From Nitrospinales bacterium (lineage in GTDB: Bacteria > Nitrospinota > Nitrospinia > Nitrospinales > JAJDAT01): a DNA stretch of 64,000 nucleotides. The translations under genes were made by a program, and so were the position numbers. The notes under the pieces are model-generated. The model had not been told where the DNA came from and did not search any database. It saw only the letters and a list, made by a program, of their open reading frames with translations. The stretch's first letter is position 1; the number at the start of each line of letters is the position of its first letter. Below, one piece after another: positions 1 through 64,000 of this stretch. Location: the NCBI GenBank assembly GCA_046757665.1, contig JBHHYO010000006.1:822-64821 (forward strand), read 5' to 3'.

Positions 1-995
1 GCCCGGAGCCGTTTTTTCGCGGTCTGTACCTCAAGCAGATTATGTGGTTTTTCTACGGTCTGCTGGCGATGCTGGCGGCGGTTCTGATAGATTACCGGAC
101 GTGGAGCCGGAATGCTTACCTGGTTTATGGGGTCGCCCTGCTTGCCCTGGTTTATACCCTGCTGTTTGGGCAGGTGGCCTCGGGGGCGCGGCGCTGGATT
201 CATCTGGGGCCGGTGAGCATCCAGGTCTCCGAGTTCGCCAAAATTGCGCTGATCATCGTCCTGGCCAAATATTTCGAGGATAAAAGGCCGGAAGGGAAAT
301 ACCAGCTCAAGGATTTGCTGATTCCCGGATTCCTGACGGCCGTTTTCTGCATCCTCATTGCCCTGCAACCCGACCTGGGCACCGCCATGATCACTATTTT
401 CGTGTTCTTTGTTTTTATCGCCTCCGCCGAGCTGGATTCCCGGACGATGATCAGGATCGGCGTGGCCGGAACAATCAGTTTTCCGGCTCTTTGGTTTTTC
501 CTGCGGGATTACCAGAAAACCCGGCTATTGACCCTGTTCAATCCGGAAATGGATCCTCTGGGCGCGGGGTACCACTCCATCCAGTCGAAAATCGCCATCG
601 GCTCCGGAGGGTTCTGGGGCAAGGGGTTGTTCGGCGGCACACAAAGCCGGCTCAACTTTCTTCCGGAAAAGCATACGGATTTTATTTTTTCCGTTTTCGC
701 CGAGGAGATGGGTTTTATCGGCGTGATCATTTTGCTTTTGCTGTATCTTGTTGTGATTCTCAAGGGATTGAACATTGCCTTCCGAAGCCCCGACCGGTTT
801 GGCCTGTTTTTGGCCCTGGGTATTGTGGGAACGATGTCGTTTTACATCGTCGTCAATATCGGGATGACCATCGGGATTCTGCCCATCACCGGTCTCCCGT
901 TGCCGCTGTTGAGCTATGGGGGCTCGTCGCTGATCACCAATTTCTTCGCCATCGGACTGCTGTTGAACATAGAAATGCGGCGGTCCATTCTTTAG
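1..995 (+). CDS. rodA: Rod shape-determining SEDS peptidoglycan glycosyltransferase RodA (5'-truncated by window edge)
   Basis: Multi-TM protein with GARRWI, QPDLGT, GYHSIQS, LPEKHTDFIF and SYGGSS motifs; frame open to window start. Confidence 0.93.
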   Translation, partial: PEPFFRGLYLKQIMWFFYGLLAMLAAVLIDYRTWSRNAYLVYGVALLALVYTLLFGQVASGARRWIHLGPVSIQVSEFAKIALIIVLAKYFEDKRPEGKYQLKDLLIPGFLTAVFCILIALQPDLGTAMITIFVFFVFIASAELDSRTMIRIGVAGTISFPALWFFLRDYQKTRLLTLFNPEMDPLGAGYHSIQSKIAIGSGGFWGKGLFGGTQSRLNFLPEKHTDFIFSVFAEEMGFIGVIILLLLYLVVILKGLNIAFRSPDRFGLFLALGIVGTMSFYIVVNIGMTIGILPITGLPLPLLSYGGSSLITNFFAIGLLLNIEMRRSIL

Positions 996-1150
996 TCAAA
1001 AAAAATCGCTACTTTTAACCTGCCCATAAATTGGGGAAGGTCATACCTTCTCATAGAGGACTTTTTTGTCAATAAAATCTGCTTTAAATATTTATAAATA
1101 TATGTTATATAATTAGTTATTAGTTACATTAACCGGCCATAGAAGCGGAC

Positions 1151-2359
1151 ATGAAAGCGGACAAAAATCAGGCGAAGGACAGAGGGGAAAGCATCAATTT
1201 AATGGAGCCTTTGTTGCTATCTCAAGGGTCAAAATACCGGCCCGAACTCATGGATATTGCCATGGATTTGGCATCCAAGTCATCCGGATTCCGCCGTAGC
1301 CTTGCTCCTGGAATCTACCGGGCTCTGGCTAAATTGATCCGGACCATGAACTGCTACTACAGCAATCTTATTGAAGACCACAACACGCATCCCATCGATA
1401 TTGAACGGTCCATGGAGGGCAATTACAGCCAGGACCCGAAAAAGAGAGATCTGCAACTGGAAGCCAGGGCTCACATCATTTGTCAACAATGGATTGATGA
1501 CGGTGGTTTGACCGGGCGCGCTTACAGGGTGGATGGGGTACTGGAAATACATCGCCGGTTCTGCGAAAACCTTCCGGACGATTTGCTTTGGGTCATAGGC
1601 TACAAGAACAAAGAAAGAATCCGGGTCGTCCCAGGCAAAATGCGGACGCGGGACGTTAGGGTAGGGCGTCATTTGGCAATCAGTCCTGGAGCCCTGCCTC
1701 GCTTCATGGAACGGTTCGAAGCGGAATACAGCAAACTGGGGAAATCGGAATCAATCCTTGCGGCGGCGGCCGCTCACCACCGCCTGGTGTGGATTCATCC
1801 CTTCATGGATGGCAATGGACGTGTGGCACGGCTCATGTCTCATGCGGCAATGCTTGAAACATTGGACACCGGCGGGGTGTGGTCGGTGGCGCGGGGTTTA
1901 GCGAGAACGGTCGATCAATACAAAAACCTTTTACAGCAATCCGACCTCCCGAGACGCGATGATCTGGATGGACGTGGTAGTTTGAGTGAAGAAGCCCTGG
2001 CCAAATTTATCCGCTATTTTCTGGAAGTGTGCCGTGACCAGGTGGAGTTTATGGAAGGATTGGTTCAACCCGAGCACCTGCGCACCCGAATTTTGCTTTG
2101 GGCGGAAGAAAAAATACGGCTGAAGGTATTACCGGAGAAAGCAGGAAAAGTTTTGGATGCCCTGCTTTACAGGGGGGAGTTGCCGCGTGGGGAAATTCCT
2201 GAAATCATCGGGGCCGGGGACCGCCATGCCCGCAGGATCACCGCCGCTTTACTGGAAGAGGGTGTCCTCACCTCTGAAAGTCAAAGAGCCCCTTTGCACT
2301 TGGCCTTCCCCGCCAAGTTCGCCGTCCGATGGATGCCAAACCTCTTTCCAGAAAAATAA
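1151..2359 (+). CDS. Fic-domain protein with C-terminal wHTH-like region
   Basis: Intact Fic motif HPFMDGNGRVAR; YYSNLIE N-terminal motif; AT-rich upstream region. Confidence 0.9.
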   Translation: MKADKNQAKDRGESINLMEPLLLSQGSKYRPELMDIAMDLASKSSGFRRSLAPGIYRALAKLIRTMNCYYSNLIEDHNTHPIDIERSMEGNYSQDPKKRDLQLEARAHIICQQWIDDGGLTGRAYRVDGVLEIHRRFCENLPDDLLWVIGYKNKERIRVVPGKMRTRDVRVGRHLAISPGALPRFMERFEAEYSKLGKSESILAAAAAHHRLVWIHPFMDGNGRVARLMSHAAMLETLDTGGVWSVARGLARTVDQYKNLLQQSDLPRRDDLDGRGSLSEEALAKFIRYFLEVCRDQVEFMEGLVQPEHLRTRILLWAEEKIRLKVLPEKAGKVLDALLYRGELPRGEIPEIIGAGDRHARRITAALLEEGVLTSESQRAPLHLAFPAKFAVRWMPNLFPEK

Positions 2360-2488
2360 AATCAGAGGGAGAACGTTTGAACGTGCGGCGGATTCAACCC
2401 GCAAGTGCAATAGTGAGTCGAGTGCTTTGCATGTGAGATTTCTGTAAGGGGTGGCGCGGGAATCTTTCCGGGTCTGGCGGACCCGCTG

Positions 2489-2497
2489 TGATATAAT
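2489..2497 (+). promoter_or_regulatory. Extended -10 element (TGATATAAT) upstream of rng
   Basis: Matches TGnTATAAT about 105 bp before the rng start. Confidence 0.5.
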
Positions 2498-2602
2498 AAT
2501 GCCCATCCGGAAACCGGTTAGTTCGATTATTTTTTGATCTTGCCCGGGAGACCGCCTGGCTTGTGGCGGTTGACGCGCCGCCCACGGAAGAAGTTCAATT
2601 TC

Positions 2603-4141
2603 ATGTCATCTGAAATCATCATCAATTGCAATCCCAGGGAAACGCGGGTTGCGCTATTGGAAAACGACCAGCTGGTTGAACTGTATATCGAGCACAAGGC
2701 TCACCGGGGCATTGTCGGCAACATATACAAGGGAAAGGTCATGCGAATCCTTCCCGGAATGCAAGTGGCGTTTGTCAACATTGGCCTGGAAAAAGCCGGA
2801 TTTTTATATGTGGGCGATATCGATGTCATCGATTTTGCGGACCTGGACGATGACGAGGTGGAGCAGGGGGAAGACATCGACCCCGGCAACAAAACGACGG
2901 ACGATATGGGAAAACCGCCGCGTCAGGAGCATCCGAATATTCCCATCCAGGAGATTCTCACCGAGGGACAGGAAATTCTGGTGCAAGCCGCGAAAAACCC
3001 CATGGGAACCAAGGGGGCGCGGCTCACTTCCTACATCACCCTGCCGGGCAACAATATCGTTTACATGCCCGGCATGAATCAGATCAGCGTTTCCCGGCGC
3101 ATCGAGGATGAGGCGGAGCGGGAACGGTTGATCGAGCTTATTGCGGAAGTCGGTCAGCCCGGCGAAGGCTACATCGTGCGCACGGCGGGTGAAGGAAAAA
3201 CGAAGGAAGAGTTTGCCGCCGACATTCGTTTTCTGCACCGGCTGTGGGAAAACCTCAAGGCCAAGTCGGAAACGACAAGCGCCACCGCCCTGCTTTATGA
3301 AGACCTGAACCTTGTCTTCCGTTCCATCCGGGACCTGTTCAACCATGACGTCAACCGGCTGGTGATCGACTCCAAGTCCGATTACCAGAATTGCCTGGAG
3401 TTCTGCTCCACGTATCTGCCGCATCTGGCGGACAAAATGGAACTCTACGATGACAGCGAACCGATCTTCGACCGCTACGGTATCGAGATGGAGATCAATC
3501 GCGCCCTGGGTCGGAAAATCTGGCTGAAATCCGGCGGCTCCATCTCCATCGACCAGACCGAGGCGCTGGTCGCCATCGACGTGAACACCGGCAAGTTCGT
3601 GGGCCACGACGACCCGGAGGAAACCATTCTCAAGACCAACCTGGAGGCGGTGCGGGAGATCGTTTACCAGTTGCGTTTGCGCAATATCGGCGGCATTATC
3701 GTAGTGGATTTCATCGACATGGACCTGGAGGAAAGCAAGGAATCCATCTGGAACGCCCTGACCCAGGCGCTAAAATCCGACCGTTACCGCACCAAGATTC
3801 TGAAAATTTCCGAAATCGGCCTTGTCGAAATGACGCGCAAACGGGTGCGCGGGAGTTTGACCCAGACGCTTTGCGATCCTTGCACCTACTGCGAGGGGAA
3901 CGGACACATTAAATCCCCGACAACCGTTTGCAATGAGATTCTTCGCGGCATCCAGCGTATCGCCGGCAACAACCTGGAAAGGAAAACCGTTTCCGTCGAG
4001 GTTCATCCCGCTGTTTACGACATGATTTTTGAAGAGGAAAGCATCTATCTGGGGGAAATGGAAAAACAGTACAATATCGAAATCGCCGTCAGGGTCAATC
4101 CGAAATTACACCAGGAAAAATACAATTTGTCCATTAACTGA
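2603..4141 (+). CDS. rng: Ribonuclease G (Rne/Rng family)
   Basis: GNIYKGKV S1 domain, IDVNTG, LRLRNIGGIIVVDFIDM, CxxC Zn-link; start moved to MSSEIII. Confidence 0.93.
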   Translation: MSSEIIINCNPRETRVALLENDQLVELYIEHKAHRGIVGNIYKGKVMRILPGMQVAFVNIGLEKAGFLYVGDIDVIDFADLDDDEVEQGEDIDPGNKTTDDMGKPPRQEHPNIPIQEILTEGQEILVQAAKNPMGTKGARLTSYITLPGNNIVYMPGMNQISVSRRIEDEAERERLIELIAEVGQPGEGYIVRTAGEGKTKEEFAADIRFLHRLWENLKAKSETTSATALLYEDLNLVFRSIRDLFNHDVNRLVIDSKSDYQNCLEFCSTYLPHLADKMELYDDSEPIFDRYGIEMEINRALGRKIWLKSGGSISIDQTEALVAIDVNTGKFVGHDDPEETILKTNLEAVREIVYQLRLRNIGGIIVVDFIDMDLEESKESIWNALTQALKSDRYRTKILKISEIGLVEMTRKRVRGSLTQTLCDPCTYCEGNGHIKSPTTVCNEILRGIQRIAGNNLERKTVSVEVHPAVYDMIFEEESIYLGEMEKQYNIEIAVRVNPKLHQEKYNLSIN

Positions 4142-4236
4142 ACCCCTGAGCCGGTGGGGCTTGTTTGAATCGAGCGGCGAACGCCGGTTGGCAAACGCCG
4201 TTCGCACAGGGAACGCTTTAACTGGAGAACCGAAAG

Positions 4237-4548
4237 ATGAGATATCCCTTGCTGATCGCTTTTTGTCTTGCGGGCCTGTTGGCCGCGGGGTGCGGCACAA
4301 CCGGAAAAGATTTTAAATCCTCCCTCGTCAAAAACGTCGTTAACCATCAAACCACGCAACAGGATGTCCGCAACATGTATGGGGAGCCGCTCCGCAAAGG
4401 CGTGGAAAACGGCAATCCTATCTGGGTGTATGAATTCGACACCTACCGGGTTTTTGGCAAGAATACGTCCAAGGACCTGATTTTCGTGTTCGACAAAAAC
4501 GGCGTCGTGCAGTCCCATCAGTTCATGTCCAACGAGTCTTCTCCCTGA
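4237..4548 (+). CDS. SmpA/OmlA(BamE)-like lipoprotein
   Basis: Lipobox LAAGC, TTQQDV..YGEP, WVY, FDKNGVV. Confidence 0.7.
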   Translation: MRYPLLIAFCLAGLLAAGCGTTGKDFKSSLVKNVVNHQTTQQDVRNMYGEPLRKGVENGNPIWVYEFDTYRVFGKNTSKDLIFVFDKNGVVQSHQFMSNESSP

Positions 4549-4663
4549 GCGGATAAGCGGGTTTGAATCGAATGGCGCGGGAACGTTCTTCACGGATTCC
4601 TGGTCTGCCGGCGGAGTTTCCCGCGGTCCGCCGCCGGCACAACATTCCAAGGGTGCACAGGTT

Positions 4664-5752
4664 ATGGGATTTATCTGCGGTCTCGTCGGCCTTCCCAATG
4701 TCGGCAAATCTACGGTTTTCAATGCGCTCACCCGGTCCCGGGCGGAGGCGTCCAATTATCCCTTTACCACGAGTGAGCCGAATGTCGGCATCGTCACCGT
4801 GCCCGACGAACGTCTTGAGACGATTTCCCGGTATATCCCCGCCAAAAAGACGGTTTCCACCACCATGCGATTCGTTGATATTGCGGGTCTGGCCAAGGGG
4901 GCGTCGAAGGGCGAGGGGCTGGGCAACAAATTCCTCGGCCACATCCGCGAGGTGACGGCCATCGCCCACGTTGTCCGGTGTTTTGACGACGAGCTTGTGC
5001 TGGGCGGAACGGACCCCATAACCGACATTGAAACCATCAACACGGAATTGATGATTGCCGACCTGGAAACGCTGGAAAAGCGGAAAACCAAACTGGACAA
5101 ACTGGCCCGCTCCGGCGACAAGGAAAGCCGGTTTCAAGTTGCCGTGGTGGACCGCCTGATGGATTCTCTCAATGACGGCCAACCGATCCGGTTCATGGGA
5201 TTTGAAAGCGAAGCCGAGCGGGCCTTTGTCGACTCGCTGACCCTGCTGACGCAAAAGCCGGTGTTGTATATCTGCAATGTCTCCGACTCGGCGGACGTGG
5301 ACAGCGCCGCCGTGCGCGGCGTCATGGGCCTGGCGGAACGGGAATCGGCACGGGCCATCGCCCTGGCCGGGAAACTGGAAACCGAGATCATTGAAATCGA
5401 CGACCCGCAGGAGCAAATCGAGTTTTTGCGGGAAATGGGTTTGCGGGAGTCCGGGCTCAAACAGGTGATCCAGGCGGGCTATGAGCTTTTGGGCCTGGAG
5501 ACGTTTTTCACTGCCGGCGGCAAGGAAAACCGCGCCTGGACCATTAAGCAAAATACGCGCGCCCCCCAGGCCGCCGGCGTCATCCATTCCGATTTCGAAA
5601 AAGGATTCATCCGCGCCAAGGTCTTCCATTTCGACGACCTCGTGAAGCACCAGTCCGAACAGGCCGTCAAGGAGGCCGGTCTGTTGCGCCTGGAAGGCAA
5701 GGACTACGTGGTGCGGGACGGCGACATCATGGAGTTTCTTTTCAACGTGTGA
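4664..5752 (+). CDS. ychF: Ribosome-binding ATPase YchF
   Basis: GLPNVGKST, NYPFTT, DIAGL, HSDFEKGFIRA, EGKDYVVRDGD. Confidence 0.96.
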   Translation: MGFICGLVGLPNVGKSTVFNALTRSRAEASNYPFTTSEPNVGIVTVPDERLETISRYIPAKKTVSTTMRFVDIAGLAKGASKGEGLGNKFLGHIREVTAIAHVVRCFDDELVLGGTDPITDIETINTELMIADLETLEKRKTKLDKLARSGDKESRFQVAVVDRLMDSLNDGQPIRFMGFESEAERAFVDSLTLLTQKPVLYICNVSDSADVDSAAVRGVMGLAERESARAIALAGKLETEIIEIDDPQEQIEFLREMGLRESGLKQVIQAGYELLGLETFFTAGGKENRAWTIKQNTRAPQAAGVIHSDFEKGFIRAKVFHFDDLVKHQSEQAVKEAGLLRLEGKDYVVRDGDIMEFLFNV

Positions 5753-5819
5753 AGCCCGCCCGGGCTCCGGTGTCATCGCGAGCCGCCGCTGGCGGCGCGC
5801 CGCAAGCAACAGTCCGGAA

Positions 5820-6749
5820 TTACTTCAGTTGGTAGTGATTGGAGTTGGTGAGCAGGACGGCTTCTTCCGCCGGCAGGTTGTGCCGGTTGGTGTAAATGAG
5901 GGCGTCGGAGTGTTCGAGCAGTTGGTCGCAGTTGTCGCAAAGCGGTTGCTGGGAATAGTCCTCGTTTGCATGAGCCTGGCGAAGCGCCTCGTATTTTTCT
6001 CCACGCAGGATTTCGGGAATGCTTTGTTCCCGGCAGTCGCCGAGGACGGCTTTGCCGGCGTAGTCGTAGCAACAGGGGATCATGGTGCCGTCGTACTGGA
6101 ACTGTAACGGGCCGTTTTTTGGCCGGCCGCAGGATTCTTTTTTGCGGGGCACATCGAGGTCGCGGTAGTTCCGCCCGTTGGTAAAGTTGTGGGGCTCCCA
6201 GATTTCGATAAAATCGGCCACCGGCTCCCATTCTTCCCGGAAGGCTTCCAGATGCGCGTGGTTCTGGCTCAGGTTTAAAAAATACACCATAACGGTCGGG
6301 GTTTTGCTCCCCAGGGTTTTTCTCAGGTTGATCAGGTTGTAAATGTTGTTGCGGGTGATTTCGAAGTTTAATCCGCGATGCACTTCTTCATAAACCGTCT
6401 TGTCCTGGCCGTAAAAACTGAAACGAATTTCGTCCAGACCGGCTTCGATAATTTCCCTGGCCAGGGTTTCATCCCACAGGGAACCGTTGGATATGAAATT
6501 GCAGAACATGCCTTGTTGCTTGACGTAACGGATTCGCTCGACGATCATCGGATCCATCAGGGGTTCGCCAAATCCTCCCAGAAAAACGGCCGATGCTCCC
6601 AGCTCCTTGCATTCGTCAACGATTCGTTTGTACAGGTCCATTTCCATAACGCCTTCGAGGCGGTCCATTTTTTCGCGGGGACACATAATACATGCGGCGT
6701 TACACATATTGGTAGTTTCGATCCGCACTTCGGGATTGCTTAATTTCAT
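5820..6749 (-). CDS. Radical SAM/SPASM(twitch) domain protein
   Basis: CNAACIMC motif, GEPL, C-terminal C..CC..CxxC cluster. Confidence 0.88.
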   Translation of the reverse strand: MKLSNPEVRIETTNMCNAACIMCPREKMDRLEGVMEMDLYKRIVDECKELGASAVFLGGFGEPLMDPMIVERIRYVKQQGMFCNFISNGSLWDETLAREIIEAGLDEIRFSFYGQDKTVYEEVHRGLNFEITRNNIYNLINLRKTLGSKTPTVMVYFLNLSQNHAHLEAFREEWEPVADFIEIWEPHNFTNGRNYRDLDVPRKKESCGRPKNGPLQFQYDGTMIPCCYDYAGKAVLGDCREQSIPEILRGEKYEALRQAHANEDYSQQPLCDNCDQLLEHSDALIYTNRHNLPAEEAVLLTNSNHYQLK

Positions 6750-9452
6750 TTAAACCACATCCTCCACATTTTCTATCAAAAGAATTCCGATCAAACGTTC
6801 CTTGATTTGGCGCGTCAATCGGTCGAAGGTGATCTTTCCGCCGCGCAGGGAGACGTAGAACACGTCTATTCCGCGGTCGCCCCGGCAGGAAATTTTCGCG
6901 CGGTGAATCTGGACGCCAAAATCGACCAGGGCATGAACGATTTTATAAAGCATCCCCAGATGATCTCTTGCTTCGACGCGAATGACAGTATATGCAGGGT
7001 TGGACGAGTTATCAATTTGAATTTTGGGGACGACGGCTTTCCGCGGGGCGTTTTTGCCGACGTATCGCTTGCGCGCCGCCAGCAGTTCGGAAATCTCCCG
7101 CCGGTTTTCGAGAATATCCTGAAGGTTTTTTTCCACTTGGAGCCAAATTGCTTCGCTTGAGCCGTCTTCCCGGTTCGCGCCCTCGACTTGCAAGGTGACA
7201 ATGGTCGCATCGTCCCGTCTCAGGAATATCTGCGCTCCCAGAATGTTCAGGTTGTTTGCGGTGATGGCGCCCACCATGCTCTTGAACGTCCGGTCGTTTT
7301 TCATATAGCACAAAGTGACGTTGTGGTAAGCGCCGGCTTCGTTGAACAGGGAGGACAGGGCGAAACGGTTTTCTCCCACTACCCGCAGGAGGCGGAGGTG
7401 CTGGGCGACCTCGTCCGGAGGGGCCGTCAACCAGTAGTCGTCCGGCATCAGGTCCAGATGTTGCTCGATTTCCCAGGCAAAAAAATCCGCGTGGAGTTTG
7501 CGGTAAACCGCCAGCCGGGTGGAAAAACGCTTTTTATGGAGCAGTTCCGGATGCTCGAGATAATCTTTCGTGAAATGGTACAGCTCGGACAAAAGAAACT
7601 TTTTCCAGGAGGTCCAGGTGTCCGGGGCCACCGCTTTCAGTTCCGCGTAGGTGATCAAGTAGAGCAGTTCCAGGCGTTCCACGGTTCCCACCTTGGCGGC
7701 GAACGCTTGAATGGTGGACAGGTGTTGAATCTCCTGGTAAAAGGCGATTTCCGTCATCTCGTAAAGGTTGTCCAGGAGAAACAGCAGTATTTGCTTCTCT
7801 TCCGCCGGCAGTCCGTCGATGATGCTTGACGAGGCGGCGCCGTCCATGTCCTGCGCAAGCCGGCTGGGGTCCTTGCCCAGGGAGTGCAAAAGGGCGGCCA
7901 GCTTCAGCAGGCGCTTGTGAGGATTGGTTTTATGAATTTCCGCCAGCTCCCGCAGGTCGTTCTCCTCCGTGACGGCAAGGTGCTCCAGAAACCGCACCAT
8001 TCGCAATGAATGTTCGTCCGCGGTGTACCGGTGGTAAAAATCGTATTTGACCAGACAATGCGTGTGGCCGAACTCCGGCAGAATCTTGCCCAGAATGCCC
8101 ACCGCGTGCATCAGCCGCAGGGTTTTTTCCGCATCGGGGTTGTCGAGCAGGGACATCAGGAAATCCCCGGCCCGGTGTTCTTTTAAAAAGGCGTCGTCCA
8201 GCAGGTGCCGGTGGTTGCGGATTTGCCGTTTGAGCTGGGAATCGATTTCCAGGCCGTGCCTCCGGCACAGGTCGAATAATTCGAGGAGCAGGCGCTTGTT
8301 GTTCGTAAAGATTTCCGGTGCGCTGTCTTTCAGATGCAGAACCGATTTCAACGCAAAAAACCCGTTGCCCAGGTCCTTTTTGTTCAGGTTGCTGATGACT
8401 TTGCGGATGTACGGCCGCCGGGTTTGCAAACAACGCTGGAAAATGATCTCGGAAAAATTATAAATGTTTTTGGCGTGCAAAAAATAATCCCGCATGAATT
8501 GCTCGACGCGGTCGGTTTCGTTGATGTTCTGGTATCCCAGGTTGACGGCCAGGCCGGATTGGATGCCCAGCCGCAACACGTCGGACTTTTTGCCGAGCGA
8601 ATAATGGAGTTCGTTGCGGACGCGGAGAAAAAAATCGACGGAGCGGTTGAAACTTTTAAGCTCGTCTTCGGAAATAGCCGGGTTGTCGCCCATCTCGAGC
8701 AGGGAGAGAGAGCCCAACTGCGAGGCGACGCCCCACAACACGGTGTGATAATCCCTGAGACCGCCGGGGCCGTTTTTGATATCGGGTTCGGGGCGGCAGA
8801 CCCATTCGCTGGTGGAGCCGGAGCGGGCGCGGTTTTCGCCGAGTTTGACACTCAAAAACTTTTCGATATTTTTCTTCAAGGCGTTTTTGCCGAGGGCGCG
8901 CCCCAATTCCTCGAACAGGGCCGGGTTGCCCGCCAGGTAGCGCATCTCGATCATGGAAGTTTGCACGGTCAGGTCCGTCTTGGCCAACTCCAGACACTCC
9001 TTGACGCTCCGGCAACTGTGGCCGATTTCCAGGCCGAGCCCCCAGAGAACGGAAATGAAGTCCTGAATGAAATCGTCGGTGAGCGGCTGGATTTTCTTGC
9101 CGAGAATGAACAGCAGGTCGATATCCGAGCAGGGGTTGAGTTCGCCGCGGCCGTAACCGCCGACCGCCGCCAGGCCGAAAGGTTTCATCGTCTCCGCTCC
9201 GGCGTATCGCGGCAAGCGGGCCAGAGAGGCGACGGTTTGCCCGATGGCCTGGTCGATCAGCCCGGTGTGGGCCTGGATGACCTCGCGTCCGCCGGCGCCG
9301 GCGCGGTGCCAGCGCTTGATTTTCTCCCGCTCCTTTTGCAACAGCGCCTTGAACGAGTCGAAATAGGGCAGACGCGCCTTGGGGTCCTCCGGGATGTCCG
9401 GCATGGAACTGAAATCAATCTCGAATCGATACGGCGTTTCCACGTGATTCAT
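6750..9452 (-). CDS. glnD: [Protein-PII] uridylyltransferase GlnD
   Basis: AVGGYGRGEL..SDIDLL NTase, EPDIKNGPGGLRD, HD-like region, two C-terminal ACT domains. Confidence 0.93.
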   Translation of the reverse strand: MNHVETPYRFEIDFSSMPDIPEDPKARLPYFDSFKALLQKEREKIKRWHRAGAGGREVIQAHTGLIDQAIGQTVASLARLPRYAGAETMKPFGLAAVGGYGRGELNPCSDIDLLFILGKKIQPLTDDFIQDFISVLWGLGLEIGHSCRSVKECLELAKTDLTVQTSMIEMRYLAGNPALFEELGRALGKNALKKNIEKFLSVKLGENRARSGSTSEWVCRPEPDIKNGPGGLRDYHTVLWGVASQLGSLSLLEMGDNPAISEDELKSFNRSVDFFLRVRNELHYSLGKKSDVLRLGIQSGLAVNLGYQNINETDRVEQFMRDYFLHAKNIYNFSEIIFQRCLQTRRPYIRKVISNLNKKDLGNGFFALKSVLHLKDSAPEIFTNNKRLLLELFDLCRRHGLEIDSQLKRQIRNHRHLLDDAFLKEHRAGDFLMSLLDNPDAEKTLRLMHAVGILGKILPEFGHTHCLVKYDFYHRYTADEHSLRMVRFLEHLAVTEENDLRELAEIHKTNPHKRLLKLAALLHSLGKDPSRLAQDMDGAASSSIIDGLPAEEKQILLFLLDNLYEMTEIAFYQEIQHLSTIQAFAAKVGTVERLELLYLITYAELKAVAPDTWTSWKKFLLSELYHFTKDYLEHPELLHKKRFSTRLAVYRKLHADFFAWEIEQHLDLMPDDYWLTAPPDEVAQHLRLLRVVGENRFALSSLFNEAGAYHNVTLCYMKNDRTFKSMVGAITANNLNILGAQIFLRRDDATIVTLQVEGANREDGSSEAIWLQVEKNLQDILENRREISELLAARKRYVGKNAPRKAVVPKIQIDNSSNPAYTVIRVEARDHLGMLYKIVHALVDFGVQIHRAKISCRGDRGIDVFYVSLRGGKITFDRLTRQIKERLIGILLIENVEDVV

Positions 9453-9640
9453 GAATAAGGGTCAACCTGAATGGTGTTATGGATTCTGGAGCCGGGCCAA
9501 CCCGGCATCGTGCGATAGAAACCCGGCCCGGAATTTGAGCCGGATGAGATACCGAGGGCGGCAAGTTTTACGCACCCATGAAATTTCCGGGGATTTAAAA
9601 GGATAACACTATTTGCCGATCATTTGCAACGATACGGAGA

Positions 9641-9671
9641 GGCGGAAGGCGGGAGGCTGGAGACCGGAGGC
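9641..9671 (+). repeat. GGAGRCY-type heptamer tract
   Basis: ggaaggc-gggaggc-tggagac-cggaggc; related tracts at 10787-10821 and 57087-57114. Confidence 0.6.
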
Positions 9672-9684
9672 GGTCACCGTAACC

Positions 9685-9770
9685 GTCGTTGCGAGGAGGC
9701 GAAGCCGACGAAGCAATCCAGAAAGGATCCCTTCCCACCGGGCGTGGCCCGGCTGGATCGCCGCGATGAC
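9685..9770. repeat. REPIN-like palindromic element, copy 1 (right hairpin arm deleted)
   Basis: gtcgttgcgagg...gaagcaatccagaaagg...ggctggatcgcc...gcgatgac, near-identical to 28143 and 50417. Confidence 0.85.
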
Positions 9771-9808
9771 AAGGGAGCGAACTTGAAACAAAACCGTCTT
9801 CCACGCCG

Positions 9809-10597
9809 TCAGGGTTTCTCCGGCATCCACGCGGACATGGCGCACCTCTGGGCGAGGAGCGGCGTGAAGCTGTCGATATCCTCGGAAATGACCGTCATGA
9901 ATTCCTCGGCCAGCGCCCGGTCGGCAAAACATTCGTAAATATCGTCAAGAAACCCGCCGCGTAGCAGGGGATGATGGAGGAACTCCCGGCCCGGTCCCGT
10001 GGCAATTTCCAGAGGCCATTCGACGACGTTTACTTTTTCCATTCCCAGCTCCTCCAGCCACTGCCGCGCCTGGTCCGCCGACGGACGCTCCTCGATATAT
10101 TCGTCGAGGGCTTGCCGTTCTTTTTGCAATTGGCGCTTGGTCATCTCTTCCTTCACCCGCGTCCACAGCGAGTCGAAAGTTCCCAGCGACGGAAACGTCA
10201 AAACGATCTGCCCGCCGGGCTTGAGACGCGCCGTCAGGGAGCGGAGCGCTTCGCGTCGGTTGGGGCGAAAAAACATGAAGGCAAGATTGCCGGTGATGCG
10301 GTCAAAACGCGGCAACGTCGGCGGCAACCGCCGCATGTCGCCAATCTCAAAGCTCAGCCAGGGGAGATGCGCCCCCTGGACGGCCCGGGCGCGCAGGATA
10401 TCGCGTCGATCAATGTCGATAGCCAGCACCCGGCCCTCGGACCCCACCTGCTCGGCAAGGTAAAAAGCCGGAAGCCCCGACCCGGTGGCTACGTCAAGCA
10501 CCGTCGCTCCGGGGAACAAGTCCAGCGAATGCAGTAACACTTTAGCGAACGGAGTTGACCAGTAATCGTTTGCAGGCAAGGGCCAAGAGGGACTCAT
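9809..10597 (-). CDS. Class I SAM-dependent methyltransferase
   Basis: VLDVATGSG motif I, LKPGG. Confidence 0.85.
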   Translation of the reverse strand: MSPSWPLPANDYWSTPFAKVLLHSLDLFPGATVLDVATGSGLPAFYLAEQVGSEGRVLAIDIDRRDILRARAVQGAHLPWLSFEIGDMRRLPPTLPRFDRITGNLAFMFFRPNRREALRSLTARLKPGGQIVLTFPSLGTFDSLWTRVKEEMTKRQLQKERQALDEYIEERPSADQARQWLEELGMEKVNVVEWPLEIATGPGREFLHHPLLRGGFLDDIYECFADRALAEEFMTVISEDIDSFTPLLAQRCAMSAWMPEKP

Positions 10598-10669
10598 GAG
10601 GTGTCCTTTTTTCTCAACGGGAGATAACCCCTCATTTTAATCCTTCCGGGAATTATTTCAATGATTGAC

Positions 10670-11126
10670 CACACCTACCCCCGCAAGGCCATTTACCGGT
10701 TAGACTTCAAAGCGTTCCGCCTCCGGGACCCTGCACGCCGCGCATTATATAGGGGGATAAGAGCATTTGGAGGCAGGAACAAAGAGCCGGAGACCGGAGG
10801 CTGGAGACGGGGACCGGAAAGGCCGGGGAAACCTTTGTGCCTTCACGGTGATTTCAACATGGTAAATTTTAATCTTCAAAACGCAACCCTCGGCATAGTA
10901 AAATACTTATTTACAACTCGTTTTAAATCATATAGATACAAGTCAAAAGATGATCCGGGTTTTGGGGGCTTTTTCCGCGAAATTCGTTGATTTTTTACCT
11001 GACGGAAAACCGGGGCAACAGGTCGCGGTGCAAGGGGTTGTGGGGTTTGTGGGCTGACGTTTCGACTATTTCGTTCCTCGTTTTTCAAAAAAAATTTTTT
11101 CGTGAAAACCGGCTCCAGTCAGGCGC
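10670..11126. repeat. Bipartite ~460-bp non-coding element, copy 1 (nearly empty)
   Basis: Left arm about 10670-10830 and right arm 10846-11126 align with 56994-57120 and 57893-58171. Confidence 0.85.
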
Positions 11127-11172
11127 AACCGGCAACACAGGCGTTCACAAGAGGGCCACGGTGGCGGGCCGG

Positions 11173-12297
11173 TCAGGGGGAGCCGTCCGTCTCATGGGGG
11201 ATGGTGAAGTGGAAGGTCGTGCCCTTGCCGACTTCCGATTCAAACCAGAATTTCCCCTGATGATGTCCCTCGATGATGTTGCGGCAGGATAACAGCCCCA
11301 GCCCGTTGCCGTCTTTTTTAGTGGTCAGGGATTCCTTCATCAGCAGGTGCCGGATTTCCTCGGGAATTCCGCAACCGTGATCGACCACGCTGACGCGGAT
11401 GTGCCGGTCTTCGTCTTTAACCAACACCTCGATGCGGCCGCCGTCTTTGGTGACGTAGCCGGCATTGATGATCGTGTTTTGCAGGACCCGCTTGATGTCC
11501 AGATAATTGAAATAACCCTTGGGGATTTCGTTCAGCGGTTTCATCTCCACGTGCTTGCCCTTGAGGTATTTATGGCAGGAAATCTGCTCGATGGTTTCGG
11601 CGATCAACTCCAGGATGTCGGCGCTTTTTTTGTGATACTCGATCTTTATTTTACGGGCGTGGCTCAAACTGTGATTGACCATGGTGGTCAGGTTTTTTCT
11701 GACGATGGTCGTGATTTCAAAACTTTTTTCCAGGTCCGGGAGGCCCTCGTGTTTCTGCTGGCCCTGCTGGGCTCCCAAAAAAGATTCGATCAAATCCTCG
11801 ATGTACATTTCGACGAGGCCCAGCGGCGTCAGGCAGTTTTTTATGTCGTGGGTGAAGATGTTAACTTTTTGCAAGTCGTCCGCCATGACGTCGAGGTCGT
11901 TTCTGATTCTGCTGGACAAGGTTTTGACCATGGAAATGAGCGCCCTGGGTTCGTTGGCCAGGTAATCGTTGAATTCCGTTTCCCGGATTTCCATAAGCAG
12001 GGTGTCGTTCACCGCCTTGGCGGAGGCGGAGCGTGGTTTCGATTCCAGCAGAGACATTTCCCCCAAATATTGTCCGGGGCCCAGCGTTGCGATTTGCTTG
12101 ACACCCTTGGAAACGATGATTTCTCCAGAAAGGATCAGGTACATGGATGTTTCCAGCGTTCCTTCTTCAAACAGCGTTTCCCCCGGTTCCAGGGCGATCT
12201 CATTGCAGTGTTCGCACAACCGCATCAAGGTCTGCTCGCTTAAAACCTGCAACAGGTCAACCGACTGTAAAACTTTAATTTTTTGATCACGGTCCAT
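11173..12297 (-). CDS. cNMP-binding-domain sensor histidine kinase (cytoplasmic)
   Basis: GEMSLL..PRSASA cNMP fold, HDIKN H-box, D.GCGI and GNGLGL boxes; start at MDRDQK. Confidence 0.88.
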   Translation of the reverse strand: MDRDQKIKVLQSVDLLQVLSEQTLMRLCEHCNEIALEPGETLFEEGTLETSMYLILSGEIIVSKGVKQIATLGPGQYLGEMSLLESKPRSASAKAVNDTLLMEIRETEFNDYLANEPRALISMVKTLSSRIRNDLDVMADDLQKVNIFTHDIKNCLTPLGLVEMYIEDLIESFLGAQQGQQKHEGLPDLEKSFEITTIVRKNLTTMVNHSLSHARKIKIEYHKKSADILELIAETIEQISCHKYLKGKHVEMKPLNEIPKGYFNYLDIKRVLQNTIINAGYVTKDGGRIEVLVKDEDRHIRVSVVDHGCGIPEEIRHLLMKESLTTKKDGNGLGLLSCRNIIEGHHQGKFWFESEVGKGTTFHFTIPHETDGSP

Positions 12298-12386
12298 GGG
12301 TTGTCCCGGTTCGACCTCGCAAGGTCCGCCGGAGCGGCGGAGGGTCAAGGATAGGAAATCCTAACATGTAATCAATTGATTTTCAA

Positions 12387-13787
12387 TTAAGTTTCCGTGT
12401 TTTTGGCAGGATTCGGTTTCAACAAAACCGCGGTTTCGATGTGCTGGGTTTGCGGAAACATATCCACCAATCGCAGGTCGGCCAGTGCATATCCATTGCC
12501 GCAAAGCGCGCTCAAGTCCCTGGCCAGCGTTGCTGGATTACATGAGATGTAAATAATTATTTTTGGGTTCAGGCCGCCGGGGATAGCCCGGATCACCATT
12601 TCCGAGCAACCCTTGCGCGGCGGGTCCAAAATCAGGGTGTCGACGCCCCCGCGTTCGGCCAGGTTCCGGATGTGGTTTTCAATGGAGCCCTGCAGGAACC
12701 GGCAGGATTTGATTCCGTTCAGGCGGGCGCTTCGGACGGCGTCCTGGACGGCTTGCGCGGACTCCTCGACTCCGGTTACGGAGTGGTGTCCGGCAAGCCA
12801 GAGACCGATGCCGCCGATGCCGCAGTAGGCATCAATCACTCGTCCCGGCTCCGGCCCGGCCCATTGCTTGACGAGGTCATACAGCGCGACAGTCTGCCGG
12901 GGATTGACTTGGAAAAAGGAAGGCAGGGAAAGATGAAATTTGATGTCCCCAAGTTTTTCAATGAGGTGATCCTGCCCCCACAAAACCCGGTTGCGGTTGC
13001 CCAGGATGATGTTGGTTTTTCCGGTATTGATATTTTGCACGATTCCGTGAAGGGGAATTTCGGCGGCGCGTGTTTTTTCCGCCAACGCTTCGATGAAATC
13101 CGGTTTAAACCGTCCGCTCGTGGTGACCAGGCCGACGAGGGTTTGGCGGGTCGCCCGCGAATGGCGGACGATCAGGCCTCGGAAAAACCCCTTGTGGCGG
13201 GTTTCGTCGAAAATGGATATCCGATGGTCGGTCAGTAGCGCCCGGATAATCTCCTTCACCCTGTTGATGGGTTCGGCGAGCGTTTCGCACTGGCTGGAAT
13301 CCTCCACGTCGTGCGTGCCCTGGCGGAAAAAGCCGATCTGCAACCGGCCCGATCTTTTTTGCACGGCAAAACTCGCCTTGTTTCGGTAATGGTACGGCTC
13401 GACAGCGGGGATGGCCTGGATGGGTTCGGGCCATTGCAATTTGCCGATGCGTAGCAGGTCGTCGGCCACCACTTGTTGCTTGAAGGCGATTTGTTTTTCA
13501 TAGGGCAGGTTTTGAAGTTTACAGCCGCCGCATTGGGGAAAAACGGGGCAGGGCGGATCGACCCGGTCGGCGGACCGGCTCGTCGTTTCGACTATCCGTA
13601 TGACGCCGAAACGTGGCGTCGTCTTGATCACTTCGCCGACCACGCAGTCCCCCGACACGGCCGTGGGGAGGAACAGGGTATAGCCTTGGTAACGGCTGAT
13701 GCCGTCGCCGCTGGAGGCCAGGGTTTCGACGGTCAGTTCAAGCCGTTCGCCGCGGCGCACCGGTATGTCGAGTTTTTGTTTGGCCAT
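12387..13787 (-). CDS. rlmD: 23S rRNA (uracil-5)-methyltransferase RlmD
   Basis: TRAM domain, CGGC Fe-S motif, SFFQVN, LDPPRKG, YISCNP, DMFPQTQHIE. Confidence 0.93.
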   Translation of the reverse strand: MAKQKLDIPVRRGERLELTVETLASSGDGISRYQGYTLFLPTAVSGDCVVGEVIKTTPRFGVIRIVETTSRSADRVDPPCPVFPQCGGCKLQNLPYEKQIAFKQQVVADDLLRIGKLQWPEPIQAIPAVEPYHYRNKASFAVQKRSGRLQIGFFRQGTHDVEDSSQCETLAEPINRVKEIIRALLTDHRISIFDETRHKGFFRGLIVRHSRATRQTLVGLVTTSGRFKPDFIEALAEKTRAAEIPLHGIVQNINTGKTNIILGNRNRVLWGQDHLIEKLGDIKFHLSLPSFFQVNPRQTVALYDLVKQWAGPEPGRVIDAYCGIGGIGLWLAGHHSVTGVEESAQAVQDAVRSARLNGIKSCRFLQGSIENHIRNLAERGGVDTLILDPPRKGCSEMVIRAIPGGLNPKIIIYISCNPATLARDLSALCGNGYALADLRLVDMFPQTQHIETAVLLKPNPAKNTET

Positions 13788-13849
13788 GAGTGTATGCTCT
13801 TCCGGAAAATTATCCCCAACTTCAAACCGGTTGTGGAGTACAATCCGTG

Positions 13850-14599
13850 ATGATGAGTAAAATGCTTTGCATCGTTGCCGCGTTAAAAGAGGAAGCTGTC
13901 GGGATCAAGGGTCTGATGACGATCGACGACTCCCCGCCGTTGAGTCCGGGCCGCGCTTTTACCGGCTCTTGCCGGGGGCGGGCCGTGCTCCTGTTGTTGT
14001 CGGGAATGGGCAAACAACGGGCTGGCGAGGCCCTTACCCTGGCCTGCGAGCGGTTTCCCTTGTCCGCGGTGGTTTCCATCGGCTACGCCGGCGGCCTCTG
14101 CCCGACACTGCAAGAGGCGGACCTGGTCTTCGCCGACAAGGTCTTTGAATCCGCCGCCGCGCCGGAAAATCAGCAGTCTCTGCAAACCTCGGAGACCTTG
14201 CTGGAACGGGCGGTGACGCTGTGCCCGGATATCCCGTCGCACCGGGGCGGATTGCTGACCGTGGACGAGGCGGTTTGCAAACCGGAGGAAAAACGGGACC
14301 TGGGGAACCGTTATCCCGTCCTGGCCGTTGACATGGAAACGGCGGGGTTGCTGACCGTGGCCCTGAAACACGGCCTGCCGTTTCTATCCGTCCGTGCCAT
14401 CACCGATACCGTGGACCAGGAACTGGTCGACTTTTCATCCTGCGTCGAGGAATCCGGAGAGATTTCCAGACTCAAGGCCGGCTGGCATATTTTGACTCAT
14501 CCCGGAACCCTGCCCAGGGTTCGCGAGCTTCGCGGTCATTGCCGGAAAGCCACGCAACACCTTACACGTTTCGTGAGCGAGTTTCTGCCTTTTGCCTGA
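13850..14599 (+). CDS. Nucleoside phosphorylase / MTA-SAH nucleosidase family (HpnG-like)
   Basis: SGMG, SIGYAGGL, AVDMET, SVRAITD. Confidence 0.8.
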   Translation: MMSKMLCIVAALKEEAVGIKGLMTIDDSPPLSPGRAFTGSCRGRAVLLLLSGMGKQRAGEALTLACERFPLSAVVSIGYAGGLCPTLQEADLVFADKVFESAAAPENQQSLQTSETLLERAVTLCPDIPSHRGGLLTVDEAVCKPEEKRDLGNRYPVLAVDMETAGLLTVALKHGLPFLSVRAITDTVDQELVDFSSCVEESGEISRLKAGWHILTHPGTLPRVRELRGHCRKATQHLTRFVSEFLPFA

Positions 14600-14788
14600 A
14601 AGCGGCACAATTTTAACACCGTTAGGACAATTGTGCTCATTGCCGGCGGCTTGCCAATTCCGGGCTGTCTCGGCGCGTTATTTACAAGCGGTTGTATATC
14701 CGGCACTATTGCTGAATGTTTGGATGTTTTCCGATTTTGGCGTCAGGGTTGCAGTAACCTCATGTGAAGATTTGCACTGACACGCCCC

Positions 14789-15763
14789 TTACTTTTGGAA
14801 GGGGTTTAAAGAAAAGACTTCATGGATGGCACTCCCCCCCCCACCCGGATTGGGGCCTCCTGTCAGGACATGGATTTGATCCATGACAACAGTTGATCCC
14901 AATCCGTGGTGCCCCCCTTTCATGGGCGCCATCGGCGTCCAGGCATCCGCAACCGGGTCGTAAGCCTCGTTTTCCCTGAAAGTGCCGGCGCTGGATTCGC
15001 CGCCGAGGACGAAGACTTTCCCCCGCAACACTTGCGAAGTGATCCCGCTACGCGCCGTGGGCATGGGTTTGCGCCGCGTCCAACGGTCGATTGCCGGGTC
15101 GTAAGCTTCGTTGGCGCTCAGGTTTTTATTGTAATCGACGTTGATCCGGCCGCCGATGGCGTAAAGGATTCCGTGAAAGGTGGAGACCGTCAAGTGGTCG
15201 CGCGCGGTGGGGATCGGGCTCAACGTTCGCCATTGGTCCGTGGCGGGATCGTAAACCTCGTTGGCGTCGGTGTTCACCAGGCGGAGGAATTTTCGATGCG
15301 CGCCGCCGACGAGGTAGATTTTCCCGTCGATCACTCCGGCGGCCATGGCGCCCCGGGCCGTGGGCATGGGCCGTTTTTTTTGCCACCGGTCCGTTGCCGG
15401 ATCGTATTCATAGGTGGTTGCCACCGCCGTCCAGAGTCCGGAGTCGAACCCGCCGATCACATAGATTTTGCCGTTGACGGCGGACGCGCTGGTGTGATGC
15501 AACGGCCGCGGCAGGGGCGCCGCCTCGCTCCAGATTCCCGTGGCCAGGTTCAGCCGGTCAACCCGGGTGGCGATGCCCTTGGGGGTGAATCCGCCGATGA
15601 CGTATATCGTTCCATCGACCGCCGCCGCCACCGCCTCCGTCCGCACCGTCGGCGCGGGAGGCAGGGTTTTCCAGAACCCCAATGACTGACCCGTTGCAAT
15701 GGCCGGGAAGACTAGAAGTGCCAGAAATACAAATGTAGCATGGAAAAAATATTTAGATTCCAT
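14789..15763 (-). CDS. Secreted Kelch-repeat beta-propeller protein
   Basis: Signal peptide plus six IYVIGG...YDP..D.W...PMPTAR repeats. Confidence 0.9.
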   Translation of the reverse strand: MESKYFFHATFVFLALLVFPAIATGQSLGFWKTLPPAPTVRTEAVAAAVDGTIYVIGGFTPKGIATRVDRLNLATGIWSEAAPLPRPLHHTSASAVNGKIYVIGGFDSGLWTAVATTYEYDPATDRWQKKRPMPTARGAMAAGVIDGKIYLVGGAHRKFLRLVNTDANEVYDPATDQWRTLSPIPTARDHLTVSTFHGILYAIGGRINVDYNKNLSANEAYDPAIDRWTRRKPMPTARSGITSQVLRGKVFVLGGESSAGTFRENEAYDPVADAWTPMAPMKGGHHGLGSTVVMDQIHVLTGGPNPGGGGSAIHEVFSLNPFQK

Positions 15764-15800
15764 AGTACTGGAAGGTGGTGAAAAAGGCTCGATAAAGGTA

Positions 15801-16424
15801 TTAAAGATTTGTTGTGGAGATTTCGCCGGTTTGCGGATTCACTGAAAATGCTATTCGGCCAAGGACCCTGCCGTTGTTTAATGCCCTACGCTGAAATACG
15901 GGGACCGTTGTTCCATCAGGTCGACGGGCAGATGGAGCAAAAAAACCGTCCAGCTTTTCCGCGATAGCTTTTCGTCCCAGCTTTTGGCAAAACTCATAAT
16001 CGTTGCTAACAAGTTTGGACCACTGCGATAACTTGGGGCGAAGGTCTTTGGTATTTCCCCTATAGTGGCATGAGAGGCGGTCAAAATAGACGGTTCTAGG
16101 TTGAGACGGTTTGCCCAGTGCGGGCTTGAGGTAATGATGGACAATTTCCGCTTCGGTTGTGGCTTGTTCTAAAGCGGCGTAAAACACCGACCAGCTTCCG
16201 TCGGAAAAACGGGATTGCGGAAAGCTTGCTTTGTCAATTTGAGGTTTAATTTGAAAGGGCGCATCAAGTAAATCGTTTGCTGAATATGGTGTTAAATAGT
16301 CGGAGAAGGTTTCCACATTACTGGGATCCAATCCCCAAGCTCGAAGCGCTTCGCTATCCTTAATAAGATTGGCAAATCTGAATATTTTGTGGTCCGCGGG
16401 AAAGGTGGGAATATCGTCCAGCAA
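15801..16424 (-). CDS. RES-domain toxin
   Basis: SRFSDGSWSVFY, E in TTEAE, Y..CQ.LG, PSAR; TTG start 3 bp after partner stop. Confidence 0.8.
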   Translation of the reverse strand: MLDDIPTFPADHKIFRFANLIKDSEALRAWGLDPSNVETFSDYLTPYSANDLLDAPFQIKPQIDKASFPQSRFSDGSWSVFYAALEQATTEAEIVHHYLKPALGKPSQPRTVYFDRLSCHYRGNTKDLRPKLSQWSKLVSNDYEFCQKLGRKAIAEKLDGFFAPSARRPDGTTVPVFQRRALNNGRVLGRIAFSVNPQTGEISTTNL

Positions 16425-16427
16425 CTT

Positions 16428-17045
16428 TTAACGTCCAGAGATTCGTTCTACAAATTGTTTTACAAGCAGAAGGTTTTCCATCGAACCCTCCTTTAAGATA
16501 TCTAAAGGACTTTTCCCATCGAGGTATTCATCATTGGGTTCCCTCAGCCAATCTTTTTCAACCTGGGTGTCTTCAAACAATCTGTGCAGGGCACTATGTA
16601 TTTTAAACAGATACCGGACACGATCCTTAGCGTCTCGGGTTTGAAGTTTTTTCAAACCCAAAAGGAAATCGCTGGTGTCTTTTTCATCTTCGTATCCAAG
16701 CAACAAGGTGCCTTCTTTTTTGGTCAGCGCCCATTTGTCAAGCAATGCTCCAAAAACTTGAACACAACCCGCAAAACGGTCAAGGTCCTTGGCTTTTTGG
16801 CCCTCGCTTTGTCTGAAAGAAGATGAAAAAAAACTTTCATCTGGTGGCGGTGTCACCTCTTTGGGAAAAGGGATCGATAAATTTGATGTGTGCGTAGCGA
16901 ACAAAGGGCGGCGTTCATGCCAGAACAGGGAAAAAGGGATCAATGAGTTGGGCGCGTATGTAGCTTGATTTGGAATCCCAGGTTGCTCGATGGGCTTATC
17001 AGAAACTTCACGGAGGCCAGGCTTTTCGGTTATAGTTACAGGCAT
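16428..17045 (-). CDS. Xre/MbcA/ParS-type antitoxin with long N-terminal extension
   Basis: DRV.YL..IHSALHRLF...WLREPN...LDGKSPLD..G....L..V C-terminal domain, directly upstream of RES gene. Confidence 0.78.
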   Translation of the reverse strand: MPVTITEKPGLREVSDKPIEQPGIPNQATYAPNSLIPFSLFWHERRPLFATHTSNLSIPFPKEVTPPPDESFFSSSFRQSEGQKAKDLDRFAGCVQVFGALLDKWALTKKEGTLLLGYEDEKDTSDFLLGLKKLQTRDAKDRVRYLFKIHSALHRLFEDTQVEKDWLREPNDEYLDGKSPLDILKEGSMENLLLVKQFVERISGR

Positions 17046-17053
17046 GTCAGACC

Positions 17054-17758
17054 TTATTTGTCAGGTTGTTGGGCCGGTTCCAACCCGAAATGGGAAAGGA
17101 GTTTGGGATACATATCTGCAATATGACTTGCTCGTTTATCAAGGTTGTCATATTTGCTATCTCTCAAGTAGGTGCCGTTTAAAACAAAAAATAAATCATA
17201 AGTATTGATTGCGGACTTTTCCAGTAAAAAGTCAACGTCCCATTTTTCATTTTGATTATTTATAATAGCACGAAGGCTATGTTTAAAACCAGTGGCATTA
17301 AATTTGTCGATGGTTATTCCAAGACCTGATGAACCTTTTTGGAGAATTGTTTCAACGGCAGTTTCACCTTCCTCGATATTTAACCAAGAGGATGTTTTGA
17401 CAACTGTTTTCCCGAATTCGGTTTCCGGGAAAGCTTGCGCAAGAACTTGCTCACAAAGACGAATACATTGTTCTATGATTTCGATGTCCTCCTTGGTTTT
17501 AAGGTTTGTGAAACTCCCGGTAAATTTTTCAGGAAGTACTTGCAAAATTCCGTTACCGCTAAAAAGGGTAACCTGAATAAAGTTGCTGGCAACAGTACTC
17601 GGAATCCACTGCAAATCAGATAATTTGAGCGGGTAGTAAGGGTTAATAATATTGTAAAAGCATTCAAGTGTCTGGTTGGCGAAATCCGCTAACCTGATTT
17701 TTGGTCTGTCGAATTCCAATTCATAGCCAACACTAAGCAATTCTGTAGAAAACCGCAT
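17054..17758 (-). CDS. Hypothetical protein, first gene of an AT-rich three-gene operon
   Basis: 234-aa ORF 8 bp upstream of the antitoxin; no recognisable motif. Confidence 0.65.
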   Translation of the reverse strand: MRFSTELLSVGYELEFDRPKIRLADFANQTLECFYNIINPYYPLKLSDLQWIPSTVASNFIQVTLFSGNGILQVLPEKFTGSFTNLKTKEDIEIIEQCIRLCEQVLAQAFPETEFGKTVVKTSSWLNIEEGETAVETILQKGSSGLGITIDKFNATGFKHSLRAIINNQNEKWDVDFLLEKSAINTYDLFFVLNGTYLRDSKYDNLDKRASHIADMYPKLLSHFGLEPAQQPDK

Positions 17759-17844
17759 GTTTAACCTATTGTTTTAATTCTTGAAACGCCAAGTCTACCG
17801 GGGTGTCTTGGAAAAGTAAAGCTAATTCCAAAATGCTCAGCCGA

Positions 17845-18699
17845 TCATTGGCCGTTTATCGTTTTCAACCGCATGCGGTCGAGTTCCTTGACTTGTTCCA
17901 GCAGGGTCGGCAGTTGGTCCAGCGACAGCATGTTGGGCCCGTCGGAGGGGGCGTTGTCGGGGTCGGGGTGGACTTCCATGAACAGGACGTCGCAACCGAC
18001 GGCCACCGCGCCGCGGGTCAGGGGGAAAACCATTTCCCGCTGGCCGCCGGACCGGTCTCCCTGGCCGCCGGGAAGTTGCACGCTGTGGGTGGCGTCGAAC
18101 ACCACGGGACAGCCGAATTCCCGGAGCGCCACCAGCGAGCGCATGTCCACCACCAGGTTGTTGTAGCCGAACGAGACGCCGCGCTCCGTCAGTAAAATGT
18201 TGCGGTTGCCGGTGGACTCGATTTTCTGGACGACGTTTTTCATGTCCCAGGGAGCCATGAACTGGCCTTTTTTGACATTCACGGCTTTCCCGGTTTGTCC
18301 CGCCTTGACCAGCAGATCGGTTTGACGGCAGAGGAAGGCGGGGATCTGCAAAACATCGAGCGTGTCCGCCGCCGGCTCGACCTCCTCGACGGCGTGCACG
18401 TCGGAAAGTACCGGCAGGCCGAGAGCCGTTTTGATTTTCTCCAGAACCTTCAAGCCCTCGCGCAGGCCGGGGCCGCGAAAATAGTTGAGGGACGACCGGT
18501 TGGCCTTGTCATAGGACGATTTGAAGATAAACGGAATGCCGGCGTCGGCGGCGATGCGTTGCAGTTTTTCCGCCGTTTGCATGGCGTGCTGTTCCGACTC
18601 GATCACGCACGGGCCGGCGATCAGGGCTATCGGATTTCCGCCGCCGACGCGCAGGCCGCCGATCTCAATTTGCCGGGTTGAATGGGAATGGAAATTCAT
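17845..18699 (-). CDS. kdsA: KDO-8-phosphate synthase
   Basis: [42 protein letters not shown]. Confidence 0.96.
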
Positions 18700-18720
18700 G
18701 CCGTGCCGGGGGTTACAGGT

Positions 18721-19155
18721 TTATTCGCTTGGCAGGGAGACGTCTATGGTGATCGGCACGGGATGCGGCGTTTCCGGGCGGCGGGGCAGGCCCGCCGGCG
18801 ATATCAGCTCGTACGTGATTTCCCGAATCTTGTCCTGGGTGGCGGCCTTGTAGATCGATGAAAACCCTTCTTCCTGAAGCTGGGGCAGGTCGACCTCGGG
18901 TACGTCCTTCGACAGATACAAAATGAAATTGAGAGATTTGTATCGTCTTTTTATGTTCTGCAAGGTTTTTAAATCCGCGCCTTTTTTTCTGAGAGCGTAG
19001 ATGATCAGATGCGGCGAAACCTGATGCACGACCTTGAAACAATCCGGAAGGGCCGTAAACGTAAGGATGGTGAAACATTCGTGCTTGAGAAATTTTGCCA
19101 GCTGGATTCTTTCGCTTCTAACCGGGTCAATGATGAAGATCGTTCGATGGTCCAT
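18721..19155 (-). CDS. Atypical receiver-like (CheY-fold) protein
   Basis: IFIIDP...PHLIIY pattern resembling a receiver; phospho-Asp not evident. Confidence 0.55.
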   Translation of the reverse strand: MDHRTIFIIDPVRSERIQLAKFLKHECFTILTFTALPDCFKVVHQVSPHLIIYALRKKGADLKTLQNIKRRYKSLNFILYLSKDVPEVDLPQLQEEGFSSIYKAATQDKIREITYELISPAGLPRRPETPHPVPITIDVSLPSE

Positions 19156-19336
19156 GGTGTTCCGCTTTTGAGGTTAAAAGTGCGTTTAGTCTAACATCAA
19201 ACGATGGCGCTTGCCAGCGGTTGATTCCAGTTGGGAGGTCCGTTCATCCTTGCCGTAGCGCGTCCCGCCCTTTTGGTTTGACTTGCCCTGCGGCCTGTGA
19301 AAAACTGATATCAACTCAATCCTCCAAACCCGTCCT

Positions 19337-20620
19337 ATGAGTTTTAAACAATCTATTTTTAAAATTCTTTTCCTGGTTTTGATCCTGGCCCCCGGGGTGG
19401 AAGCGCGCGACCGGATCGTGGTTTTGAAGATTTCCGGAGCGATCAACCCGGCTGTGGCCGAATTCGCCACTCGGGAAATTGAGAACGCCAACCAGGACGG
19501 AGAGCAATTGATCGTATTGCAAATGGACACGCCGGGCGGGTTGGATACTTCCATGCGCGCCATCATCAAGGAAATAGAAAAATCGCAGGTGCCGGTGGCG
19601 ACGTATGTTTCGCCGTCGGGGTCGCGGGCGGCCTCGGCGGGGACGTTTATTACCATTGCGTCGCATATCGCCGCCATGGCGCCGGGGACCAACATCGGCG
19701 CCGCCCACCCCGTCAACCTGATGGGCGGCAACCAAAAAGGCGGCGCCATGGAGGATAAAATTGTCAACGACGCGGCGGCCTATATCCGTTCGCTCGCGGA
19801 ACTGCGGGGACGCAACGCCTACTGGGCGGAAACAGCGGTGAAAAACAGCGCCTCCATTTCTGCCGAGGAAGCTAAAAAACTGGCCGTCATCGATCTCATC
19901 GCCGCCAGCATGGATGCCTTGTTGCTTGCCCTGGAAGGACGCGAAGTCAGCATCGGTTCCGAAAAAATCATCCTCCAAACCGCGGGCAAACCCGTCGTGT
20001 TTAAGGAGATGACCAAGCGGCAGAAGATGCTGGACCTCATCTCCAATCCCAATGTCGCCTACATGTTGCTGATGCTGGGTCTGGTGGGACTTTATTTCGA
20101 GATGTCCAACCCCGGTTTGATCCTTCCCGGCGTGGTCGGTGGTTTGAGTCTCATCCTTGCCTTGTACGGAATGCAAACCCTGCCGGTCAATTATGCGGGT
20201 CTTCTGTTGATCCTTTTGGGCGTCATTCTTTTTATTGCTGAAGTCAACGTCATGAGTTACGGGTTGTTGTCGGTGGGAGGAGCGATTTCCCTGTATTTGG
20301 GATCGGTCATGCTGATCGACTCCGACGACCCCAACATGCAAATATCGCGGGCGGTGCTTTTTCCCACGATGGCTGTGTCGTTGCTGATTGCCGGCGGCGT
20401 GTTCTATCTGGCGATGAAGGCGCATGAGCGGCGTCCGGTCAGCGGTATAGACAGCCTGATCGGGGAAAAAGCCAAGGCGAAGACGGAGTTGAATCCCGAG
20501 GGAAGCGTTTCCCTGCATGGGGAAACCTGGCGGGCGGAATGTGAGGGCCGTATCGAAGCCGGAGCCACCGTGGTCGTTGAGGCCGTGGAAGGGCTCAAGG
20601 TGAAAGTCAAAAAAGCCTGA
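19337..20620 (+). CDS. nfeD: NfeD membrane-bound serine protease (ClpP class)
   Basis: [21 protein letters not shown] bundle, C-terminal OB fold. Confidence 0.92.
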
Positions 20621-20634
20621 AAGGAGTCAAGATT

Positions 20635-21396
20635 ATGGAAGGCATGTTGTTTGGATTTTTCTTACTTGCCATCTTGTTGTTCAGCGCGGTCAAAATCCTC
20701 CGCGAATACGAACGGGGCGTGGTGTTCCAGTTGGGCCGGTTCTGGAAAGTCAAGGGGCCCGGCCTGATCATCCTGATTCCCGGTATCCAGAAAATGGTCA
20801 AGGTGAGCCTGCGAACCGTGGTCATGGACGTTCCGCCCCAGGACATCATCACCAAGGACAACGTGACGGTGAAGGTCAACGCGGTCATTTATTTTCGCGT
20901 GGTTGATCCGCGACGGGCCATCATCGACGTGGAGAATTTTCTGTTCGCCACCTCGCAGTTGTCGCAGACCACGTTACGCAGTGTTCTGGGGCAAAGCCAG
21001 CTCGACGAGCTTTTGTCCAACCGCGAGGAGATCAACGCGCATCTGCAACGGGTGATCGATGAGCAGACGGAGCCCTGGGGCGTGAAGGTCATCAACGTGG
21101 AGGTCAAGAACGTGGACCTGCCGCAGGAGATGCAACGCGCCCTGGCCAAGCAGGCGGAAGCGGAGCGGGAACGGCGCGCCAAGGTCATCAATGCTCAGGG
21201 GGAATTCGAGGCGGCGCAGAAAACCGGCGAGGCCGCGGATATCATCGGCGCCCATCCGCCGGCGTTGCAACTGCGGTTTTTGCAGACCATGGTGGATATT
21301 TCTTCCGACAAAAGTTCGGTCACCTTCCTGCCCATTCCCCTGGAACTTTTCGAGCCGTTCCGGGATGCGCTGACGAAAAAGAACAAAGTCGATTAG
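20635..21396 (+). CDS. SPFH/stomatin (slipin) family protein
   Basis: [32 protein letters not shown]; canonical partner of NfeD. Confidence 0.93.
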
Positions 21397-21429
21397 GCGC
21401 GTCTTTGTTGAATGAAAAGCAAGGCGATT

Positions 21430-22275
21430 ATGGAAACCGTACTGCTGATCCTGGCCGTGTTGGTGGGGTGCATGGCGATGCTCGTCGCATATGAAAAGAA
21501 AATGGTTTATTACCCCAGTACGTATCCCGCCGGCATATGGGAAACCGAACCGTTTGGAATCCAGGTTGAGGATGTTTATTTTCAATCCGGCGACGGCGTC
21601 AAACTGCACGGCTGGTTTGTCCCCGCCGAGGGCGCGGCGGCGACGTTGCTGTGGTTTCACGGCAACGCCGGCAACCTGACGCATCGCCTGGACAACATCA
21701 TCCGGTTGCGGGCTCTGGGTCTGAATGTTTTTATTTTCGATTACAGAGGGTACGGCAAAAGCGAGGGGGAGCCCGACGAGCCCGGCATTTACCGTGATTC
21801 TCTTGCGGCGTATGAGACTCTTGTGCGGATTAAAAAGATTTCTCCGGAGCGCTTGTTTCTTTTTGGCCGGTCCCTGGGAGGGGTGTGCGCCATCGAGGTG
21901 GCGGCGCAACGGCCCGCCGCGGGCTTGATCCTGGAATCGACCTTCACCTCCGCAAAGGATATGGCGCGGAACCTGTTTCCGTTTTTGCCGTTGGGATATT
22001 TTATCCGGTCCAAGTTCGACGCCATCGGGAAAATCCCCGCCATCGAAATTCCCAAACTGATTCTTCATGGGACGGAGGATGAAATCGTTCCGTACCGAAT
22101 GGGCCGAGAACTGTATGAGGCGGCGGCGGAACCCAAGGCGTTTTACGAGATTCGGGGATCGAGGCACAACGATACCTACGTGGCCGGCGGCGAATCCTAT
22201 TTTAGAGCCCTGGGCCGGTTTGTCCGGCACACCCTCGCCGCCGCGCCTGCCGGCCGTTCCACGGGGAAACCCTGA
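21430..22275 (+). CDS. Alpha/beta hydrolase (ABHD13/YhfR-like)
   Basis: FHGNAGN, DYRGYG, GRSLGG, HGTEDE, HND. Confidence 0.9.
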   Translation: METVLLILAVLVGCMAMLVAYEKKMVYYPSTYPAGIWETEPFGIQVEDVYFQSGDGVKLHGWFVPAEGAAATLLWFHGNAGNLTHRLDNIIRLRALGLNVFIFDYRGYGKSEGEPDEPGIYRDSLAAYETLVRIKKISPERLFLFGRSLGGVCAIEVAAQRPAAGLILESTFTSAKDMARNLFPFLPLGYFIRSKFDAIGKIPAIEIPKLILHGTEDEIVPYRMGRELYEAAAEPKAFYEIRGSRHNDTYVAGGESYFRALGRFVRHTLAAAPAGRSTGKP

Positions 22276-22394
22276 TCTTCCGCCGTCGGTTGTCCGCGCA
22301 AAATCTCCGTGAAAAGAGATTGCAAGATTTTCCACTTCGATTACAATTGAATCCGGTCACAACGAAAACGAAAAAACCGCGCGCTATTTATCCT

Positions 22395-23576
22395 ATGAAA
22401 CCCGACAATCAACATCTTCGGCAAGAGATTCTGAAACACCTGAAGCGGGTCGTCATTAAAATTGGCGGCAGTGTGATTGCCGACTGCGAGAAGGAATCCG
22501 CGGGACTGGCGCGGGGTTTTAGTGATGCTACGGTAAGGCGTATTGCGGCGCAGGTGCAACGAATCGTTGAGACGGGCCGCGAAGTGGTTCTTGTGTCCTC
22601 TGGAGCCGTGATGGCGGGCAGAAGCCGGCTGAGTCTTCAAAGACAAACCCTGACCATCCCGGAAAAACAGGCGTGCGCCGCCGTCGGCCAGAGTTTCCTG
22701 ATGCGGACTTATGAAAGGCATTTTGAAAAACTCGGCTTGCGGGTGGCGCAGATTCTGCTGGACCATTTTGACCTGGCGGACCGCAAACGCTACCTGAACG
22801 CCGAAAATACCATTGCCACGCTCCTGCGGCATGGGGTCATTCCCGTGATTAACGAAAACGATACGGTGTCGGTGGACGAAATAAAAATCGGCGACAACGA
22901 CACCCTGGCCGCCACCGTGGCCTGCCTGGTTGATGCTCAGCTTCTGATCATTCTTTCCGACGTGGAGGGATTGTATACCCGCGACCCTTCCGTGAAGCCT
23001 TCCAGACAATCCCCCGAGGTTCCCGAGTTGATTTCGCTGGTGACCCGGGTCACACCGGACCTGGAACGGCTTGCCGGGATGCGCAACAGCGGCTTGACCG
23101 TGGGTGGGATGTACACCAAGGTTTTGGCCGCGAAAAAAACCATGAGCTTTGGCGTGCCTACTTTGGTGGTGAACGGTTTGGACCCGGCTTGCCTGGAGAA
23201 AGTGTTTTCCGGGGCATCCACGGGCACCTTGTTCTGGTCCGGCAAAGCCAGAATAAAGAACCGAAAACACTGGATCGCTCACACGTTAAAGCCCGCGGGC
23301 AGAGTCATCATCGACGCCGGGGCCAAGAAAGCCATTGTTGACCGAGGCAAAAGCCTGTTGCCCGCCGGGGTGGTGCGAGTGGAGGGGCGTTTCGAGTTCG
23401 GTAACGCGGTGCGGATTCTTGACGAAGACCAGATGGAGTTTGCCCGCGGATTGGTCAATTACGGTTTTCGCGACCTGGAACAGATCAAGGGAATGAAAAC
23501 CTCCGCCGTTCGGAAACTCCTTGGGACCGGGTATTACGATGAGGTGGTGCATCGCAACGATTTGGTGGTGTTGTAG
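22395..23576 (+). CDS. proB: Glutamate 5-kinase
   Basis: VVIKIGG, VSSGAV, INENDTV, GDNDTL, PUA domain SLLPAGV. Confidence 0.95.
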   Translation: MKPDNQHLRQEILKHLKRVVIKIGGSVIADCEKESAGLARGFSDATVRRIAAQVQRIVETGREVVLVSSGAVMAGRSRLSLQRQTLTIPEKQACAAVGQSFLMRTYERHFEKLGLRVAQILLDHFDLADRKRYLNAENTIATLLRHGVIPVINENDTVSVDEIKIGDNDTLAATVACLVDAQLLIILSDVEGLYTRDPSVKPSRQSPEVPELISLVTRVTPDLERLAGMRNSGLTVGGMYTKVLAAKKTMSFGVPTLVVNGLDPACLEKVFSGASTGTLFWSGKARIKNRKHWIAHTLKPAGRVIIDAGAKKAIVDRGKSLLPAGVVRVEGRFEFGNAVRILDEDQMEFARGLVNYGFRDLEQIKGMKTSAVRKLLGTGYYDEVVHRNDLVVL

Positions 23577-23578
23577 TC

Positions 23579-23986
23579 ATGCGCCGGTGGTGGGAAAGAG
23601 AGCCTGTCCGGTTTGAATGCCAACCGCAGTGCTTCAAATGCTGTCTCAAACCGGGGATCGTTTGTTTCAGCGATGCGGACATCCGCCGGGCGGCGACGTT
23701 TCTCCAATGTTCCACGACTGAGTTTAAATCCGAATATCTTGTCAAGGAAGGCGATTTGTGGTTGATCGATGTTACGGAGGATCAACCATGCCCTTTTCTG
23801 ACCCTTCAGGGTTGCCGGATTCACGAATCCAAGCCGACGCAGTGTAAAACCTATCCGTTTTGGGAGGAGAACCTGGAATCCAGGAATTTGTGGAAATTGA
23901 CGGCCCTGTTTTGCCCCGGCATTGGATTGGGCTCGATGTTCCCCGTGACGGCGATCAGGAAAGCTCTACAGGTTTTCAAGATGTGA
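23579..23986 (+). CDS. YkgJ-family cysteine cluster protein
   Basis: C..C..CC, CPFL, C.IH..KP.QC.TYPFW, CPGI. Confidence 0.85.
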   Translation: MRRWWEREPVRFECQPQCFKCCLKPGIVCFSDADIRRAATFLQCSTTEFKSEYLVKEGDLWLIDVTEDQPCPFLTLQGCRIHESKPTQCKTYPFWEENLESRNLWKLTALFCPGIGLGSMFPVTAIRKALQVFKM

Positions 23987-24072
23987 CGAAAAAATACAAC
24001 GCCGTCAAACAAAATTTTTCCCGATGGATGGCGGTGGCTTTGACGTAGCTAACGGGCATTGCATAAAAGTGC

Positions 24073-24107
24073 AAAAGGGGTTGTGGGCGAAAACCCGCAA
24101 CCCCTTT
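24073..24107 (-). terminator. Intrinsic terminator-like hairpin downstream of tRNA-Phe
   Basis: aaaggggttgtggg...cccgcaaccccttt inverted repeat with T tract on minus strand. Confidence 0.65.
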
Positions 24108-24117
24108 GTCGTCAAAA

Positions 24118-24190
<73 letters not shown>

Positions 24191-24314
24191 ATTTTGCTTA
24201 TCTCGGGTTAAAAAGAGCGAAGCTATCATAAACGATTTGCCGCATCAAACCAACCATTTTCCAGACCTTACTTTGCGGATTGGGGGCAAATATATCTCGT
24301 CCCGGATGTTTATT

Positions 24315-24323
24315 TGTTATAAT
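24315..24323 (+). promoter_or_regulatory. Extended -10 element (TGTTATAAT) upstream of csrA
   Basis: Perfect TGnTATAAT about 55 bp before the start. Confidence 0.55.
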
Positions 24324-24376
24324 CCCTCAGGTCAGGGAGGGCTTTTTCCCCCTTTCAATGAAGATGGGTGCCGCCA

Positions 24377-24619
24377 ATGCTGGTCCTTACTCGGAAAATC
24401 GGTGAAAGCATAAGAATCAACGACGATATCAAGTTGACTATTGTCGAGGTGAAAGGGAAGAACATCCGGATCGGCATCGAAGCTCCCCGGGAAACTAAAA
24501 TATACCGGGAAGAATTATTCTGGAAAATCCGCAAGGAAAACGAAGCCGCCGCCTCCGCCAGGGCCTTTGACTTGGGAAAGGTGGCGCAACTGTTACAAGA
24601 GAAGCTTAAAAAAGGTTGA
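24377..24619 (+). CDS. csrA: Carbon storage regulator CsrA
   Basis: MLVLTRK.GESI.I, IGIEAP, YREE. Confidence 0.95.
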   Translation: MLVLTRKIGESIRINDDIKLTIVEVKGKNIRIGIEAPRETKIYREELFWKIRKENEAAASARAFDLGKVAQLLQEKLKKG

Positions 24620-24669
24620 CGCAAATTTTTCGGCACAGCCGATCGGACATTACTCTTCAGGAAATCCCG

Positions 24670-25134
24670 ATGAAATATCATTCTACTCGTCTCGGTGACT
24701 TTGACCTTCAGAAAAACGAGGTTCTGCGATTCGCCGGGGGCCTGTATGGTTTTGAACAGGAAAAACGGTTCGCCGTTCTTCCCTTCAACCGGGAAATTGA
24801 AAGTCCGCTGGAGTGGATGCAATCGTTGCAAAATCCCGATCTGGCGTTTGTTATAACCGATCCCCATCTCTTCATCGCCGATTACAAGGTGAGCTTTTTG
24901 GATCACGAGAAAGCCGACATCGAATTGCAACCGGACGAGCCTTGCCTGGTCCGGGTGATTGTGAATATTCCTTCCGTATATACCGAGATGACCGCCAACC
25001 TTGTGGCGCCCATTGCAATCAATTCCGCGAAAAACCTCGCAAAACAATTTATCCTTACCACCTCGGAATACGATACCCGGCACTACCTGTTTTCGGACGA
25101 AGTCAGAAAGTCGGCATCGTCGGATGCACAATGA
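24670..25134 (+). CDS. fliW: Flagellar assembly factor / CsrA antagonist FliW
   Basis: F..GLYGFE, W.QS, MTANL.API.IN; adjacent to csrA. Confidence 0.92.
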   Translation: MKYHSTRLGDFDLQKNEVLRFAGGLYGFEQEKRFAVLPFNREIESPLEWMQSLQNPDLAFVITDPHLFIADYKVSFLDHEKADIELQPDEPCLVRVIVNIPSVYTEMTANLVAPIAINSAKNLAKQFILTTSEYDTRHYLFSDEVRKSASSDAQ

Positions 25135-25144
25135 GGGAGCCCGC

Positions 25145-26539
25145 CTAAGGAGTTGTTGCGCGGGGCGGGGATTTGCCGAAAGCCAGCAGGCGGTTCTCAA
25201 ATTCTTGCAAATCGCTGTGGGCGTCGACGTAAATGTAGCTTGCTCTTGTCTTGGAGTTGAGGGCGAAGTTGATACGCGACAGCCGGCATCCGTCCACCAG
25301 CATCAGGTTTTCCCACGGCGGGTCGGCCCGGTAGTCCGGGTGTTTTTCGAGAAACGCAAAGAACGTTTCAAATCCCTGCACGCATAAGGCCGAGCGAAGG
25401 TCCTCCAAATCGCAAACGATTCGCAGTTGCGTGGAATTGTTCCTGGATCGTTTCTCCAGGTCTTCCGCGCGAGTATTGTTTGTCTGCGTTTCGCGGGTGG
25501 TGGCCTTGACGGAAAAATAGCGGGCCATCTTGGAATAGTGCAAGTCGTAGCGGATGGTTGCGTCGTAGTCGTTCAGGATGAAGGTGTTGTATTTGTCGAT
25601 GGTGATTTTTCCCCAAGGCCGGCCCTGAAGGGCCAGACTGGCTTTATACAGCCCATCCGCGCCTTGCAGGCATTCTTCCGGGGACAGGTTGACGGCGCAA
25701 ATGATATTTCCCAGATGGAGTCTCCGGCGCAAGGCCTCGCCGTATCTTTCCTCGATGACGGAGTATATTTTCTTTTGCAGTTTCCATTCGTTGCCGGGGT
25801 CCCTGAAAATGAGAAAGTTCATCAAGTCTGCTTCGGGTGCGTCAAACTTCAGGGGCAGGGCGCTGGGGTCCTTGAGGGGGATAAAGGAATCGGTGATCAC
25901 GATTTCCGGCCAGCGCTTGTTTTTGAAAATCAGGTTCTTCACTACCGAGAACAGGTTTTGATAACCGGCAAGACACTGTGTGTTGGAAATTTTTTGGGTG
26001 CAATACAGTTCGCCGATGCTGATTCTGTTTTTGATCTTTTGCTTCAAGTCGCGGATAGTTTCCAGAAACTTTTTTTGTTCTTCCTCGGGCGGCCGCTGGT
26101 TTAAAAATTGTGACAGCTCTTCTTTTGTGCTTTCCCAGGGGATCAATACGCTATGAAACCCGCCCACCCACATGAACCGGTCGCTGATGCCCACGGTGTT
26201 CAAGTTGGCTATGGGATTTTCCGCAAGGGCTTGTTTGAGGGTTTCGGCGCCTTGCAGGCATTTGCGAATGAGAGGTTTCTGGTCTTCGGTGAAGCCGATG
26301 TTCTCGATGAAGGGAAAACATTCCAGAGTGTCGATACCGAACCGTTTTTCCAACCCGGCCTTGACGCCGGACAAGCGGTGAAAGGCGGGGGCGCTTTCCT
26401 CCGCCAGGGCCATGCCCGCGCCGATCGTCAGGAGCATCAAAATCAATCCCGTCGCCTGGTATGCAACAAACCGCATCGTCAGGGCTTGGCGGAGAAAGGG
26501 GATCGGATGGTTTTTAGCGTAATCTCTTGAAGTTTTCAC
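25145..26539 (-). CDS. Exported hypothetical protein with four Cys-pair repeats
   Basis: Signal-like N-terminus (true start may be MRFVAY) and repeated C-x(9-17)-C.xG motif. Confidence 0.7.
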   Translation of the reverse strand: MKTSRDYAKNHPIPFLRQALTMRFVAYQATGLILMLLTIGAGMALAEESAPAFHRLSGVKAGLEKRFGIDTLECFPFIENIGFTEDQKPLIRKCLQGAETLKQALAENPIANLNTVGISDRFMWVGGFHSVLIPWESTKEELSQFLNQRPPEEEQKKFLETIRDLKQKIKNRISIGELYCTQKISNTQCLAGYQNLFSVVKNLIFKNKRWPEIVITDSFIPLKDPSALPLKFDAPEADLMNFLIFRDPGNEWKLQKKIYSVIEERYGEALRRRLHLGNIICAVNLSPEECLQGADGLYKASLALQGRPWGKITIDKYNTFILNDYDATIRYDLHYSKMARYFSVKATTRETQTNNTRAEDLEKRSRNNSTQLRIVCDLEDLRSALCVQGFETFFAFLEKHPDYRADPPWENLMLVDGCRLSRINFALNSKTRASYIYVDAHSDLQEFENRLLAFGKSPPRATTP

Positions 26540-26730
26540 TGATGCGGTTCATGCTATAGAATGGGATCGATTGAGGTTGATTATACAGAAATTTTTGTTC
26601 CCAGGCTTGACTTTCGTGGGTGGCGATTTTATTTTTTTCATGAGTGAAGCCAAAAATTGCGGCTTTCCGGCCGTTGATAATAATCACAATCGGACAACAA
26701 AACCACTCGTTAAAAGAAGGGGGATTGTCT

Positions 26731-27432
26731 ATGAAATATCCAGCTTATGCGATGAGCCATGATGCCATAGCCGCCGAACAACAGCGATTTATGGTTAAGG
26801 TTTATAACTGGATGACCGCCGGCCTTGCGGTGACGGGCGCTATGGCGTACTTCGTTTCCCACAGCGAAACGATGGTGAACCTGATTCTGGGAAACCAGAT
26901 TGTGTTTTTCATGTTGATCATCGGTCAACTGGGGCTGGTGTTTTATCTTGCGGGATGGGTGCAGAGCATGTCCGCCAGCCTGGCGACGGGCGTGTTCATG
27001 TTGTACGCGGGGCTGAACGGTCTGACGTTTTCGCTGATTTTCCTGGCCTACACCGCGTCCTCCATTACGATGGCGTTCCTGGTCACCGCGGGCACGTTTG
27101 CCGCCATGAGCGTTTACGGCTACACCACCAAGAAAGACCTTACTTCCTGGGGTAGTTTTCTGTTCATGGGCCTGATTGGGATTATCATTGCTTCGTTGGT
27201 CAACATGTTTTTTCAGAGCGAGATGATTTACTGGGTCACCACGTATGCCGGGGTGCTGATTTTCGTCGGTCTTACCGCCTACGACACGCAAAAAATCAAA
27301 ATGATGAACGTGATCGGCAACGAAGGCACCGAGGAAGACCAGAAAGAGGCCATCAGCGGCGCGCTGGCTCTATACCTTGATTTCATTAACTTGTTCCTGA
27401 TGCTTCTTCGAATAATGGGGGACCGGCGGTAA
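26731..27432 (+). CDS. Bax inhibitor-1/YccA family membrane protein
   Basis: FMVKVYNWM, YTTKKDL, AYDTQKIK, LYLDFINLF; start at MKYPAY. Confidence 0.92.
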   Translation: MKYPAYAMSHDAIAAEQQRFMVKVYNWMTAGLAVTGAMAYFVSHSETMVNLILGNQIVFFMLIIGQLGLVFYLAGWVQSMSASLATGVFMLYAGLNGLTFSLIFLAYTASSITMAFLVTAGTFAAMSVYGYTTKKDLTSWGSFLFMGLIGIIIASLVNMFFQSEMIYWVTTYAGVLIFVGLTAYDTQKIKMMNVIGNEGTEEDQKEAISGALALYLDFINLFLMLLRIMGDRR

Positions 27433-27459
27433 GGTAAAGGTGGTTGTTTGAGTGGATTG

Positions 27460-27496
27460 GCAGGGAACAGGTCGTTGACCTGTCCCCTGCTTTTTT
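27460..27496. terminator. REP-like hairpin / terminator between convergent genes
   Basis: gcagggaacaggtc-gtt-gacctgtcccctgc followed by T tract. Confidence 0.65.
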
Positions 27497-27515
27497 ATTG
27501 CACGGGTTTGGCCCG

Positions 27516-27992
27516 TTAGTTTGCAAATGCTTTTCTGGCGACGTTCAGCAGAGTGTCGAGGGGACGGCACGCGAGTAACGGAGCGTCTTCCCTGGCAAGC
27601 TGTTCGCCATTGGCGTCCACGGCAATGGCGGCCCGGTTGAGGTAGCGGCTTTGCACTCCGTCGAGTTTCAAATTATTGGCCTCGGCAAACTGCATGTCCA
27701 CGTCCTGCAATAAATTGTCCATGCCGTGACCGGCGTTGGTCAAAATATCCGTTCCCACGACAACGATTACTTCGTCCACTCCGGCCTCCTTGAACTTCTC
27801 CGCATTGTCCTTGATGAGGTCCAGTTCCTTGTTGCAGAATCCACCGGCTCCGGGCAGAGTGACGATCAAGCGTTTCCCAGAGAAACAGTTTATTGTGACT
27901 TGTTTTTCCAAAGGGGTGGTGGCGGCATTGTCCACGGACCACTCGGGATTTAATTTGATCAATTTAACGTCGCCGCCTGGTAATTTGGCCAT
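27516..27992 (-). CDS. Divergent redoxin/peroxiredoxin-like protein
   Basis: GKRLIVTLPGA..FC, FKEAGVDEV, D....FA pattern resembling Prx5-type redoxins. Confidence 0.6.
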   Translation of the reverse strand: MAKLPGGDVKLIKLNPEWSVDNAATTPLEKQVTINCFSGKRLIVTLPGAGGFCNKELDLIKDNAEKFKEAGVDEVIVVVGTDILTNAGHGMDNLLQDVDMQFAEANNLKLDGVQSRYLNRAAIAVDANGEQLAREDAPLLACRPLDTLLNVARKAFAN

Positions 27993-28142
27993 TGAAAGAG
28001 ACCTCCTGATTTGAGTTAATGGGATAGACGTTGTTTAGATGAGCAACCCGGCGAAAAGTTGTAAAAAATTCCTGGTCCCGGCAATCAGGAGAATTACGTC
28101 TTCCTTGTCGGGAGAACTTTGCATAAATGTCCTTGTTTGACC

Positions 28143-28247
28143 GTCATTGCGAGGCGGCTCCGCCGACGAAGCAATCCAGAAAGGACCCATTCCCACCGGG
28201 CGTGGCCCGGCTGGATCGCCACGCCGCTGGTAGCGGCTCGCGATGAC
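28143..28247. repeat. REPIN-like palindromic element, copy 2 (complete)
   Basis: gtcattgcgag...ctcgcgatgac terminal inverted repeats, nested hairpins. Confidence 0.88.
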
Positions 28248-28349
28248 ACCGGCGGCGAAGAATATCGGGTTATGCAACGGTCTCTCTTATTGGACGTTTC
28301 CTGGATTTGGCGCCCTTTGGGTTCCAGTCATTCTCGTGTGAGTTCAGTT

Positions 28350-29933
28350 ATGAAACATTCTCCGAAGTTCGGGTTTTTTTTGGGTCTTGCGGCTGTTGTG
28401 GGTGTTTTGGCATATGACAGTCCATCTTATGCCAAGCGGCCGTTTTTTGAGTACAAAGGCGACTACCGGGAAAATATCCAAAATCAAATCAGCGCCTTCA
28501 AGGAGGCCTATGGTTATGACCTGCTGGATCTGGATGTGGGGTGGAGGCCGGAGCAAATCCGCCTGATGGACGAGGCGTTTTCCCAGTTACCGCCGGGGTT
28601 TTACCGCTTGCGCGGGCTGAAAGGGTTTTACCGCGCCGATTACCTGCAACCCGATCCCGGACTCGTTCCGGACGAGGATGTGCAGGCGGCCACGTTCCCC
28701 GCTTTCACGACGGTTTACCGCGGCGCAACCCACTCCCATCAGGTTGAGGTCCAGGACGATTACCTGCGCATTGAGTTTTACAATCCGCTATTCAACGAGG
28801 AGCGGGACGATATCATCAACATTGTCCAGCATGAAATGGCTCACGCCTATGATATGGCCAAGGGCATGATCAGTGTTTCCGCCGAATGGCTGAAAGTGTC
28901 TCATTTCAGGTTGATCCATTTGCCTCCATTGGACGCGAAACGCGACGGCGATTTTCTTTTTACTTTTTTGAACGATCCGGCGGTGGATCGTTATGCGCCG
29001 GTTTCCACCCGCTATCACCCGAATTATTCCCGGCAAAACCCGTGGGAGGATTTTGCCAATTCCGTAGCCGCTTATATCCATTACCCGTATTTCCGGCACA
29101 CCAACCCGAATCGCTACCGGTTTTTGAAGACGAAAGTTTTTGGTGGCAAGGAATATTTTCCGTCTCAGGCCCGCACGGACAGCTATGAACAGGCGGTTTT
29201 GACCGATCTGGATGCGGCGCTGAAGAAAAAAAACTGGCGGCAAGCGGCAAACATCATGGTCGAATTAAGCCGGAATTACTCTCCCGGGCTGGATGGCAAG
29301 GTGGTTGCGCGTTTGCGGGCGGCGGTTCGGTCCGATAACGCCGCGGCGCGCGAACTGGGGTTGGGAAGCTGTTACTTGATTCATCCGTCTGCCCTGGAAT
29401 TTCGCCGCGACCTGGTGCGGCAGGAGCAAGTGAAACTGGAGGATTTTCTGGCAAACAAGCGATGCGCGCAGATGGGGCGCGACTGGTTTGAAAAAGCTTT
29501 GGCAAACCTTGCCCCGGCGAATGTTTTTTTCTATCGGGACAAGGGGCGCGCTATCGTTCAGTTCTTCGACCCGGCGCTGACCCGGGCTTTTTTCAGAGGA
29601 TTTAAAACCGAGTATTTCTGGCAACTCGGGTTTGCAGGCAAGGTTCCCTTTGCCAAGGGCCGGATGCCGGTTTCCGGAGGGGGGCATGGATCGGTCAGGA
29701 TTGATTTGCAAGAGAGTTTTGGGAAGGAGCTTCCCTTGCCGTTCGGCGAAAAACTCTTGCTACGCCTGATCATCCGGCGCAGTCATCCGAAAACGTTTAA
29801 AGTCTTCCATTCCTCGGCGGCGCAAATTCGTTTCGTGGTGCAACCGTGGTTCGATTACGAGGGACCCGACCCTCCCGACGTGAAGGTGATTTTTCCGCTT
29901 CGGTTATTGTTTTTGGAAAAGAGCGGCAAATGA
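28350..29933 (+). CDS. Exported putative zinc metallopeptidase (HExxH)
   Basis: Signal peptide from MKHSPK, QHEMAHAYD and downstream Y...NPWEDFA motif. Confidence 0.7.
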   Translation: MKHSPKFGFFLGLAAVVGVLAYDSPSYAKRPFFEYKGDYRENIQNQISAFKEAYGYDLLDLDVGWRPEQIRLMDEAFSQLPPGFYRLRGLKGFYRADYLQPDPGLVPDEDVQAATFPAFTTVYRGATHSHQVEVQDDYLRIEFYNPLFNEERDDIINIVQHEMAHAYDMAKGMISVSAEWLKVSHFRLIHLPPLDAKRDGDFLFTFLNDPAVDRYAPVSTRYHPNYSRQNPWEDFANSVAAYIHYPYFRHTNPNRYRFLKTKVFGGKEYFPSQARTDSYEQAVLTDLDAALKKKNWRQAANIMVELSRNYSPGLDGKVVARLRAAVRSDNAAARELGLGSCYLIHPSALEFRRDLVRQEQVKLEDFLANKRCAQMGRDWFEKALANLAPANVFFYRDKGRAIVQFFDPALTRAFFRGFKTEYFWQLGFAGKVPFAKGRMPVSGGGHGSVRIDLQESFGKELPLPFGEKLLLRLIIRRSHPKTFKVFHSSAAQIRFVVQPWFDYEGPDPPDVKVIFPLRLLFLEKSGK

Positions 29934-29960
29934 TTCGGGAGGCACAGTCTGCAACCACCT

Positions 29961-30392
29961 TCACGGGATATCCCGTACCAGTCTTACGGCCATGTTCATG
30001 TGCGAATACTGGGAAGGCCAGACTTGCCCGCCGTCTTCGTATTGAATCACCAGGGCCGCCGAATCCTTTGTATCGGATGTCCAGGTAGTGCCCGTACTGC
30101 CGGGCTCGAAGACCGGGGCCAGATAAATCTCTTCGTTGTATTTGTCGGTATTTGTCCAGTTGAGGTCGAACAGGCTGAGAGCCTCGGCACGGTTCGGCAA
30201 CCGCCAGTTGGAATAGCCCGCGAAATTCCGTCGATTGATTTCCTCCACGTAATCCCCGGTTTTCAGCCAGTTGACCCATTTGCGGGTGTCCTGGAAAGAG
30301 TCGGTTTTTTTCCACATAACATTCAGTTGGCGGTCGGTAATGGTTCCGTCGCCGTTGTCCTGAAAACGTTGGTTTTCCGTTTTTGAGGTCAT
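29961..30392 (-). CDS. DUF1566 (Lcl C-terminal) domain protein
   Basis: RF.DNGDGTITD...MW, GYSNWRLP, VRLVR. Confidence 0.88.
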   Translation of the reverse strand: MTSKTENQRFQDNGDGTITDRQLNVMWKKTDSFQDTRKWVNWLKTGDYVEEINRRNFAGYSNWRLPNRAEALSLFDLNWTNTDKYNEEIYLAPVFEPGSTGTTWTSDTKDSAALVIQYEDGGQVWPSQYSHMNMAVRLVRDIP

Positions 30393-30440
30393 TTTATTTT
30401 AGGGGTTATGGCGCTTTACCGGGTTTGGGAGACGAGAGGG

Positions 30441-32825
30441 CTACCAGCCTTGTCCTTTGGCTCCATAGGCGCCGCCGGTGGTTTTGCCTTTTTTCAGATA
30501 ATTGTTCAGATCGGAGGCGTCGAGATGCTTTTTTGATTCCGAGCGGTCCCGCCCTGGTTTCGGATAAACGGGGGAATAAGGCAGTTCTATGGAGAACACG
30601 GTTCCCCGGGGGTAATTGTCGCGCACCTGAATGGCGCCGTTATGGTCGATGACTATGCGGTTGACAATAGCCAGCCCCAGCCCCATTCCACGTTTTTTGG
30701 TCGTGTAATAGGGGAGAAAAAGCTTGTCCCGGCTGGCGGAGGAGATGCCGACGCCGTTATCGGAGAATTCGATGTTGACCCGTTTTTTCTGCGTGTTCAA
30801 CCGGGTCGAAATTTCAATGATTCCCTTGCCGTTGATGGCGTCCCTGGCATTCTCGAACAGATTGATGAAAAGCCTGCGAAATTGTTCGGGGTCGATGTTG
30901 ATGAGATTGAGGTTCGGATCGTAATTTGTTTTGATCTCCATTTTTTTGTCATGGTCTTTGTACAAGACGGAAACGTTGTCGATTATTTTGCTGAGGGAGA
31001 CGGGTTGCGGATTGGGAGCGGGCAAGCGTGAAAACCTCAGGAATTGCTCCAGAAGTTCCTGCATGTCCTCGACTTCCTGGGTGATGATGCCGATACTTTC
31101 ATTGAAGATGCGGGCGAAATCTTCCTTGTTCTCCTGAAATTTCTTGCGTAGCCGTTGCGTGTTGAGGAGGATTGGGGTCAGGGGATTTTTGATTTCGTGG
31201 GCGATGCCCTGGGCCACTTCCCGCCAGGCGGCGATTTTTTGGGCTTTGATCATTTGGGTCAGGTCTTCAAATACGATAACGAGACCGAGGTATTTTTTCC
31301 CGGTGTCCTGCAAGACGTTGATGTTTACCAGAAGTGTGAGGTGGTTTTCGCCCACCATCAATTCGATCTGTTTCTCCAGTGAACCCTTGGCGCCGCTTTC
31401 GCTCATCTGCCGGGTCATGTTGCGGATGGGTTCGTGGAACGCCCGGTCGAAAGCGTCCTTGTAACTGGTTCCCAGGATATCGCGGTTTTGGATGTTCAGG
31501 ATTTTTTCGGCGGCCTTGTTGAGAGTCGTGATGCGTCCTTTTCTGTCGATGGAAATGACCCCGGCGCCGATATTTTCCAAAAGAGTTTCCATGTAATTTC
31601 GCCGGCGGTCCAGTTCGATGTTGGTTGATTTTAAATCTTCGTGAACGCTCTGAAAGTTTTTCCGGCTTTCGTTCAAATCATCCGTCATCTTGTTGAAGGA
31701 ATCGACCAGCATGGCAATTTCGTCGTTGGCCTGGACCTTAATTTTGAAATTCAAGTCTCCCTCGGCGATTCGGCGTGTTCCCTTCGCCAATTGCTGGATG
31801 GGAATGGTGATCCCGCGGGCCATGTAGAAACCCAGCCAGATTGCGGAGAACAGAATCAGCAGGGTGATCATGATGAAGGTGATGTAATAGTTGGCGGTAA
31901 CCGGCAGATGCAACAGGCTTTGTTTTTTGTACTCCTCGAAAATTTTTCTGATGTTTTCGATTTTCAAAACGGTGTGGCTCGGTACCTGCGAGAGGGAGAC
32001 CATGTAGCCCCAGATCGACAGTTTGCCTTTTACGGTCTGGGTGAGCGGAGCCATCACCATCAGATAACGGTGTTGGCCGATTTTGCGGATTTCGGATACT
32101 TTCTCTCCTTCCACGCTTTTTTTGATCAAATCGGCGGCATTGCGTTGCAGTATGTTGGCCGGCAGGGCCGTCGCGGTTTTCGATACCACGGTTTTCAGGT
32201 CATTGTCGTACAGCACAACGCCTCCCAGTTGGTATTCGTCGATTTTTTGCGTCAGCAACCGGCTGAGGCGATTTCTTTTGTCTTTTTCGTACAGCTTGTT
32301 TTTTGTGATGAATCCCTCGATTTTTTTGGACCGCAGGAAGACGTCTTTTTCCAGAAGGGCGTAATAATCCTGCGCCACCTCCATGGATTGCCGGAGCGAT
32401 TGCTCCACCTGTAGGCTGAACCAGGCGCCGATGCTGTAACTGAACAGCTTGCTGGCGACGAAAAACAACAGGATGGAAGGAATGAGAACCAGGGTCAGAA
32501 AAGCGACGATCAACTTGGTCTGGAATTTTGAACCGATGATTTTGCTTTTTCGCTCATTGTGAAGCTTGACCAGGTTTCGGGTGATCAGGATGAGCAAGAC
32601 CACCAGCAGGATCAGAATCACGTTGAAGAGCGCAACAACGGTGATGGTGTTGGCGAGCGGCGTGGAGGTTTGCTGTCCCAGGATATAGACGCCCAGGCCG
32701 GTCAAGCCGAACAGGGAAAAAACAACGGCGGCGATTATCCTCTGCGTCCGTATTCTTTTTTTTCGGATTTGCTCTTCAGTGGGCGGAAGGACGGGCGGTT
32801 CGTTAATTGAAAGTTCTGATGACAT
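30441..32825 (-). CDS. NtrY-like HAMP/PAS sensor histidine kinase
   Basis: TM helices, HAMP, PAS, AWREVA.GIAHEIKNPLTPI, GMGLGL. Confidence 0.9.
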   Translation of the reverse strand: MSSELSINEPPVLPPTEEQIRKKRIRTQRIIAAVVFSLFGLTGLGVYILGQQTSTPLANTITVVALFNVILILLVVLLILITRNLVKLHNERKSKIIGSKFQTKLIVAFLTLVLIPSILLFFVASKLFSYSIGAWFSLQVEQSLRQSMEVAQDYYALLEKDVFLRSKKIEGFITKNKLYEKDKRNRLSRLLTQKIDEYQLGGVVLYDNDLKTVVSKTATALPANILQRNAADLIKKSVEGEKVSEIRKIGQHRYLMVMAPLTQTVKGKLSIWGYMVSLSQVPSHTVLKIENIRKIFEEYKKQSLLHLPVTANYYITFIMITLLILFSAIWLGFYMARGITIPIQQLAKGTRRIAEGDLNFKIKVQANDEIAMLVDSFNKMTDDLNESRKNFQSVHEDLKSTNIELDRRRNYMETLLENIGAGVISIDRKGRITTLNKAAEKILNIQNRDILGTSYKDAFDRAFHEPIRNMTRQMSESGAKGSLEKQIELMVGENHLTLLVNINVLQDTGKKYLGLVIVFEDLTQMIKAQKIAAWREVAQGIAHEIKNPLTPILLNTQRLRKKFQENKEDFARIFNESIGIITQEVEDMQELLEQFLRFSRLPAPNPQPVSLSKIIDNVSVLYKDHDKKMEIKTNYDPNLNLINIDPEQFRRLFINLFENARDAINGKGIIEISTRLNTQKKRVNIEFSDNGVGISSASRDKLFLPYYTTKKRGMGLGLAIVNRIVIDHNGAIQVRDNYPRGTVFSIELPYSPVYPKPGRDRSESKKHLDASDLNNYLKKGKTTGGAYGAKGQGW

Positions 32826-33474
32826 GATTTGAAACTTTTGGGTTCCCGCTTTTTTTCTTGGGCGTTTTTCGGATGGCGGGACCTGCCGCCCTTTCCCGAG
32901 TCGGCTGCCACGCGAGCGGCGAGGATTCCGCCCATGCCGTTTTCACGTCGTTGAAGGGGACAAAAAAGAAAATGTAATTAAAAGGAAACCAGAACCGGTC
33001 GGTTTCCAGGTCGGCTTTTACGCGGACATAATATCGTTGCTCGGGATTCAGCTTCTTCAGGGAAGCAATGGGCACATCGCGCAGGTTCAGCATCAACTCC
33101 CGCAGACGGTTGATGTCATGCGTAACGATCTTGCTTTGCCCGTTTTTACTGCTGAAGGAAATCCGGTAAACCTTTTTCAACGAGTCGTACTGGACGGTAT
33201 TGCTGACGACATTGGTGTTCACCAGGCTGTCAATCCACAGGGAGGAGATTTTGCGTAATTCAATGGTATAGGTGAAGGTCATGGGAATGCCGCTGTCGAT
33301 GGCTTCCATAATGTCCTCGGTAAAGCCGTCGATCAGCATGGCGCCGATGGTCACCATACTGCCTTTTGTTTTGACGTCGATATTGACGATGGCGGGATCG
33401 GCCGCGGCGGGCGCGGCAGTAACCAGCAGGGCAGTAACCAGCAGGGCAACCAACCAGGAGGTTTGCTTACTCGT
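32803..33474 (-). CDS. DUF4390-like exported protein (start uncertain)
   Basis: Signal peptide, EAIDSGIP.TF.Y, usual position upstream of ntrY-type kinase. Confidence 0.72.
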   Translation of the reverse strand, partial: TSKQTSWLVALLVTALLVTAAPAAADPAIVNIDVKTKGSMVTIGAMLIDGFTEDIMEAIDSGIPMTFTYTIELRKISSLWIDSLVNTNVVSNTVQYDSLKKVYRISFSSKNGQSKIVTHDINRLRELMLNLRDVPIASLKKLNPEQRYYVRVKADLETDRFWFPFNYIFFFVPFNDVKTAWAESSPLAWQPTRERAAGPAIRKTPKKKSGNPKVSNHVIRTFN

Positions 33475-34390
33475 GGTTGTTCCGGAAGTATTCCCAGGTG
33501 CCCAGCAAATCCTCTTCCAGGGCGTGACGGGGTTGCCAGCCGAATTTTTCGTTGAATTTCCGGTGATCGATCGCACTTCTTCTTTGCTCACCTTTTCGCG
33601 CAGGCTCATATTGGATCTCCACCGTTCGTCCGGATACCCGGACAAGCTGTTTTGTCAGCTCATTGATGGAAGTTTCCTTGCCTGTCCCGATATTGAAAGT
33701 GCCCGAACAATTCGCCTCCAGGGCGAGAAGGTTGGCCCGAACGACATCTCCAACGGAAATGAAGTCTCGCGTTTGCTCACCGTCTCCAAAGATAACGGGA
33801 GACTGGTGTTGTGCCAACCGGCGACAAAAAATAGATATCACCCCCGCTTCACCGTGCGGGTCCTGGCGGGGGCCGAAGACGTTGCTGTACCGAAAGATGA
33901 CCGGGTTCAGGTTGTAAACGTTTTTGTAAAATGTTAGATAATTTTCCAAGCATAGTTTGGAGATGCCGTAAGGACTCGAGGGCCGGCATGGAACATCCTC
34001 GCAAGCCGGCAACTGGTCCTGGTCTCCATAAAGGGCTCCTCCGGTCGAAGCAAAAACAATCTTTTTGATTCCGAACGATACCGCATTTTGTAGCAATTGT
34101 AAAGCGCCAATAATATTGGAGTTAGCGTCAAACACCGGGTCTGCTACCGAACGAATGACCGATGCCTGGGCGGCATGGTGGTTGATGACTTCGATATCTT
34201 CTTTTTGAAAGATGGCCTTGGTTTCCGGGTCCAGTAAATCCATTTGATAAAAAACGGCTTTTGGATTGATATTGGTTTTTTTGCCGGATGACAGGTTGTC
34301 CAGAATCATCACGTGGTGGCCTTGTTCGATATAAGCGTCAACGATATGGGATCCGATAAACCCGCCGCCGCCGGTGACCAGGATGTTCAT
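33467..34390 (-). CDS. NAD-dependent epimerase/dehydratase (UDP-glucose 4-epimerase-like)
   Basis: TGGGGFIGSH, YGISK, NVFGPRQ, GDGEQTRDF. Confidence 0.92.
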   Translation of the reverse strand: MNILVTGGGGFIGSHIVDAYIEQGHHVMILDNLSSGKKTNINPKAVFYQMDLLDPETKAIFQKEDIEVINHHAAQASVIRSVADPVFDANSNIIGALQLLQNAVSFGIKKIVFASTGGALYGDQDQLPACEDVPCRPSSPYGISKLCLENYLTFYKNVYNLNPVIFRYSNVFGPRQDPHGEAGVISIFCRRLAQHQSPVIFGDGEQTRDFISVGDVVRANLLALEANCSGTFNIGTGKETSINELTKQLVRVSGRTVEIQYEPARKGEQRRSAIDHRKFNEKFGWQPRHALEEDLLGTWEYFRNNHE

Positions 34391-37050
34391 TCCGTTTTCT
34401 CCCCCTTTGCAAGACGGTACAATTCATAAATAAGGTCCAGAGCCTGGCGGGGCGTCAGGGTGTCGGGATCGTTTTCGACAAGTTTCTGGTACAAGGGATT
34501 GGGGGAGCTATTGAAGAGAGTCAGTTGACTGGGGCTGTCGTCCGCGGGGGCGGTGGACGAGCGCCCTATTTTCGGCGCTCCCACTTCGTCGTATTCGTTC
34601 TTTTCCAGGTTGAATAGAATTTCCCTGGCTCGTTGCAATACCTGGCTCGGCAGGCCGGCCAGGCGCGCCACCTGGATTCCGTAGCTCTTGTCGGCGCTTC
34701 CTGGGGCTATTTTCCTCAGAAAGATGATTTCGTCATTCCACTCCTTGACCTGAATGTTGAAATTTTTTACGCCGTCCAGGAAAGAGGCGATGTCGGTCAA
34801 TTCATGGTAATGGGTGGCAAACAGGGTCTTGGCGCCGATATGCCCCGGGCCGTGCAGGTATTCGACAATCGACCAGGCAATGCTGATGCCGTCAAAGGTG
34901 CTGGTTCCCCGGCCGATTTCATCCAGGATGATCAGGCTTTTCGGCGAGGCGTTGTTGAGGATGTTGGCGGTTTCGTTCATTTCCACCATGAAGGTGGATT
35001 GTCCTTTCAGTAGATAATCCTGGGCGCCCACGCGGGAGAAAATCCGGTCCACGACGCCGATTTCCGCTTGCTCCGCCGGGACGAAACTGCCGATCTGGGC
35101 CATGAGGGTGATGATGGCGACCTGGCGGAGATAGGTGGACTTGCCGGCCATGTTGGGGCCCGTGATGATCATGATCTGGTTTTCCTTGCAGTTCAGCAGG
35201 GTGTCGTTGGGGATGAATGAGCCGTCCGGGCCGGTTCGCTCGACGAGGGGGTGGCGGCCGTTTTCGATGCGCAGGGTGTCGTCCCCGCTAATCCGTGGAC
35301 GCGAAAACCTGCCTTGGTGGGCGGCCTCGGCAAACGCCAGGAGCGCGTCGATTTCGCTGATCGTGCCGGCCATCGCCTGGATGCGGCGGCCCTGCGCCGC
35401 CACCCTTTCCCGCGTCATTTGAAACAGCTTGTGCTCCAGTGCGGCGATTTTTTCCTCCGCGCCCAGGATGTCCTCCTCATACTGTTTCAGTTCCGGAGAG
35501 ACGAACCGCTCGGCGTTTACCAGGGATTGCTTGCGGATGTAGTCCGGCGGCACGCGGTCGAGGTTCTTCTTGGTGATTTCGATATAATAACCGTAAATTT
35601 TGTTGTAGCCGATTTTCAACAGGGGAATGCCGGTGCGCTCTTTTTCCCGGGTTTCCAGGGAGGCGATCCATTGTTTGCCTTCGCGGCTGACGGATTTCAA
35701 CCGGTCCAGTTCGTCGTCGCATCCCGGTTTGATGATGTTTCCCTCCTTCATGTTGAGCGGCGGGTCATCGACGATCATGCGGTCGATGCAGTCGAACAGG
35801 TCTTCAAGGTTGTCCCAGGAGTCGGTGTATTTTGCGAGGGCCGGGGATTGGCGGTCGCGCAGTAGTTCGAGCAGGTCGGGCAAACCGCGCAGGGACGACT
35901 TGAGCGCCGCCAGGTCGCGGGCGTTTCCCATGGTGAGGGAAATGCGGCCCAGCAAACGCTCCAGGTCATAGACTTGCTTGAGATGCCGGCGCACTTCTTC
36001 GCGGCGCATGAAGTCGGCGTTGAATTCCTCGACGATTTCCTGGCGGTTTTCGATTTCGCGGATTTCCACAAGGGGTTTGAGTATCCATTCGCGTATCCGG
36101 CGCGCTCCCATCGCCGTGCAGGAGAGGTCCAGCAAATCCAGAAGGGAACCGGCGCGGCGGCCGCCGACGGATTGCACCAATTCCAGATTGTGGACGGTGG
36201 ATTGGTCCAGCAACATGAACTGGTGAAGATTAAAAGTCGAAATGGAGTTGATATGATCCAGCGTGGATTTCTGGGTGTCGCGCAAATATTGGATGAGCGC
36301 CCCGGCGGCAGAGACGGCTTTTCGCAGATGGTCACAGCCGAATCCTTCCAGCGACTGGGTTTTGAAATGATCGAGTAGCAGGGGGTAGGCGTGCCCGTGG
36401 GAAAAACTCCAGTCCTCGACGGTTTGCAGACAGCAGTCCTGGTTTTTTAGGCCGGCGGTTTTGCCGCCGTTGGCCTCGGTCGATTGGGGAACGATGATTT
36501 CCCTGGGGTCCAGCTTGTCGATCTCGTCGGTCAACAGGGATTCGGCGTTTTCTCCGGAAAACTCGGTGACCTTGAAAAGCCCCGTGGAAACGTCCAGGGC
36601 CGCCAGGCCAAAGCCGTCCCGGTCGAGGTACAGCGCGGCCAGGTAATGATGGCTTTTGGGGTCCAACAGGTTGTCGTCCAACACGGTGCCCGGTGTGATC
36701 ACCCGGACCACCTCGCGTTTGACCAGTCCCTGCGCCGCCTTTGGATCTTCCGTCTGTTCGCAGATGGCGACGTTCTTGCCGTTTTTGATCAACCTGGCGA
36801 TGTAGGCGTTGGCCGCGTGATAGGGGATGCCGCACATGGGGACGGCGTTGGACTTGTTTTTATTGCGCGAGGTGAGGGCGATTTCGAGAATCCGCGAAGC
36901 GGTGACCGCGTCCTGGTTAAACATTTCGTAAAAGTCGCCCATGCGGAAGAACAGAATCGCTTCCGGATGATCTTTCTTGATGCGTTGATATTGCCGCATC
37001 ATGGGGGTTTCTTCCGCGCGGGGCGGCCGGGTTTTGGGCTGGGCCTTCAT
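34387..37050 (-). CDS. mutS: DNA mismatch repair protein MutS
   Basis: TPMMRQY, GDFYEMF, TGPNMAGKSTYLRQ, DEIGRGTST, SYGIQVA. Confidence 0.97.
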   Translation of the reverse strand: MKAQPKTRPPRAEETPMMRQYQRIKKDHPEAILFFRMGDFYEMFNQDAVTASRILEIALTSRNKNKSNAVPMCGIPYHAANAYIARLIKNGKNVAICEQTEDPKAAQGLVKREVVRVITPGTVLDDNLLDPKSHHYLAALYLDRDGFGLAALDVSTGLFKVTEFSGENAESLLTDEIDKLDPREIIVPQSTEANGGKTAGLKNQDCCLQTVEDWSFSHGHAYPLLLDHFKTQSLEGFGCDHLRKAVSAAGALIQYLRDTQKSTLDHINSISTFNLHQFMLLDQSTVHNLELVQSVGGRRAGSLLDLLDLSCTAMGARRIREWILKPLVEIREIENRQEIVEEFNADFMRREEVRRHLKQVYDLERLLGRISLTMGNARDLAALKSSLRGLPDLLELLRDRQSPALAKYTDSWDNLEDLFDCIDRMIVDDPPLNMKEGNIIKPGCDDELDRLKSVSREGKQWIASLETREKERTGIPLLKIGYNKIYGYYIEITKKNLDRVPPDYIRKQSLVNAERFVSPELKQYEEDILGAEEKIAALEHKLFQMTRERVAAQGRRIQAMAGTISEIDALLAFAEAAHQGRFSRPRISGDDTLRIENGRHPLVERTGPDGSFIPNDTLLNCKENQIMIITGPNMAGKSTYLRQVAIITLMAQIGSFVPAEQAEIGVVDRIFSRVGAQDYLLKGQSTFMVEMNETANILNNASPKSLIILDEIGRGTSTFDGISIAWSIVEYLHGPGHIGAKTLFATHYHELTDIASFLDGVKNFNIQVKEWNDEIIFLRKIAPGSADKSYGIQVARLAGLPSQVLQRAREILFNLEKNEYDEVGAPKIGRSSTAPADDSPSQLTLFNSSPNPLYQKLVENDPDTLTPRQALDLIYELYRLAKGEKTE

Positions 37051-37061
37051 TGGACGGATGG

Positions 37062-37553
37062 TCAAAGGATTATTTTTTTAAACAAGGGCGCGAGTTTTTC
37101 GTAGCCTGCCCGCAGGTGTTGCGGGTGAACTTTTGTTTCCGCCAGCACGGGCATGAAATTGGTGTCGCCGTTCCAGCGCGGCACGATGTGGTTGTGCAGG
37201 TGTTCGTCAAACCCCGCCCCGCCGGCCTTGCCCGAGTTGATGCCGATGTTGAAACCATCCGGCTTGTAGGCGGAGTTGAGCAACTCCACGCATTTTTGCG
37301 TCAGTCGGCCCAGCTCGTTCATCTCTTCCGCGTTCAGCAGGGTCAGGCAACCGACATGCCGGTAAAGCGAAACCATCAAGTGTCCGTTGTTGTATGGAAA
37401 CGTGTTCATGATCACGAAACAGAGCGGGCCTTTATACAGGATATAATTTTTTTCGTCCTCATCGGCCGGCGGCAGGGTGCAAAAGATACATTCGTTGCTT
37501 TTTTCTTTTTCTATGTACTCCATTCGCCAGGGAGCCCAAAGGGAATCCATCAT
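37062..37553 (-). CDS. HIT-family hydrolase (Ap4A phosphorylase-like)
   Basis: LWAPWR, CIFC, PYNNGH, HLHNHIVPRW. Confidence 0.92.
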   Translation of the reverse strand: MMDSLWAPWRMEYIEKEKSNECIFCTLPPADEDEKNYILYKGPLCFVIMNTFPYNNGHLMVSLYRHVGCLTLLNAEEMNELGRLTQKCVELLNSAYKPDGFNIGINSGKAGGAGFDEHLHNHIVPRWNGDTNFMPVLAETKVHPQHLRAGYEKLAPLFKKIIL

Positions 37554-37594
37554 TACCACCTGTCTATCCGGTTGCCGCGGCCGGGAACGGGAAA

Positions 37595-38056
37595 TCAAAA
37601 AAAGTGAGCGCCGGTCACGTTGCCTTCCGGGAAGATCGTTTGAAACAATTCGAGCGTTTTGCGTTTCATGCGCCCGGCTTCCGCCCGGGATTTTTCGTGA
37701 TCGTAGCCCAGCAGATGCAGGGTGCCGTGAATGAGCAAAAGGAGCAACTCCTGATCGAAAGAAAGATTATGGTCCCGCGCCTGACGTTGGGCGGTTTCCA
37801 CCGAGACCACTACATCTCCCAGCAGGGCGGACGCCGACTCGTTGCCGTCGCTTTGCGGAAAGGACAAAACGTCGGTGGGCCGGTCGATGTCCCGGTACCG
37901 GGCGTTGAGCTTGCGTATTCTGGCGTCGCCGGCGAACAGGACGCTCAATTCCCTGTCCCGGCACCCCAGGGTGTCCAGAATGATCAGTAACTGCTTCTTC
38001 AATCCCCGGGTGTTTATCTTGCATTTTCTCTGCGCGTTACGGACGTAAACCGGCAT
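37595..38056 (-). CDS. ybeY: rRNA maturation endoribonuclease YbeY
   Basis: TDVLSFP, HGTLHLLGYDH. Confidence 0.95.
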   Translation of the reverse strand: MPVYVRNAQRKCKINTRGLKKQLLIILDTLGCRDRELSVLFAGDARIRKLNARYRDIDRPTDVLSFPQSDGNESASALLGDVVVSVETAQRQARDHNLSFDQELLLLLIHGTLHLLGYDHEKSRAEAGRMKRKTLELFQTIFPEGNVTGAHFF

Positions 38057-38075
38057 GGTATCAACTACCTTTATT

Positions 38076-38503
38076 ACCGCAAAGGCGCAAAGAACGCAAA
38101 GGATTAAAGATTGAGAACAAGGCGTTCAATTCCGTCCTTGAGTACCGAGACATTAAAATTTATCAATAGACCCAATTTACATCCAGTCAGTTTCAAGTAT
38201 GTCAGGATTTGGGCTTTATGAATAGGCAGAAGCTTTTCCACGGCCTTGAGTTCCACGACGACTTGATTATCTACAAGGAAATCCAGGCGAAGGCCGCAAT
38301 CCATTAAAACGTCTTTATAAGAGGTTTGGCTGTTTCTTTTTGGAAGGGGATGTCTTGCAAGGCAAATTCGCGCGCCAAGCACTCTTGATAGATATTTTCC
38401 AGCAATCCTGGGCCAAGAGTTCGATGCACTTCAATACAAGCGCCGATGATTCTATTGGACCACTCATTCTCATCCATCTTTGCGGCCTTTGCGCCTTTGC
38501 GGT
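38076..38503. repeat. 26-bp inverted repeats (38076-38101 / 38478-38503) bracketing the GxxExxY gene
   Basis: accgcaaaggcgcaaagaacgcaaag vs reverse complement accgcaaaggcgcaaaggccgcaaag (24/26). Confidence 0.88.
38104..38477 (-). pseudogene. GxxExxY family (PD-(D/E)XK-like) protein, frameshifted near 38320
   Basis: Frame 1 MDENEW..VHRTLGPGLLENIY; frame 2 YKD..RLDFLV..VVELKAV..GLLINF. Confidence 0.85.
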
Positions 38504-38569
38504 TTATCCACCCTCTCAAATTGGAATGATTTTACCAGAAAATGCGGGGGGCGCGGGGATTTTCCGTTT

Positions 38570-39532
38570 TTACGGTTTGGGCCCTTTGCGGTCGTAGGCG
38601 GTGACGATCTTTTTGACCAGGTCGTGGCGCACGACGTCCTTATCTGAAAAATAAATGAAACGTATGCCTTCGATTTTGTCCAGGATGCCTTGCACGTGTA
38701 TCAACCCGGAATTTTTCGGCCGGGGCAGGTCCACCTGGGTGATGTCTCCGGTCACGACCATTTTGGAGTTGACGCCCAGGCGGGTTAAAAACATTTTCAT
38801 TTGTTCCTGGGTGGAGTTTTGCGCTTCGTCGAGAATGATGAAGGCGTTGTTCAGCGTTCGTCCGCGCATGTAGGCCAGGGGGGCGATTTCGATGATGCCG
38901 TCCTGGATCATGTGCCTCATGCGGTTGGGCAGTAACATGTCGCTCAAGGCGTCGTACAGGGGCATGAGGTAGGGGTGGGTTTTTTCGGAGATGTCGCCCG
39001 GCAGGAACCCGAGGCTTTCCCCAGCCTCCACCGCGGGCCGCACCAGGACGATGCGTTGAAACCTGTTTTTCAGAAGACCTTCCACCGCCAGCGCCACCGC
39101 CAGATAGGTTTTCCCCGTGCCGGCGGGGCCGATGGCAAGGATAATGTCGTGTTTGCGGATGGCCCGGATAAACTCCAGTTGGGTCGATCCCTTGGGTGTG
39201 ATAAAACCTTTTTTCGGGGAAACCTCGATGCGCTCGCTGAGGAGCGAATTCAGATCGACTTCCTCGTCCTCGGCAAACAGGCGGATGGCGTACTTGATGT
39301 CGCCGTTGAAAATGGCGTTACCGCCGGCGATCAGGTCGTGCAACTGGTTGAGCAGGCATTCGACTCGATGGATGGGGTCCGGTTCGCCGGTGATTTTGAT
39401 GTGGTTTCCGCGAGTGGTGATGCGTACTTGAAATTTTTTTTCGATCAGTTTGAGGTTGTTGTCCTGGGTGCCGAAAATTTCCGGGATGAACCGGTTTTTT
39501 TCCAGGGTCAGTTCTTTGGTGGAATGGTTCAA
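38570..39532 (-). CDS. phoH: PhoH-like ATPase (YbeZ)
   Basis: GPAGTGKT, RPAVEAGE, AYMRGRTL, DEAQN, DVVRH. Confidence 0.94.
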   Translation of the reverse strand: MNHSTKELTLEKNRFIPEIFGTQDNNLKLIEKKFQVRITTRGNHIKITGEPDPIHRVECLLNQLHDLIAGGNAIFNGDIKYAIRLFAEDEEVDLNSLLSERIEVSPKKGFITPKGSTQLEFIRAIRKHDIILAIGPAGTGKTYLAVALAVEGLLKNRFQRIVLVRPAVEAGESLGFLPGDISEKTHPYLMPLYDALSDMLLPNRMRHMIQDGIIEIAPLAYMRGRTLNNAFIILDEAQNSTQEQMKMFLTRLGVNSKMVVTGDITQVDLPRPKNSGLIHVQGILDKIEGIRFIYFSDKDVVRHDLVKKIVTAYDRKGPKP

Positions 39533-39586
39533 GCGGGTGCGGTCCTCCGTTTTGTAGGTGAAGGATGGTGCGCTGTTGCCCGGGCC

Positions 39587-40141
39587 CTATTTTCCGCTAC
39601 CGGTCCGAATGAGGCTCAAGAATTCGCTCCGCGTTCTTGCGTCGTTTTTAAAACAGCCGATCATGGCGCTGGTGGTGGTGTAGGAGTTTTGTTTCTCCAC
39701 TCCCCGCATGGACATGCAAAGGTGCAGGGCTTCGATAACCACCGCCACTCCTTCCGGTTGCAGGATGCGGTCCAGGCATTCGGCGATTTGTGTGGTCAGG
39801 CGTTCCTGCACTTGCAGTCTGCGGCAAAAGGCGTCCACGATTCTGGGGATTTTGCTCAACCCGACGATTTTCCCCTTCGGCAGGTAGGCCACATGGCATT
39901 TGCCGAGGAAGGGTAGCAGGTGATGCTCGCACAGGCTGAACACGTCGATATCCTTGACGATCACCATTTCGTTGTAGTTGTCCTCGAACAAGGCGCCGTT
40001 GACCAGTTCGTCGAAATTCGCCCATTGTCCGCTTGTCAGGAAGCGCAGGGATTCGGCTACGCGCTCCGGCGTATTTTTCAGTCCCTCGCGCGACGGGTCC
40101 TCGCCGAGTTCAGTCAGTAGTTGCCGCACCAGTTCTTTCAA
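39587..40141 (-). CDS. folE: GTP cyclohydrolase I
   Basis: [29 protein letters not shown]; TTG start after AAGGAG chosen (ATG at 40165 is an alternative). Confidence 0.95.
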
Positions 40142-40550
40142 CGGATTCTCCTTGATAGATGACATAATTGCGGTCGGATTCGTAAAGTTTCAACTGGTGT
40201 AAAACACCTCTTTCGATTTTGGACTCCAAAACCTGCCAGATTTTTATGGCGATATTTTCGGCGGTGGGTATGGTGTCCTTCAGGAAGGCGACATCGACAT
40301 TCAGGTTTTTGTGGTCCATTTTGTCGATGACTTCCGTTTGCACCAGTTTTTTCAGGGATTTCAGGTCAACGACCATTCCCGTTTCCGGTTGAACCTCACC
40401 CTTCACGGTGACTTCCAGGGTGTAGTTGTGGCCGTGCCCGTTAGGATTGTTGCACAGGCCGAAAACGCTCTGGTTTTTTTCGTCGGAAAATCTGGGATTG
40501 AAGAGCCGGTGGCTGGCACAGAATTCCAGTTTTCGGGTGATATAGATCAT
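40110..40550 (-). CDS. queD: 6-carboxytetrahydropterin synthase / PTPS
   Basis: [28 protein letters not shown]. Confidence 0.9.
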
Positions 40551-40553
40551 GGA

Positions 40554-40745
40554 TTATTTAAGGTATTTTCTTTTGTTGTCCGTCGTGTAAAAGCCGGGCC
40601 CGTGGAGGTGGAAATTCATGTTCGTTATGATTTTTTTCAATTTCCCGCCGCATTTTTCGCAAACCTTGAGGGGTTCGTCGTTTGCGCCCTGCAATACCTC
40701 CGAGGTATCGTGGCATTTTTCACATTCATAATCGTAGATCGGCAT
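40554..40745 (-). CDS. FmdB-family zinc ribbon protein
   Basis: MPIYDYECEKC...CEKCGG, G.GFY.TD. Confidence 0.88.
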   Translation of the reverse strand: MPIYDYECEKCHDTSEVLQGANDEPLKVCEKCGGKLKKIITNMNFHLHGPGFYTTDNKRKYLK

Positions 40746-40829
40746 GGAGGCTTCTCCCACCGGGTATTAAGGGAATAATAAAACTTTATAGCGATGATGG
40801 CACAAAATCAAGCTTGGATTTCCGTTTGG

Positions 40830-41033
40830 CTACTTGCTGATATGATTTTGGTGTTTTCTTTCACCCGGTGCGCCGATTTTCTTGAGAAACGGGCCTAATA
40901 TGTGATTTTTGCTAACTCGTTCCATTTGCGCTTTGTTAGCGTTCTCGTCGGAGGAACCAGCAAACTCCCTGGCTAACTTCTGCTGAATATCCCATTTCAT
41001 CCATACGCAATCAAAATTCTTGGGCTGTCCCAT
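40830..41033 (-). CDS. Small protein, probable antitoxin partner of PIN gene
   Basis: TAATG overlap with PIN gene, K.FDCV.MK..IQ motif. Confidence 0.65.
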   Translation of the reverse strand: MGQPKNFDCVWMKWDIQQKLAREFAGSSDENANKAQMERVSKNHILGPFLKKIGAPGERKHQNHISK

Positions 41034-41488
41034 TATTCAACAACCTCTTTTGGGGAATAGATACGAATAGGTTGATATCCATTTAGCAGGTTAACCGCTT
41101 GATAGCCGCTTATTTTTTCGTAGTGAACGATATGTTTGAAATTCCAGCTAACAACAAAGTCAACTTCCGCCACGGAAGCTGTTGCAATGTGTTCTGCGTC
41201 AAACTTGCTCCCGATGCCGACCACTCCCGCCTTTAAATAGCCATCTCGAAGTATTCCTATCTCTTCTGAATAATCTACCCTCTCCACCATTTCCGGTGGC
41301 AAACCCGTTAAAATACGTTGAACATAGTCTGGCGCCATGTTGAGCTTACGCAGGATGGTGGCAGAAATTACCAGTATAAATTTGCCTTTTTTTATGTCTT
41401 CAAAAAACGCTTTACTTTCCTCCGAAAATTTATCGTCAAAACACCCGCCAAAAACAGAGGTGTCAGCATAAATCCGAAGTTGTTTCAT
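41033..41488 (-). CDS. PIN-domain (VapC-like) protein
   Basis: IYADTSVFGG, DAEHIA.A, VSWNFKHIV. Confidence 0.85.
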   Translation of the reverse strand: MKQLRIYADTSVFGGCFDDKFSEESKAFFEDIKKGKFILVISATILRKLNMAPDYVQRILTGLPPEMVERVDYSEEIGILRDGYLKAGVVGIGSKFDAEHIATASVAEVDFVVSWNFKHIVHYEKISGYQAVNLLNGYQPIRIYSPKEVVE

Positions 41489-41662
41489 TATACGAAGTTG
41501 CGCTTTATTGCGTGAATATCCAAGGCTCACACCCCTGCCGCGAGCAAATATTGAAATTAAGTTTTGTCAAGCATACCATCTTGATGGTGGGCTTTTTCTG
41601 AAAAAGAACGTAACTTGTATCAGGCGCAAGGCCAGGTTAACAGGCTATTCCGTTCTCAAGAA

Positions 41663-41815
41663 TCATGCTTGCCACGAAAGAGATGAGTCCAAAAGCCCTT
41701 TAGCTTCACTCCACCCGATAATCAACTCATTTGTATTTTAGGCTTCGTCTACACGATCATCTTTACTTGGATCAATACGAAGCACAAAGGCTTGTTGATA
41801 ATTTGCTTCCATCAT
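41663..41815 (-). pseudogene. Truncated gene remnant with in-frame stop, possibly N-terminus of an Mrr-like endonuclease
   Basis: MMEANYQQAFVLRIDPSKDDRVDEA*NTNELIIGWSEAKGLLDSSLSWQA*; family recognised from memory only. Confidence 0.4.
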
Positions 41816-41855
41816 GTGCGGTTTTTAGTTTTATGATTTATTGATACACTTACAA

Positions 41856-42272
41856 TCAAGCTTGGATTTCCGTTTGGCTGAAGAAGTAAGGGATTTCGAA
41901 GGCGGCGGTTTCCGGGGCATCCGAGCCGTGGGTCGAATTTTTTTCGATGTTCAGGGCGAACTCCTCGCGCAGGGTGCCGGGTGCGGCTTCCGCCGGGTTG
42001 GTTGCTCCCATCAATTTGCGCCATTCCGCAATGGCGTTTTCCCGCGCCAGAACCAGCAGGACGCTGGGGCCGGAACTCATGTAATTCGTCAAATCCTCGA
42101 AAAAGGGGAGCGCTTTATGGACGTGGTAAAAGCCCTCGGCTTCCGCTTTGCTCAAGGTCTTCCTTTTCATCGCAACGATCCGGAATCCTGCGGCCTCCAC
42201 CCGCTCAAGGATTTTCCCGGTCAGGTTGCGTTCCACGGCGTCCGGTTTGATGATAGCCAGGGTTTGCTCCAT
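41856..42272 (-). CDS. ndk: Nucleoside diphosphate kinase
   Basis: [21 protein letters not shown]. Confidence 0.96.
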
Positions 42273-42362
42273 GGCGTCGATTCCCCTCTCGGTAACAGGT
42301 TGACATAAAAAAAGGTATCCGAACGGTCATCTCGTTCAAATACCTCTGGAAAATCGCGAACG

Positions 42363-42626
42363 TTATCGAATGATAATGCCGCTCTTTTTAAAGACGAATT
42401 CGTCTTCGAGGTTTTCAATCCATTTCATTTTGATGGCGTTATTTTTGGCGACTTCCTTGCAGATGTAGACGCAGATTTCGCAGGATTTGCAACGGTCCAC
42501 GGAAACATAGGCGGATTTGTCCTGATCGCTATAATTAATGCAATTGGCCTCCGGGCAAAAGGTGGTGCAGAGGCTGCAATTTTTTTGTGAGCAGATTTCT
42601 TTATCGACGTGAGCAACGTAGTACAT
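42363..42626 (-). CDS. 2-oxoacid:ferredoxin oxidoreductase ferredoxin-like (epsilon) subunit
   Basis: Two Cys clusters (C..C..C...CP; C..C..C...C) at end of oxidoreductase operon. Confidence 0.82.
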   Translation of the reverse strand: MYYVAHVDKEICSQKNCSLCTTFCPEANCINYSDQDKSAYVSVDRCKSCEICVYICKEVAKNNAIKMKWIENLEDEFVFKKSGIIIR

Positions 42627-42646
42627 GTTTTCTCCAAAGGATCAAA

Positions 42647-43354
42647 TTAAACGGCAACTTCTTTTTTGCTTGTTTTTTCGACGCACCAGTCGTGATCGAT
42701 GGCGAACTGGTAGGCCGCCTGGAGGGTTTTCATATTGGCCTCCAGCAGTTTGGCCTTTTTGGCGAATTTCTTTTCGATGACGCTGTCCAGGGCGGCGGTG
42801 CCGCCGGAGACGACAATGCCTTTGCCGATGAACCGGTCCCGCACCGAGGCCGCCAGGGACTCCATGTCGGGCATCCCGAAGATCGCCGCGATGGCGCCGA
42901 CCATGGCCATGTTGGTTGCCAGTTCGGTGCCGGCGGTGTCATTGGCGATGTCGGTGGCGGGCAGGTAGCATATTTTTGCTTCCGCCTCTTCCAGTTCGCG
43001 TTGTTCGTCGGTGCTGTATTCCAGGGGGGTTTTGTTGTTGATCAGGATGATCCCGCCTTTTTTCAGCCCGGTGTAAAAAGGCATGGTGTAGGACTTCCCG
43101 AGGGTGATAACCTGGGCGCTGAAAATCATCAGGACGTTCGGGTAAATGATTTCCCCGATTTCATAAATTTCGTCCTTGGAGATTCTCACGTAGCTTTCGA
43201 CCGGTGCGTTACGTTTTTCCGACCCGAAGAAAGGTACGAGGGAGCTATACCCGCCCCAGATAACGACCGCATTGCTTAAAATGTGAGAGGCCGTCACGAC
43301 TCCCTGGCCGCCGATCCCCGCCATCCGAACATTGTACCGTTTCATTGTTGACAT
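42647..43354 (-). CDS. 2-oxoacid:ferredoxin oxidoreductase gamma subunit
   Basis: GIGGQGVVT, FFGSEKR.APV, TNMAMVGA. Confidence 0.9.
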   Translation of the reverse strand: MSTMKRYNVRMAGIGGQGVVTASHILSNAVVIWGGYSSLVPFFGSEKRNAPVESYVRISKDEIYEIGEIIYPNVLMIFSAQVITLGKSYTMPFYTGLKKGGIILINNKTPLEYSTDEQRELEEAEAKICYLPATDIANDTAGTELATNMAMVGAIAAIFGMPDMESLAASVRDRFIGKGIVVSGGTAALDSVIEKKFAKKAKLLEANMKTLQAAYQFAIDHDWCVEKTSKKEVAV

Positions 43355-43369
43355 TATTGAAGTGTCCTC

Positions 43370-44248
43370 CTATTTCTTGGCTTTGGCTTTTTTGCTTTTT
43401 TTATCGATTTCGGAAAGATATTCCTTGGCTCGGTCGGAGATAATTTCCTCAAAGCCATATCGTTCTTTTTCGATGTCAAAGGCGTCTTTCATGACCTCGC
43501 TTGTGGGGATGGCGTATTCGATATTGCAGGAAGTATAGGCCTGGATGAAAGAGGGGCCGATTTCGCGGGCCACCATGACGGCTCGCCGGACGGTGCGTGC
43601 AACGCGCGACGGGTTGGTGGGTGCGATTCGGGCGATGTAGTCCACTCCAGCAACCTTGGCCAGTCCCATGGCGTCTATTTTATCGTTGACCTTGCCTCGG
43701 GGGGCCATTTTCAAGACCTTGCCGCGCATCGTCATGCCGCTTTCCTGCCCGCCGGTGTTGCCGTAAACTTCGTTGTCCAGCATGATCGTGGTGAATTTTT
43801 CCTGGCGGAACCAGCTGTGCATGAGGCCCTGGAAGCCGATGTCGATCAGTCCGCCGTCCCCGCACATGACGACGACGTCTTTCTTCTGGTCGGGAAACCG
43901 CATCTCCAGTCCGCGTTTCAAGCCGGAAGCCACGGCGTTGGTGTCGCCATAGTTTCCGTAAATGAAGGGAATGGAAGCCTGGCTGATGGCCAGCCGGCCG
44001 CATCCGGCGGTTCCGACAATGACCGTATGCTCCGGACAGGGGAGTCCTATCATGGTCAATCGAATGAAAAGCGTCATGGCGCAACCGGCGCACATGGGGT
44101 GTTCTTCCATGATCTCCTTGAACTTGCCCATGTCGGTGACTTTCACCGGTTTCTCGCGGCCGTATGGGCCGTGTTCGATCAAGTCTCTATATTCGATGGG
44201 CAACAAATCCGCATAACCCGGGGAGGGTTCCAAAGTTTCCAATGACAT
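43370..44248 (-). CDS. 2-oxoacid:ferredoxin oxidoreductase beta subunit (TPP-binding)
   Basis: CAGC, GTAGC, GDGG...DNEVYGNTGGQ. Confidence 0.92.
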   Translation of the reverse strand: MSLETLEPSPGYADLLPIEYRDLIEHGPYGREKPVKVTDMGKFKEIMEEHPMCAGCAMTLFIRLTMIGLPCPEHTVIVGTAGCGRLAISQASIPFIYGNYGDTNAVASGLKRGLEMRFPDQKKDVVVMCGDGGLIDIGFQGLMHSWFRQEKFTTIMLDNEVYGNTGGQESGMTMRGKVLKMAPRGKVNDKIDAMGLAKVAGVDYIARIAPTNPSRVARTVRRAVMVAREIGPSFIQAYTSCNIEYAIPTSEVMKDAFDIEKERYGFEEIISDRAKEYLSEIDKKSKKAKAKK

Positions 44249-44356
44249 AATTAAACCTCTCTATGAGATGAAAGTTGAATTAAACACAGGTTCGCCCGTC
44301 AAAAGGGAACCCCGGTCCCGCTAGTGGGGGAGCCGGGCGGCTCTTTTGTGAGGGGC

Positions 44357-45559
44357 TTAACGTTTTTTTCTGCCCTCCTCCAGCCACTCCAGCACCATTT
44401 CCGTGGGCATGGTCATGCCGCCGAAAACTCTGGGGCCCGGGAACATCTTGGCCTTGCAGTGGCCGTAGAGGGCGGAGGTCACTTCCTTAAACATCCATCC
44501 GGCCTGGTTAAACTCCGGCACTAAAATGGATCTGGCGTGTTGCACGGCTTCGCGCAGTTCCCTGATGGGGAACGGGCGGATGGTTTTGATTTTGACCAGG
44601 CCGACTTTTCGTCCTTGTTCGGCGCTTTGCCGCACCGCCTCGCGCGCCTGGGAAACCGCCGCGCCGGAGGCGATGATCATTTCTTCCGCGTCCGGGTTGA
44701 TGACTTCGATTACGCCGTTCAACAATTTTTCAAAATATTTTTTGGACCGCTCGCCGGCGGCGAAGACTTCCTGTTGCCAGCTGGCGTGCATGTGGTAACT
44801 GATGAAATTACTTTTCTGAATGGGCGCGTCACGGGAAATGCGGGCGGGCGGATTCTCGTTGTCCATCGCGGGCACCGCGGATTTCCAGCCGTCACGCGGC
44901 GGCAGTTTGATGTCCGCCGAAGGCATCCTCACATGGCCGCGGGCATGGGTTACAAAAAATCCGTCCACCGAGACACAGACCGGCAGGGTGACATCCACTT
45001 CCTCGGACACCACAAAGGCGGCCAGAAGAAAATCGAAAAAGTCCTGCTGGTTCTCGCCGTGAAGCATGATGATGCCGGTATTGATTAAAAAAGACATTTC
45101 AATATTGTCCGGCTGAATCGCCAGGGGCGTGTTGATGACCCGGCACATATTGGCCAGAACAATCGGCGTCCGGGCTCCCGGCCAGGAACTGATCGCTTCC
45201 ATGCCGCGCATCAGACCGGGGCCGGAGGTGGCCGTCAGGGTGCGGACGCCGGCGCGCGAGGCTCCCGCGCAGGCCGACATGACGCCGATTTCCTCCTCGC
45301 CACGGTAGTATTCCTTGATGTATCCTTCGTCGTACAAATAGCCCGCTTGTTGCATGGTTTCGCTTTGCGGAGTGATGGGATAAGAGATCGCCACATCCAC
45401 GTTGGCGCGGCGGATAGCCTCCCGGGCCGCCTCACTGCCGGTAATGAACTGGCTTTCCCGAGGGGCCTCGTGAAACATGTATTCCGGTGTCACGACTTTT
45501 TGCAACTCGCCTTTCGGCACCCACTCCTTTTTTTCCTGAGCGGTTTCCTGATTTGGCAT
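44357..45559 (-). CDS. 2-oxoacid:ferredoxin oxidoreductase alpha subunit (probably 2-oxoglutarate synthase, For type)
   Basis: YPITPQSE, TATSGPG, DGFFVTH; AAGGAG RBS before MPNQE. Confidence 0.9.
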   Translation of the reverse strand: MPNQETAQEKKEWVPKGELQKVVTPEYMFHEAPRESQFITGSEAAREAIRRANVDVAISYPITPQSETMQQAGYLYDEGYIKEYYRGEEEIGVMSACAGASRAGVRTLTATSGPGLMRGMEAISSWPGARTPIVLANMCRVINTPLAIQPDNIEMSFLINTGIIMLHGENQQDFFDFLLAAFVVSEEVDVTLPVCVSVDGFFVTHARGHVRMPSADIKLPPRDGWKSAVPAMDNENPPARISRDAPIQKSNFISYHMHASWQQEVFAAGERSKKYFEKLLNGVIEVINPDAEEMIIASGAAVSQAREAVRQSAEQGRKVGLVKIKTIRPFPIRELREAVQHARSILVPEFNQAGWMFKEVTSALYGHCKAKMFPGPRVFGGMTMPTEMVLEWLEEGRKKR

Positions 45560-45712
45560 ATCCCAAAGCTCCTTAATTTTGCGCGTTAATGGAATGGTTT
45601 CCCGCGACAAGTTCCCCCTGGCGCCGGGCCAGCTTGCCTGTCAAACATGCGGGGGGAATTGCCCAAACCTTACCATATTTGGTAGTGTTATACAATTGAT
45701 TCAGGTGATTTC

Positions 45713-46024
45713 TCACATCATCCCTTCCAAAAGTGAAATTTCCTTGAAATAACCGAACGCTTTCAGAAGAAACTCGTTTAATGACTTGTCATTATGAAAG
45801 ATCAAGGTTTTGTCGGCCAATTCCGTGGTATGGCATAGCTCGTAGTTCAGTGTTTTGGTGTCATGATATCTGATGACATCCACTTCCCAGCGGATTTGCG
45901 TCATGCTTTCCGTCGGCGGGCTGGTGGCGGAGACGCCGTAATCGCGCACCCTGTACAAAAATTGCAGTCCACCCAGGCCATTCGGCTCGGCCCGGTTCAG
46001 TACCAAGTTGTCTTCGGTCAGCAT
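45713..46024 (-). CDS. Hypothetical protein
   Basis: 103-aa ORF with RBS-like AAGGA; fills gap between genes. Confidence 0.65.
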   Translation of the reverse strand: MLTEDNLVLNRAEPNGLGGLQFLYRVRDYGVSATSPPTESMTQIRWEVDVIRYHDTKTLNYELCHTTELADKTLIFHNDKSLNEFLLKAFGYFKEISLLEGMM

Positions 46025-46220
46025 GGAAGGTTTCCTTAATCCTGCCGCGTATGCAGTTATAATTTGCGGATACCCGGCGCTTTGCTAAAATAAAACATGC
46101 AACAAACGGAATGGCATCGGTCATCAGATTAGCAAATCATTATCTCATTATCAAAGCTTTTAGGGGCGCCGGCTCGTTGCGCGCCTCAAATTTTTTAACT
46201 TGCAACGGTGGAGACCAATA

Positions 46221-46505
46221 ATGAAACCTCTCGAATTGAACGATCCGGAGGAAATCCAGCAATTTTTAACCCACATCCGGTTGGTCGGGGAAGGGTTTAC
46301 GACGGAATGTTTGTTGGTGGAGGTTATGGATGCGGGACTGGATTACCCGGATTTTTTGCGGGTGGAGGGAGAGGACTTGAAGGCCAGTTTTAAAGGGAAA
46401 TCCCCTGCCTGGGCCAAATATCACGTGCGCCAGGGCAAGCGGGTTTTTATGGTTTATGGGGCAAGCGGCGAGGCGAGAAAAACGCATTTCACCGAAACTC
46501 CCTGA
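46221..46505 (+). CDS. Hypothetical protein
   Basis: GGAG RBS before MKPLELND. Confidence 0.65.
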   Translation: MKPLELNDPEEIQQFLTHIRLVGEGFTTECLLVEVMDAGLDYPDFLRVEGEDLKASFKGKSPAWAKYHVRQGKRVFMVYGASGEARKTHFTETP

Positions 46506-46625
46506 GCATTGCCGGCATCCAAAAAAGAACGTTGCGAAATTTGCCGGCCGCCGAATACGACGGCTCCCGGCGCAAAACATTAACTACACGTTTTCGGCAT
46601 CTAACGGTAGTTTGAAAGGAAGACC

Positions 46626-47072
46626 ATGCTTGCATTTGACAAGGAATCGCAAACCCGGATATTCCGGATCGCCGGCGAACGCGCGGCGGGAAAGCCTCTC
46701 AACGCGGAGGACGAGCCGGTCGCCCGGGTGCTGGACGCGCACGCGGAATTCGACGAGCTGTGGCAACAGGGCGACTTGGCCACCTATCCGCGGGAGATCA
46801 ATGGGGCCATCGTCAACCCTTTTGTCCACACGGTACTGCACGTGATCATCAACCGGCAGATCGACAACGAGGACCCCGTTTTCGTCGCCGAGACCAGGGC
46901 GCGGCTTCTCGAACAGGGCATGGACGAACACGAGTGCCTGCACGCGATCATTGCCGCCTACGCGGATATTTATTTCGGCAACTTCCGGAAGGGCCGGGGA
47001 TTCGACCACCTGGACTACCAATCCCGCCTGAACATGCTTTCTTATGAAGCCAATCAAGGGGATGAAGAGTGA
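46626..47072 (+). CDS. DUF1841-like protein
   Basis: H.EF, NPFVH..LH..I..QI, HE..H. Confidence 0.75.
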   Translation: MLAFDKESQTRIFRIAGERAAGKPLNAEDEPVARVLDAHAEFDELWQQGDLATYPREINGAIVNPFVHTVLHVIINRQIDNEDPVFVAETRARLLEQGMDEHECLHAIIAAYADIYFGNFRKGRGFDHLDYQSRLNMLSYEANQGDEE

Positions 47073-47105
47073 CGTTGTTGTAGGGGACAGGCCGTTCCCT
47101 ATGAC

Positions 47106-47231
47106 TTACGCGGCCTCGATGGGCCGGATGCGCGGCTCGATGGCCGGCCAGGTGTCGCGCATCGCCCGGCGCATCTCGTAATCCATCGCGAGGATTTCAC
47201 CCGGAGCGATCGGTGCCAGTTTCTTGCCCAT
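47106..47231 (-). pseudogene. HigA-like antitoxin remnant with central HTH deleted
   Basis: MGKKLAPIAPGEIL joined directly to MDYEMRRAMRDTWPAIEPRIRPIEAA*; too short for the ORF track. Confidence 0.6.
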
Positions 47232-47363
47232 GCGTGTTCACCGTCAGGAAAATACCGTCACTGTACAACGGTACAGTTAAATAATCCCGCAATCTTCAAA
47301 AATCTCCGGACTCAAATTTTCATTGGCTTTAAAGCCAGACCTGATTAAGTCCAATGTCTCCAG

Positions 47364-47657
47364 TCATTTTCCATGAAAATCAACACGATGATTTCCCTTT
47401 AATTTTTGAAATTCCCAACGTCCCCCCTTCGCAAGGGAAATTTTCTTGATAACAGACTTAATTTGAATTTTTAGGTTTTTGGGATACCAAAGATTAATTG
47501 CGTCATCAGAAGCTTTAGCATAAGGAGAAGGTTCTTGGGGTCCCAAAATATCAGGCGGGGATATCGAAAGTTGCCCAAATTCATTGATATCGGAAGGTTC
47601 CTTTAAGGTCAATAATTTTAGGAAATTTTCAAATAACTCAATTTGAGGAACAGACAT
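47364..47657 (-). CDS. AT-rich hypothetical protein or gene fragment
   Basis: 97-aa ORF with AGGA RBS inside accessory patch. Confidence 0.45.
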   Translation of the reverse strand: MSVPQIELFENFLKLLTLKEPSDINEFGQLSISPPDILGPQEPSPYAKASDDAINLWYPKNLKIQIKSVIKKISLAKGGRWEFQKLKGNHRVDFHGK

Positions 47658-47787
47658 GATTTTCCTGAAATTATTAAAACCTGGACCGAGCGATTCTTTA
47701 TTTTAGTTTGGGATCAAGTCCCGGATTTTGACTTGTATCCCTCCCGTGACACCCCTTGCGAAGAAAGCCCGGCGGTTCAAGTTATGT

Positions 47788-47976
47788 TTACTTTATAGGT
47801 TTTATCCCAAGGTCCTTGCAGATTTTCCTTGCGAGGATATCCTTGATTTCAGAGTGTCGAGGCGCCGCCGATTTTTTCTTCAGATTGGGATTTCCCCACC
47901 AGGAGTGCCTGGCTCCTTCCCTGATCAACTCACAGCCATTTGAACCGAGGTATTTTATCAGTTCGCTACGCTTCAT
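47788..47976 (-). CDS. hicA: HicA-family toxin
   Basis: MKR.ELIK.L...GC.L.REG.RH.W...PRH.EI...LARKICK.L. Confidence 0.88.
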   Translation of the reverse strand: MKRSELIKYLGSNGCELIREGARHSWWGNPNLKKKSAAPRHSEIKDILARKICKDLGIKPIK

Positions 47977-48185
47977 ATAGCGATTGATTCTTCTTGATAA
48001 TCGCTTCCCGCCGCGTCCAGGGCTTCATTCTTGTTAAATTCCAGGGCCTCTTTCAGGGTGATTTTCAGGCTTTTCAGTAATTCGCCTTTTGTGGCTTCCT
48101 GGCAGTTGACTCCGGGGACTTCCTCGATCCAGCCTATCCACCAATCGTCTTCTTGTTTGATTACGGCGGTAAATTCACCATTCAT
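47973..48185 (-). CDS. hicB: HicB-family antitoxin (short, no DNA-binding domain)
   Basis: FTAVI....WWIGW.EEVPGVN.Q..T; ATGA overlap with hicA. Confidence 0.85.
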   Translation of the reverse strand: MNGEFTAVIKQEDDWWIGWIEEVPGVNCQEATKGELLKSLKITLKEALEFNKNEALDAAGSDYQEESIAI

Positions 48186-48255
48186 GATTCACCTCGATTT
48201 TAAATTTTGCGTCCAGCTAATTTTACCACGGGAAGCAAGGGAAAGCGCGAGGGAA

Positions 48256-49122
48256 TCAGAGGTATCGGGCGAGGGTTTTGCCCATGTCGGCGGGGCTTTT
48301 GCAGACTTTGATGCCGCATCGTCTCATGACTTTCATTTTTTCCTCCGCGGTGCCCTGGCCGCCGGAGATGATGGCTCCGGCGTGGCCCATGCGCCGTCCG
48401 GGCGGCGCGGTTTGTCCGGAGATGAAGCCGATGACGGGTTTGGTGACGTGTTTTTTGACAAATTCCGCGGCTTCCTCCTCCGCCGAGCCGCCGATCTCGC
48501 CGATCATGCAGATGGCCCGCGTGCCGCGGTCTTTTTGGAAAAGTTGCAGGATGTCGATGAACCGCGAGCCGATGATGGGGTCGCCGCCGATGCCCACGCA
48601 GGTGGACTGGCCGATGCCCAGCGCCGTCAACTGGCCGACGGCTTCGTAGGTCAGGGTGCCGCTTCGGGAGACGACGCCGACGCTTCCCTTTTTGTGGATG
48701 TGTCCGGGCATGATGCCGATCTTGCATTTCCCCGGCGAAATGACGCCGGGGCAGTTGGGGCCGATCAGGCGGGAATCGCTGTCCTGCAAGTAGCGGTACA
48801 CCTCGACCATGTCTTGGGTGGGGATGCCTTCGGTGATGCAGACGATCAGGCGGATACCGGCGTCGGCGGCCTCCAGGATGGCGTCGGCGGCAAACGGCGG
48901 CGGCACGAAGATGACGCTGGCGTTGGCGCGGGTTTTTTGCGCCGCGTCCTTGACGGTGTTGAAGACGGGGACGCCCAGGGCGGTTTGTCCGCCCTTGCCG
49001 GGCGTTACGCCCGCCACCACGCGGGTGCCGTATTTGACCGCTTGTTCGGAGTGAAACTGGCCCTCGCGGCCGGTAAACCCCTGCACCAGCAGGCGCGTTT
49101 TTTCATCTACCAGAATACTCAT
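48256..49122 (-). CDS. sucD: Succinyl-CoA synthetase alpha subunit
   Basis: [26 protein letters not shown]. Confidence 0.96.
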
Positions 49123-50279
49123 TGGATGGCTCGCACCACTTTTTTCGCGGCGTCCTTCATGCCGTTGCCGATGATTAATTCAAGGCCGGACTGCTGGAGG
49201 ATGCGGTGGCCTTCTTCCATGTTGGTGCCTTCCATGCGGATGACGACGGGCAGGCGCAAGCGGACTTTTTTCGCCGCCGCCACCACGCCGTTGGCCAGGA
49301 TATCGCATCGCAGGATGCCGCCGAAGATGTTGATGAGGATGCCCTTCACGTTGGCGTCGGCGGTGAGGATGCGGAAGGCGTTTTCGATCATTTCCTCGTT
49401 GGCGCCGCCGCCGACGTCGAGGAAGTTGGCCGGCTCGCCGCCGGACAGCTTGATGATGTCCATGGTGGCCATCGCCAGGCCGGCGCCGTTGACCATGCAA
49501 CCGATGTTGCCGTCGAGCTTGACGAAGTTGAGGTTGTGTTTCCCGGCTTCGATTTCCGTGGGGTCTTCCTCGCCGAGGTCGCGCCAGGCCGCCGTTTCGG
49601 GCCGCCGGTACAGGGCGTTGTCATCGATGCCGGCCTTGGCGTCCAGGGCGATAACCTGATGGTCCTTCGTGACCACCAGGGGGTTGATCTCCAGCAGGTC
49701 CAGGTCTTCGTTCTTGAAACACTGGTACAGGTTCATGATGAAGGGCACCGCCTGTTTCATCGCGGCCTTTTCCAGGTTGAGGGCGAAGCAGAGCTTTCGC
49801 GCCAGATACGGTTTGACGCCGATCACGGGATCGATGGGTTCCTTGAAGATTTTTTCCGGCGACTTGGCGGCGATTTCCTCGATCTCCATGCCCCCCGCCT
49901 CGCTGGCGATAAAAGTGGGCCGGCTGGTTTCGCGGTCGATCAGGATGCCGAGATAGAGTTCCCGGGCGATGGCCATGCCTTCCTCGATCAGGACTTTTTT
50001 GACGAGTCTTCCGGCGGGGCCGGTTTGCGGCGTCACCAGCGTCATGCCGAGGATACGGCCGGCGTGGCGTTCGGCTTCTTTGGGGTTTTTGGCGAGTTTA
50101 ACGCCGCCGCCCTTGCCGCGTCCGCCGGCATGGATTTGCGCTTTCACCACCACCACGCCGGCGCCGAGCTCGCGGGCGGCCTTGGCGGCTCGCGATTTGT
50201 TTTCAATCACTACGCCCCGGGGCACGCGGACCTTGTATTTCGACAGCAATTCCTTGGCCTGGTATTCGTGAATTTTCAT
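49119..50279 (-). CDS. sucC: Succinyl-CoA synthetase beta subunit
   Basis: [41 protein letters not shown]. Confidence 0.96.
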
Positions 50280-50416
50280 AAGGCTCGAAGCACCGGCAAT
50301 GGGTTGTTCGTTTTCCGGGAAAAAGGCGTCAACTGTTTATCACACGGAATGCGGATTGTCAAAAAAAGCTGAGGCGGCCTTGTCTGGGGAAACAGAAAAC
50401 TTTTGCTTGTTTAATG

Positions 50417-50521
50417 GTCGTTGCGAGGAGGCTCAGCCGACGAAGCAATCCAGAAAGGACCCATTCCCACCGGGCGTGGCCCGGCTGGACCGCCACGCCG
50501 CCGGTAGCGGCTTGCGATGAC
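50417..50521. repeat. REPIN-like palindromic element, copy 3
   Basis: Near-identical to 28143-28247, including the 3' flank accgg..cggcgaagaat. Confidence 0.88.
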
Positions 50522-50561
50522 ACCGGGGCGGCGAAGAATCTCGGGCCAGGCAAAGGTGTTC

Positions 50562-50996
50562 TCAGCAGTGGGCCTTGATGGATTTGGCCGGCTCGGCTTT
50601 GGATGAACCGTCGAGGTTGACCTTTTCGACAACCTGTTCCCAGGCCTCCTGCAACGTGCCCAGGATTTGCAGAACCGATTCGACCGGCTTGGCCTCGCCC
50701 CTGATATTGGCCAGCGTCAACTGCCGCATCATGAATTGATAGAGGTCTTCCAGATGTTTGGCCACTTGCGGGCTTTTTTCCTGGTCCAGGGCCAGCGACA
50801 GCTCGTTAATGATGTCGCGTGTTTTGCGAAGGTGCACGCTTCTTCCGGAAATATCCCGCTTTGCCAGACAATTGAGAGCCATTTGGGCGTTTTTGATGGC
50901 CCCATCGTACATCATCAGGATCAGCTTGCCCTGGCTGGAAGTGCAAATCTCGTTTTGCCGGTATTCATTATAATATCTGGCGGAACCTAAACTCAT
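50562..50996 (-). CDS. fliS: Flagellin export chaperone FliS
   Basis: LILMMYDGAI, II.EL..AL, L..LY.FM, L.EAW. Confidence 0.92.
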   Translation of the reverse strand: MSLGSARYYNEYRQNEICTSSQGKLILMMYDGAIKNAQMALNCLAKRDISGRSVHLRKTRDIINELSLALDQEKSPQVAKHLEDLYQFMMRQLTLANIRGEAKPVESVLQILGTLQEAWEQVVEKVNLDGSSKAEPAKSIKAHC

Positions 50997-51022
50997 TGGA
51001 CGACTCCTTTGTCAATCATCGA

Positions 51023-52645
51023 TTATCCGCGGCCGAGAATGCCTTGAATTCCGTTAACGGAGGAAGTGAAAGCATCCCGTTGGGCATTCAATCTGCCCAC
51101 GATAACTTCCAGGTTGGTGAACCGGGTTCTCAGGTTATTTTCAAATTGCGTCAACCGTTCTTCCTGGCTGGCGATGGTGTCTTCAAAATCCTGGATGGTG
51201 CTGGTGACTGCATCGATATCCGAGGCCAGAAGCCCGCCACGCGAGAAGTCGGTCAGGTTGGCCAGTTTGCGGTTGAGAATTTCGGCAACGCCCAGTGACA
51301 GGGTAATCGTGCCGAAGGACCCGTCCGTGGTTGTGGCGGTGCTGAAGTTGAGTCCCTCGGCTTCCGTGCCGGTGGCTCCCGCGAACAGACTGCCCGATCC
51401 GGTGGTGGCAGTGAAGTTGTTTTGTCCCGTGACGCTCAATTGCGGTACGCCGCCGGAGATTTGAACGTCGAAAGTTCCCGCCTGGGTTTCTTCCGTGAAT
51501 CCCACGAAAGTGATGTTGGTATTGGTCGTGGAACCTCGGCTGGCAAACAACTGGCTGACGCCGCCGGCGTCCTCGTTGATCGCCTCGGCCAGTTCTCCCT
51601 CATCCAGTTCGAGCAGTCCGTCGGATGTGGTGGTGATTCCCACCTGGGAGAGGAAATCGAAGGTCCCCGAAGTTCCCGTCACCTTGTCGCTGACCACGCT
51701 ACGGAGGGTTTGTTGCAGGTTTTGCACTGTGAAATTTCCAAACAGCAGTCCCGTGGTGTTGGTGTCCGTATCCAGAAACGTCTGGTCTTTGATGAAGGTC
51801 ATCAAGCTGTTGAATCCGTCCACGAATGACGACACTTTGGTCTTGATCGCGTCAACGTCCGATTGCAGTGTGATGGTTCCCGACCCGGCGGATTTGAGGG
51901 ACAGGGTGGTTCCGGTTATGACGTCCGTTACGGTGTTGCTCGACTTGGTGACGGAAATGCCGTCCACTTCCAGAGAAGCGTCCCGCGCAGCCTGCGTTTC
52001 GCTGAACAGGAAGGTGCTGATTTCGCCGCCGCCGATGGATCGCTGGAACAGTCTGACGGAAACCGAGTTGTCCGCGCCGGTTTGGGTCCCGGCGATCGAC
52101 AGCCGGAAAGGACTGCTGGCATCGCCGTCGTTCAAAAATGAAGCGCTCACGCTGGCGCCGGAATTGTTGATGGCCTGCCTCAATCCGTCCAGGGTGTTGT
52201 TGGAGGAAGTGATGTCGATCAAGGTGAGGGTGCTTCCCACCTTGATCTCCAGCGTCCCCGTGGGGACGGTATCGGTGATGGCGCTGACGCCCTGCGAAAC
52301 CACCTTGCCCTCCTGGGCCAGGGAAAGCACCTTGAGAGTGAACGTGCCCGAGGCCGCCAGACTGTTCGTGGAAATGCCGACCACCTCGCGGGTACTCGTC
52401 GTATTTGTGTTGGTAAAGTTGCCGTTGACGGATAAAAACCGGCTTTCCTTGCTCAAGTCGAACGTGATGCTCTTGAACGTTTGCAGTCGGGATTTCAATT
52501 CCTGGAAAGAAGCCAGCTTTTGTTCTTCCAGGTTTTTCTTGGCGGTGACGATATCCGTCGTGCGCTTTTTCAGTCTGACCAGATTGTTGATGATGCTTGC
52601 GGTGTCGAGTCCCGAGTTTAATCCGAAAATTGCTGCCTCAGCCAT
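51023..52645 (-). CDS. fliD: Flagellar filament cap protein FliD
   Basis: GLNSGLDT..II, SNTV.DVI.G.TL.L, C-terminal RF..LE coiled coil. Confidence 0.92.
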   Translation of the reverse strand: MAEAAIFGLNSGLDTASIINNLVRLKKRTTDIVTAKKNLEEQKLASFQELKSRLQTFKSITFDLSKESRFLSVNGNFTNTNTTSTREVVGISTNSLAASGTFTLKVLSLAQEGKVVSQGVSAITDTVPTGTLEIKVGSTLTLIDITSSNNTLDGLRQAINNSGASVSASFLNDGDASSPFRLSIAGTQTGADNSVSVRLFQRSIGGGEISTFLFSETQAARDASLEVDGISVTKSSNTVTDVITGTTLSLKSAGSGTITLQSDVDAIKTKVSSFVDGFNSLMTFIKDQTFLDTDTNTTGLLFGNFTVQNLQQTLRSVVSDKVTGTSGTFDFLSQVGITTTSDGLLELDEGELAEAINEDAGGVSQLFASRGSTTNTNITFVGFTEETQAGTFDVQISGGVPQLSVTGQNNFTATTGSGSLFAGATGTEAEGLNFSTATTTDGSFGTITLSLGVAEILNRKLANLTDFSRGGLLASDIDAVTSTIQDFEDTIASQEERLTQFENNLRTRFTNLEVIVGRLNAQRDAFTSSVNGIQGILGRG

Positions 52646-52698
52646 CTTGTAACCCTCGATTTTTGGTGATCACATGAATTCAACTCTCTCACCTGTTT

Positions 52699-52726
52699 AT
52701 ATCGGGGGAAAAAATCTCAAACTTTA
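52699..52726 (-). promoter_or_regulatory. Sigma28 (FliA) promoter of fliDS
   Basis: TAAAGTTT-N12-CCCGATAT vs consensus TAAAGTTT-N11-GCCGATAA, 53 bp upstream of fliD. Confidence 0.78.
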
Positions 52727-52883
52727 GCTTTTTTCGCGGGTTGGGCAGGCTCCCCGGTATTGCGCCGCGAATCCGGGTTATTATTGTAACCCCTTATTTT
52801 TCAATAGGTAAAAAAGTGTCGCAATTTTCGCTGTTGTGGTCTAAACTAGGGCGGGGAAAATCCAAAACAAAAAAATCAGGCGC

Positions 52884-53519
52884 ATGGCGGAACAATTCGA
52901 CTTATTCGCGGAGCCGGAGCCGCGGGTCCCGGAAGAGCAAAAAGCGGTGGACCCGGGTCCACGGATTTTATATTTTGATCTGGAAACGCAAAAGGGATCC
53001 GACGAAGTGGGCGGATGGGCAAACATCCACCTGATGAAACTCGCCGTCGGCGTGGTTTGGGACAGCCGCGAGAAACAATTTTTCTCCTTTCTGGAAAACG
53101 AGGCCGACCGCCTGGTCGAAAAACTGCGTTCCGCCGACCTCGTTGTCGGGTTCAACGTCATCGGCTTCGATTACACCGTCCTGCAACCCTACGCCTCGAC
53201 CGATTTGCAGGAAATCAGGACGTTTGACATGTTGCTCGACATCAAGAAGAGGCTGGGGTTCCGCCTCAGCCTGAATCACCTGGCGCAACACACCCTGAAC
53301 GCCAAAAAAAGCGCCGACGGCCTGGTTTCCCTGCAATGGTTCAAGGAAGGGAAGATGGACAAAATCGTTGAATACTGCATCAAGGACGTGGAAATTACCC
53401 GCGACCTGTTTTTGTTCGGCGAGAAAAACGGTTATGTTGCCTATGAGAGCCGGGACAAGAGCGCGCAAAGGCTGACCGTGGACTGGAAGATCGAGAACGT
53501 TTTACCCGCCCGGCCTTGA
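52884..53519 (+). CDS. RNase H-like (YprB/RNase_H_2) DEDD exonuclease domain protein
   Basis: FDLETQ, GFN..FD, YC..DV. Confidence 0.85.
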   Translation: MAEQFDLFAEPEPRVPEEQKAVDPGPRILYFDLETQKGSDEVGGWANIHLMKLAVGVVWDSREKQFFSFLENEADRLVEKLRSADLVVGFNVIGFDYTVLQPYASTDLQEIRTFDMLLDIKKRLGFRLSLNHLAQHTLNAKKSADGLVSLQWFKEGKMDKIVEYCIKDVEITRDLFLFGEKNGYVAYESRDKSAQRLTVDWKIENVLPARP

Positions 53520-53564
53520 CGTGCGGCCGGATTTCCCGCCTCCCGCAATCGTCAAACGCAAACC

Positions 53565-55262
53565 ATGAAACCCAACATACCGGAAGACCTGAAGCGGGTC
53601 ATTCTGGAAATCGACGGATGGGGCTACAAAGCCTACAAGCGCCTGCAAGGCCGGAGTTACGATTTTGCTCCGTTCCTCGTGACGTTCGAGCACGTGCAGG
53701 GGGATGCCTACGCTCCACCCAGCCGTATCTCGGTCACGGTGGACCTGGCGGCGGCGGGGTTTGCCGACGAGTCGCTGTCTGATTCTTCCGTCCGACAGCT
53801 GGCGTTCGAGGATTTCCTGTTACGGTCGGTGCATCGGCGCGTCGAAAGTCTGCAAGCCCGCGTCCGGGGAACCGGGAAAAGCGGTCTCATCGACGTGCTG
53901 GCCCCCAGCCAGAAAATTCTCAAACGCAATGCCCTGCTGGTGGCGGCGGGAAAGATTCGGCTGATCATGTTCGCCGGATTGCCCGCAGACGGACGGCGGG
54001 TTTCCGGCCGGGAGTGCTTGTCGATGTTTGCCGAGACACTGCCGACGCTGTGGGCGGAGTCCCTGCTTGCGCCGCCGGTGGACCGGGACGCGCTACAACA
54101 ACACATTCATACGCTGGAGGACTACGAGGCGCTCCGAGGTTTGCTCGCGGAGAAAGGCTGGGTGGCTTTCGTCGCCAACGATTCCCTGTTGCCGCGCGCC
54201 TCGGGCATCAGCGACCGGCCCCTGGAAACGGGCGGGGTGCGGTTTGCCGCGCCGGAGGGGTTGACCGACGCCGTGGAACTGCCGCACCGGGGAACGGTCG
54301 AGGGAATGCCCGTCCCGCGGGGCGTCACCCTGATCGTCGGCGGCGGATTCCACGGCAAGAGCACCTTGCTGGCGGCGTTGCAATCGGCGGTGTATCCGCA
54401 TATCCCCGGCGACGGGCGGGAAACGGTGGCCACGGCGCCCGGCGCGGTCAAAATCCGCGCCGAGGACGGTCGGGCGGCCCACGGGGTGGATATCTCCGGA
54501 TTCATGGACCGCCTGCCGGGCATCCGCTCGACGAAAACCTTCTCCACGCAATCGGCCAGCGGTTCCACCTCGCAGGCGGTCAATATCATCGAGGCCCTGG
54601 AATCGGGCGCGGACTTGCTGTTGATGGACGAGGACACCTGCGCCGCCAATTTCATGATCCGCGACGCCCGAATGCAGAAGCTGATTCATGCCGACAAGGA
54701 GCCGATCACCCCTTATCTCGACCGCATTGGGGAGATCGGGCGCGCCGCCAGTTCCATCTTGGTGATGGGCGGTAGCGGCGATTATTTCGAGGCCGCCGAC
54801 CGGGTGATCGCCATGGAATGGTTTCGGCCCCGCCTGGTCACGCGCCAGGCCAAGGCCATTGCCGGGGAATTCCCCAGCGGCAGGCGGAAGGAAATCCGGA
54901 CGGATTTTCCGCCCGTCAAACCGCGCAGAATCGACCCGCAACGACTGACTTTTGACCGGGGAAACAAGGAGTGCGTCATCAAAACCAACGGATTGGTTAC
55001 GCTGACGCTGGGGAGGAATGAAATCGACACTCGTTACATCGAGCAGTTGGCGGAGGAAGGGCAGTTGGAGGCCTGCGGCTGGATCATGCGAAAATTAAAA
55101 ACCGTTTTGCGGCAAAATGAGCTTGCCAACAGGGCGGGGATCGAGGCGGTTTACCGGGAACTGGAAGAGAGGGGAATCGATACCCTCACTCCGTTCAACA
55201 CGGGGCGCCTGGCGTTGCCGCGCATTCAGGAAGTCATGGCGGCGCTCAACCGCCTCCGGTAA
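53565..55262 (+). CDS. ABC-class ATPase (ABC_ATPase family)
   Basis: HVQGD.YA.PS, GGGFHGKSTLL, KIRAEDGR, ASGSTSQA, DEDT.A.NFM.RD. Confidence 0.9.
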   Translation: MKPNIPEDLKRVILEIDGWGYKAYKRLQGRSYDFAPFLVTFEHVQGDAYAPPSRISVTVDLAAAGFADESLSDSSVRQLAFEDFLLRSVHRRVESLQARVRGTGKSGLIDVLAPSQKILKRNALLVAAGKIRLIMFAGLPADGRRVSGRECLSMFAETLPTLWAESLLAPPVDRDALQQHIHTLEDYEALRGLLAEKGWVAFVANDSLLPRASGISDRPLETGGVRFAAPEGLTDAVELPHRGTVEGMPVPRGVTLIVGGGFHGKSTLLAALQSAVYPHIPGDGRETVATAPGAVKIRAEDGRAAHGVDISGFMDRLPGIRSTKTFSTQSASGSTSQAVNIIEALESGADLLLMDEDTCAANFMIRDARMQKLIHADKEPITPYLDRIGEIGRAASSILVMGGSGDYFEAADRVIAMEWFRPRLVTRQAKAIAGEFPSGRRKEIRTDFPPVKPRRIDPQRLTFDRGNKECVIKTNGLVTLTLGRNEIDTRYIEQLAEEGQLEACGWIMRKLKTVLRQNELANRAGIEAVYRELEERGIDTLTPFNTGRLALPRIQEVMAALNRLR

Positions 55263-55310
55263 AGCAATGCCCTTGCCTTGAGAGGACAAAACTTGTAGCA
55301 TAAAAGGTGC

Positions 55311-55546
55311 ATGAGAATCAGGGTTCTTGGTGAAATTACCGGCGTTGAAACGATTGCGTCCGGCAATACCATTCGTGAGCTTTCGCGGTTGAAAAATGCC
55401 TACGGGAAAGGTCGCTGGAAAAAAATGAAGGGAACCGCCAGGGTGCGTCTCCCGATGGCGGGACTTGCAAGGCCGAGGTGCATTGGTACGAAGCGCACGG
55501 CATTGGGAAAAAGGAAATCAAGCTCAAACGGATTCTGACGGAATAA
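55311..55546 (+). pseudogene. Small basic TA-like protein, frameshifted near 55452
   Basis: MRIRVLGEI..ETIA..GRWKKMKG continues in another frame as AEVHWYEAHGIGKKEIKLKRILTE*. Confidence 0.65.
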
Positions 55547-55548
55547 TC

Positions 55549-56217
55549 ATGAAGCAACAATTATTAAAAACGCAATATGCTCTTTGCGTCAAGAACGAGG
55601 GTTACGCCGCCTCGCTGGAGCGCGGAAAGATGTACCGGGTGGTGCCTGACACTGACGCCGCCGGACATGGATGCATTCGGGTTATTGACGAGTCGGGCGA
55701 GGATTACCTGTATCCGAAGGATTATTTCCTAATTGGATTATTTTCTACTCCCAAATGGGAGGTGGTAAAAGACCAAGAAGGAAAAGAAGTCCTTTTTGAT
55801 GCAAAAAACAAAAACGCCATAAAATCTTTGCCCAAGCAATTGGAGACATTTGCAATCTATAGGTGGGTCATCGAAAACAAACAATACAAGAATAAAAGTT
55901 CCTTATTGCACATTGGAGAAGCAAAGAATCTAAGGAGAACGATAGGCGAGTATTTCAAGGGGAGCAGATATCAAAAAACCAGATACAGACTTCACCGGCG
56001 TTTTGAATCATTAAAAAGAAGAAACAAAAACATAAAAATTAAAATTGAGAGGTTGAAATTCAGCGGTTTAAAATTTAACGATAAAACTTGTATTCCAAAA
56101 AACGTTTTGGAATCGAAATATAATCGATTGGTCATGAAGAAGCTGGTCATGGACTACTATCGCTCAACGCTTTCCGATACGGGTCGCGGTCCTGATTCTG
56201 CCGCCTTCTGGAGGTGA
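55549..56217 (+). CDS. Fusion: small TA-partner domain plus degenerate GIY-YIG-like domain
   Basis: ALCVKNEGY..SLE..K.Y...RVIDESGEDYLYP followed by AT-rich AIYRW...HIGEAKNLRR. Confidence 0.55.
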   Translation: MKQQLLKTQYALCVKNEGYAASLERGKMYRVVPDTDAAGHGCIRVIDESGEDYLYPKDYFLIGLFSTPKWEVVKDQEGKEVLFDAKNKNAIKSLPKQLETFAIYRWVIENKQYKNKSSLLHIGEAKNLRRTIGEYFKGSRYQKTRYRLHRRFESLKRRNKNIKIKIERLKFSGLKFNDKTCIPKNVLESKYNRLVMKKLVMDYYRSTLSDTGRGPDSAAFWR

Positions 56218-56270
56218 TGGCGGCGCTCAACCGCCTCCGGTAAGGAAAAAACAGGGCCCGGCAAGAAAGT

Positions 56271-56747
56271 TCAGATGCTTCCGTAAATCAGCCGGCCGAT
56301 CACGGCCTCCAGGTCGACGCCGGATTCGGTTTCCTGCAATACGCCGCCGGGGGGGACGATATTCGGCGACCCGCCGCGGGAAATCGTCAGAACCTTGTTT
56401 CCCATCAAACCCCGTGTTCGTACCGAAATGATGGAGTCATCCGGCAGGACGATGTCCTTGCGGATTCTCATTTCGACCCGCGCCATGTCATCGGAGGTCA
56501 GGGAAATTCCATCGACAACTCCGATCTTGATACCGGCGATTTCAATTTTAGCGCCTTCGCTCATTCCGACCACCGACTGAAAATCGGCGTACACCGTATA
56601 GGTTCCGCCCGGAAACCGGTCGCCGTTTATGAAAACGAATCCGGAACAAATGAAACTGATAACAAGGAACAACCAAATGTTGAAGCGCGGGCGCGACCCG
56701 GAAAAATTTTCGTGCTTCCTGTTTTGATTTTCGGATGGCGATAACAT
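56271..56747 (-). CDS. mlaD: MlaD/MCE-family lipid transport protein
   Basis: F.SV.G...GA.I.IAGI.IG.V..I, T.GLMG.K, ETESGVDLE. Confidence 0.85.
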   Translation of the reverse strand: MLSPSENQNRKHENFSGSRPRFNIWLFLVISFICSGFVFINGDRFPGGTYTVYADFQSVVGMSEGAKIEIAGIKIGVVDGISLTSDDMARVEMRIRKDIVLPDDSIISVRTRGLMGNKVLTISRGGSPNIVPPGGVLQETESGVDLEAVIGRLIYGSI

Positions 56748-56993
56748 GATCGGACCTCTGTTTAAAGTTTTCGTTAATTATCTTGATCGGAAAATTTTGC
56801 ACAGACCATACCAAAAAACAACGGCGTTACGTTTTTTTTAAAAGTTTCCAGAAGTACTTATTTAACAATAAGATAAAAAAATACCCAAAACCCCATAACC
56901 GTTGAAAAACGTCCGGTTAGTGGGAATAATGTAGGAATTTTTTGCAATTGATGTGCAGTTTTTTATTCTGCCGGGAGGGGGGAGTTCGCTTCA

Positions 56994-58171
56994 CACACCT
57001 ACCCCCATTGTCTTTTCAATCTGCCGGATCAAAAGGGTTTCCGCCGCCGCATACCTGCATTTGGCGTTATATGTAAGGGATAAAAACGGAGACCGGAGAC
57101 GGGAGGCCGGAAAAGCGGGGTAATCCATTAAGCTATCGTTTTTCATTCAGGGACAAGCATAAGCGCCATCGAGTGTATGAGATCGAGAGCCAATCGTTCT
57201 GTCTGGCCTGCGCGCATTTTGGTGTTTGCACAACGTCGAGAACCGGCAGGCGCATCAGACGGCTCGAGCACGAAGACACCAAGCTGAAATTAGAGAAGCA
57301 GTACCAAACAAGCGAGAGCCAGGCCATTTACAAACTCAGGAAAGCAAGAGTGGAGCATCCCTTTGGTCATATAAAGCGCAATTTGGGAGTCGGAGCCTTT
57401 TTGCTCAAAGGTCTCGACGGAGTCAAAGCGGAGATGGCGCTTCTGTCGAGCTGTTTTAACCTGTCACGGATGATCACCTTGCTTGGAGTACCAACGCTGG
57501 TCGCCAAGTTATCGGGATAAAGGGGGATGGAAACCCCGCATTCCTCTAAAAAAAACAGGCCCGGTTAACGAAGATAACGCTTAATCGGGTCGAAAAAAGG
57601 TTGGATTAAGAACGGCGTCTGTTTTGACCAATCCATATTTTCAAAAACGCTACCTCCGCTTTTTTTAATCCTGTTGTGACACAGCCTGAGAGCGTGGGAA
57701 CGAGGGGGAACAAGAGCGCGGCGCGTGGGAACGAGGATGCGAAACGTGGATGGGAACGAGGAAAGAAAAATCCCCTAAACCTCCTCCCTTGAAGGGGGCT
57801 TTTCTGTGTCTATCTGTGTCCCCTTCGACAGGCTCAGGGCAGACATCGGTGGTTCAGTTTTTTTGCTTTTCTTTGCGCCCTTGGCGGCTTTGCGGTGATT
57901 TCGGCATGGTAAATTTTAATCTTCAAACGGCGGGGTTCGATATACCAAAACGCATTTTTGCAAATCATTTAAAATCATACGGATAAAAGACAAAATGCGA
58001 TCCGGTTTTTGGGCCGTTTTGCCGCGAAATTCGTTGATTTTTACCTGACCGCCAGCCGGGGAAACGGCTTGCGGCGCAATGGGTTGCCGATTTTGCTACC
58101 TGACGTTTCGACTATTTCGTTCCTCGTTTTTCAAAAAAAAATTTTTACGAAAATCGGCTCCGGTCAGGCGC
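56994..58171. repeat. Bipartite non-coding element, copy 2 (about 770 bp between the arms)
   Basis: Left arm 56994-57120 and right arm 57893-58171 homologous to 10670-11126. Confidence 0.85.
57119..57687 (+). mobile_element. IS1182-family remnant: 3' part of transposase plus right inverted repeat
   Basis: GNPLSY...C..C..FGVCT...Y.LRK..VEHPFG.IK..LG...F.L.G...V..E..L....FNL (stop 57520); terminus ttgtgacacagcct at 57674-57687. Confidence 0.8.
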
Positions 58172-58200
58172 TGTCATGGTTCGACGGGCTCACCATGACA
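58172..58200. repeat. REP-like hairpin abutting the right end of the element
   Basis: tgtcatggt-tcgacgggctc-accatgaca; shares the ttcgac.ggctca core with 57821-57843. Confidence 0.7.
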
Positions 58201-58319
58201 GGAATGCGGGCGGGCTCGGTCAGGCCCCGGTCATGTCTGCCGAAGGGCTTTGCATGAGAGGGACGCTCAACCGGCAGGTCGTGAAGGGGGTGGTTTCGGG
58301 TTTTTGTTCGTGTTGGGGG

Positions 58320-61091
58320 TCAGACTTGCCAGCCTTTGACCGTGCAAAGTTTGAGCAGGGCGGGCAGGAGGGTGACCGAGGCGACCAGGCAACTGCCCAC
58401 GCCCAGGGTGAGCACCAGGCCCAGGCTGTAAATCCCCTGGTGGTCCGCCACCATCAGGCTACCAAAACCGATCATGGTGGTCAGGGAGCTGACCACTACG
58501 GCCCGGCCCGTGCTTTTGGAGAGCACGCAGATTTCCTTGTTCGCTTCTTCCCGATAACGGTGGATGATGTGGACTCCGGCGACAACCCCGATGCCGATGA
58601 TCAAGGGCAAAATGACCAGGTTGGCCAGGTTGAATTTCACGTTCAGCCAGTCCATGATGCCGATGGTCCAAACCGAGCCGACCAGCGTCGGCAAGAGGAT
58701 GAGGAAAGTCGTCCGCAGGTTTTTGCAGGTGGTCAGGATATAAAGGAAAATGGCGGCCATGGCGTAAATGCCGCCCTTGATGTAGCCTTCCTTCATAAGG
58801 CGGCTGGATTCGTACATGTGGACGGCGTTGCCGGTGACATTGGGATCGATTTGCCGGATTTGCCGGAGGAACTGCTCCATGGCCTGGCGTTCCCAGATGC
58901 TGATGTTGGGAAACACGGAGATCAGGTATTTGCCGGTTTTGCCGATGAATCGTTTCCGCAGGGAGTGGGGCAGGTCTTCGATGCGCACCGGGGTGGGATG
59001 CGCCGCGGTTTGCAGGTCGCGGATTTTTTCCCGGTAGTCGGCGAACAGTTTTTCCGAGTAGAGGCTCAGCCGCCGGGCGGCCGTGTCTTCGTCCAGGTTG
59101 CGGATGTCGCGCAAGAATTTTTGCGCCCAGTAGTGGGCTTCCTCCACCGAACCGGGCTCGATTTGTTCCAGGCCGGTGTCCGGCGTTTTTTCCCGGCTTC
59201 TGAGCTTGAACACAATCCGCTTCATGGTCCGCGTCAGCCCTTTTACGGACAGGATGCTGTCTTCGGGTTCGACTTCCAGGCCATCCAGCATGGGAGCGAG
59301 CGTTTTGATCGTTTCGATTTTTTGTTCCTGGTTGTCGGGCAGAATGGAGACGATGCTTTCGGCGTTGCCGACGGTGGGCAGGGCCTTGATGAGCTTCAGT
59401 TTTCGTTTGGCCTCGTCGAGGGAAGAGGTGATTACCGCGGCGTACCAGGTGGAGCGCTTGGCGCCTTCGATGATTTTCAATTCATACTGGACGGCCTCGG
59501 TTCCCTTGGCTTGCAGTTTGAGGATGTTGTAATCGAAGGTGAGGTCTTTCAGCGACCACCCCGCCCAGACGACCGACACGGCGGAAATCACAATGATCCA
59601 CCGGTAATGGTCGAAAACCCGGTCCAGGGTTTTTGAGTTCGCCGTCTGGACGGAGCGGTTTCGATAGATGTTGCCGCGGTGTTTTTCCTCCAGGGTGACC
59701 AGGGCCGGCAACAGGAGGATCATCGCCACGAAGCAGAGTATTATGCCGCCGCCGGCGATCCAGCCCAGCTCGGCGATTCCCTTGAAATCGGTCAACGTCA
59801 TCGCGCCGAAGGCGATGGCGGTGGTGATGGCGCCGGCAAAGTTTCCCATGCCGGTGCCGCGGATGGTTTTTTCCAGTGCGGTGATGATGTCCTTTCCGGA
59901 CGATCGTTCCTCCCGGTATCTTTCGAGGATATGAACGCCGAAGTCGATGCCCAGGCCGATCAGGATGGTGGTGAACACAACGGACAGAATGTTCAGGTGT
60001 CCGACGGTCAGGGTGGTAAACCCCATCGCCCAGCAAATGCCGATGACCAGCGAAAACACCGCCAGCAACGGTTTGACGATGCCTCTGAAAAAAGCCACGA
60101 ACAGGAGCACCACGCCCACGAGGGCAATCTGCGAGGCGCGGGTGACGTCGTGCAGGGTCACCACCATTTCGTCGGAGGCGATCACGTCGCCGCCGGTCAG
60201 GCCGACCTGGACATCCGGAAACCGCGGTTTCAGGCCGCGGATCAAACTGCGGATGACTTCAATGGATTTTCTCGATCCGGTAAAATCGTTCTTGGTCGCC
60301 TTGGGTTTGAGGAGAATGAACATCATGCGCTCGTCCTTGGACACCAGATAACCTTTGTTGGCGAGGGAGTCCTTTCGGTCGGACAAAAAGGATTGCCAGG
60401 GCGAGCGAAAATGCGTTTCCCCGTTCAGATAGGCCGTCATCTGTTTGAGGATCGAAATCAGCAAGCCCAGGTCGGCGCTGTCATCCTCCGGGCCTTCACT
60501 GGAGTCCTCATCGCCCAGAAAATCGGAGAGCAGGGTTTCCACCATCCCCGAGCTGATTTTCGCGTTGATGCTTCTGAGTAGCTGGTTCAAGCCCGGCGCG
60601 GCGTTGACATCTTCCAGGAAATCCTGGTGGGCTTCGATTTTTTCCTTCAGGTCCTGCAATTCGTGAGGCTTGAGGTACAGGAGCGCCCGTTTTTTGAAAT
60701 AGGCGGTATCCACCTGGTAAAAGATTTGCGAGAAAACGGAATGCTTCGTATTCAATTCCTGCGCCAGGGCGTGGGTGAAGCCTTCCATCTGGTCGGGATT
60801 GTTGCCTTCCACGACGATGATCATGCCGTCGAAATTTTCGAATTCCTGGCGGTAGGCTTCATTGCGCTGGTTGTAGGGGAGGTCTTTGGAAACCAGGTCC
60901 CCCCGGCTGGTATTGAATTTCAGGAAGTGGCTGGTCACCCATATGGAAGCCAGGGCCAACAGGAGGGAAAACAGAATGACGGTTTTGGAATAGGCGTAGG
61001 CGAACCGCTCCACCTTGACCAACAGCCGGTTGACCCCTCCGGGGGACTTGTCGGACGTTGGCGGTACTTTGGCTGAGACGGGCGAAACCAT
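58320..61091 (-). CDS. MMPL/RND transporter, HpnN-like (hopanoid export)
   Basis: Two 6-TM halves, GLGIDFGVH, large periplasmic loops. Confidence 0.85.
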   Translation of the reverse strand: MVSPVSAKVPPTSDKSPGGVNRLLVKVERFAYAYSKTVILFSLLLALASIWVTSHFLKFNTSRGDLVSKDLPYNQRNEAYRQEFENFDGMIIVVEGNNPDQMEGFTHALAQELNTKHSVFSQIFYQVDTAYFKKRALLYLKPHELQDLKEKIEAHQDFLEDVNAAPGLNQLLRSINAKISSGMVETLLSDFLGDEDSSEGPEDDSADLGLLISILKQMTAYLNGETHFRSPWQSFLSDRKDSLANKGYLVSKDERMMFILLKPKATKNDFTGSRKSIEVIRSLIRGLKPRFPDVQVGLTGGDVIASDEMVVTLHDVTRASQIALVGVVLLFVAFFRGIVKPLLAVFSLVIGICWAMGFTTLTVGHLNILSVVFTTILIGLGIDFGVHILERYREERSSGKDIITALEKTIRGTGMGNFAGAITTAIAFGAMTLTDFKGIAELGWIAGGGIILCFVAMILLLPALVTLEEKHRGNIYRNRSVQTANSKTLDRVFDHYRWIIVISAVSVVWAGWSLKDLTFDYNILKLQAKGTEAVQYELKIIEGAKRSTWYAAVITSSLDEAKRKLKLIKALPTVGNAESIVSILPDNQEQKIETIKTLAPMLDGLEVEPEDSILSVKGLTRTMKRIVFKLRSREKTPDTGLEQIEPGSVEEAHYWAQKFLRDIRNLDEDTAARRLSLYSEKLFADYREKIRDLQTAAHPTPVRIEDLPHSLRKRFIGKTGKYLISVFPNISIWERQAMEQFLRQIRQIDPNVTGNAVHMYESSRLMKEGYIKGGIYAMAAIFLYILTTCKNLRTTFLILLPTLVGSVWTIGIMDWLNVKFNLANLVILPLIIGIGVVAGVHIIHRYREEANKEICVLSKSTGRAVVVSSLTTMIGFGSLMVADHQGIYSLGLVLTLGVGSCLVASVTLLPALLKLCTVKGWQV

Positions 61092-61200
61092 AAGTCAAAT
61101 ACGAAAAGGGAGGATAAAACTCAAAGAGGGGGTAATGAAAACACGAAAACCCGGGAACCGCAAGAGGCCTTAGATCGTTCGGAGATGGTCTCCCTCTTCC

Positions 61201-61809
61201 TTAAAATTCAAAACCCACAGAAATCACGCCGGTGTTGAGCCCGATATTCGGGGATTCAATGCCGCCGTTGGAAACATGCAGGAGCCTGTAATCAACGGAA
61301 AAATCTCCTACGGGAGTGTCATAAAATTCGATCCCCACGCCCGCATGTAGCAGAAACTGAAAATCGCCGGTGATCTCGCGGACGTCCCGGTCAAAATCGG
61401 TGTAGGCAAAGCCGATGCCGGCCAGAAACGTCGGCGCCCATTTTCTTGTGGGCTTGACGAACTTGTATTTTAACATGGGGGAGAAGCCGGCGAGAACGCT
61501 GGTGTCGGGATGCTGGAACGCCAGGACGGTGGCTTCCGCCACGAAATTAAGGTTTCCCTGGTAAAAGGATCCCTTGGCGATGTTGCCGGTGAGGTCGTAT
61601 TCGAGGTTGGGAGCGAAAAACCCGTATTGGGAGTCCACCCGGTCTTCGCTGGTGGGGAGATTAAACCCAAATCCGAATCCGACATCCAGCCCGTAACCGA
61701 CATGCCCTTTGTGAAAGCGTGTGGGGGTGGAGTTGCCGGCACTGGCTGTTTGGTTTGAACTTAGAATCAGCAGGAACAGTAGTACGAGCACGCATTTGAA
61801 GTTCTTCAC
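61201..61809 (-). CDS. Acyloxyacyl hydrolase / PagL-like outer-membrane beta-barrel
   Basis: Signal peptide, FQF, H.SNGGI..PN.GLN catalytic motif, terminal F. Confidence 0.82.
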   Translation of the reverse strand: MKNFKCVLVLLFLLILSSNQTASAGNSTPTRFHKGHVGYGLDVGFGFGFNLPTSEDRVDSQYGFFAPNLEYDLTGNIAKGSFYQGNLNFVAEATVLAFQHPDTSVLAGFSPMLKYKFVKPTRKWAPTFLAGIGFAYTDFDRDVREITGDFQFLLHAGVGIEFYDTPVGDFSVDYRLLHVSNGGIESPNIGLNTGVISVGFEF

Positions 61810-62096
61810 CCGGGCCTCCTCAAAGGGGCGTTTTTTTTAACAAAAAAATCGAGAAGCGATTTTAGCACAAAGGCCTGTTTTTGTTAATGAATAATTAAAA
61901 CTCCTTTTGTCCGGCAAGATTGCTCCCTCCCTGCGCGTCCGAGTGCTTCGGGAGACTTTGTAGGGATAGCGCCGTTTGCGGGGACAAACCGGAGAATTTT
62001 GCAAGATATCTATGAAGGAACCGCCTGAATATGGTATGGTGTCGTTATAAAAATGAAAACCTTTCGTATTTCCATGGAAAAAGGGGGTGAGACCTT

Positions 62097-62357
62097 ATGA
62101 TGGGCATCGGTTTCCCTGAATTGATGATTATTCTGGTCATCATTATGATTATCTTCGGCGCCGGGAAACTCCCGGAAATCGGCAGTGCGTTCGGCAACAG
62201 CATCAAGAATTTTAAAAAGTCGATGAGCGAAGCTGAAGCAATCAAAGACGAGGCGGACGTCGAACAAGCCGTTCTGGAGTCTGATACGGATTCGACCCCG
62301 CAAGCGCAGGACAATGCAACGGCCTCTTCCGCGGAATCGGAAAAGGAAAAAGTGTGA
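62097..62357 (+). CDS. tatA: Twin-arginine translocase TatA
   Basis: GIG.PEL..I....IIFG.GKLPEIG..FG..IKNFKK. Confidence 0.93.
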
Positions 62358-62553
62358 CAGGTTTCTTCCCGTGGCCATGAAGTTTTTCAGGAACGAGGCA
62401 ATGCCGTTGGGTGGACAAAATTCCCGAATTGCGAACCTTTTCTTTGTGAGAATCATCGAAAATACAGGCAGGGTTTTGTCTCTCCCGAAAAGCGACAGTT
62501 CCAAAACTCGTGTGATATGCTCCCGATTCCCCGCTATTCATAGGGATTAACCC

Positions 62554-63189
62554 ATGCCTGCTCATGGACAAAACGTAACCCGGAATCCGGGTAGAGTCGA
62601 AAAAGAAGAGGATCTGGTTCGAGACCTGAAAAAGGGAGACCTGAAGGCGTTCGACGAGTTTGTCGAACGGTACCAGAAAAAGGTTTATGCGCTCGCGTTT
62701 AACATGACGCATAATCCGATGGACTCGCAAGATGTGGTGCAGGAAGTCTTGCTGACGATATTCAGGAAAATCGGCACATTTCAGGGCAAATCGGCTTTTT
62801 CCAGTTGGGTGTACCGGATTACGTTAAATGCGGTTTACATGAAGTTGCGAAGCAGGAAGAAGCAACAGACAGTTTCCCTGGACGACATGCTTCCCAATTT
62901 TAACCACTCCGGATATCATCAGGAAAAAATCCGGGATTGGTCGCAGAACTCGGAATCTTTGCTGTTCTCCAATGAAACGCGGGAGGTCATACAAAGTGCG
63001 GTCAACCTTCTTCCGGAAAAGGAAAAGGTGGTTTTCATTTTGCGCGATGTGGAAGAGTTGTCCACCGAAAAAGTCAGTGAGATTTTGGATTTGACCGTCC
63101 CGGCGGTGAAATCCAGACTGCATCGGGCGCGGCTGTTTTTACGGAAAAAGCTTTCCAATTATTTTGAAGAGTATCGAACCCGGGGGTGA
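62554..63189 (+). CDS. ECF RNA polymerase sigma factor
   Basis: D.VQE, F..WVYRI..N, VKSRLHRAR. Confidence 0.93.
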   Translation: MPAHGQNVTRNPGRVEKEEDLVRDLKKGDLKAFDEFVERYQKKVYALAFNMTHNPMDSQDVVQEVLLTIFRKIGTFQGKSAFSSWVYRITLNAVYMKLRSRKKQQTVSLDDMLPNFNHSGYHQEKIRDWSQNSESLLFSNETREVIQSAVNLLPEKEKVVFILRDVEELSTEKVSEILDLTVPAVKSRLHRARLFLRKKLSNYFEEYRTRG

Positions 63190-63193
63190 AATA

Positions 63194-63433
63194 ATGATTT
63201 GTTGTAAAGAATGTCTGGATCTGCTGTATGGCTATCTTGAAGGCGAGTTGACCCCGGAGGTTCATGCGAAGCTGAATGAGCACTTTGAAGACTGTCCCCC
63301 CTGTATCGCGTTTTTGCAAACCTATCAAACCGCTACGAAGATTTGCCGGAAGACGTTGAAGTCCGTTGAGGTTCCCGAAGAGGTGCAAGTCAGGCTTCAG
63401 GTTTTTCTTAATGAAAATATCAGAAACAAATGA
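63194..63433 (+). CDS. zf-HC2 anti-sigma factor (soluble)
   Basis: Y.EGEL, HFEDCPPC (HxxxCxxC), directly after ECF sigma. Confidence 0.88.
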   Translation: MICCKECLDLLYGYLEGELTPEVHAKLNEHFEDCPPCIAFLQTYQTATKICRKTLKSVEVPEEVQVRLQVFLNENIRNK

Positions 63434-63631
63434 TTTTGTTCCGGCCGCTTCCGCCCCCCCATCGCTTTCTCGCGAGAGGCTTTATTCTTTTTCCCAGCAT
63501 TGACAAAGCCGGGGAGTTTTTCTATATTCTAAAGATAAGCGATCATCGGCAAAATTCCCAGGGAAACGATGTCAAACGCTACCACGGGACCGAAAAACAA
63601 TTGCTGTAAAACATGGTTTGGGCTTTTCGTT

Positions 63632-64000
63632 ATGGTAGAGATGAAAGTTGAAGGGCTTACGTTGGATCCCTTGACCAACATGCCCATAATTATTTTAAAG
63701 GATTTGACCGGGACCAAGGCGTTGCCGATTTGGGTGGGCATTTTCGAGGCCAATGCCATTGCCCTGGAGATTGAGAAGATATCCACCCCGCGCCCCATGA
63801 CACACGACTTGCTGAAGAATATGATCCATGGCTTAAAAGCCAAAATCATTCATATTCTCGTCAACGAGCTTAAGGACAACACGTTTTACGCCGTCATTTC
63901 CCTCAAGTCCAACGGGAACACCCTGAACATCGATTCCCGCCCCAGTGATGCCATCGCCTTGGCTCTGCGAGTCAAAGCTCCCATATTCGTTGAGGAAAAG
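63632..64000 (+). CDS. Bifunctional nuclease (DUF151) family protein, 3'-truncated by window edge
   Basis: Translates MVEMKVEGLTLDP..LPIWVG.FEA..RPMTHDL..DSRPSDAIALA; absent from ORF track because there is no stop. Confidence 0.9.
   Translation, partial: MVEMKVEGLTLDPLTNMPIIILKDLTGTKALPIWVGIFEANAIALEIEKISTPRPMTHDLLKNMIHGLKAKIIHILVNELKDNTFYAVISLKSNGNTLNIDSRPSDAIALALRVKAPIFVEEK

Follow-up and report, generated by a model that had tools for sequence, protein, structure and literature searches.

What is a noncoding element with two conserved arms doing at two places in the same stretch of DNA, once with its arms almost joined (around 10670-11126) and once with several hundred nucleotides between them? 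The answer depends on what the arms are, how often they occur, and what lies between them. We address these points using the window, i.e. the whole stretch of 64,000 nucleotides analyzed here, together with the genome from which it comes and related public sequences.

Two copies in the window

The source genome spans 2.97 Mb in 160 contigs and is 97.6% complete, but it is broken up exactly at repeats; positions in the window equal contig positions minus 821. The two copies are 79% identical over 281 nt (10846-11126 against 57893-58171, the latter being C6:58714-58992 on the contig), in line with the nearly gapless match of about 80% reported in the initial annotation, and the three invariant blocks quoted there are the same letter for letter in the aligned copies. 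The left arm (L) is also common to both, as first described. In copy 1, L lies on the plus strand at 10672-10809 (C6:11493-11630; nhmmer E=1.4e-13), begins with CACCTACCCCC, and carries CCCTGCA..N8..GCATTATATAGGGGGA followed by GGAGACC-type heptads; an alignment of 31 L copies shows it to be a diverged member of the L family. The L of copy 2 is found at 56996-57109 (plus strand; E=4.2e-32), with a self-BLAST repeat depth of 23-33. The right arm (R) belongs to subfamily A in both cases and extends over 10837-11123 in copy 1 (plus strand; profile E=3.7e-85), where an AT-rich core contains the invariant boxes and the arm ends with AGTCAGG, and over 57884-58168 in copy 2 (plus strand; E=4.7e-88), where it ends with GGTCAGG.

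The large contrast in spacing between the arms is real; compared with the original figures of about 15 and 770 nt, the gap measures 27 nt in copy 1 (10810-10836, plus strand), which puts it in the shortest gap class, and 774 nt in copy 2 (57110-57883, plus strand), the longest seen, with a unique IS remnant and repeat modules inside. Copy 1 also continues past 11126, where its right end had been placed. Specifically, a tail module at 11124-11177 (plus strand) ends in CGGTCAGG, the 3' end of a unit of 506 nt, and this terminal motif includes the stop codon (11173-11175) of an ORF for a cNMP-binding histidine kinase (11173-12348, minus strand; Pfam). The tail module of copy 2 (58169-58224, plus strand) consists of a REP-like palindrome, TGTCATGGT..ACCATGACA at 58172-58200, and then GCGGGCGGGCTCGGTCAGG, the 3' end of a full unit of 1229 nt.

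A genome-wide family with a fixed order of arms

The element had been described as present twice, which is true of the window only. Both stretches belong to a family of about 30-40 noncoding, modular intergenic repeats found genome-wide. R (~290 bp) has 35 nhmmer matches in the genome, 30 of them longer than 220 nt, and a profile search returns 42 matches (the 30 long copies and 12 fragments), while L (~110 bp) has 41 nhmmer matches. Because the R fragments, mostly, and several L matches lie at or near contig ends, the family explains why the assembly breaks where it does. Summed contig depth in the runs containing the window climbs from ~15 in the unique flanking sequence and reaches 614 where R begins, and contigs of three runs placed on copy 2 are only fragmented repeat pieces with joints from other copies, none of the pieces listed spanning the whole stretch. 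The public runs listed as matching the stretch are all DNA runs labelled hydrothermal vent metagenome.

A same-strand L precedes R in 25 of the 30 long R copies, i.e. the units have two distinct ends in a fixed order and orientation, as BOX elements do. Among the five long R without L, three are within 180 nt of a contig end and two are 5'-truncated; another 15 L matches have no paired R, several of them at contig ends. This arrangement of arms is also what one would expect with L as a promoter for R, and it brings in a reading that we find unlikely, namely a multicopy noncoding RNA gene. Here, L would serve as a promoter of a non-sigma-70 kind, with the conserved GCTATAT(A/G)TAAGGG box at its end, the transcript would run through the modules into R, and the R boxes would be linear RNA motifs for protein binding or base pairing with targets. 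The restriction of R to positions downstream of a same-strand L (25/30, the exceptions being truncated or at contig ends) and the occurrence of L without R speak for it, as does the finding that 5 of 9 unpaired L that were read point at the start of a downstream gene on the same strand (C101, C1, C53, C55, and C31). However, five of nine is what chance alone would give.

The 22 complete units are 497-1229 bp long (median 695) and have sharp ends, starting with CACCTMCCCC and finishing with CGGTCAGG. As stated at the outset, neither a terminal inverted repeat nor a target duplication is evident: reading the listed unit ends by eye reveals at most a weak CC(T)GAC resemblance, and the longest common substring of the flanks averages 3.05 against 2.81 +/- 0.16 for permuted flanks (22 units). 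Every unit is placed between ORFs, with no orientation bias relative to its neighbors; the strands of the upstream and downstream genes with respect to the unit are same/opposite in 6 cases, opposite/opposite in 6, same/same in 6, and opposite/same in 4, with 8 missing a flank. Such indifference would also suit an RNA gene that forms a self-contained transcription unit. Distances among L copies are not correlated with those among R copies (Mantel r=0.10; 586 of 5000 permutations as high), which gives no sign that the two arms were inherited together as one lineage and fits a reassortment of modules.

Modules between the arms and in the tail

The initial view of a bipartite element that varies between its arms is borne out in 25 units, in which the inter-arm part, 27-774 nt long, is the variable part. 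It is made of recurring small palindromic modules, comparable with the variable internal modules of BOX elements, and these are of several kinds rather than a tandem array of a single module. Profile counts inside these 25 units, relative to the genome total, are 12/18 for P-centre, 12/31 for REP, 5/27 for G, and 9/96 for Q, and the nonarm parts of the units sum to only ~7.6 kb. Gaps and tails alike contain the palindrome found in the tail of copy 2 as well as P and Q modules, in either orientation, as in REP/BIME mosaics, and the folding energy of the gaps has a mean z of -2.76 (n=17). For example, the gap of copy 2 closes with a P-type GC-rich palindromic module (centre and right arm; 57766-57883, plus strand; repeat depth 4-29) that abuts R directly and recurs in the gaps of other units. 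Nested in the same gap is the C-terminal 115 aa of a DDE transposase (57173-57520, plus strand; Pfam DDE_Tnp_1_6, E=4.8e-16, profile positions 30-125 of 125), which has no further copy in the genome (repeat depth 0) and is the sole IS remnant linked to the family.

Tails are usually 47-92 nt long and end in a second CGGTCAGG. There are at least four sequence types of tail module, all with this identical ending and, by reading, not bound to one R subfamily, and a related contig has three tail modules in succession. The inter-arm content is other small repeats of the genome plus one IS remnant, i.e. a case of nested insertion and clustering, as in composite bacterial repeats.

The initial annotation proposed a DNA-capture platform. 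Read as a dedicated attP-, attI-, or CRISPR-leader-like site, it would let a site-specific enzyme place foreign DNA either in the inter-arm space or at GGTCAGG. Gap contents of 27-774 nt, one with an IS remnant, the constant CGGTCAGG of the tail types regardless of R subfamily, and the row of three tail modules would all agree with it, and R itself looks intasome-like, being AT-rich and combining phased tracts with an IHF-like box and short motifs that recur. However, save for one decayed IS fragment, the "captured" DNA consists of repeats of the genome itself that are also found outside units, no foreign genes, spacers, or repeat-spacer array are present in the units, and some 30 units per genome with 1-3 short modules each are unlike any known capture system.

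The enzymes encoded in the genome also argue against capture. The Y1_Tnp domain of RAYT transposases (PF01797) has no match, with the control positive in 6 of 14 genomes; RVT_1, the TnpB Zn-ribbon, and Cas1 likewise have none, and the scores of the integron-integrase models stay well short of the cut-offs. A single IS110 gene is present, on a contig that carries no unit, along with three tyrosine recombinases, which score best as XerD, an XerC-like protein just under the model cut-off, and one phage-type integrase. The initial annotation suggested looking for a recombinase or transposase next to, or co-occurring with, some copies; no recombinase adjoins any unit and no L or R match lies beside any transposase gene. 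As no repeat-spacer or cassette array follows R, and Cas1 and an integron integrase are lacking, an integron attI/attC platform and a CRISPR leader were both rejected. The grounds on which the annotation would itself have dropped its proposal are not present, i.e. the copies number more than two, the inter-arm content varies, and neither Rfam nor known IS ends match. Nonetheless, the evidence for a platform does not go beyond nested insertion of other repeats, and we regard it as very improbable.

Conserved boxes of the right arm

Across 21 copies of R, 125 of 277 columns are invariant, with a pairwise identity of only 68-89% (median 77%). These columns are clustered, with a longest invariant run of 17 compared with 6.6 when columns are shuffled and a dispersion index of 5.1, and the longest blocks are internal rather than terminal. 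The fixed boxes include four of the TTTCG type, the IHF-like site, and a CCTGAC motif with two forward copies and one or two inverted ones. In copy 1, the first forward CCTGAC box is at 10998-11003 (plus strand; invariant in a 22-copy alignment, columns 200-205), and the second forward CTGAC box, which reads GCTGAC in this copy, opens the longest invariant block at 11053-11058 (plus strand). The pattern of two forward motifs and an inverted one at the end is as originally described, and a second inverted copy closes the short tail at 11170-11177.

A related metagenome organism carries an orthologous unit whose flanks are 88-89% identical and whose neighboring gene differs at 15% of third codon positions. 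At this one locus, the orthologs differ at 4 of 150 columns that are invariant among paralogs, 11 of 58 intermediate columns, and 16 of 72 variable columns. As read from these sequences, the single ortholog comparison indicates purifying selection on long R boxes that lack RNA structure. Conservation of the boxes at one orthologous locus would also be consistent with the RNA gene, as it implies selection on each copy.

Coding and RNA readings

The initial annotation noted no common reading frame, and we find none in R: the longest ORFs are 19-76 aa and differ in strand and frame among copies, and no period-3 pattern is present (mismatches per codon phase of 3.01, 3.47, and 3.55). Several subfamily-A copies keep one frame open, but other copies interrupt or shift it, its changes are mostly nonsynonymous, and stretches of 17-19 nt have no synonymous change at all. 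Both a small protein and a decayed gene were rejected.

Structured RNA fares no better. At 12 loci, Rfam gives no match at gathering score and nothing recurrent at E up to 5-10. For R, RNAalifold predicts -8.9 kcal/mol (plus strand; 2/32 pairs compensated) and -11.1 kcal/mol (minus strand; 1/18 pairs compensated), and the folding energy of R shows no excess (mean z 0.06, n=21). A scan for covarying column pairs produced subfamily-linked pairs only. Rfam and covariation had been named initially as the way to recognize a structured RNA, and they point to neither a known family nor covariation on either strand. Known structured RNAs, including those of the HEARO/omega type, were rejected given that there is no Rfam match, no conserved pairing, and no TnpB-type gene.

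These results weigh against an RNA gene, and so does the left arm. The tRNA genes of this genome have clear upstream TTGACA-N17-TAnAAT promoters, which L does not resemble on reading, and consensus scans recover no conserved sigma-70 promoter in L and no conserved intrinsic terminator at the unit end. Sigma-54, ECF-type, and T7-like promoters were set aside by eye for misfitting spacing; a search for a phage-type RNA polymerase has no match in the genome, nor in any control genome.

The right arm as a probable DNA site

R has a GC content of 41.6%, against 54.8% for the genome. Its AA/TT dinucleotides recur every 11.5 bp in both subfamilies (mean z ~6 relative to dinucleotide-preserving shuffles), and this periodicity persists when the 3' A/T run is left out, so that the A/T tracts noted as being in register are indeed phased. 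We take a period of ~11 bp in A/T tracts to be a sign of bent DNA. IHF-like motifs were noted in the initial annotation; the better match is AATCAACGAATTT on the minus strand at 10980-10992, which fits WATCAR-N4-TT[A/G/T] when the last base is relaxed and has an A6 tract before it on the same strand. This candidate site, which resembles the IHF consensus, has a fixed position in 16 of the 22 R copies scanned. Resemblances to dif/Xer sites and DnaA boxes were considered by eye and dropped.

Given the phased tracts, the invariant boxes, the fixed IHF-like site, and the lack of covariation or folding excess, we prefer a bent DNA site to an RNA. As such, between the bent nucleoprotein site and the structured RNA offered originally, the former fits better. 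We infer that protein may bind and bend the R arms.

Distribution and mobility

R was found in none of 119 other genomes of the phylum. Plasmid and phage collections have no match by distant BLAST, and an exact 21-mer is absent from the viral contigs and genome contigs searched; in metagenome contigs, the exact 21-mer led to two related contigs. One related contig has a unit beside the ortholog of a C25 gene, where this genome has a repeat-free spacer of 270 bp. This presence/absence case is seen at one junction only, since the related contig ends inside the unit, and a deletion in this genome explains it equally well as an insertion. The highest identity between any two R copies is 89%, thus there is no sign of recent movement. 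We infer that the units were mobile in the past, and the route by which modules entered them is viewed in the same way.

These data bear on a purely selfish nonautonomous transposon without host role, whose boxes would be sites for a transposase acting in trans. Occurrence in one lineage only (0/119 other genomes of the phylum and none in plasmids, phages, or viral contigs), sharp unit ends, one presence/absence difference between related organisms, and CTGAC-type motifs in both orientations near the 3' end are all compatible with such an element. By contrast, its longest invariant blocks would not be expected to be internal, no terminal inverted repeat is apparent by reading, target duplications and a candidate transposase were not found, and young copies are missing at a maximum identity of 89%. 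In addition, boxes are kept at the orthologous locus while variable segments drift, which transposability alone does not predict. Overall, we consider this reading improbable. A MITE, specifically, was rejected, with no apparent terminal inverted repeat on reading, no target-site duplication, and no autonomous IS with matching ends.

Among the paper texts searched, none contains two invariant strings of R and none links Nitrospinota to intergenic repeats. The family is previously undescribed, and the kind of element, probably a BOX/BIME-type composite repeat, is ordinary.

A probable composite interspersed repeat family

The units probably represent a new BOX/BIME-type family of composite interspersed repeats, with arms that would be sequence-constrained, bent, protein-binding DNA. 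Each unit runs in a fixed order and orientation from the ~110-bp 5' arm L through a short heptad array and a stack of small, GC-rich palindromic repeats, which varies from 27 to 774 bp, to the ~290-bp 3' arm R, and then usually to a tail of 47-92 nt with the second CGGTCAGG. R would act at the DNA level, being AT-rich and unstructured with phased A/T tracts and fixed boxes, and its boxes together may build a bent nucleoprotein complex with hairpin-prone, GC-rich modules at its sides. The family would have arisen and spread as nonautonomous DNA without an enzyme of its own, and other small repeats would preferentially land or recombine in the inter-arm space and in the tail.

It is also conceivable, if unlikely, that the host keeps the units as chromosome-architecture sites, i.e. 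as supercoil-domain barriers or insulators between genes, rather than carrying them as relics. With ~35 units in 2.97 Mb, a superhelically phased A/T-tract segment of 290 bp would then be on offer roughly every 80 kb, with an IHF-type bend and fixed boxes for a dedicated DNA-binding protein, clamped between hairpin-forming GC-rich palindromes. A variant would have R as a new kind of enzyme-less element homing in a single orientation into another repeat, L, without a terminal inverted repeat or target duplication.

The family also marks ~20 kb of intergenic sequence in which gene callers would place spurious ORFs. It opens no long-standing question and demonstrates no new mechanism; what an uncultured Nitrospinota lineage adds is one more family beside the few kinds of modular composite repeat (BOX, BIME, and NIME). 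Within that set, selection on boxes without RNA structure, based on one ortholog comparison, is unusual, and it makes it reasonable to regard the element as a candidate architectural site that binds protein.

Comparison with known systems

The closest parallels are BOX elements, which have boxA and boxC ends around variable internal modules (boxA-boxB(n)-boxC in S. pneumoniae), with IS-like inverted repeats and a predicted stable stem-loop at the ends (PMC3049150). The S. suis elements are bounded by boxE and boxF, with end modules of 115 nt and 133 nt, and the pneumococcal repeats cluster and insert into each other (PMC3049150). The Nitrospinota units share with BOX two different conserved ends in fixed order, internal modules that vary in number, between tens and ~100 noncoding intergenic copies, and clustering and nesting with other small repeats. 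They differ in having no sequence similarity to BOX, internal modules that are a mix of unrelated palindromes instead of one tandem module, and a far larger (~290 bp), AT-rich R with phased A/T tracts. Furthermore, the inverted repeats and stem-loop of BOX ends have no apparent equivalent in CACCTMCCCC and CGGTCAGG or in an R with a folding z of 0.06.

Enterobacterial BIMEs are ~100-300 bp long and number in the hundreds, the REPs in them are tied to RAYT transposases, and one subtype binds IHF through an IHF-type site flanked by palindromes. Like the units, they are extragenic mosaics of GC-rich palindromes in alternating orientation with other motifs; however, no Y1 transposase was found here, and BIMEs have no counterpart to L or to the 290-bp R arm. 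BIMEs serve as protein-binding sites (PMC2817692). With regard to the binding of IHF, gyrase, or Pol I that marks REP/BIME elements, the IHF-like site of R is a candidate, given its match to the IHF consensus in 16 of 22 copies and the phased tracts.

Correia elements carry an IHF site and promoter elements. These and the NIMEs of Neisseria are abundant intergenic repeats and mosaics, the Correia elements being up to ~156 bp long and bounded by 26-bp inverted repeats (PMC3049150). By contrast, the Nitrospinota units are 0.5-1.2 kb long, with no terminal inverted repeat apparent by reading.

Lambda attP is a single-copy site beside an integrase gene and has a core crossover site, whereas R is present in ~30 copies with no adjacent integrase and no core identified. 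In attP, an AT-rich site of ~240 bp, short boxes at fixed spacing and IHF bends give rise to one nucleoprotein complex, and under our preferred reading, R would work in a similar way.

Copies of the element within and beyond the window

The two copies of the element in the window are 79% identical over 281 nt (10846-11126 vs 57893-58171, pairwise alignment), and the three invariant blocks singled out by the initial annotation have the same sequence in both. A profile search recovers the left arm (L, ~110 bp) in each copy as well, at window 10672-10809 and 56996-57109, and the original description is accurate as far as the window goes. The distance between L and the right arm (R, ~290 bp) is 27 nt in copy 1 and 774 nt in copy 2. 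The gap of copy 2 also contains what is left of a DDE transposase (115 aa from its C-terminus), nested between the arms (57173-57520, plus strand; DDE_Tnp_1_6, E=4.8e-16), a remnant with no second copy elsewhere in the genome. In copy 1, the stop codon of a cNMP-binding histidine-kinase ORF (11173..12348, minus strand) falls within the terminal GGTCAGG of the repeat unit, CGGTCAGG (11170-11177), and the element thus supplies the end of this reading frame as currently read.

For the genome as a whole (2.97 Mb, 160 contigs, 97.6% complete; the window is C6:822-64821), the claim that the element is present twice does not hold, and nhmmer and profile searches find many copies of both arms. Specifically, a single-sequence nhmmer search yields 35 matches to R, 30 of these longer than 220 nt, while profiles yield 42 for R (12 short ones, mostly at contig ends) and 41 for L. 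In the public runs that contain the window, summed contig depth is ~15 in the unique flanks and climbs to 614 where R starts, and the repeat is thus not an assembly artefact. Many contigs start or stop inside L or R (C69, C76, C93, C139, C25, C110, C123, C153, C158, and others); the repeat family is therefore a main cause of assembly fragmentation, and its true copy number is probably above 30. Among 21 full copies, R has a pairwise identity of 68–89% (median 77%), and its alignment shows two subfamilies.

Architecture of the repeat unit

In 25 of the 30 long R copies, R is preceded by an L on the same strand; of the other five, three are within 180 nt of a contig end and two are R copies truncated at the 5' side. 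Complete units (n = 22) span 497–1229 bp (median 695) and have a sharp 5' start at (CCGA)CACCTMCCCC. Their 3' end is a second GTCAGG that closes a tail of 47–92 nt (21/22), with the unit at C2:19254 alone stopping at the first GTCAGG. Tails fall into at least 4 sequence types. No target duplication is detected in the 22 units (flank longest common substring 3.05 vs 2.81 ± 0.16 with permuted flanks), and the unit ends, when read, show no apparent terminal inverted repeat.

The conserved core of L closes with CATACCTGCA-N8-GCTATAT(A/G)TAAGGG and is followed by 2–5 heptads of GGAGACC or GGTTGGC type, a short tandem array directly 3' of the TATATA box (e.g. window 10785-10815 and 57089-57112) whose copy number varies among units and between orthologs. 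At C126:5626 (minus strand) and the ~230 nt downstream, we read an L joined straight to a module of tail type that closes with GGTCAGG, R being missing. By eye, the longest tail type and the post-L module of many units have GGGCTGA(A/C)C...ATCAA...GCGCAAT in common. A simpler L–tail element may thus have gained R or lost it. A truncated L that lacks the TATATA box is found, again by reading, directly upstream of a putative HicA/HicB toxin-antitoxin pair (C53:91-330, plus strand).

Inter-arm content and candidate enzymes

Inter-arm gaps measure 27–774 nt (median 202) and combine, in either orientation, a small set of GC-rich palindromic modules as mosaics: one with ~32-bp inverted arms, the right of which abuts R, one of 104 bp, a REP-like palindrome, and one bearing a hairpin. 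Profile counts give 18 genome sites for P-centre (12 inside 25 complete units), 31 for the REP-like palindrome (12), 27 for module G (5), and 96 for the 104-bp module Q (9). Set against the ~7.6 kb of non-arm DNA in those 25 units, these counts indicate that the modules occur elsewhere too, yet are strongly concentrated in units.

The GC-rich module with ~32-bp inverted arms (GAACCGCAAAGGCGC.AAGGGCGCAAAGAAAA; e.g. gaps C1:5686-5828, C39:6887-7036, and C95:8636-8783) has a centre of ~90–110 bp in either orientation, depending on locus, and may represent either a palindromic MITE that went in both ways round or a segment that can invert. The 104-bp repeat has inverted ends GTCATTGCGAGG...CTCGCGATGAC and is found, for example, in the C2:19254 gap. 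REP-like palindromes (TGTCATGGT..ACCATGACA) are common in the genome, yet a RAYT gene was not found.

Searches of this fragmented assembly, where absence is not proof, find no Y1 transposase, reverse transcriptase, TnpB-type Zn-ribbon, or Cas1. The genome has one IS110-family gene, on a contig without units, and three tyrosine recombinases, one scoring as XerD, one XerC-like and just under that model's cut-off, and one scoring as a phage-type integrase; none of these genes adjoins a unit. The initial annotation saw in the element a candidate platform for DNA capture, and little of this is kept; the inter-arm content consists of small repeats native to this genome plus a single defunct IS. Its observation is confirmed and extended, and its interpretation partly supported.

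Sequence features of the right arm

R has a GC content of 41.6%, vs 54.8% for the genome, and 125 of its 277 columns are invariant, with a longest invariant run of 17 (6.6 with shuffled columns) and an index of dispersion of 5.1 for substitutions. AA/TT recurs with a period of 11.5 bp in both subfamilies (mean z ~6 vs dinucleotide-preserving shuffles). This signal persists when the 3' A/T run is removed, and is present, though weaker, in the central segment, where the two subfamilies differ in sequence (z 2–3.6 at 11.5–12.5 bp). Within the 3' A(n)T(m) run, our reading is that the A-to-T switch point shifts while total length stays at 13–14. A near-consensus IHF-type candidate site (AATCAACGAATTT, minus strand) follows an A6 tract and has a constant position in 16 of the 22 copies. 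CCTGAC occurs twice forward in R, one GTCAGG ends R and another ends the tail, and TTTCG-type boxes appear by eye to recur within the invariant blocks.

R corresponds to no known RNA in Rfam: at gathering score nothing matches the element in the window, where a tRNA gene (24118-24190, minus strand) is the sole match, a search at E up to 10 over copy 1 returns nothing significant, and one over 12 other loci returns nothing recurrent. Several results also argue against a structured RNA. RNAalifold gives −8.9 kcal/mol for 22 R copies on the plus strand (covariation term −0.55, 2/32 pairs compensated) and −11.1 kcal/mol on the minus strand (−0.01, 1/18 pairs), a scan of all R column pairs finds subfamily-linked pairs only, and R gains nothing in folding energy over its dinucleotide shuffles (mean z 0.06, n = 21), unlike the gaps, which fold well (mean z −2.76, n = 17). 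The strict L-to-R order would suit an RNA gene with L as promoter, but we consider this improbable, as L reads unlike the promoters that precede the tRNA genes here, which have the form TTGACA-N17-TAnAAT.

R is not coding either: its longest ORFs (19–76 aa) agree neither in strand and frame nor in length, no codon periodicity is seen among the substitutions, and stretches of 17 nt are without any change. A crude longest-ORF map shows no orientation bias of genes flanking the units, which argues against a leader or promoter cassette for particular genes. Based on the phasing, the box conservation, the lack of RNA structure, and the IHF-like site, R is most likely a bent, multi-box protein-binding segment that would act at the DNA level.

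Distribution, selection, and history

Neither R nor L is found in 40 relatives, and R is found in 0 of 119 other genomes of Nitrospinota, the phylum judged from the best relatives of the window's GlnD-like protein (49–51% identity). An exact 21-mer search reaches two contigs, both in one metagenome; they belong to a related organism, and nucleotide identity in the long syntenic segments is 82–89%. One of them has a complete unit at the site that corresponds by orthology to the C15|C129 junction of our genome. At this one locus, R differs between orthologs in 4/150 paralog-invariant, 11/58 intermediate, and 16/72 variable columns, while the adjoining gene differs at 15% of third codon positions and the gap by whole-module indels. 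Given the few changes in paralog-invariant columns compared with the others, the R boxes appear to be under purifying selection at this locus, with the remainder drifting. The one feature that merits follow-up is this apparent position-specific purifying selection, which concerns long DNA boxes in a setting of phased A/T tracts.

The other metagenome contig has a unit (L035:10626-11187) beside the ortholog of a C25 gene, where our genome has a 270-bp repeat-free spacer (C25:19340-19613); as that contig stops within the unit, a single junction documents this presence/absence difference. The L035 unit has three GGTCAGG-terminated tail modules, and the C25 spacer precedes a gene that we read as a putative uroporphyrin methyltransferase.

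Compared unit by unit, distances among L arms do not correlate with those among R arms (Mantel r = 0.10, reached in 586/5000 permutations), and tail types, by reading, cut across R subfamilies, which points to modules having been reassorted or to R having entered L-bearing elements repeatedly.

Comparison with known repeats

The units belong to no named repeat family, since there is no sequence match, tests for terminal inverted repeats, target duplications, and RAYT fail, and the 290-bp AT-rich arm is without counterpart. Their architecture matches the modular composite repeats described from other bacteria, and we file them as a new family of the BOX/BIME kind; the type of element is ordinary, although the family is new. 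BIMEs are protein-binding palindrome mosaics, and BOX elements offer the clearest precedent: between a boxA and a boxC end they have internal modules in varying number, their Streptococcus suis relatives have end modules of 115 and 133 nt, and repeats of this type cluster and insert into one another (PMC3049150).

Follow-up and report, generated by a model that had tools for sequence, protein, structure and literature searches.

Members of the REP/BIME class of bacterial repeats bind IHF, gyrase or Pol I and have effects on mRNA. ERIC is a dispersed intergenic repeat whose copies vary by small repeats added at an internal position. The BIMEs of enterobacteria are extragenic multi-copy mosaics of palindromic units, conserved linkers and variable modules, and the REPINs that go with RAYT are short intergenic palindromes that occur paired or single. 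Nested MITEs resemble ERIC with internal insertions in this respect. Papers on these groups are PMC3333891 (BIMEs), PMC3116915 (REPINs) and PMC3184786 (ERIC and MITEs). Integron cassette arrays contribute the idea of ordered units gathering at one site. Finally, several insertion sequences (IS1397, ISKpn1, IS621, ISPpu9/10, ISPa11 and ISRm22) split a REP palindrome into two flanks; REP targeting has been reported for IS3, IS110, IS4, IS256 and IS5, and IS1182 is never mentioned in the sections of that paper at hand (Tobes and Pareja, 2006, PMC1525189).

The window analysed here is a stretch of 64,000 nucleotides (contig C6, positions 822-64821) from the draft genome of a Nitrospinales bacterium, which comprises 2.97 Mb in 160 contigs, has 54.8% G+C and is 97.6% complete. 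Within the window, the segment 57119-57898 is probably the variable central part of a mosaic intergenic repeat that is specific to the lineage and of which this is one copy. The repeat consists of an L arm, a variable module zone, an R arm and a short second variable zone. As in the REP/BIME class, the genome has short imperfect extragenic palindromes in many copies, and the maps of 26 copies of the element show clusters of REPs with conserved linkers. Unlike the enterobacterial BIMEs, which are mosaics of the same general kind, the element has two long non-palindromic modules at its ends, of about 120 and 300 nt. It occurs in one lineage alone and resides in a genome without a RAYT gene. It differs from REPINs, whose short intergenic palindromes it shares, in that there is no Y1 transposase and in that the gene-linked repeats flank GxxExxY and GIY-YIG genes. 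In contrast to ERIC and MITEs, its arms are not an inverted pair and no outer target-site duplications were seen by eye. Unlike in integron arrays, no attC-like sites were noticed, there is no polarity and the units are mostly without genes. The features of the locus, followed by two further features of the window, are:

56271-56747, minus strand: mlaD (Pfam MlaD), on one side of the studied stretch.
56995-57117, plus strand: L arm, with the core CATACCTGCA-N5-GCGCTATAT-N-TAAGGG; 40 blastn matches.
57118-57689, plus strand: 3' part of an insertion sequence of the IS1182 family, all that is left of it here; its junction with the L arm lies within a shared GGG.
57122-57520, plus strand: last ~130 residues of the transposase reading frame; the N-terminal three quarters are gone and the frame is not functional.
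57674-57689, plus strand: right terminal inverted repeat TTGTGACACAGCCTGA, a 16-mer found with its perfect complement at the two ends of the remnant on contig C9.
57690-57704, plus strand: GAGCGTGGGAAC followed by GAG, which is the right-hand half of a REP and the flank of the IS target; the left half is missing.
57721-57761, plus strand: further right halves, gcgcgtgggaacgag at 57721-57735 and ggatgggaacgagg at 57748-57761.
57768-57800, plus strand: M2, which forms a weak hairpin with a T-rich run behind it; the stem is better in other copies, at 8 bp.
57803-57854, plus strand: M3, made of 57803-57820 (M3a) and 57844-57854 (M3b) and split by M4.
57821-57843, plus strand: M4, 23 nt, a stunted member of the TTCGACNNGCTCA hairpin family that folds weakly (z +0.91).
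57871-57898, plus strand: M5, a right inverted repeat of the GxxExxY type and the start of the R arm.
57871-58170, plus strand: R arm, of which M5 is the first 28 nt; 41 blastn matches and an alignment of 24 copies.
58171-58224, plus strand: second small variable zone, with a full TTCGAC..GCTCA hairpin and then the terminal AATGCGGGCGGGCTCGGTCAGG.
58320-61091, minus strand: MMPL transporter gene, on the other side of the studied stretch.
10848-11125, plus strand: R arm belonging to the 'empty' copy (79% identity); a degenerate M5 and a degenerate L arm come before it.
38076-38519 including the left flank, minus strand: GxxExxY (PDDEXK_3) gene, the only one in the genome, frameshifted.

A preliminary description of this DNA had set a 'loaded' pair of arms between mlaD and the MMPL gene against an 'empty' pair elsewhere in the window, as if the arms were a two-copy feature. 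Instead, they are modules L and R of an intergenic element that is scattered over the genome in about 34-41 copies. A blastn search of the arms against the genome gave 41 R-arm and 40 L-arm matches, many of them at contig ends, and 24 L-R pairs; the L core CATACCTGCA-N5-GCGCTATAT has 34 matches. Since the gap between L and R measures 75-417 nt in the other pairs as against 775 nt at the window copy, nearly every copy is 'loaded' and the 'empty' copy is an odd, decayed one. It spans about 10.66-11.14 kb, and the degenerate version of the last repeat that had been read there is indeed a degenerate M5 at the aligned position.

The L arm begins sharply at ACACCT in the alignment of 28 copies and ends in a 7-nt tandem, CGGAGAC, present in 3.6 copies at 57087-57111. 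Overall the arms of different copies diverge by 13-30%, yet the R arm contains an invariant 21-mer, GACTATTTCGTTCCTCGTTTT (58110-58130), which occurs 34 times in the genome and 32 times exactly. Many R arms are followed by the end sequence GCGGGCGGG-N2-CGGTCAGG. An internal 11-nt inverted pair connects the L tail and the R end, and inspection of the outer borders of 24 copies by eye revealed no MITE-type terminal inverted repeats or target-site duplications. The arm copies follow no rule of orientation relative to neighbouring genes. Reading by eye, L arms that lack an R arm are followed by toxin-antitoxin-like gene pairs on two contigs (C53 and C54), while on contig C31 a small gene comes next. 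In a search for an autonomous version of the element, the genome contained no TnpB and no 23S-IVP gene, and its sole IS110-type transposase (contig C124) is not near any arms.

Outside this genome the arm element was found on two contigs of one metagenome. The 21-mer GACTATTTCGTTCCTCGTTTT has no occurrence in 101 other genomes of the order and none in the genome_contigs collection, and a DNA search of 40 relatives for the R arm returned merely two matches of ~30 nt at chance level. MlaD has matches in only two genomes of the same order (46-48% identity), with the MMPL gene adjoining in neither. One of the metagenome loci, L011, is orthologous to the end of contig C15 plus contig C129 of the draft genome, with flanks about 85-87% identical; the element is present in both, while the variable zones differ by whole modules. 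A second comparison, of locus L012 with contig C25, was considered as a possible empty site and discarded: it is a decayed relic, and the metagenome contig stops inside the element.

The largest item between the arms of the window copy is the insertion sequence remnant. The translation of 57122-57520 matches Pfam DDE_Tnp_1_6 (PF13751) with an E-value of 3e-17, and its best NCBIfam family is IS1182 (NF033551), of which it covers positions 377-488 of 488 (E 1.6e-22); its score of 80 bits lies under the cut-off of 270 for a complete transposase because the sequence is a fragment. The transposase had been described as cut off on the left at about 57119, and the break indeed lies at 57118-57120. 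The right end, placed before at 57687, is at 57689, where a 16-nt terminal inverted repeat closes the element. The genome holds no intact copy, and the window has its sole DDE_Tnp_1_6 match; three remnants were seen, namely the one in the window, a second one with internal deletions at C9:20913-21495 and a solo end on contig C80. At the C9 remnant both ends are preserved as perfect 16-nt terminal inverted repeats (TCAGGCTGTGTCACAA and TTGTGACACAGCCTGA), with pieces of the N-terminal transposase inside. Window positions 57118-57141 and 57549-57707 recur at C9:21078-20895 with 100% and 98% identity. On C9, transposase coding sequence runs straight into the 24 nt that begin the window fragment, so that the window copy must have been cut inside the gene, since C9 carries more of the transposase directly upstream. 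At the junction, GGG stands in both sequences and forms a microhomology.

The remnants also reveal the target of the element. The flanks of the C9 remnant, GTTCCCACGCTC and GAGCGTGGGAAC, together make up a REP palindrome, GTTCCCACGC-N3-GCGTGGGAAC, of which 11 intact copies exist in the genome, and a solo IS end of 20 nt interrupts a REP at C80:6907-6950 that is otherwise intact and has its usual surroundings. On these two grounds the IS1182-family element inserts into the loop of the REP palindrome, which is its target. As the C9 flanks are themselves palindromic, the border and any target-site duplication are indistinguishable there. The known REP-targeting elements likewise leave a REP palindrome split into two flanks; unlike those listed in PMC1525189, the element here belongs to the IS1182 family and is represented by remnants only, with no intact copy.

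Directly to the right of the remnant in the window, the motif gcgtgggaacgag had been reported three times, and it is found exactly at 57692 and 57723 and with 2 mismatches at 57748, at spacings of 31 and 25 nt. Four occurrences of gcgtgggaacgag at up to 2 mismatches in the window are not above chance, as 17 of 100 shuffles reach that number; the signal consists of the two exact copies 31 nt apart. The first of them is an orphan right half of the REP palindrome, as expected from the earlier claim that its left half was deleted. ggatgggaacgagg together with the A-run after it is complementary at 13 of 14 positions to the invariant R-arm block 58115-58128. The sequence gggaacgagg before M2 is native to the arm element, because contig C109 has it at the same place. 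Across the genome, the 10-mer of the REP palindrome is matched at 33 places, and 2 of these lie between arms.

The train of motifs from 57768 to 57898 has another origin. Searched at up to 3 mismatches and placed on a module map of 26 R-arm starts, its modules recur at other copies of the element in the same arrangement: the order M2, M3a, M4, M3b, M5 is seen in the window, at C2:19139-19225 and at C92:8954-9084, where M2 to M3b take up 8954-9040 (M5-like in the latter two copies), and parts of it at C63, C9:302-335, C9:21660-21735, C22, C39 and C119. The M2 motif, first described from 57768-57800, is present as such and matched at four other loci with 3 mismatches. The suspicion that the 23-nt piece at 57821-57843 was nested in another repeat was correct: this is a real nested indel, as the halves of M3 abut without it at C22, C39 and C41 and M3 is split by M4 also at C2, C63, C92 and twice on C9. 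M3a, M4 and M3b follow one another on C9 and C63, and C22 and C39 have the module without M4. On C1, C95, C54 and C41 the inner segment is inverted between left and right inverted repeats, while on C88, C109, C27, C17 and C9 the zone is minimal, at 51-158 nt. M5 opens the R arm in each of the 24 copies aligned, in CTTTGCG, CTCTGTG or CTCGGCG flavours.

The earlier count of about five different REP-like families cannot be kept, given that M2, M3 and M5 are almost confined to the arm element in this genome: the ~6 kb between arms hold 10 of 12 genome matches of M2, 14 of 18 of M3a and 17 of 25 of M5. Truly genome-wide distribution is limited to the REP palindrome and the TTCGACNNGCTCA hairpin. 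The motifs of the window copy do appear mostly unpaired, as the preliminary description had it; 57687-57905 folds worse than 200 of 200 shuffles (z +2.96), and motifs folded singly give z from -1.64 to +0.91. M2 has a terminator-like match at 57780-57798, its fold here reaching -5 kcal/mol (z -1.24).

These observations suggest the following course of events. An IS1182-family element would have landed within the loop of a REP palindrome situated in the variable zone. A deletion at the GGG microhomology would then have taken away the left part of the IS, the left half of the palindrome and everything up to the tail of the L arm. From 57768 onward, the sequence is a ready-made module that other copies share and whose last motif belongs to the R arm; it would have been handed down together with the element or passed between copies through recombination. 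The cargo between the arms probably has no function of its own. Recombination is invoked as the presumed route of module spread because C2, which shares the full train, has an R arm of another subtype, for which simple vertical inheritance is insufficient. Only two events are specific to the window locus, the IS insertion and the deletion that we infer to have come later. The proposed loss of left halves accordingly applies to the left part of the IS and the left half of the first REP and not to the train 57768-57898, which was not built locally. What the locus contains is the remnant of an IS1182-family element in its REP target, within one copy of a BIME-like mosaic, and its train reflects family inheritance and not local stratigraphy.

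The preliminary description had explained the train as a series of nested insertions at one point with the left halves later lost, at a site-specific hotspot or in a polarised cassette array. Part of this idea stands at the level of the family. When the motifs were mapped genome-wide, repeats were ~8-10 times denser between the arms than in other intergenic DNA. The TTCGACNNGCTCA hairpin family (TTCGAC..GCTCA), which totals 99 genome matches, occurs 9 times in ~6.1 kb between arms and 43 times in ~214 kb of other intergenic DNA, a density of 1.5 against 0.20 per kb of other non-ORF DNA; a 110-nt palindromic element, with 165 end motifs in the genome, is found 15 times between arms and 50 times elsewhere (2.4 against 0.23 per kb). 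These counts depend on a crude mask, which took any 120-aa ORF in six frames as coding, and, the copies being paralogues, they lack independence. Mixed repeat clusters, defined as at least 3 families within 300 nt with seven families counted, are concentrated at the arms, 15 of 19 lying within 600 nt of one, a count that is partly circular because three of the seven families are arm-specific. The 110-nt element sits in at least 4 module contexts, and therefore some of the insertions between arms were independent of each other. The difference by whole modules between the orthologous copies at L011 also favours a hotspot. The hotspot idea is thus partly supported, for the family and not as a record of insertions at this locus.

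As an account of the train itself, serial insertion at this point is improbable. The 23-nt piece nested within M3, the half-motifs of the window copy that all point one way, the concentration of mixed clusters at the arms, the turnover of modules between orthologues and the toxin-antitoxin-like pairs after the L arms on C53 and C54 (by eye) would all fit it. Against it, the identical motif order, including the nested 23-mer, is present at other loci of the genome and every aligned copy has M5 within its R arm, both of which speak against local nesting at one point; the occurrence of the inner segment in either orientation and the lack of cassette-type recombination sites speak against a polarised array, no repeated recombination site being seen between modules of the first variable zone, and the genome has no RAYT gene.

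According to the preliminary description, repeats of this kind normally occur as inverted pairs around small nuclease genes, with GxxExxY, DUF559, GIY-YIG and RAYT as examples. For GxxExxY this was borne out. The gene in the window (38104-38519), whose closest relatives are in Nitrospinota genomes and which may be mobile, is flanked by M5-type inverted repeats at 38076-38101 and 38478-38503, and the reported match of the last motif of the train to the latter is confirmed with 23 of 26 bases of 57871-57896 identical, shuffles giving 0. Of 80 GxxExxY loci kept from other genomes, 70 with full flanks were used, and 55 of these 70 loci of other phyla have inverted flanks at a score of at least 14, as against 18/70 for mispaired flanks and 20/70 in direct orientation. 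GxxExxY flanks are three tandem 8-9-mers in CGCAAAG, CACAGAG or CACGGAG flavours; M5 is built in this way as well, from three tandem 8-9-mers of the CTTTGCG type ending in GGT, and resembles the foreign flanks at 22/70 loci (reversed control 0/70). Tried as flanks in the same manner, M3 scored at 4/70 loci and M2 and the REP halves at 0/70, and they were rejected. The association extends to one small GIY-YIG gene on contig C47, which lies between inverted TTCGAC..GCTCA hairpins (local score 21). It does not extend to RAYT (Y1 transposase, PF01797), which has no match in the 97.6% complete genome, and the only DUF559 match sits inside a 1023-aa frame. Searches of open-access PubMed Central and bioRxiv yielded no paper on such associations of repeats with nucleases. 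GxxExxY and small GIY-YIG genes between inverted repeats of the hairpin or triple-9-mer kind could drive REP-like families independently of RAYT in many phyla.

Whether the arms are under constraint was assessed on one orthologous pair. The R arm is 90.6% identical (261/288 ungapped columns) compared with 78.7% at the 164 four-fold sites of the next gene, an excess with a binomial p of about 5e-8, whereas the L arm, at 83%, is not above synonymous sites (p 0.14). The conservation of the R arm is by sequence blocks and not by structure, the RNAalifold consensus of 24 R-arm copies reaching only -7.4 kcal/mol with 4 of 36 pairs showing compensatory change. The region 56700-58400 has no Rfam match at E-values up to 1 save an intron hit at chance level, and the arms yielded no sigma-70-like promoter. 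The R arm was also tried as a small protein and set aside, its copies differing by 1-nt indels. A WATCAANNNNTT-like site was noted by eye in the R arm. The arms would be a constrained element for which a role at the DNA level, in protein binding or mobility, is more likely than one as structured RNA.

One might go further and regard the train between the arms as part of a functional unit whose order is kept by selection, for example as a short transcript running from a TATAT box in the L arm to the M2 hairpin and T-run, or as an array of protein-binding sites. The excess identity of the R arm, the exactness of the 21-mer in 32 of 34 copies despite the divergence of the arms and the terminator-like score of M2 would agree with such a unit, yet the L arm has no sigma-70-like promoter and in its one orthologous pair is conserved no better than synonymous sites, the structural consensus is weak, and the modules are missing, inverted or replaced in many copies, all of which makes a selected order of the train doubtful, about as much so as its serial insertion.

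The reading preferred here, of one mosaic copy bearing an IS remnant, presupposes that the assembly is correct across the locus. A 7063-nt contig spans 56700-57578 and a 158-nt contig spans 57684-57841, each with 0 differences and each found in the same two runs, which stem from one study, maybe of the source sample, so that this is not independent support. The junction of the L arm with the IS and the join from the IS end over the REP halves and M2 to M4 are supported by these exact contigs. In the two runs, no exact contig bridges 57578-57684 or the R arm; 57549-57701 is matched solely by a contig with the C9 variant, and the R arm by fragments only. Given that the two exact contigs recur in both runs and that the two ends of the C9 remnant carry their own, different flanks, it is very improbable that the IS fragment or the motif train was joined to the L or R arm through repeats during assembly, even though the draft is in 160 contigs with many arm copies at contig ends, 57549-57701 is common to C9 and no single contig spans the R arm.

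Taken by itself, the single locus is of little weight, being a piece of mobile DNA that has decayed between mlaD and the gene for an MMPL transporter, and it cautions that a contrast of 'loaded' and 'empty' drawn from two copies can mislead when ~40 exist. A joint reading, which is tentative and rather unlikely to hold in full, would make the arm element with its 34-40 copies a conserved, lineage-specific non-coding family with an R arm under purifying selection and a tolerated landing site between the arms, linked to REP-like repeats driven by nucleases. This site would receive selfish DNA of various small sorts, namely REP hairpins, insertion sequences that seek REPs, toxin-antitoxin pairs and inverted repeats from small nuclease genes.

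Taken together, three leads emerge that reach beyond the locus. The first is a REP-targeting element of the IS1182 family, which lies outside the five families listed by Tobes and Pareja (2006, PMC1525189). The second is a lineage-restricted mosaic element with a seemingly constrained R arm. The third is the framing of nuclease genes by repeats that litter the genome, which could explain REP-like families in organisms without RAYT.

A 21-mer of the R arm, one of the two end modules of the dispersed mosaic element, is exact in 32 of the 34 copies in the draft genome (G000), whereas the arms overall are just 70–87% alike, and it has no occurrence among 101 other genomes of the order. Within the window copy this invariant block (58115–58128) forms an inverted pair with the last REP half and its A-run (57755–57768), matching at 13 of 14 positions, while the heptamers of the L tail (57091–57101) pair in the same inverted manner with the R end, GGCTCCGGTC (58155–58165), at 10 of 11. 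The features concerned here and in what follows are:

Window 58110–58130 and 33 other places in G000: R-arm 21-mer
Window 38076–38519 (minus strand): GxxExxY (PDDEXK_3) gene with inverted-repeat flanks
Contig C47:15500–16400: small GIY-YIG nuclease gene with hairpin flanks
Contigs C53:1–900, C54:16290–17400 and C31:29480–29930: L arm without R arm, then a toxin-antitoxin-like gene pair (by eye)

Three tandem 8–9-mers stand as inverted repeats on both sides of GxxExxY genes in many phyla, and such flanks were found at 55 of the 70 loci examined (from genome contig loci L016–L095). No description of this frame was found in the literature searched (open-access PubMed Central and bioRxiv). G000 has a single small GIY-YIG nuclease gene, framed on each side by a TTCGACNNGCTCA hairpin, the two in inverted orientation; motifs of this hairpin family match the genome 99 times. 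The commonest repeat of the genome is a palindromic element of roughly 110 nt of the GTCATCGCGAGCCGCC ... GCGATGAC type, with 165 end motifs at about 80 places (for example C2:18990–19110); contig breaks often fall at this element.

Some L arms lack an R arm. As read by eye, small gene pairs of toxin-antitoxin-like appearance come after such arms, the C54 pair lying between two L arms. At C101:6100–6820 (reverse strand), also by eye, an L arm is found about 200 nt upstream of a putative sigma-54-type site of textbook form (TGGCAT-N5-TTGCT) that precedes a flgC-like gene. At C3:52000–52900 (reverse strand), an L arm with its variable zone but no R arm adjoins a putative tRNA gene on the opposite strand.

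A head-to-head pair of arm elements occupies C9:20349–21760, with the second IS1182 remnant between the two, and the right-hand element has neither an L arm nor an R arm. In the related metagenome contig L012, the R arm is complete and accompanied by a series of modules that all terminate in CGGTCAGG, whereas the matching place in G000 (C25:19400–19760) holds only scattered arm-like fragments. This comparison shows an arm element that has decayed by deletion in G000.
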